This document shows positions 1-13,133 of a stretch of DNA of 13,133 nucleotides, piece by piece. The translations under genes and the position numbers were made by a program. This DNA is from a virus (taxonomy: Duplodnaviria; Heunggongvirae; Uroviricota; Caudoviricetes). The notes under the pieces were generated by a model that ran no database searches, was not told where the DNA came from, and saw only the letters and a program-made list of their open reading frames with translations. Each line of letters starts with the position of its first letter. Positions within the stretch are counted from its first letter, which is position 1. The stretch is taken from the IMG/VR virus record IMGVR_UViG_3300022821_000011, positions 1-13,133 of that record; one strand, written 5' to 3'.

Positions 1-113
1 CGAGGAGGGACCATATAGCATCGTGCTGTGCCCTTTCGGATTCCTTTGACTCCCAACGCGAGAGGATATACGCTATACTTTATTTATCCTCCATCGCGCA
101 ATAGTGTTATAAG

Positions 114-548
114 TCACTTATAAAAAAACGTACCAATTTCAGCCTCTTCTGGGAAAACATCTTTATGAATTTTTCTTTTCATAAGATAAACTGCAGCCCT
201 TTCTGCCATCCACAAAGGAAGATCTTGGGCCAACATCATTTTTGCACCTCTGGCTGAAAGTTCCCTTCCATAATCCTGTTTAAAAGCGATTTGTTTTGCC
301 TTAATTTTTGCAGGATCGGTACGAGAACCACGGCCCCGACACCAAACATAATATCTAGTGCGAGTCTTATAAGATATTTTGTCACCATGCCAATTAAGAT
401 AAGAAGTGATCTCTGCACCATTTTCCTTCTCGAGAAACTTCTCTTCCTCGTTAAGCTGTTTGGCATATTCTTTAAGAGCATCAATTCGCTCATCGTCAAA
501 ATTGTCAGTGGTGAATTGGTACCCTGGATAAATTTCTTTGTTTGTCAT
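114..548 (-). CDS. Phage hypothetical protein (~144 aa)
   Basis: Long ORF; AGGAG at 562-558 is 9 nt from ATG 548 but only 3 nt from ATG 554, so 548 preferred; own promoter at 578-609. Confidence 0.85.
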   Translation of the reverse strand: MTNKEIYPGYQFTTDNFDDERIDALKEYAKQLNEEEKFLEKENGAEITSYLNWHGDKISYKTRTRYYVWCRGRGSRTDPAKIKAKQIAFKQDYGRELSARGAKMMLAQDLPLWMAERAAVYLMKRKIHKDVFPEEAEIGTFFYK

Positions 549-577
549 AATCATTTTCTCCTATTCTTGATTATGTA

Positions 578-609
578 TTGACATTATCACATTCTGGATA
601 TAATGTCAA
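578..609 (-). promoter_or_regulatory. Palindromic sigma70-type promoter element, copy 1
   Basis: TTGACATTATC-N10-TATAATGTCAA; TTGACA-N17-TAATGT on both strands, extended -10 TG only on minus. Confidence 0.8.
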
Positions 610-632
610 CCTTTATTTTCATTAATTTTCAA

Positions 633-746
633 GCAAGGCCAGCCGATTTGAACGGGCCACTCCATTTAAAGAAACTGTTGCCACGGACTACTGATAATTA
701 ATTATCAGCAATCTTAAACTAGCATAGGCCTAATGCTTGGCCTTGC
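633..746 (-). ncRNA. tRNA-like structured RNA with extended central arm
   Basis: Minus strand: CAAGGCC/GGCCTTG acceptor-like stem (745-739/640-634), GCAT-TAGGCCT-ATGC D-like arm, GCCCG-TTCAAAT-CGGCT T-like arm adjoining the acceptor; 64 nt replace the anticodon arm; no encoded CCA. Confidence 0.5.
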
Positions 747-761
747 CGGAAAAGTAATGAT

Positions 762-1055
762 TTATGTTATCCTCTCAACAATAAAGTCAGGATCATCAGT
801 AGTACTTACCCATCTGAAAATACCATCCTTCTCAAGTAGAATAAAGGGTCCATCACAATTACGGTGCTTCACTGTGTTCACTTGTGTAGATTCGTTCATG
901 ATTATCCACGTATCACCTTGATGATGGACCCTATTCTTTCCATGAGAAGATTTTGGAATAAGACGAGCTCGTTCAGTCGCCTTGAAAACCTCTTCACGAG
1001 TAACTTTGCGTGGTGTTTTACCTAATTCCACCTTTGTTGCTTTTCTTTCTTTCAT
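762..1055 (-). CDS. Phage hypothetical protein (97 aa)
   Basis: ORF in the minus-strand run with normal composition; start uncertain (38-bp overlap with upstream gene). Confidence 0.75.
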   Translation of the reverse strand: MKERKATKVELGKTPRKVTREEVFKATERARLIPKSSHGKNRVHHQGDTWIIMNESTQVNTVKHRNCDGPFILLEKDGIFRWVSTTDDPDFIVERIT

Positions 1056-1314
1056 GTTCCAGTTCTTCCACTACTGCCTGAAGTTTTGCTTGATAAAGAT
1101 CTTCATTATCAATATCTTTAAGTTCAGACAGGGTATATTCAAGAAGTTCTATAAGAGCTTTCCGACATCCAACAATATCTGAAATGTCATTTGATGACCT
1201 AATGACATATGATGAAATAAGTTCGCGAGGCAATTCTTCAATATCTATCATGGTTTCTCTAATAGAGTCACCCATAACTTTTGCTATATCACTAATATCC
1301 ATTCTCTCAGACAT
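1018..1314 (-). CDS. Hypothetical helical protein (~98 aa, MSERMDIS...)
   Basis: GAGGAGAAGAGATT-ATG leader puts the start at 1314; promoter at 1361-1392. Confidence 0.8.
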   Translation of the reverse strand: MSERMDISDIAKVMGDSIRETMIDIEELPRELISSYVIRSSNDISDIVGCRKALIELLEYTLSELKDIDNEDLYQAKLQAVVEELEHERKKSNKGGIR

Positions 1315-1360
1315 AATCTCTTCTCCTCTTGAATGCACTTAGCATTGTGCTGATTATATA

Positions 1361-1392
1361 TTGACATTATCACATAGAGAGGATAATGTCAA
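1361..1392 (-). promoter_or_regulatory. Palindromic promoter element, copy 2
   Basis: TTGACATTATC-ACATAGAGAG-GATAATGTCAA, perfect 11-bp arms. Confidence 0.85.
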
Positions 1393-1395
1393 CCT

Positions 1396-1674
1396 TTATT
1401 CCAATTCTTTTGTAAGATTTTTAATGCACTCATCCATGGTTGGGTGGACATATGGCTCTTGATCTTTCCATGGATTATAAGGGTCGACATCAACGCCATC
1501 CCAAACTTCTTCGCCATGAAACTCCATCACCGAAACAAGATAGCCATCAAAGTCATAAGCAAACCTATTCTCATTGATTTGCCTAGGTCTACAATGAAAC
1601 ATATCAGCCCCATCAGAACTCAATGACTTATCACAACTCTTCAAGATATGAATAAACTTTTCCATATTAGTCAT
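1396..1674 (-). CDS. Phage hypothetical protein (92 aa)
   Basis: GAGGAA SD; lies between palindromic elements 2 and 3. Confidence 0.8.
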   Translation of the reverse strand: MTNMEKFIHILKSCDKSLSSDGADMFHCRPRQINENRFAYDFDGYLVSVMEFHGEEVWDGVDVDPYNPWKDQEPYVHPTMDECIKNLTKELE

Positions 1675-1691
1675 AACTAATTCCTCTTTGA

Positions 1692-1877
1692 TTATGTATT
1701 GACATTATCACATAGAGAGGATAATGTCAACCTTATTTGATCATTGACTTGATTTCTAACTTGTCTAATTATTTTATCCCAAGATTGGTTATCAAGTTTA
1801 TCGTTAGTATATTCCCAAACATGTTCCCAAACATGTTCTTCTACTCGATTTTGTATTTGAAGCTTTACATAAAACAT
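1692..1877 (-). CDS. Dispersed member of the QV/W-repeat micro-protein family; C-terminus reads through a promoter palindrome
   Basis: HVWEHVWE...QVRNQVNDQIR resembles 6767-6916 (QVRFQVNDQIR); residues LTLSSLCDNVN are encoded by the palindrome; weak SD. Confidence 0.65.
   Translation of the reverse strand: MFYVKLQIQNRVEEHVWEHVWEYTNDKLDNQSWDKIIRQVRNQVNDQIRLTLSSLCDNVNT
1699..1730 (-). promoter_or_regulatory. Palindromic promoter element, copy 3
   Basis: Identical to copy 2. Confidence 0.85.
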
Positions 1878-1991
1878 AGCCGATCACCAAACAATTGTTC
1901 AACCACGCGTTTGGATAGGATGGTACACCCCCACGTGGTCGAGTGCTTTCAAAGTAAACTATTCTCTAGAAGCGAGGTTGCTCCTACACCA

Positions 1992-2210
1992 TTAGTATTG
2001 AATAACGTTGTTGATAGAAACAACCATCGAATGAGTGAAACGATCTCCTTGCCGTATATGGAATGATGAGAAATCATGGCGTTTACCAAACTCTTTAGCA
2101 TCAAATACCATTGTATCGAGGCTATTCCTTCCATCGAGGATGAACACTGAACGATCACCCAAAGCAGGTTCCTTACATTTTTCGTCCCAGAAATATTCTG
2201 CGAAATACAT
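1992..2210 (-). CDS. Phage hypothetical protein (72 aa)
   Basis: GAGGAG SD; downstream of element 4. Confidence 0.8.
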   Translation of the reverse strand: MYFAEYFWDEKCKEPALGDRSVFILDGRNSLDTMVFDAKEFGKRHDFSSFHIRQGDRFTHSMVVSINNVIQY

Positions 2211-2236
2211 GTCTTAATCTCCTCTTCGATTATGTA

Positions 2237-2268
2237 TTGACACTATCACATAGAGAGGATAATGTCAA
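2237..2268 (-). promoter_or_regulatory. Palindromic promoter element, copy 4
   Basis: TTGACACTATC-ACATAGAGAG-GATAATGTCAA; minus-strand -10 TAGTGT. Confidence 0.85.
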
Positions 2269-2468
2269 CCTTTAATTTCGTCTTCGACACAAAATTGCTT
2301 TTTAATGTTTTTAAGAACATCATTCAAATCATCTTGAGCATCATAGAAAGCATTTGCGTCATTATCCTCAAATATCTTTGAATGTGTAACACTTTGAATT
2401 TCACAAATTGCCAATTCAATCAAAGCATGCGCTTTACGAAATTCTTTATATCTCCACCATTCTTTCAT
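2265..2468 (-). CDS. Phage hypothetical protein (67 aa)
   Basis: GAGGAGAAGAGATT-ATG leader; TGA stop lies inside the -35 box of element 4. Confidence 0.8.
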   Translation of the reverse strand: MKEWWRYKEFRKAHALIELAICEIQSVTHSKIFEDNDANAFYDAQDDLNDVLKNIKKQFCVEDEIKG

Positions 2469-2499
2469 AATCTCTTCTCCTCTTGTTTCTGATTAATGA

Positions 2500-2531
2500 T
2501 TGACACTATCACATAAAGAGGATAATGTCAA
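2500..2531 (-). promoter_or_regulatory. Palindromic promoter element, copy 5
   Basis: TTGACACTATC-ACATAAAGAG-GATAATGTCAA. Confidence 0.85.
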
Positions 2532-2534
2532 CCA

Positions 2535-2716
2535 TTAAATTTCAGTATTCTTTTTACATACTGGACATATAATACAATCAACAGGTTCTGGAGTGTCTCC
2601 ACCATAATTAGCACCCTTATAAACAGTTATAACGTCTTCCATGGTATAAGCCAATACAGAACTGCAATAGTTGCAATTCACTTCAATACCTTTTTATTTT
2701 TAATGACTTCTACCAT
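2535..2716 (-). pseudogene. Zn-ribbon protein (CxxC...CxxC) split by a 1-nt frameshift; not in ORF track
   Basis: ATG 2716 (TAATG-coupled) gives MVEVIKNKKVLK*; the -1 frame gives GIEVNCNYCSS...CIICPVCKKNTEI* ending at 2535; one extra A at 2691-2695 would fuse them into 60 aa. Alternatively a GTG start at 2681. Confidence 0.65.
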
Positions 2717-3006
2717 TATTCAGAGGCCCATCCTACAAAGATGTGGTGTTTATCATCCTCACTGAACATATGTCCTGCTGGCCCCCATTTATCACTAATA
2801 CGTGGGTCATCATAAAGATCTTCATTATCTTCTACTGACACACCAACAACACCAAGTCGAATAAAATCTCTCTTCTCAGCAATAGTTCCAGTATAACCAG
2901 CATGGCCATAGTCATATCGAGCATTATCTACAGCAACATCAAAAGCTTCTTGTGGTGTAGGATATTTTTCTTTTGAGATCACATATCTGAATGTACACGC
3001 GCCCAT
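2716..3006 (-). CDS. Phage hypothetical protein with EAF...YGHxGYTGTIAEK motif (96 aa)
   Basis: GGAG SD; motif recalled from other large-phage hypothetical proteins. Confidence 0.85.
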   Translation of the reverse strand: MGACTFRYVISKEKYPTPQEAFDVAVDNARYDYGHAGYTGTIAEKRDFIRLGVVGVSVEDNEDLYDDPRISDKWGPAGHMFSEDDKHHIFVGWASE

Positions 3007-3007
3007 G

Positions 3008-3196
3008 TCAATCTCCCTTATATGTCTTTAAAAGATATTCAATCTCATTTGCTTTTGCTTCGATAAAAGAACGAACTTCAGCATACAACTTAAACTCATC
3101 AGAATCTTTCAAAAGCTCTTTGCTTTCCATCTTATCCATATCTTCAAGAACCAAATCAAACATATCTACGATACTTGTCCAATGTTTATTATTCAT
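3008..3196 (-). CDS. Hypothetical protein (62 aa)
   Basis: GAGGAG SD within upstream gene; 8-nt overlap. Confidence 0.8.
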   Translation of the reverse strand: MNNKHWTSIVDMFDLVLEDMDKMESKELLKDSDEFKLYAEVRSFIEAKANEIEYLLKTYKGD

Positions 3197-3413
3197 TTAT
3201 AATCTCCTCTTCTTCGAGTGATTCCATATCAAAGAAATCTTCCCATTGGACAATAACTTCTTCAGGTCCGCAAAGAGTTACAATATATTCCATAGAACCA
3301 CCGCTGATAAAGCTTTCTACTTCAAAGCCATAGTTTTCTCCATCGGCTATAATATCACTTTCGGCAGTCTGGTTCCAATCATACAATTCATAAGAACGAG
3401 TAATGTTTGTCAT
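3189..3413 (-). CDS. Acidic hypothetical protein (74 aa)
   Basis: GAGGAGAAGAGATT-ATG leader; very D/E-rich. Confidence 0.85.
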   Translation of the reverse strand: MTNITRSYELYDWNQTAESDIIADGENYGFEVESFISGGSMEYIVTLCGPEEVIVQWEDFFDMESLEEEEIINE

Positions 3414-3449
3414 AATCTCTTCTCCTCATTGATTGCTCTTGATTATGTA

Positions 3450-3481
3450 TTGACATTATCACATAAAGAGGATAATGTCAA
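3450..3481 (-). promoter_or_regulatory. Palindromic promoter element, copy 6
   Basis: TTGACATTATC-ACATAAAGAG-GATAATGTCAA. Confidence 0.85.
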
Positions 3482-3492
3482 CACTTATTTTA

Positions 3493-3765
3493 TCAATCAC
3501 CATTTAAATATGAACCTTGCAACCACACCGTCCACACATCGTCTCGAATTTCAGTCAAACTGTCAAGATCATTATTTTCTTCACTAGCAATGATTTCATT
3601 CATAAGAGTATTTACCACAACCTGAACAGCAGTGAGTACATGCACCTGATTTGGCCCACAGCCACGTGCTATTTCATGAGCATAGTCATATGCCTCTTTT
3701 GCAGTCGGCCTATCAGCGAACATATCAACTTTAAAGGACTTAGCCAATTCAGCAGTTTTCGTCAT
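3493..3765 (-). CDS. Phage hypothetical protein (90 aa)
   Basis: GAGGAGAAGAGATT-ATG leader; own promoter at 3805-3833. Confidence 0.85.
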   Translation of the reverse strand: MTKTAELAKSFKVDMFADRPTAKEAYDYAHEIARGCGPNQVHVLTAVQVVVNTLMNEIIASEENNDLDSLTEIRDDVWTVWLQGSYLNGD

Positions 3766-3804
3766 AATCTCTTCTCCTCTTGGGTTGCTCTTGATTATGA
3801 TTTC

Positions 3805-3833
3805 ATCTTATACTAGTTTTGTGAGTGTGTCAA
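3805..3833 (-). promoter_or_regulatory. Sigma70-type promoter, non-palindromic
   Basis: TTGACA-N17-TAAGAT, followed by the same ATAATC leader start as the palindromic class. Confidence 0.7.
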
Positions 3834-4033
3834 TCCCCAAAACAATATGGGCGGATAACTTTAACCAAAAGTGCTTCATCACACTCCACCTCTGGATTGC
3901 GCCGAGACTCATCAAAAAGCAACGTGCCTACTGAGTCAAGTGCACCACAATAATGACCATCATCCTGAGGCAAATCAGGAGCGACCTCACGATATGACTT
4001 ATCGATAAAAGCCATTGTTTTTTCTTTTGACAT
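3830..4033 (-). CDS. Hypothetical protein (67 aa, MSKEKT...)
   Basis: GAGGAGAAGAAATA-ATG puts the start at 4033; TGA stop lies inside the next -35 box. Confidence 0.8.
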   Translation of the reverse strand: MSKEKTMAFIDKSYREVAPDLPQDDGHYCGALDSVGTLLFDESRRNPEVECDEALLVKVIRPYCFGD

Positions 4034-4080
4034 TATTTCTTCTCCTCTTAATGCACTTAGCATTGTGCTGATTATGATTA

Positions 4081-4109
4081 AATATATCATATCCAATCGA
4101 TAATGTCAA
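4081..4109 (-). promoter_or_regulatory. Sigma70-type promoter retaining one palindrome arm
   Basis: TTGACATTATC...N17-TATATT. Confidence 0.7.
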
Positions 4110-4144
4110 CATAAAATAATTTATTTTTAGGGCTACGCTGCCTA

Positions 4145-4173
4145 TTGACATCACATTCATTATAATATAATAT
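4145..4173 (+). promoter_or_regulatory. Plus-strand promoter A
   Basis: TTGACA-N17-TAATAT, oriented against all local genes. Confidence 0.65.
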
Positions 4174-4236
4174 CATCTTAATCCAATGAGGAGAGGACAG
4201 AGGTAAGCCTAAGATATAAGGCCAGTCTCTAGGAGG

Positions 4237-4266
4237 ATGGGAACGGCGGTCCTGCGAGCTATCTGA
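4237..4266 (+). other. 9-codon mini-ORF MGTAVLRAI / conserved motif copy A
   Basis: ATG GGA ACG GCG GTC CTG CGA GCT ATC TGA; homologous to 4693-4722. Confidence 0.4.
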
Positions 4267-4299
4267 TCATTTCAGAAGCACTCCCCTCCCCTCCCTGGT

Positions 4300-4328
4300 A
4301 CTCTATCATACTAGAGCTCTGATGTCAA
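4300..4328 (-). promoter_or_regulatory. Minus-strand promoter converging on promoter A
   Basis: TTGACA-N17-TAGAGT with no substantial ORF downstream. Confidence 0.55.
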
Positions 4329-4351
4329 TCCATTCTCTGAAAATAAAGTTG

Positions 4352-4380
4352 TTGACATTATCACATATTTGTATGATAAT
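4352..4380 (+). promoter_or_regulatory. Plus-strand promoter C
   Basis: TTGACA-N17-GATAAT; begins with the same TTGACATTATCACAT as the cassette palindromes. Confidence 0.65.
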
Positions 4381-4381
4381 C

Positions 4382-4594
4382 CTAGCTCCGTCTAGGGCAA
4401 AACAACCATGTAATACTAAGGAACAAAATAAAGCATGGCACGAAAGCCCTCAGAATTGATATCTGCCATATTCTTCCACATAGATAAAAATGCCCTAGAC
4501 GGAGCTAGAGCTCTTCTGATCAATTAGAATCATGGCACGATACTCATCTGATGCAACAAAAGTATCAATAAGTACTGCATTGTTTTGCCCTAGA
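4382..4594. repeat. Nested inverted repeats: one left arm, two right arms
   Basis: 4382-4399 is the exact reverse complement of 4491-4508 (18 bp); 4391-4405 of 4580-4594 (15 bp); CATGGCACGA direct repeat at 4434 and 4531. Confidence 0.9.
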
Positions 4595-4610
4595 TAAACC
4601 AAAAAATATG

Positions 4611-4639
4611 TTGACACCACGCCAAAAATGGTATAGATT
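4611..4639 (+). promoter_or_regulatory. Plus-strand promoter B
   Basis: TTGACA-N17-TAGATT. Confidence 0.6.
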
Positions 4640-4692
4640 GGACGTAATTCAAAGATGGTGTGGATACGTCCTGAGGAGGACACTAGCCTAGG

Positions 4693-4722
4693 ATGGGAAC
4701 GCTAAGCCTGCGAGAAATTTGA
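4693..4722 (+). other. 9-codon mini-ORF MGTLSLREI / conserved motif copy B
   Basis: ATG GGA ACG CTA AGC CTG CGA GAA ATT TGA; GAGGAGG about 12 nt upstream. Confidence 0.4.
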
Positions 4723-4813
4723 AATAAATTCAAATGAAAGGTATTGTATATGTATGTATATGAAATTCAATATAGTATAGTCGAAGTATAGATTTAACTA
4801 ATACTTGGTGTTC

Positions 4814-5104
4814 TTAAGTCTTATCAGTTATATAGTCCAGGATCGCAAGTATTGCAATGCTCGCGGCTGCAATTACTAGTGCGAATATTGCGAAAAAGAC
4901 CACTATCGCAATAATAGCAAGGTATATCCCTACTATTAGCCCAACGACTGCCGCCGCCGCTGCTAGGCCATATCCGAATATAGCTGATATGGATATAGCG
5001 ACTGGTGGTATAGCTATCGATACGAGCGCTATGATTGCGCACGCGGCCCCGACTGTTGCTCCGATGGCCATGATTTTTTCGTTTTCAACTTTCAACTTTT
5101 TCAA
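4814..5104 (-). CDS. Small Ala/Ile/Gly-rich membrane protein (2-3 TM segments)
   Basis: About 75 consecutive almost entirely hydrophobic residues; TTG start overlaps upstream TGA (TTGA), or ATG at 5071. Confidence 0.7.
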   Translation of the reverse strand: MKKLKVENEKIMAIGATVGAACAIIALVSIAIPPVAISISAIFGYGLAAAAAVVGLIVGIYLAIIAIVVFFAIFALVIAAASIAILAILDYITDKT

Positions 5105-5202
5105 CTTTCAACTTTCCGAGATCTTGCGCGCCTCGAGAACTGGTTCGAGCCGAGAGATCTCTCGTGTGCCACGGCGTCTGATTTAATTGTTTCGTAGACC
5201 AT
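5101..5202 (-). CDS. Putative 33-aa basic peptide (MVYETIKS...RRARSRKVES)
   Basis: First ATG after promoter 5245-5273; stop overlaps TTG of the membrane ORF; no clear SD. Confidence 0.35.
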   Translation of the reverse strand: MVYETIKSDAVAHERSLGSNQFSRRARSRKVES

Positions 5203-5244
5203 ATACTATTCTTTCAGTTAACGAACACTGTTTATTATATGATT

Positions 5245-5273
5245 ATATTATACTATATGATCTGATATGTCAA
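5245..5273 (-). promoter_or_regulatory. Sigma70-type promoter
   Basis: TTGACA-N17-TAATAT. Confidence 0.65.
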
Positions 5274-5316
5274 TAGGATATTTTAATAAGGTATGTCTTT
5301 TTCAACTTTTAGATTT

Positions 5317-5484
5317 TCAACTTTTAGATATAGTTTGAATTAAAATTTGAGATGTTATACTACTGAAAATATTATAAGTTGGTGTAAATAAATTATTATA
5401 ATGATAATAATTAGATTGGTCTATAACTTTATGAAAGACTCTATTTCTTATTGCAATATGTATTTCGTGTCTTTTGTTTTTCAT
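5317..5484 (-). CDS. 55-aa micro-protein, last gene of the coupled chain
   Basis: MKNKRHEIH...QTISKS*; ATG overlaps TGA of 5481-5750 (ATGA). Confidence 0.6.
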   Translation of the reverse strand: MKNKRHEIHIAIRNRVFHKVIDQSNYYHYNNLFTPTYNIFSSITSQILIQTISKS

Positions 5485-5750
5485 GTTAAATAATTCTTTA
5501 TTCGATTTTCGACTTGAAACCTGGCTTGAGTCCTGACTTGATCCCTGACTTGAATCCAGACTTGACCCCTGACTCGAGTCCTGACTTGAATATCGACTTG
5601 ATTCCAGACTTGATCCCTGACTTGAGTCCAGACTCGATTCCTGACTTGATTCCCGACTTGAATATCGACTTGATTCTCGATTTGATTCCAGACTTGATTC
5701 CAGACTTGACCCCTGACTTGAGTCCAGACTTGATCTCTTAAACTTTTCAT
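5481..5750 (-). CDS. QVxx-repeat micro-protein R1 (89 aa)
   Basis: [16 protein letters not shown]...; ATGA-coupled at both ends. Confidence 0.8.
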
Positions 5751-5920
5751 ATCAAAGCATTCCTGACTTGATTCCTGGCTTGAGTCCAGACTTGATCCCT
5801 GACTTGAATCCAGACTTGAGTCACGACTTGAGTCCAGACTTGATTCTCGATTTGATTCCAGACTTGAATATCGACTTGAATATCGACTTGATATTTGATC
5901 TGATTCCTTAAAGCTTTCAT
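5747..5920 (-). CDS. QVxx-repeat micro-protein R2 (57 aa)
   Basis: Hand-translated MKALRNQIKYQVDIQVDIQVWNQ...QVRNALI*; ATGA-coupled. Confidence 0.8.
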   Translation of the reverse strand: MKALRNQIKYQVDIQVDIQVWNQIENQVWTQVVTQVWIQVRDQVWTQARNQVRNALI

Positions 5921-6126
5921 TTTAATATATCTCTAATTTGATCTTTGATTTGATTCAAGACTTGATTCCAGACTTGATTCCAGACTTGAGTCCAGACTTG
6001 ATTCTCGATTTGATTCCAGACTTGATCCCTGACTTGAATATCGACTTGAGTCCAGACTTGATCCCTGACTTGAATCCAGACTTGACCCCTGACTTGAGTC
6101 CAGACTTGATCTTTTAAACTTTTCAT
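5917..6126 (-). CDS. QVxx-repeat micro-protein R3 (69 aa)
   Basis: MKSLKDQVWTQ...QIRDILK*; ATGA-coupled. Confidence 0.8.
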   Translation of the reverse strand: MKSLKDQVWTQVRGQVWIQVRDQVWTQVDIQVRDQVWNQIENQVWTQVWNQVWNQVLNQIKDQIRDILK

Positions 6127-6284
6127 TTTAAAGAATTCCTGACTTGATTCCCGACTTGAGTCACGACTTGATTCATGACTTGATTCTCGATTTGATTCCA
6201 GACTTGATGCCTGACTTGATTCATGACTTGAATCTCGACTTGATTCCAGACTTGAATATCGACTTGATCTCTTAAACTTTTCAT
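6123..6284 (-). CDS. QVxx-repeat micro-protein R4 (53 aa)
   Basis: [23 protein letters not shown]...QVRNSLK*; ATGA-coupled. Confidence 0.8.
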   Translation of the reverse strand: MKSLRDQVDIQVWNQVEIQVMNQVRHQVWNQIENQVMNQVVTQVGNQVRNSLK

Positions 6285-6454
6285 ATCAAAGCATTCCTGA
6301 ATTGAGTCCCGACTTGATTCTCGACTTGATTACAGACTTGATTCTCGATTTGATTCCAGACTTGATGCCTGACTTGATTCATGACTTGAATCTCGACTTG
6401 ATTCTCGATTTGATTCCAGACTTGATTCCAGACTTGAACTCTTAAACTTTTCAT
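6281..6454 (-). CDS. QVxx-repeat micro-protein R5 (57 aa)
   Basis: [19 protein letters not shown]...QFRNALI*; ATGA-coupled. Confidence 0.8.
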   Translation of the reverse strand: MKSLRVQVWNQVWNQIENQVEIQVMNQVRHQVWNQIENQVCNQVENQVGTQFRNALI

Positions 6455-6600
6455 ATCAAAGCATTCCTGACTTGATTCCTGACTTGAATCGTGATTTGAT
6501 TTCCGACTTGATTCCAGACTTGATTCTCGATTTGATTCCAGACTTGAGTCCAGACTTGACCCCTGACTTGAGCATCGATTTGAATCCTTATAGCTTTCAT
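6451..6600 (-). CDS. QVxx-repeat micro-protein R6 (49 aa)
   Basis: MKAIRIQIDAQVRGQVWTQ...QVRNALI*; ATGA-coupled. Confidence 0.8.
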   Translation of the reverse strand: MKAIRIQIDAQVRGQVWTQVWNQIENQVWNQVGNQITIQVRNQVRNALI

Positions 6601-6770
6601 TTTAATATATCTCTAATTTGAACATTAACTTGAAACCCGACTTGATTCCAAACTTGATTTTCGACTTGACTCCAAACTTGACTCCTAACTTGATTCCAGA
6701 CTTGAGTCCCGACTTGATTCCCGACTTGAGTCATGACTTGATTCATGACTTGATTTTTTATATTTTTCAT
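6597..6770 (-). CDS. QVxx-repeat micro-protein R7 (57 aa)
   Basis: MKNIKNQVMNQVMTQVGNQ...QIRDILK*; ATGA-coupled. Confidence 0.8.
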   Translation of the reverse strand: MKNIKNQVMNQVMTQVGNQVGTQVWNQVRSQVWSQVENQVWNQVGFQVNVQIRDILK

Positions 6771-6916
6771 TTCAAATTATTTCTTATTTGATCATTAACT
6801 TGAAACCTAACTTGAATCTCAACTTTAATCCATACATGAACCTCAACTTTATTCCATATTTGATATCCAGCCAAGTCCCATAATTGATAATCAACTTTAT
6901 CGCTTAAACTTTTCAT
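6767..6916 (-). CDS. Diverged repeat micro-protein R8 (49 aa)
   Basis: MKSLSDKVDYQLWDLAGYQIWNKVEVHVWIKVEIQVRFQVNDQIRNNLK*; TAATG-coupled to upstream gene. Confidence 0.8.
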   Translation of the reverse strand: MKSLSDKVDYQLWDLAGYQIWNKVEVHVWIKVEIQVRFQVNDQIRNNLK

Positions 6917-7287
6917 TATTTTTTCTTAGTGAAATCCACTGCAATCACTGTAGCTCCCTCTGAAGAGGTTTCGTTTTTTTGTTGTGGTTTTACCCTCCTA
7001 ACATTTTTACGATGGCTCTTCATCTTCTCTATTTCCTCTTCTGGTACTCCAGATAATGATGCCATGGCTGAGAAATCTTGATCATCTATCAAATCCTGAA
7101 TTTTTTCTCTTATTGTGTCACAATTATTAAGTTTTATAATATGATCTTTGATAAAAAAAACAAGATTGCCTCGTTCTATTTCAAATTCTTCTTGTGTTAA
7201 ATCCGTAGTAACTATTAAAAATCTTATTATAATATTTTCAAATACCAGTGGTAAACTGTCTTTAAATTTCTCAAAATCTTCATTCAT
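6916..7287 (-). CDS. Hypothetical protein (123 aa)
   Basis: GGAG SD; coupled at both ends. Confidence 0.85.
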   Translation of the reverse strand: MNEDFEKFKDSLPLVFENIIIRFLIVTTDLTQEEFEIERGNLVFFIKDHIIKLNNCDTIREKIQDLIDDQDFSAMASLSGVPEEEIEKMKSHRKNVRRVKPQQKNETSSEGATVIAVDFTKKK

Positions 7288-7445
7288 TTATAATCTCCAA
7301 TTGAATTATTTAAATTAATACATATAGGTCTTAAATTAATATTATTTGTATGAAAAAGCCCATATAACGAATAATTCAAATAACATATATTCACACGATT
7401 TGCGGTTGTTATAGATTTCATACTTTCGTCATAATGATATTTCAT
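7284..7445 (-). CDS. 53-aa micro-protein (MKYHYDES...)
   Basis: Hand-translated; ATGA overlaps at both ends. Confidence 0.6.
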   Translation of the reverse strand: MKYHYDESMKSITTANRVNICYLNYSLYGLFHTNNINLRPICINLNNSIGDYK

Positions 7446-7615
7446 ATTAATTTATCTCCCATAGAAACTCTTAACATTTGGCGGCGCATGTTTTCAAAAA
7501 AATCATTATCTGGTTTAATAGATATAATTATAAAATTTTTATCAAACCCACGAATGTTTTCATCCAACGGATGTTTTACATTAAGTATCATTTTAGTAAA
7601 ACGATATTTTTTCAC
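7442..7615 (-). CDS. 57-aa micro-protein (GTG start, KKYRFTK...)
   Basis: AGGAG SD 6 nt upstream; ends in ATGA overlap. Confidence 0.6.
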   Translation of the reverse strand: MKKYRFTKMILNVKHPLDENIRGFDKNFIIISIKPDNDFFENMRRQMLRVSMGDKLI

Positions 7616-7616
7616 A

Positions 7617-7778
7617 TCACTCTCCTAATGAATGTAATTTACTGTTTAATGAAATATTTAATATATTGGTATGATACAAAGCAAGAATATAGCTATGATA
7701 ATTATCAGTTATCCATGGTCTATTATAATAATAAAAGCTCGAAGTAGTTCTGTTAATATTTGCGTAATGTGGTTTCAT
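7617..7778 (-). CDS. 53-aa Tyr-rich micro-protein, paralogue of 7775-7948
   Basis: SSFYYYNRPWITDNY motif; ATGA-coupled. Confidence 0.65.
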   Translation of the reverse strand: MKPHYANINRTTSSFYYYNRPWITDNYHSYILALYHTNILNISLNSKLHSLGE

Positions 7779-7948
7779 AATAATCTCATTATTGTTAATT
7801 TATGAATAGTCATACTTATTATATCTAATATTGGCTCCTCAATAATCAACTGTGTAAGATAGATATAATAATCATCAGTCATCCATGGCGCATTATAATA
7901 ATAATAACTACTTTCTTTTTCTGTTAAGTCATGTTTATAAGATTTCAT
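7775..7948 (-). CDS. 57-aa Tyr-rich micro-protein
   Basis: SSYYYYNAPWMTDDY motif. Confidence 0.65.
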   Translation of the reverse strand: MKSYKHDLTEKESSYYYYNAPWMTDDYYIYLTQLIIEEPILDIISMTIHKLTIMRLL

Positions 7949-7960
7949 GATACATTTTCT

Positions 7961-8118
7961 TTATTTTTGTTTTATTTGATTCATAATTTGAGCTGCAACT
8001 CTATCCCAAACTTGTATTGTGACTTTATTCCAAATTAGAGCTCCGGCCTGATCCCAGTTTTTCATACTAATTTTATTCCAAAGGTGAGCTGTGGATTTGT
8101 TCCAAATTTTTTTTTCAT
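7961..8118 (-). pseudogene. Octad W-repeat micro-protein, out of frame at an A9 tract
   Basis: ATG-A9-TTTGG; with A10 it reads MKKK-IWNKSTAH-LWNKISMK-NWDQAGAL-IWNKVTIQ-VWDRVAAQ-IMNQIKQK*. Confidence 0.6.
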
Positions 8119-8158
8119 AATTTCATGTATCAATTCTTAAAAGGTTAACAGATACTAT

Positions 8159-8192
8159 TCGACACCCTATCACATTCATGATAGGGTGTCAA
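8159..8192 (-). promoter_or_regulatory. Palindromic promoter/hairpin heading the micro-gene chain
   Basis: GACACCCTATCA-CATTCA-TGATAGGGTGTC (12-bp arms); minus TTGACA-N17-TAGGGT, plus TCGACA-N17-TAGGGT. Confidence 0.6.
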
Positions 8193-8271
8193 TATTAAAG
8201 ATAAGAAAACCATTTAATATATCAGAGGAAAGGATTGCTAATTAAATCAGTTTCCTTATCCCAATATAGTA

Positions 8272-8619
8272 TTAGTCTTCTACGCGCTTCCAACCTTCAG
8301 GAGTATATTCACGCTGACGACGGACCTGATAAGTACCGGCTTCAAAGAGAATAGGCTCATGAGTATCATTACCACGAAGATGCTCAAGCATAGATGGTTC
8401 GTTAACAACCAACAGGCAATTCATAATATCGTCTGGAAGGTTGTACATTTCAACCTGACCGTTCTTGGCTTCCATAACATGATTATGGCCTGTTTCAGAA
8501 TGAGTCACAATCAAGTAACCATTTTCTGTATCAACCTTGGTTGCTCCTTCAGGAACGCCATCTTCAACTCGGCGAATATAAATATCGCCCTGTGCAGCAA
8601 AATTCTTAAAAGTTTTCAT
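8272..8619 (-). CDS. His-rich beta-type protein (QGD...HSETGHNH...EH...H...RQREY), probable metal-binding partner of DUF6745-like proteins
   Basis: Motifs seen directly; co-occurrence with DUF6745-like genes is from memory. Confidence 0.8.
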   Translation of the reverse strand: MKTFKNFAAQGDIYIRRVEDGVPEGATKVDTENGYLIVTHSETGHNHVMEAKNGQVEMYNLPDDIMNCLLVVNEPSMLEHLRGNDTHEPILFEAGTYQVRRQREYTPEGWKRVED

Positions 8620-8640
8620 TTTATTTTCCTTTCGTTAATA

Positions 8641-9606
8641 TTAAGTTCTAATTTCTGGTATTACAAATTCATTTACATCCATTCCCCAGGTCCATGACTG
8701 TGCTTGAATAGCAGTAGCCATTTCTGGTGGTACTGGAAGAGCAAAAAAGCGCCCTGTACCACATTTCACCCTAAGGAATTTTTCAGGAGTTGGCTCATCA
8801 CCTTCTCCGTTTGGAAGCATGACTTCAAGAAGTGTGCCAATTTCTGGATCGCCATCTTCATCAATGATCTTAGCCTTCAATTCATTAAGAATCGAATCCC
8901 AACCGATCATTTCACAAGCAGCTCTTCGCTGTTCGATATTGGACCATTTCACAGCTTCAGCTGCGGATGGCAGAGAGTCTTCAATCCATTCAGAAGGAAT
9001 AGACACGCCATGATAAAAATATAGTGACCAGCCGTCTCTATAACTTACAGCAGCAGAAGTTTCTGAATGAAGGCGAGCTTCTTCATCAAGAAAAATAGAA
9101 GTTGGACGCTCAGTAATTATAGCAATGCCTTCAAATGGCCACCACCAACCGGCAGATTTAGCAATTTCCATGACACCACGAAGCTTTTCTACTTCTTCTA
9201 CAAGACCTTCAAAAACTGAATAAAATGAAAGCCATCCAGCTTCAAATTGGCCATAAAGAGCATCAAAAACATCATAAAGATCGCTCTTTTTTACTCCAAG
9301 TTTTTTGGAGCAAATGTTAGCATCAAAATTATTATCCATAAGAATTTTAATTTTACGCTGACAGTCTTCAATAGTATTAGAGTCTCGACAAACGGCCGCA
9401 ACCATACTACCCTGGTATGGAGAATCTACCCACACCTTAACTTCTGGTGGTGAAAGATCGGCAGCTTTATATGCCAAATCAACACCCTTTTCAGCTCTTT
9501 CTCGATCAGCAGGCTCGGTACTCAAACCGATTTTAATCCACTCATCTCGAATTTCTGGAAACCTATCGATAACTTCCTGTGGAAGTTTTGTAATTTTATC
9601 GCTCAT
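8641..9606 (-). CDS. DUF6745-like protein (321 aa)
   Basis: EWIKIGLSTEPADR...VWVDSP; YGQFEAGWLSFY; GWWWPFE...ERP; RLH...YRDGW..YFYHGV; C-terminal CGTGRFFALPVPP...AQSWTWG match my recollection of the family. Confidence 0.75.
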   Translation of the reverse strand: MSDKITKLPQEVIDRFPEIRDEWIKIGLSTEPADRERAEKGVDLAYKAADLSPPEVKVWVDSPYQGSMVAAVCRDSNTIEDCQRKIKILMDNNFDANICSKKLGVKKSDLYDVFDALYGQFEAGWLSFYSVFEGLVEEVEKLRGVMEIAKSAGWWWPFEGIAIITERPTSIFLDEEARLHSETSAAVSYRDGWSLYFYHGVSIPSEWIEDSLPSAAEAVKWSNIEQRRAACEMIGWDSILNELKAKIIDEDGDPEIGTLLEVMLPNGEGDEPTPEKFLRVKCGTGRFFALPVPPEMATAIQAQSWTWGMDVNEFVIPEIRT

Positions 9607-9652
9607 AATTTACCTTTCATAATATACGATATATTTTCTAATTTACTTATAT

Positions 9653-9691
9653 ACTATAATCTATTCTAGTTTAAATGTCAACAACTATTTT
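9653..9691 (-). promoter_or_regulatory. Sigma70-type promoter with AAAATAGTTG upstream element
   Basis: TTGACA-N17-TATAGT; 16 bp AAAATAGTTGTTGACA identical to 10159-10174. Confidence 0.75.
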
Positions 9692-9696
9692 ACAAA

Positions 9697-9837
9697 TTAT
9701 TTCCCCCCGCTATTTATAGTATAATGACCATGCATAAAATCCATAACAGCCATATTGATAGAAAAGCCAATAAAGCCAAAAGCCATAACCATAATAAATA
9801 TAATCATTACGATTAAAAACTTTTTAATTAGTTTCAT
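9697..9837 (-). CDS. 46-aa single-pass membrane protein
   Basis: MKLIKKFLIVMIIFIMVMAFGFIGFSIN...; ATGA-coupled to 9834-10109. Confidence 0.65.
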   Translation of the reverse strand: MKLIKKFLIVMIIFIMVMAFGFIGFSINMAVMDFMHGHYTINSGGK

Positions 9838-10109
9838 GATTTTTTTCCAATTAAATCTAATAGTATTGCTAAATTTTCTTTATAAATCTCATTCACAGCT
9901 ATATATCTTTCTTCATATGCTTTTCGATAAGCTGGATATGCTTCTTCACCTTGTATATAAAAATTTCTGGCATGTGGTGAATTTTTCTTCATAGAATTCA
10001 TTAATATTAATGAACTTTCACACACATCATTATATTGCTTTATCAATTCATCTAAAGTATCACCGTTCATATGAACTGAAGGAGATGGTGATAAAGAATG
10101 TTCAAACAT
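9834..10109 (-). CDS. Phage hypothetical protein (91 aa)
   Basis: GAGGA SD; own promoter. Confidence 0.8.
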   Translation of the reverse strand: MFEHSLSPSPSVHMNGDTLDELIKQYNDVCESSLILMNSMKKNSPHARNFYIQGEEAYPAYRKAYEERYIAVNEIYKENLAILLDLIGKKS

Positions 10110-10135
10110 ATTAATATCCTCTTAATTATGTTATT

Positions 10136-10174
10136 ATTCTATATTATTCTATGTGATATGTCAACAACTATTTT
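10136..10174 (-). promoter_or_regulatory. Sigma70-type promoter with AAAATAGTTG upstream element
   Basis: TTGACA-N17-TAGAAT. Confidence 0.75.
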
Positions 10175-10180
10175 AATATA

Positions 10181-10207
10181 TATGGGAGGCCATCACAGCC
10201 TCCCATA
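10181..10207 (-). terminator. Probable intrinsic terminator after the ATPase gene
   Basis: 10-bp perfect stem TATGGGAGGC/GCCTCCCATA, 7-nt loop, AT-rich but not poly-U tail. Confidence 0.55.
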
Positions 10208-10215
10208 GAACCATG

Positions 10216-11079
10216 TTACTTCTTACCCTTGTTGTTCCTTATACAGGTAATATTTGCCATCCGCTGCCACATATCAGGGTGTGATTTACGAAGGATACCG
10301 ATCTTAATTGCCATACGAAGAGACAATTCACGAAGCTTCTTAATATTGTCTTCGATATAATCGACAACTTCTTTTTGTTCCAAGAAATCAAGACCCTGAT
10401 TGGCCAAAAGACCCTGTGCAACTACCTGTTTAATTCTCACCATATAATCCCGGCGAGTCTTCATATCCAAATCTACATAATGAGACCGAGAAATAAGAGC
10501 CTGAAGATGAGGAGCAATCTTATTGTTTGAATCAATATACTTATCAAAATCAGTATTAGTGATAAAGATAATAGTGCCTTCAAAGATAAAAGTCTTAGGA
10601 ATATTTTGAGCACTATTCTCATCAAACAACTTAGTTTCAGCAAGATAAGAAACTCGTCGAGTTTCAGTCGTATCGCATACAGCCTTAAGCATATTCAATG
10701 CTGTATCATTAAAGAAAATCGAGTCAGCATCATCAAAAACGATAACATTTCCTGGTTTACGATGTTGGAACAACAGTTTATAAAGACCCGTTGCTCGAAC
10801 ATAACCCTTAATGATGGTGTATCGATCACCAGACGGGTCCCAGTCTTCGAGTTCTTTTTCTACAGTGTAAGACTTACCAAGACCGGCAGGTCCTGAGACA
10901 ATAAGAGCCTTGGTCTTACCCGAAATAGCTGTTCTCGCAAGATACTCAAGAATTTCAAATCGTTCAGACAGCTTTTTGAAAATATCAGCGTCTGACTCAT
11001 TTGTGTCTGGCAAAAACCCACCCACATTCAATTCTGCTACTTCGTTTTTCTTTTTGCGTTCATAAACTCCGCGTGGCAT
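10216..11079 (-). CDS. AAA+-type P-loop ATPase (287 aa)
   Basis: Walker A GPAGLGKS, Walker B VIVFDDAD, sensor-1-like FITN, Arg-finger-like ALISRS. Confidence 0.85.
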   Translation of the reverse strand: MPRGVYERKKKNEVAELNVGGFLPDTNESDADIFKKLSERFEILEYLARTAISGKTKALIVSGPAGLGKSYTVEKELEDWDPSGDRYTIIKGYVRATGLYKLLFQHRKPGNVIVFDDADSIFFNDTALNMLKAVCDTTETRRVSYLAETKLFDENSAQNIPKTFIFEGTIIFITNTDFDKYIDSNNKIAPHLQALISRSHYVDLDMKTRRDYMVRIKQVVAQGLLANQGLDFLEQKEVVDYIEDNIKKLRELSLRMAIKIGILRKSHPDMWQRMANITCIRNNKGKK

Positions 11080-11111
11080 ATCAAATCCTTTCCTCTAGTT
11101 GATATGGTCTT

Positions 11112-11140
11112 AATATATACCAACTAACCGAATTTGTAAA
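11112..11140 (-). promoter_or_regulatory. Sigma70-type promoter
   Basis: TTTACA-N17-TATATT preceded by AAAATAGGTG. Confidence 0.6.
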
Positions 11141-11164
11141 CACCTATTTTGCAATATGGCTATT

Positions 11165-11449
11165 TTAATTTTGAAATTTTCTAGTAGCTGCTATATAACC
11201 ATCACACCAATACTGAGCACACACCATTTTTGATCGGCGATCATCATCATTCATATAAAGCCACGATATTTCTGAAACATTTTCATCATTAAAATAAATA
11301 CTAATTGTATTTATATCATTATCTGCAATTTTTGGCCTGACAGATTTATCTAAAGCCTTTGATATTCGAGCTGTCAAATCTTCAGCAGCATGATTTGAAT
11401 TATCCAAGCCATCAGCCAAATCTCTAAAATTCCTTGCTGTCATCATCAT
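11165..11449 (-). CDS. Phage hypothetical protein (94 aa)
   Basis: AAAGGT SD just after the tRNA-Leu CCA. Confidence 0.75.
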   Translation of the reverse strand: MMMTARNFRDLADGLDNSNHAAEDLTARISKALDKSVRPKIADNDINTISIYFNDENVSEISWLYMNDDDRRSKMVCAQYWCDGYIAATRKFQN

Positions 11450-11468
11450 CTAATACCTTTTATTTTGT

Positions 11469-11544
11469 TGGTGCGCGCAGTGAGACTCGAACTCACACTG
11501 GACAGATTTTAAGTCTGGTGCCTCTGCCATTGGGCTATGCGCGC
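11469..11544 (-). tRNA. tRNA-Leu(UAA), 76 nt, short variable loop
   Basis: Acceptor GCGCGCA/TGCGCGC, A73, encoded CCA; anticodon loop CT-TAA-AA; T arm GTGAG-TTCGAGT-CTCAC. Confidence 0.9.
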
Positions 11545-11554
11545 TTTATATTTT

Positions 11555-12190
11555 TTATGCTACTTCTTCATCTTCATCTTCATCGTTTTCACTAAGAGTT
11601 TTAATAAATTCTTCTTTGGTCGGAAGAGCATCAAGAGTCCACGAATGCCAAAAACGAACAGGATAATATGTATTACCATTTGGGTGTTCTTCAAGACTAT
11701 CTGTGCCAAAAAATCTTTCACTTTCATCCAATTGCTCAGAATTAAATCCTCGATATACTTCAAATGTATTTTTATCAAAATCTACTACATATGCATATTC
11801 GCAAAAAAGAGAATCTTTTGCAAAATCTACATCGTTCTTAGTAAAAATAGGATTATCATTTGAATTTGAAAGGTGAGCCATCGCAACATCCTTAAGTGTA
11901 GTATCACGATCAAGCAATGGATAACGATTTTTAAACCTATTAGAGTCATCCATATTAATCCAGCCTTCATTAAGTTCTATGCCAAGATTGGTATAAGCTT
12001 CTTTTACAAATTCATCATTTGCAAATTTAGCATTGTTTTTAATTTTTTCCTTGAGCGTAACCAAATTAACATTGCTAAAAACCTCAAGAATATCAGTGCC
12101 AACCCCACTTGGATATCCATCCCATTGACTATATTTAGCGACTTTCCAAGTGCCATCAATAAACACGCCAGACATATTTCTCGTACCCAT
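11555..12190 (-). CDS. Phage hypothetical protein, MGTR...WDGYP family (211 aa)
   Basis: MGTR, YSQWDGYPSGVG and EYAYVVDFD motifs recalled from large-phage hypothetical proteins; AAAGGA SD. Confidence 0.85.
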   Translation of the reverse strand: MGTRNMSGVFIDGTWKVAKYSQWDGYPSGVGTDILEVFSNVNLVTLKEKIKNNAKFANDEFVKEAYTNLGIELNEGWINMDDSNRFKNRYPLLDRDTTLKDVAMAHLSNSNDNPIFTKNDVDFAKDSLFCEYAYVVDFDKNTFEVYRGFNSEQLDESERFFGTDSLEEHPNGNTYYPVRFWHSWTLDALPTKEEFIKTLSENDEDEDEEVA

Positions 12191-12251
12191 ATCAAATTCC
12201 TTTCAATTATTGATGATTCTTTATAAACCATCCATTATATAATGTCAACAA

Positions 12252-12536
12252 TTAATACCAAGTTTTTCCATTTTCAGCAGTCCAAGACCATATTTTTTTA
12301 AGATTATCAACATCATAACAAACAAACGAATAATCATCACCAATCATAACTATCCAATTTTTTTGACGCATTGAAGCAATATATTTACATGATTCAGCCC
12401 GGCTAAGTACATTTATTTTATAAAATTTGTTTAAATGTGGCTTAAAGTTTACATAATAATCATACATAAAAAAAGAAGCTACCATAAACAAAACAAAAAC
12501 TAAAACAGATAAGAAATTAATCATAAATGTTTTCAT
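12252..12536 (-). CDS. Membrane-anchored hypothetical protein (94 aa)
   Basis: N-terminal hydrophobic segment; GAGGA SD after the tRNA-Cys CCA. Confidence 0.75.
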   Translation of the reverse strand: MKTFMINFLSVLVFVLFMVASFFMYDYYVNFKPHLNKFYKINVLSRAESCKYIASMRQKNWIVMIGDDYSFVCYDVDNLKKIWSWTAENGKTWY

Positions 12537-12554
12537 AACATATCCTCTTTTTAA

Positions 12555-12630
12555 TGGAGAGACCGAGAGGAATCAAACCTCCACCTCATGGCTTTGCAGG
12601 CCAGCGCATTTATCGTTTTGCTACGGTCTC
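12555..12630 (-). tRNA. tRNA-Cys(GCA), 76 nt
   Basis: Acceptor GAGACCG/CGGTCTC, U73 (Cys identity), encoded CCA; anticodon loop CT-GCA-AA. Confidence 0.85.
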
Positions 12631-12845
12631 ATTTCTAAATGCTTTTTAACTATGTCAGCCCACTCTTTTCGAAAAAATGTACGGCATCCGTTTAACATAT
12701 ACATATCAAGATCAGCCAAAACACACTCTTCTTTATCATAAGTATTAATATTAACTAAATCTCTAATTTTAGAATCTAATGATAAGTACATATTCTTTCT
12801 ATGGCCGCCAGCTCCATTAATATCATGCGATCCATAATATATCAC
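12621..12845 (-). CDS. Hypothetical protein (74 aa)
   Basis: GTGA coupling with 12842-13081; last codons overlap the tRNA-Cys 5' end. Confidence 0.65.
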   Translation of the reverse strand: MIYYGSHDINGAGGHRKNMYLSLDSKIRDLVNINTYDKEECVLADLDMYMLNGCRTFFRKEWADIVKKHLEMRP

Positions 12846-13081
12846 GATTTATACCATGAAATTTTAAAACAATATGGTCCTATAATAAAAGAAACAGTTG
12901 GCAATTCTCCTAAATAATCATTATAATCACAATAAAAAAATGGTAGCAATTCTATGTTTTTTCTATCATTTTTCCAAGTGCCATCTGAACTTTTAGAAAA
13001 AACAAACAACAATGGATTAAACAAAGACAAGCAATACCATTTACCACCGTCTTTTTTGTCAATTGTAAAACCAGTTTTCAT
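12842..13081 (-). CDS. Hypothetical protein (79 aa)
   Basis: AAGGAG SD; TTGACA at 13131-13126 upstream. Confidence 0.75.
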   Translation of the reverse strand: MKTGFTIDKKDGGKWYCLSLFNPLLFVFSKSSDGTWKNDRKNIELLPFFYCDYNDYLGELPTVSFIIGPYCFKISWYKS

Positions 13082-13133
13082 AATTGTTCTCCTTATAAAA
13101 ACAGTATATATTATAAATACATCAATGTCAACA

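What the first reader, a model, noticed from the sequence alone, without database searches (positions are those of the whole stretch)
5481..6916. Tandem array of eight translationally coupled QVxx-repeat micro-proteins: candidate combinatorial peptide library
Seen: eight consecutive minus-strand ORFs (89, 57, 69, 53, 57, 49, 57, 49 aa), seven joined by exact ATGA overlaps, with short conserved caps (MK-S/A/N-L/I...; RNALI, RDILK, RNSLK) around a variable number of 12-bp units CAA-GTC-xxx-xxx drawn from a small vocabulary (WN, WT, WI, RD, RG, RN, EN, DI, GN, MN, VT, RH) in different orders. Junction types recur (ILK/MKA at R7-R6 and R3-R2; NALI/MKS at R6-R5, R5-R4 and R2-R1), and homogeneity rises from diverged R8 to R6-R1. 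Preserved frames and coupling argue for translation. Inference: an accordion-like locus where unequal recombination reshuffles both units and whole genes to make variable 4-residue-periodic peptides, e.g. decoys or inhibitors of host defence. The ORF track shows only two of the eight.
Basis: partly seen in the sequence, partly recalled or inferred. Interest (0 to 1): 0.88.

Follow-up and report, generated by a model that had tools for sequence, protein, structure and literature searches.

The report
Tandem tetrapeptide-repeat mini-genes beside phage DUF6745
Eight back-to-back tiny genes of an uncultured T4-like phage each encode one long helix made only of Gln-Val-x-x repeats. They are the free-standing form of a fast-changing repeat normally built into an unstudied phage protein (DUF6745), their number and repeat order differ between near-identical strains, and their function is unknown.

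Summary
There are eight minus-strand ORFs (49-89 aa) at 5481-6916 with seven ATGA overlaps, built from about 103 copies of a 12-bp unit.

The constant Gln-Val codons and the third position of the second variable codon are 88-99% uniform; the third position of the first variable codon is G in 81% of units. Variation sits in first and second positions of the two variable codons.

The array is not an orphan.
- A DUF6745 gene that lacks the family's usual internal tetrapeptide array lies 1.7 kb upstream on the same strand, followed by its conserved His-rich partner.
- In 80 IMG/VR DUF6745 loci, Gln-Val mini-genes accompany 31 of 59 array-less genes but 1 of 21 array-bearing ones.
- 139 of the 149 best library matches to the mini-protein profile that I screened carry the DUF6745 C-domain.
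- Gln-Val is kept across lineages with different codons, which argues for selection on the protein.

Contigs of 98.7-100% identical strains show the same eight genes three times, and also a three-gene version and chimeric genes. The proposed accordion behaviour is therefore supported, with a short-read caveat.

The mini-protein folds as one helix. A co-fold with the DUF6745 core gave only weak support. Function is unknown; counter-defence is an inference by analogy with Tweety gp54.

This scan already reported the same class on other DNA and on this genome. I found no paper on it.

The parts
6767..6916 (-). R8, 49-aa mini-gene. It is the most degenerate copy, with mixed K/H/Q-V tetrads.
   Evidence: Its start overlaps the stop of the 123-aa ORF (TAATG).
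6597..6770 (-). R7, 57-aa mini-gene, 12 Q-V/I tetrads, ends ILK.
   Evidence: Identical in all six strain contigs, except for a frameshift at its end in L173.
6451..6600 (-). R6, 49-aa mini-gene. Its start supplies the 5' part of the chimeric third gene in strain contigs L169 and L171.
6281..6454 (-). R5, 57-aa mini-gene.
   Evidence: It has one Gly-to-Arg change at a variable position in L172, and an extra R5-like copy follows there.
6123..6284 (-). R4, 53-aa mini-gene.
5917..6126 (-). R3, 69-aa mini-gene. It was the query for the fold and the searches.
   Evidence: Predicted as one helix over residues 4-68, pLDDT 91.3. It is fused with the end of R2 into a 73-aa gene in L172.
5747..5920 (-). 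R2, 57-aa mini-gene.
5481..5750 (-). R1, 89-aa mini-gene, the longest (20 tetrads). Its end supplies the 3' part of the chimeric gene in L169.
5317..5484 (-). 55-aa non-repeat ORF coupled by ATGA to the end of R1. It served as the downstream anchor of the array.
   Evidence: the identical protein occurs in 17 contigs
6916..7287 (-). 123-aa ORF of unknown function directly upstream of the array. It served as the upstream anchor for strain comparison.
   Evidence: The identical protein occurs in at least 23 contigs. A homologue of 132 aa in relative L009 is not followed by an array.
7961..8065 (-). 34-aa degenerate mini-gene (tetrads with W-N/W-D and Q/K/R-V/I) just downstream of the partner gene. 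It may be a relic copy.
8272..8619 (-). 115-aa His-rich partner of DUF6745 (HSETGHNH and THEP motifs), phrog_27831.
   Evidence: A homologue lies next to DUF6745 in 74 of 80 IMG/VR loci. PHROG hit. The Atlas structural match to a 366-aa DUF6745 cluster suggests fused forms exist.
8641..9606 (-). 321-aa DUF6745 protein that lacks the internal tetrapeptide array.
   Evidence: PF20530 E 1.5e-34. It is the only copy in the 116-kb record. In relatives the array sits just before the YG-x-HDA-x-WL motif, and nothing is there in this protein.
9653..9681 (-). Sigma-70-like promoter match (TTGACA-17-TATAGT, 11 of 12) upstream of DUF6745. No minus-strand terminator match occurs between here and the end of the array.
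   Evidence: consensus scan only
1692..1877 (-). 61-aa degenerate paralogue of the mini-genes elsewhere in the window.

Best explanation
The eight ORFs are real, translated genes of an uncultured T4-like phage. Each encodes one long alpha-helix made only of Gln-Val-x-x tetrads, in which Gln-Val is constant and the other two residues are hypervariable.

They are the free-standing (trans) form of the hypervariable tetrapeptide array that most DUF6745 proteins carry internally. In this phage the DUF6745 gene has no array. It lies upstream on the same strand with its His-rich partner, probably on the same early transcript.

The locus diversifies in two ways:
- gain, loss and reordering of 12-bp units and of whole genes by slippage and unequal recombination;
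- point changes confined to four nucleotides per unit.

Inferred, not shown: the helices dock on the DUF6745-partner core as alternative variable elements, and the system acts in phage-host or phage-phage conflict, as the unrelated tetrapeptide-repeat protein gp54 of mycobacteriophage Tweety does.
For: Anatomy:
- ATG starts, MK caps and 4-nt stop-start overlaps, with the register kept from start to stop.

Unit statistics over 94 units:
- CAA in 93, position 6 is C in 83, position 9 is G in 76, position 12 is T in 93.
- Positions 7, 8, 10 and 11 are highly variable, so nearly all variation changes the amino acid.
- This is the pattern described for Tweety gp54 (PMC2884959).

Protein-level constraint:
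- In 74 other loci Gln-Val is encoded by CAA or CAG combined with GTC, GTT, GTA or GTG. The codons differ between lineages and are nearly uniform within an array.

Reading frame:
- The mini-protein profile finds 2,161 representative proteins.
- 139 of the 149 best matches screened carry the DUF6745 C-domain, where the flanking domains fix Q-V-x-x as the translated frame.

Link to DUF6745:
- The window's DUF6745 lacks the array that relatives carry before the YG-x-HDA-x-WL motif.
- In an independent sample of 80 DUF6745 loci, 31 of 59 array-less genes have Q-V mini-genes in the flank, against 1 of 21 array-bearing genes. Fisher p = 7e-5, but the loci are not phylogenetically independent.
- At least seven more array-less loci have mini-genes of other tetrad types.
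- The partner gene is present in 74 of 80 loci.

Structure:
- The mini-protein is one helix, pLDDT 91.3.
- In a cis-array DUF6745 the core is confident and the array is a lower-confidence helix.

Co-fold of the window's DUF6745 with R3:
- Verdict 'weak support': score 0.55 (runs 0.54, 0.55, 0.63), best control 0.00.
- The runs agree in at least 90% of their contacts, and the partner's pLDDT is at least 70.
- The mark was reached by 58 of 80 solved complexes and 2 of 110 mismatched pairs. At 0.60 or under it was reached by only 7 of those 80 and by both mismatches.
- My own alignments were used, so these counts hold only roughly.

Strain variation:
- The same 8-gene array occurs in L168 and L170.
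- L169 has a 3-gene array with unique flanks on both sides.
- L171 and L172 carry chimeric genes.
Against: - There is no direct evidence of transcription or translation.
- Shine-Dalgarno matches before the starts are weak (AGGA about 10 nt upstream, or AGAG).
- The closest DUF6745 subfamily (317-321 aa: L009 and L089-L093) has neither an internal array nor Q-V mini-genes in the stretches fetched. The core can therefore exist without any array, and the mini-genes may act independently of it.
- Similarity between low-complexity repeats is weak proof of common descent.
- The co-fold support is weak.
- Strain variants come from short-read metagenome assemblies. Several contigs end inside the array, so some variants could be chimeric.
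- DUF6745 has no known function, and no solved fold resembles it. The counter-defence role rests on analogy only.
Confidence: 0.6

Rival explanations
1. The mini-proteins are real but work on their own. They might self-assemble into helical bundles or fibres, or bind a host target directly. Their nearness to DUF6745 would then reflect only shared origin of the repeat or a shared hyperplastic genome region.
For: - The nearest relatives of this DUF6745 subfamily have no array and no mini-genes in the stretches fetched.
- Four paralogues lie 4-12 kb from the DUF6745 gene.
- Several mini-gene clusters in IMG/VR had no DUF6745 in the fetched stretch: L012, L044, L066, L079, L082.
- A Val/Trp stripe on a 50-90-residue helix would need burial somewhere.
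Against: - The distribution is complementary: 31 of 59 array-less loci have mini-genes, against 1 of 21 array-bearing loci.
- 139 of the 149 best profile matches that I screened are DUF6745 proteins.
- The co-fold score was 0.55 against a best control of 0.00. This is weak support: the mark was reached by 58 of 80 solved complexes and 2 of 110 mismatched pairs, but at 0.60 or under by only 7 of those 80 and by both mismatches.
- Most clusters without DUF6745 lie near contig ends.
Confidence: 0.22
2. The region acts mainly as DNA: a dense cluster of GANTC (or GATC) sites, iterons or protein-binding repeats. The ORFs would be incidental.
For: - There are 63 GANTC sites in 1,436 bp (43.9 per kb), against 3.5 per kb in the rest of the genome.
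- The six constant bases of the unit and the third position of the second variable codon are 88-99% uniform, which DNA-level constraint would also give.
- The opposite strand is also open, as (D-L-x-P)n ORFs.
Against: - GANTC density is under 5 per kb in 42 of 74 related arrays, and 14 have neither GANTC nor GATC. The site is therefore a by-product of the codons NNG-AAT-CAA.
- Gln-Val is conserved with different codons across lineages.
- The same frame is fixed by flanking domains in cis arrays.
- ATG/MK caps and stop-start overlaps recur in unrelated lineages.
- The plus-strand ORFs start with TTG and have no conserved ends.
Confidence: 0.05
3. The ORFs are decaying fragments of a once-internal DUF6745 array, that is, pseudogene debris with no function.
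For: R8, the 34-aa ORF at 7961-8065 and the ORF at 1692-1877 are degenerate copies. One strain contig has a frameshift at a junction (L173).
Against: - Eight intact frames have uniform caps and coupled junctions.
- The same junction sequence is reused at a locus 12 kb away.
- Intact multi-gene clusters of the same design occur in many lineages, up to 13-14 genes.
- The 8-gene haplotype is identical in independent samples.
Confidence: 0.05
4. The array, or its variation between contigs, is an assembly artefact of short reads over repeats.
For: Many contigs start or end inside the array: L171, L172, L173, L175, L177. The assemblers used k-mers shorter than the gene-length repeats.
Against: - The full 8-gene array was assembled identically in the window, L168 and L170, from different samples and sources.
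- L169 differs from the window by 13 mismatches in its upstream flank and by 62 mismatches with 14 gap openings downstream. Its chimeric gene has a unit order absent from the window, so it is another strain and not a collapse.
Confidence: 0.08

Closest known systems
Internal tetrapeptide array of DUF6745 proteins (Pfam PF20530; phrog_31813), function unknown
   Same: - Same tetrad (Gln-Val plus two variable residues drawn from W/R/G/E/D and N/D/A/T/S).
- Same 12-bp unit design, and a helical prediction.
- Same neighbourhood: DUF6745 core plus His-rich partner.
- 139 of the 149 best matches to the mini-protein profile that I screened are DUF6745 proteins.
   Different: - Here the array is not inside the protein. 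It is split into eight (twelve genome-wide) separate genes with their own start, MK cap and stop, and the DUF6745 gene has no array.
- The mini-proteins do not match the Pfam model, which covers the C-domain.
Mycobacteriophage Tweety gp54 (also Che8 gp57 and PMC gp51): tetrapeptide-repeat, mutationally tunable counter-defence protein (PMC2884959, PMC9262239)
   Same: - 12-bp units with two constant and two variable residues.
- Third codon positions invariant and variation at unit positions 7, 8, 10 and 11.
- Repeat number differs between related phages.
- Located among early or accessory genes.
   Different: - The constant pair is Ala-Ala, not Gln-Val.
- It is a single 374-aa protein with unique N- and C-terminal domains.
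- It has no Pfam hit, and hhalign against the DUF6745 alignment gives probability 0.1%.
- Its proposed mechanism, spacing of two end domains, cannot apply to peptides without end domains.
Free-standing tetrapeptide mini-gene clusters in other uncultured phages (IMG/VR loci L018/L105, L046, L081/L139, L104, L143, L144, L149)
   Same: - Tandem, often overlapping 50-100-aa genes starting MK(L)KS-V/L-K/R-x-QV.
- They lie next to an array-less DUF6745 of 281-295 aa and the partner gene.
   Different: - Those DUF6745 cores belong to the short 281-295-aa form. The window's 321-aa form has a non-repeat insert at the array site.
- C-terminal caps differ between lineages.
- Some lineages use Gln-Leu, Arg-Val or Ala-Thr as the constant pair.

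Membership tests
DUF6745-associated free-standing tetrapeptide mini-genes (undescribed class, defined here and in earlier notes of this scan) | The protein consists only of tetrads with two constant and two variable residues, encoded by 12-bp units whose variation lies in first and second codon positions. | tested here: met
   94 units; CAA 93/94, position 12 T 93/94, positions 7, 8, 10 and 11 variable.
DUF6745-associated free-standing tetrapeptide mini-genes (undescribed class, defined here and in earlier notes of this scan) | An array-less DUF6745 gene and the His-rich partner lie nearby on the same strand. | tested here: met
   DUF6745 at 8641-9606 and partner at 8272-8619. The array starts 1.35 kb downstream of the partner.
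DUF6745-associated free-standing tetrapeptide mini-genes (undescribed class, defined here and in earlier notes of this scan) | The mini-protein physically binds the DUF6745 core. | tested here: inconclusive
   weak support. Score 0.55, best control 0.00. The mark was reached by 58 of 80 solved complexes and 2 of 110 mismatched pairs, but at 0.60 or under by only 7 of those 80 and by both mismatches. No interface was reported.
Pfam DUF6745 (PF20530) domain | A match to the Pfam model above its gathering score. | tested here: not met
   none of the eight mini-proteins matches PF20530. The neighbouring 321-aa protein does (119.5 bits against a cut-off of 27).
Tweety gp54 family (tunable counter-defence) | Unique N- and C-terminal domains flank the array. 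| tested here: not met
   the mini-proteins have only a 2-6-residue cap at each end, whereas gp54 has about 140 and about 45 flanking residues.
Tweety gp54 family (tunable counter-defence) | Sequence relatedness to gp54. | tested here: not met
   gp54 has no Pfam hit, and hhalign against the DUF6745 alignment gives probability 0.1%.
Tweety gp54 family (tunable counter-defence) | Unit design with invariant third codon positions and variable positions 7, 8, 10 and 11. | tested here: met
   compared with the description in PMC2884959.
Tweety gp54 family (tunable counter-defence) | A change of repeat number retunes escape from a host or prophage defence. | not testable with these tools
   This needs plating of variants on defended hosts.
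Diversity-generating retroelement (DGR) variable protein | A reverse transcriptase and template repeat in the genome, with adenine-specific variation. | tested here: not met
   no RVT_1 match in the 116-kb record (61% complete, so absence is not proven).: variable positions mix T/A/G and G/A/T, which is not adenine-specific.

The most novel reading that the evidence does not exclude
The twelve mini-proteins are interchangeable, trans-acting specificity helices. They dock on one DUF6745-partner core, giving the phage a multi-allelic recognition repertoire. This repertoire is reshuffled by unit and gene recombination within a population. It would be a protein-level cassette library for escaping or inhibiting host or prophage defences, and it would be widespread in uncultured phages.
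Probability: 0.25. Interest if true: 0.85.

Novelty: new variant of a known kind. Interest (0 to 1): 0.62.

Why it matters
Tetrapeptide-repeat proteins whose repeat number tunes counter-defence are known from one experimental case, Tweety gp54. This locus belongs to a much larger family:
- thousands of DUF6745 proteins (802 relatives of the window's own);
- hundreds of free-standing mini-gene clusters;
- no paper found for it in the full-text library searched.

This locus shows the most extreme form, in which the variable element is released as many separate genes that differ between near-identical strains.

If the helices are alternative partners of a common core, this would be a new way for phages to generate and carry recognition diversity. 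It is directly testable by pull-downs, deletion, and plating on laboratory hosts that carry different defence systems.

Tried and rejected
Searches on the eight mini-proteins:
- Pfam gave only sub-threshold low-complexity matches, for example DUF4816 at up to 21 bits against a cut-off of 29.4.
- PHROGs gave only phrog_5189 at E about 1e-3.
- PADLOC gave nothing credible.

Searches in other collections:
- Megablast of the whole window against 50,697 phage records hit only a tRNA-Cys.
- tblastn against the same records found DUF6745 only in one uncultured Caudoviricetes record and in Mycobacterium prophage prophiGD102-1 gene 38.
- The search for related loci with the 123-aa neighbour in IMG/VR found nothing.
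- The genome search on the record of relative L009 failed because that record is not held.

Fold of DUF6745:
- No PDB sequence relative.
- Foldseek against PDB gave nothing better than E 0.3.
- VIA-align against 48,161 chains gave a best Z of 4.3 over 68 residues.
- The AlphaFold DB clusters returned mostly DUF6745 or unnamed entries, plus rows auto-annotated as 17 kDa surface antigen or LRR proteins.
- No functional clue came from any of these.

Hypotheses considered and set aside:
- DGR: no reverse transcriptase found, and variation is not adenine-specific.
- GANTC or GATC site cluster as the primary function: not conserved across lineages.
- Plus-strand (D-L-x-P)n ORFs as the coding frame: they have TTG starts, lack conserved caps, run against the direction of all neighbours, and the cis arrays fix the Q-V frame.

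Literature searches for DUF6745 and PF20530 found nothing.
Full report
**Observation**

The window is the first 13,133 bp of a 115,719-bp IMG/VR virus record with GC 31.6% and an estimated completeness of 61%. Earlier notes of this scan describe the record as T4-like.

Between 5481 and 6916 the minus strand carries eight ATG ORFs of 89, 57, 69, 53, 57, 49, 57 and 49 aa. Each overlaps the next by ATGA.
- The 123-aa ORF 6916-7287 ends TAATG on the start of the first mini-gene.
- The last mini-gene overlaps a 55-aa ORF (5317-5484) by ATGA.

Tandem Repeats Finder reports a 12-bp period with 102.8 copies over 5511-6755, and gene-length periods of 158 and 170 bp.

Every protein reads MK, one cap tetrad ([S/A/N][L/I]xx), then (Q-V-x-x)n, then x-L-[I/K/T]. 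The 4-residue register holds from start to stop.

Four further paralogues lie at 1692-1877, 13240-13440, 18661-18774 and 18771-18956. A 34-aa degenerate copy lies at 7961-8065.

**Is it coding?**

Over 94 Q-units the composition is as follows:
- The constant codons are almost invariant, including their third positions: CAA in 93 of 94 units, and position 6 is C in 83 of 94.
- The third positions of the two variable codons are nearly fixed: position 9 is G in 76 of 94, and position 12 is T in 93 of 94.
- Positions 7, 8, 10 and 11 are highly variable.

Almost all variation therefore changes the amino acid. The same pattern was described for the (A-A-x-x)48 array of mycobacteriophage Tweety gp54 (PMC2884959).

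In 74 related arrays from IMG/VR, Gln-Val is encoded by every combination of CAA or CAG with GTC, GTT, GTA or GTG. The codons differ between lineages and are nearly uniform within an array. That is the signature of concerted evolution of the DNA under selection for the peptide.

In proteins where the array is internal, the conserved flanking domains fix Q-V-x-x as the translated frame. MK-type caps and overlapping stop-start junctions recur in unrelated lineages.

Shine-Dalgarno matches are weak, and there is no expression data. Translation is strongly inferred but not shown.

**Context**

The 321-aa ORF 8641-9606 lies on the same strand 1.7 kb upstream. It is a DUF6745 protein (PF20530, E 1.5e-34) and the only one in the record. 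Directly after it comes a 115-aa His-rich ORF, 8272-8619 (phrog_27831).

The window's DUF6745 has 802 relatives at E <= 1e-5. Of the 120 listed relatives, 52 show a strong internal (x-x-Q/S-V)n array, placed just before the conserved YG-x-HDA-x-WL motif. The window's protein has a non-repeat insert at that site.

I ran three independent tests of the link between mini-genes and DUF6745.

1. Searching IMG/VR with the mini-protein alignment returned 79 loci.
   - In about 49 of them the matched array lies inside a DUF6745 protein.
   - 13 are clusters of mini-genes.
   - Seven of those clusters sit beside an array-less DUF6745 and/or the partner.

2. Searching IMG/VR with the DUF6745 alignment returned 80 loci.
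   - 21 have an internal array, and only one of these has Q-V mini-genes nearby.
   - 59 have no array, and 31 of these have Q-V mini-genes in the flank. Fisher p = 7e-5, not corrected for relatedness.
   - At least seven more array-less loci have mini-genes with other constant pairs: Q-L, R-V or A-T.
   - The partner is present in 74 of the 80 loci.

3. The mini-protein profile matches 2,161 representatives in a library of 1.84 billion proteins. 139 of the 149 best matches that I screened carry the DUF6745 C-domain.

Two points weaken the link. The closest DUF6745 subfamily (L009 at 82% identity, and L089-L093) has neither an array nor mini-genes in the stretches I hold. The core can therefore exist without any array.

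**Variation between strains**

The 123-aa neighbour occurs letter for letter in at least 23 contigs from many samples.

| Contig | Identity to window | Array |
|---|---|---|
| L168 | 99.98% | same eight genes |
| L170 | 100% | same eight genes |
| L175, L177 | >99.9% | same downstream genes (partial contigs) |
| L169 | 99.7% upstream, 98.7% downstream | three genes: R8, R7 and a 69-aa chimera |
| L171 | 99.8% | same chimera start, a different end, then further genes |
| L172 | 99.1% | R3 fused to the end of R2 (73 aa), then an extra R5-like copy, plus a Gly-to-Arg change |
| L173 | 99.98% | frameshift at one junction |

Further detail on L169:
- It is flanked by unique DNA on both sides.
- The chimera begins like R6, ends like R1, and has a unit order of its own in between.
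- The array is 522 bp, against 1,432 bp in the window.

The relative L009 keeps DUF6745, the partner and the 123-aa homologue, but has unrelated small ORFs where the array would be.

The caveat is that all of these are short-read assemblies, and several contigs break inside the array.

**Structure**

R3, folded with its paralogues as the alignment, is one continuous helix over residues 4-68 with pLDDT 91.3.

A DUF6745 with an 11-unit internal array folds with pLDDT 88.9 and pTM 0.78. The N- and C-terminal parts are confident. The array is a helix of low confidence, 55-66.

On an ideal alpha-helix a 4-residue period advances 40 degrees per tetrad. Each of the four positions therefore traces a shallow right-handed stripe that completes a turn in about nine tetrads (my arithmetic). 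A Val/Trp stripe of this kind needs a partner surface.

A co-fold of the window's DUF6745 with R3 gave 'weak support':
- The score was 0.55 (runs 0.54, 0.55, 0.63), with a best control of 0.00.
- The runs agree in at least 90% of their contacts, and the partner's pLDDT is at least 70.
- The mark was reached by 58 of 80 solved complexes and 2 of 110 mismatched pairs.
- At 0.60 or under it was reached by only 7 of those 80 solved complexes and by both mismatches that passed.
- My own alignments were used, so these counts hold only roughly.

DUF6745 has no solved relative by sequence or fold.

The partner's Atlas model matches a 366-aa DUF6745 cluster with TM 0.76 by the query over 102 residues. 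This hints that fused forms exist.

**DNA-level rival**

The array has 43.9 GANTC sites per kb, against 3.5 per kb elsewhere in the genome. This follows from the codons NNG-A(A/C/T)T-CAA. 42 of 74 related arrays have fewer than 5 per kb, and 14 have neither GANTC nor GATC. The site cluster is a by-product, not the conserved feature.

No reverse transcriptase is present in the held record, and the variation is not adenine-specific. A DGR is therefore unlikely.

**Mechanism**

Shown:
- The gene anatomy.
- The restriction of variation to four nucleotides per unit.
- Conservation of the tetrad at the protein level across lineages.
- The complementary cis/trans distribution with DUF6745.
- Structural variation between near-identical strains.

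Inferred:
- The peptides are translated as single helices.
- They work with the DUF6745-partner core as alternative variable elements.
- The system serves in conflict with host or prophage defences.

The last point rests on three things: analogy with Tweety gp54, where changes in repeat number restore growth on a defended host (PMC9262239); the location among small early-type genes; and a strong promoter-like site upstream of DUF6745 with no minus-strand terminator match before the array ends.

gp54 is not related to DUF6745. It has no Pfam hit, and hhalign gives a probability of 0.1%. Its proposed spacer mechanism cannot apply to peptides that have no end domains.

**Novelty**

This scan has already reported the class on other DNA: 75 notes in at least 62 genomes mention DUF6745 tetrapeptide repeats. 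It has also reported the paralogous arrays of this same genome.

I re-tested those leads independently. I also added the strain haplotypes of this locus, the cis/trans statistics, the other tetrad chemistries and the co-fold.

Full-text searches for DUF6745 and PF20530 found no paper.

I class the finding as a new variant of a known kind, namely hypervariable tetrapeptide-repeat phage proteins. Its function is unknown.

Noticed in passing
window 7284-7948 (-): Four small tandem ORFs of 53-57 aa lie between the partner gene and the 123-aa ORF. At least two share a YYYN-x-PW-x-TD-x-Y motif. A homologue with the same motif is present in relative L009 (12338-12526).
   Followed up: no
L146, L148, L167 (A-T-x-x); L135, L141 (Q-L-x-x); L136 (R-V-x-x): Mini-gene clusters beside array-less DUF6745 genes use other constant pairs than Gln-Val, while the variable vocabulary stays similar (W/R/G/E/D/S/Y and N/D/T/S). 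The constant pair is therefore lineage-specific.
   Followed up: partly
window 8272-8619 (-): The Atlas model of the His-rich partner aligns over 102 residues (TM 0.76 by the query) with a cluster of 366-aa DUF6745 proteins. This suggests partner-DUF6745 fusions exist.
   Followed up: no
window 5521-6820: GANTC sites are 12.7-fold enriched in the array (63 sites). This follows from the codons NNG-ANT-CAA and is absent from most related arrays.
   Followed up: yes
window 11469-11544 and 12555-12630 (-): These are tRNA-Leu(TAA) and tRNA-Cys(GCA) genes. The tRNA-Cys is 91% identical over 55 nt to the tRNA-Cys of Xanthomonas jumbo phages X1 and BUDD, which was the only megablast hit of the window in the phage collection.
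   Followed up: no
window 5082-5116 and 5299-5329: Short tandem TTTTCAAC-type repeats (16-bp and 15-bp units, two copies each) lie downstream of the array, on either side of a promoter-like site at 5273-5245 (-).
   Followed up: no
window 4814-5104 (-): This 96-aa ORF is very hydrophobic and rich in Ala, Ile and Val, so it is probably a membrane protein. It has a 91-aa counterpart in relative L009 (13931-14206), which marks the far boundary of the variable segment.
   Followed up: no
L173:5371-5610: In one strain contig that is otherwise 99.98% identical, a 1-nt gap at the R7/R6 junction removes the stop, and translation would run into the Ser-rich alternative frame. This is either a sequencing error or a natural frameshift variant.
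   Followed up: no
window 10216-11079 (-): This 287-aa ORF has weak AAA/P-loop matches and a strong phrog_1250 hit (E 1.3e-82, unknown function). It is conserved upstream of DUF6745 in L009 as well.
   Followed up: no

Follow-up and report, generated by a model that had tools for sequence, protein, structure and literature searches.

A DUF6745 phage protein and its free-standing tetrapeptide-repeat peptides as a possible split module of core and exchangeable helices

The locus analysed here raises the question of why a phage gene of the DUF6745 family, without an internal tetrapeptide repeat, should be followed by a chain of mini-genes that encode such a repeat as separate peptides. The window, a 13,133-nucleotide stretch of viral DNA (IMG/VR record IMGVR_UViG_3300022821_000011), comes from the genome of a T4-like phage from a salt lake, represented by a 115.7-kb contig that is about 61% complete. 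The preliminary description had read it as a split system, in which the repeat module of a core protein was externalised as many trans-acting peptides next to a His-rich partner. The core gene is preceded by a promoter-like site.

9653-9681, minus strand: promoter-like site of sigma70 type upstream of DUF6745, a match to consensus only (11/12)
8641-9606, minus strand: DUF6745 core, 321 aa, without internal tetrapeptide repeat; the predicted docking site is its N-terminal helical domain
8272-8619, minus strand: His-rich all-beta partner, 115 aa, with motifs QGD, HSETGHNH and RQREY (phrog_27831, E 2.7e-9)

The proposed DUF6745 identity of the 8641-9606 product was borne out by profile search, residues 113-314 matching PF20530 in Pfam (E 1.5e-34, 119.5 bits, gathering cut-off 27 bits) over profile positions 5-200 of 206. 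Taken alone, the protein is just one more Pfam DUF6745 member. The stretch from VWVDSP to YGQFEAGW (SP motif to G-x-x-x-x-x-W motif) is non-repetitive, as had been stated; it spans 54 residues, contains no period-4 tract and forms four short helices in the AF2 model (pLDDT 92.6). The predicted fold is like that of other DUF6745 members, including the Microcystis phage LMM01 protein (E 3.5e-16) and Atlas entries (TM 0.70-0.77). A fold search against the PDB gave no E value below 0.001 (best Z 5.1), showing neither a new nor a different fold, and no solved structure of any DUF6745 sequence relative was found. PDB, PADLOC and NCBIfam yielded no clear match for the core, and no toxin-like fold or family; JukA and REase matches from the NCBIfam/PADLOC search were rejected as low-complexity noise. 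DUF6745 is present as a single copy in the contig, among early, non-structural genes. The family is common in phages and prophages (802 matches in one search), no function has been described for it, and a literature search by name found no paper mentioning it.

The partner gene starts 21 nt downstream of the DUF6745 gene, all on the minus strand, and encodes the QGD/GHNH/RQREY protein that had been placed there. That a His-rich gene often accompanies DUF6745 had been stated and was recovered by counting: it is a near-constant neighbour, found in 78 of 110 lineages within 200 nt and in the same orientation, and is fused to DUF6745 in one Atlas cluster of 50 members. Sequence P0124, in which a DUF6745 C-terminus is joined to half a partner, was weighted lightly, as it may reflect a deletion confined to one contig. 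The conserved columns H47, H80, H87, E42 and E104 suggest that the partner is likely metal-binding. Its model has a pLDDT of 89.4, and the fold search (best Z 3.7, no cupin among the matches listed) showed neither a new nor a different fold. A third conserved neighbour gene was not found, the most frequent flanking family occurring in only 10 loci.

Downstream of the partner, the chain runs in the order 34 aa ORF, four 53-57 aa ORFs, 123 aa ORF, eight QV ORFs and 55 aa ORF. The chain described earlier, from a W-octad gene to the QVxx array, is thus present, with the 55 aa ORF following R8.

8160-8192, minus strand: promoter-like element TTGACA-17-TAGGGT within a 12-bp inverted repeat that precedes the mini-gene chain, recognized by sequence only
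7961-8065, minus strand: "W-octad" degenerate repeat peptide, 34 aa, W at 4, 12 and 20
6767-6916, minus strand: R1, Q-V-x-x peptide, 49 aa, partly degenerate, 40.5 bits
6597-6770, minus strand: R2, Q-V-x-x peptide, 57 aa
6451-6600, minus strand: R3, Q-V-x-x peptide, 49 aa; two other samples carry alleles of 65 and 69 aa
6281-6454, minus strand: R4, Q-V-x-x peptide, 57 aa
6123-6284, minus strand: R5, Q-V-x-x peptide, 53 aa
5917-6126, minus strand: R6, Q-V-x-x peptide, 69 aa, used for the docking prediction
5747-5920, minus strand: R7, Q-V-x-x peptide, 57 aa
5481-5750, minus strand: R8, Q-V-x-x peptide, 89 aa, 115.7 bits
5317-5484, minus strand: ORF coupled to R8, 55 aa, very degenerate, 6.4 bits, above 50 shuffles
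1692-1877, minus strand: dispersed degenerate member of the repeat peptide family, 61 aa, 40.2 bits

The element at 8160-8192 resembles self-complementary elements at 609-3481. The 7961-8065 product scored 26.9 bits against the stand-alone repeat peptide profile and, since none of 50 shuffles scored as high, is taken as a degenerate family member; the weakly scoring product of 5317-5484 is possibly a highly decayed one. The four 53-57 aa ORFs at 7284-7948 did not score as family members against this profile. Further QV genes lie beyond the window at 13240-13440, 18661-18774 and 18771-18956.

The array comprises about 103 copies of a 12-bp unit (TRF score 608). All QV ORFs are 4n+1 residues long, neighbours overlap by ATGA, and each ORF stays in frame with CAA-GTC despite a frame shift at every junction. 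Among 90 repeat units no stop was observed against 9.0 expected (P ~1e-4), a figure to be read with the caveat that the ORFs were picked as open. Plus-strand ORFs over the array, which encode I-P-D-L repeats, were regarded as shadows, as were the remaining minus-strand frames. Five other assemblies agree on the array letter for letter, and it is therefore not an assembly artefact. A second allele, with 84 novel 24-mers common to two samples, keeps every frame, and beside it neither DUF6745 nor the 1.36-kb spacer shows a difference; the numbers of units and of genes in the array thus shift beside an unchanged DUF6745. Other contigs examined for variants end within the array and yielded none that could be used. 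Third codon positions of the unit are fixed and first and second positions vary, the fourth residue changing from AAT to NNT with the adenines of the CAA codon spared. On this coding pattern, 5481-6916 looks like eight real, coupled genes selected to stay open. The array might instead act as DNA, either as a dense GANTC cluster titrating a host methylase or methylation reader or as an iteron-like element, and it does contain 63 GANTC sites in 1436 nt compared with 3.3 per kb elsewhere. Such a role is extremely unlikely: GANTC occurs frequently in no more than 6 of 39 free arrays and 2 of 28 internal ones, and it is the protein pattern that is conserved, not the site. As GANTC frequency follows from W/R-N-Q codons and is high in few arrays, it was rejected as a family-wide cause.

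The source of the repeat is indicated by comparison with other DUF6745 proteins. The earlier statement that many of them carry an internal tetrapeptide repeat in the VWVDSP-YGQFEAGW interval proved accurate: 56 of the best 119 homologues bear one at exactly this position, and 63 are without it, so that its absence is not unusual. Internal and free-standing repeats have the same DNA consensus, with GTC in 97 of 126 units though this codon makes up 6% of the phage's Val codons. The match extends to repeat type: the free peptides of L053 and L061 are of the Q-L type, as is the internal repeat of their sister L082 (SH-aLRT 99). Comparison of the sequences thus shows that the free peptides and the repeat found inside the DUF6745 N-terminal domain of other phages are one and the same. 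Diversity is higher among free units (7.9 distinct per 10) than among internal ones (5.0), and the free peptides share a start motif, M-K/N-S-V-K-x-Q-V. The slot of the present core holds 54 helical residues, compared with a stub of about 24 residues in most split forms, a difference that counts against the split interpretation. Elsewhere some tracts are A-A-W-S-like (L341), and in DUF6745 proteins from cyanobacteria and Oxalobacter the N-terminal part is taken up by LRRs, which is what a variable recognition slot would lead one to expect.

The co-occurrence proposed between repeat-less DUF6745 genes and stand-alone repeat ORFs was found among loci selected by DUF6745, where free repeat genes stand beside 34 of 51 repeat-less and 0 of 26 repeat-bearing genes (p 2e-9); at 70% clustering the counts are 16 of 29 and 0 of 22. 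No locus has both an internal repeat and free repeat genes. A reverse search by repeat DNA recovered 55 stretches with an internal repeat, none with free genes, and 21 stretches that combine free genes with a whole DUF6745, which lacks the repeat in every case. Where records with free genes had a whole DUF6745 elsewhere, it was repeat-less in 11 of 11, and when the peptide was compared with 34 records whose DUF6745 bears the repeat, long frames alone gave matches. The pooled count, 59 of 74 against 0 of 68, includes loci that the repeat itself had led to and is therefore too high; 34 of 51 against 0 of 26 is the fairer comparison. Well-supported branches force at least 13 changes of repeat state; independent pairs numbered 5.4 in the same direction and none in the opposite one, with a median p of 0.0625 that falls short of significance. 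The association is also confounded with lifestyle, a T4-like look being seen in 0 of 68 repeat-bearing and 47 of 100 free-gene loci. L009, the closest long relative (82% identical), shares the gene order and has no QV genes within 20 kb, only unrelated-looking small ORFs, none scoring as family members; six more repeat-less lineages have no peptide nearby. Of ten records that have free peptides and are at least 40% complete, two showed no DUF6745.

The lack of QV genes in L009 and the confound would suit a neutral or selfish gene accordion, in which a 12-bp unit prone to recombination multiplies and decays where lytic phages carry their small ORFs and the exclusion reflects lifestyle only; rapid contraction and expansion and the decayed members fit it as well. 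This explanation is nevertheless very improbable given the avoidance of stops, the fixed third codon positions beside varying first and second ones, the Q-L agreement between sisters, the controlled docking prediction given below, and large non-T4 phages that have the internal repeat and no free genes.

That the peptides dock on the core had been suggested as a possibility, and was modelled for one peptide and one pair. The predicted DUF6745-R6 complex reached an ipSAE of 0.73, with 0.00 for the best control; the docking mark was reached by 58 of 80 solved pairs and 2 of 110 mismatched pairs. At least 96% of contacts recur between docking runs, and the partner pLDDT is at least 79. There is no solved sequence relative that the predictor could have memorised, although the fused DUF6745-repeat form may have been learned. 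R6 is predicted to contact the core through 28 of 30 Q and V positions, 9 of 14 third and 5 of 14 fourth positions, burying a constant Q-V stripe on the small conserved core residues G27, A123 and S127 and leaving the variable fourth residue mostly exposed. Its start, M-K-S-L, is predicted to contact core residues 156-159 and 115-117, and the conserved start motif is the best-resolved part of the predicted interface.

The predicted interface bears on two further explanations. The repeat helix could be an inhibitor, autoinhibitory in cis and antitoxin- or immunity-like in trans, of a toxic or exclusion effector formed by DUF6745 and its partner, the array neutralising the phage's own and competitors' copies as orphan immunity arrays do. 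This would account for docking on the core, for the mutual exclusion of internal and free repeats, and for copies that accumulate in tandem or lie dispersed, and the variable third position is often in predicted contact. An inhibitor is fairly unlikely, however, since the buried face is constant and the most exposed position variable, the core is invariant within the population, no toxin-like fold or family was found, and L009 and the six other repeat-less lineages have no peptide nearby. Alternatively, the peptides may have split off DUF6745 and now act alone, as decoys or sponges for a host protein or as self-assembling helices, the linkage being historical. Copies 4 to 10 kb from DUF6745, a promoter-like site of their own, the two records with free peptides and no DUF6745, and similar four-residue repeats working in another carrier, Tweety gp54, speak for such independence, which is unlikely in view of a conserved start motif at the predicted interface and a linkage kept across many lineages and GC contents, including L291 (56% GC, 11 free peptides).

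The best explanation, judged about evenly balanced between right and wrong, is a constant core displaying exchangeable variable helices, an early accessory three-part module in split form. DUF6745 and the His-rich protein would form the constant core, the peptide is predicted to form a long helix wrapped about the N-terminal domain of DUF6745, and each peptide would be an exchangeable specificity subunit. With the repeat released, a single core could present many surfaces to a third-party target that itself changes. That target would most likely be a defence or another factor of the host encountered at an early stage of infection; the module probably acts in phage-host or phage-phage conflict. 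The split-system reading of the preliminary description holds insofar as the protein is DUF6745-like, homologues bear the insert at that place and free repeat ORFs are linked to the gene pair, and R6 passes the controlled prediction. Its interpretation is only partly supported because trans action and tuning of the core are predictions, the link is not obligatory (L009) and the tree-corrected test is non-significant. A wider proposal is made tentatively, at rather less than even confidence: that this is an undescribed, widespread phage system, whose constant two-protein core is loaded in trans with exchangeable tandem-repeat helices encoded by a rapidly changing array of mini-genes. One phage would then have many binding surfaces at its disposal against the defences of its host or against rival phages, and the arrangement would have been reached repeatedly by fission of an internal repeat.

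Novelty appears to lie in the system and not in the DUF6745 protein. The nearest known form is DUF6745 with an internal tract (PF20530; phrog_31813), such as Mycobacterium phage prophiGD102-1 gp38, which has the same domain, His-rich neighbour and Q-V-x-x unit in DNA and protein; here, by contrast, the core lacks the tract, which is spread over at least eight genes of its own and has more diverse units. Orphan immunity-gene arrays of polymorphic toxin systems also consist of tandem small paralogues beside a constant core, to which the peptides here are predicted to bind, but the latter are pure tandem repeats derived from that core, no toxin domain was found, and in the predicted complex their variable face is exposed. 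Diversity-generating retroelements combine adenine-specific change in a variable repeat with a reverse transcriptase. Variation is likewise concentrated here in first and second codon positions, but CAA adenines are spared and unit number varies too; no reverse transcriptase was seen by eye among the long ORFs listed for this genome, about 61% complete. If the peptides are swappable specificity subunits, they would represent a new route to diversify a phage binding surface, without reverse transcription or inversion. The repeat-tuned precedent is Tweety gp54 (Che8 gp57, PMC gp51), a tunable counter-defence against Phrann gp29/gp30 (PMC9262239, PMC8549241) by a mechanism called obscure (PMC8549241). 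It was rejected as a DUF6745 homologue (no Pfam match, hhalign probability 0.07); its repeat is internal and A-A-x-x, and neither a His-rich partner nor free mini-genes are described for it. In its 12-bp unit bases 1-6, 9 and 12 are fixed and bases 7, 8, 10 and 11 vary (PMC2884959), the same pattern as here, with residues 3 and 4 variable, W and G at the third residue and changes in copy number. The A-A-W-S-like tracts of some DUF6745 proteins (L341) are a further resemblance. The split system, with peptides separable one by one, would offer a simple handle on how tetrapeptide-repeat changes tune counter-defence.

The protein encoded at 8641-9606 (minus strand, 321 aa), proposed from the sequence to be a DUF6745-type core lacking its tetrapeptide repeat, matched that family with an E-value of 1.5e-34. 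It is an ordinary new member of this uncharacterised Pfam family, and its gene occurs once in the 115.7-kb record. The slot that holds a repeat in relatives is occupied here by 54 non-repetitive residues. A four-residue tract was found at that same slot in 56 of the 119 top homologues, as expected for the family, and was absent from the other 63; tracts were of the Q-V, S-V, Q-L, N-L, A-T and A-A types. Some bacterial DUF6745 proteins have LRRs as their N-terminal part, in keeping with a recognition role. At loci L320, L322, L324, L327 and L331, and among the 62 cyanobacterial proteins of one Atlas cluster, LRR domains are joined to the C-terminal part of DUF6745, with several copies per Oxalobacter genome.

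A His-rich partner gene (8272-8619, 115 aa) follows 21 nt after the DUF6745 gene. Such a partner was present in 94 of 110 lineages, with the two genes on the same strand and no more than 200 nt apart in 78 of 110, and in one Atlas cluster, of 50 members, partner and DUF6745 form a single fused protein. The model of the partner shows an all-beta domain; His and Glu are among its conserved residues, and on that basis it may bind metal. In two proteins (P0123 and P0126) the partner is fused to a PF13392 domain, which we take to be an HNH endonuclease family.

The viral record is linear and about 61% complete, and the window forms its first 13 kb. Its long ORFs, read by eye, resemble T4-type replication and recombination genes, and salt-lake metagenomes contain near-identical DNA. 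The module sits in a stretch of small ORFs on the minus strand that also holds matches to sigma70-like promoters, which fits a putative early accessory region. One element precedes the coupled ORF chain:

8160-8192, minus strand: promoter-like inverted repeat ahead of the coupled ORF chain, related to the self-complementary elements at 609-3481

The latter are six near-identical promoter-like elements (609, 1392, 1730, 2268, 2531 and 3481; minus strand, TTGACA start), palindromic at 22-24 of 32 bases and each followed by small ORFs. An AAA-type ATPase (10216-11079; phrog_1250, E 1e-82) lies one kb upstream of DUF6745; one is also found near DUF6745 in L009, the closest long relative, and in four other split loci, and is absent from most. 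A G+C-richer stretch (4814-5104, 5082-5116 and 5299-5329) with a hydrophobic 96-aa ORF and TTTTCAAC repeats is possibly an origin or genome-end region; similar AAAAGTTG repeats occur near the contig end of L009.

The chain begins with the 34-aa W-octad gene (7961-8065) and ends with eight Q-V-x-x genes, R1-R8 (5481-6916). Just past the window lie three further Q-V-x-x genes, and positions 1692-1877 hold one that has decayed. Two paralogous Tyr-rich ORFs (7617-7778 and 7775-7948; 53-57 aa), both with the motif S-x-Y-Y-Y-N-x-P-W-x-T-D, are not members of the same family; L009 carries a syntenic homologue at 12338-12526. All eight Q-V-x-x genes encode 4n+1 residues and overlap at ATGA, and CAA-GTC is kept in frame despite a frame shift at every junction. 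In the 12-bp unit, variation sits at bases 7, 8, 10 and 11, with bases 1-6, 9 and 12 almost invariant, and most change therefore falls on residues 3 and 4. No stop codon was observed, against about nine expected from column frequencies. The mini-genes look like real genes. A role of the array at the DNA level is very improbable.

The array was identical in five other assemblies. A second allele, common to two samples, carried 84 new 24-mers with frames intact, and in one of the two it was contracted to three genes, although some allele length differences may reflect assembly collapse. The new units shared by the two samples cannot derive from other copies in this genome. Between alleles there were zero differences in DUF6745 or the spacer. 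We consider it improbable that the array is a neutral accordion. At the same locus L009 (11461-18205) has more than 25 coupled ORFs of 50-65 aa with an M-K start, on both strands and none repetitive, which could represent either relatives in complete decay or some unrelated family of mini-genes; Q-V genes were absent within 20 kb there despite the same gene order.

Internal Q-V tracts and free genes share one DNA consensus, including a GTC codon rare in this phage, an indication of common descent. The suggested co-occurrence of repeat-less DUF6745 with stand-alone repeat ORFs was also upheld: 34 of 51 repeat-less genes were flanked by them versus 0 of 26 repeat-bearing genes, counted over loci that DUF6745 had retrieved, with clustering at 90%. 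In a search by repeat DNA alone, the repeat occurred almost only inside DUF6745 (55 stretches) or in small ORFs (61 stretches). None of the 55 had free genes alongside, every whole DUF6745 in the 61 was repeat-less (21/21), and no locus held both forms. When the peptide was searched against 34 internal-form records (12 at least 90% complete), matches fell in long frames only. Among records with free genes and at least 40% complete, 8 of 10 contained DUF6745; across the free-gene records 11 whole copies turned up, every one of them repeat-less. L207 belongs to a phage record 92% complete in which DUF6745 was not detected, and encodes (4283-4945) a free-standing 220-aa protein built from some 50 Q-V units. 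At L055, L158 and L259, two QV mini-genes lie between a tandem pair of repeat-less DUF6745 genes.

In a DUF6745 tree from which the insert was left out, the well-supported branches require repeat state to have changed 13 times or more. Of the independent pairs, 5.4 pointed in the same direction and 0 in the opposite one (median p 0.06). One well-supported clade joins L082, with an internal Q-L tract, to the repeat-less L053 and L061, with free Q-L peptides, as fission would predict. Lifestyle and repeat state are partly tied, since 0 of 68 repeat-bearing loci looked T4-like versus 47 of 100 loci with free genes.

The proposed docking of repeat peptides on the core gained support in controlled prediction for the 69-aa R6 (5917-6126). 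The core, with alignment, and R6 gave an ipSAE of 0.73, against three controls of which the best scored 0.00; of 80 solved complexes 58 reach that mark, compared with 2 of 110 mismatched pairs. At least 96% of the contacts were the same across runs, with partner pLDDT at least 79. The R6 start, a motif common to free peptides from other phages, was predicted to contact core 156-159 and 115-117, and V36, W37 and I40 to contact core I24, G27, A123, G124 and S127. G27 is invariant, and small residues almost always occupy 123 and 127. In the predicted complex, 28 of the 30 Q and V residues of the peptide make contact; the third residue of the unit does so in 9 of 14 cases and the fourth in 5 of 14. 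Free peptides are more diverse than internal tracts. An inhibitor or immunity role for such peptides is unlikely, if less than remote, and independent action by them is rather unlikely too.

To a constant core with a variable helix, supplied here in trans and directed at host defence or a host factor, we give an even chance. DUF6745 and its partner would carry a helix whose inner face is constant and whose outer face varies. Temperate-type phages would have this helix within the core, with variation mainly in its length; in this phage many genes would supply it in trans. No paper naming DUF6745 was found, and further literature searches, covering a minority of subscription journals, returned only Tweety gp54, a mycobacteriophage counter-defence protein. 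The split system matched nothing described in the literature covered. In Tweety gp54 the repeat serves to tune escape from the defences of prophages (PMC9262239, PMC8549241); by analogy, a defence or another factor of the host may be the target here. Tweety gp54 is not homologous to DUF6745, yet its repeat has the same base-level pattern as the array (PMC2884959).
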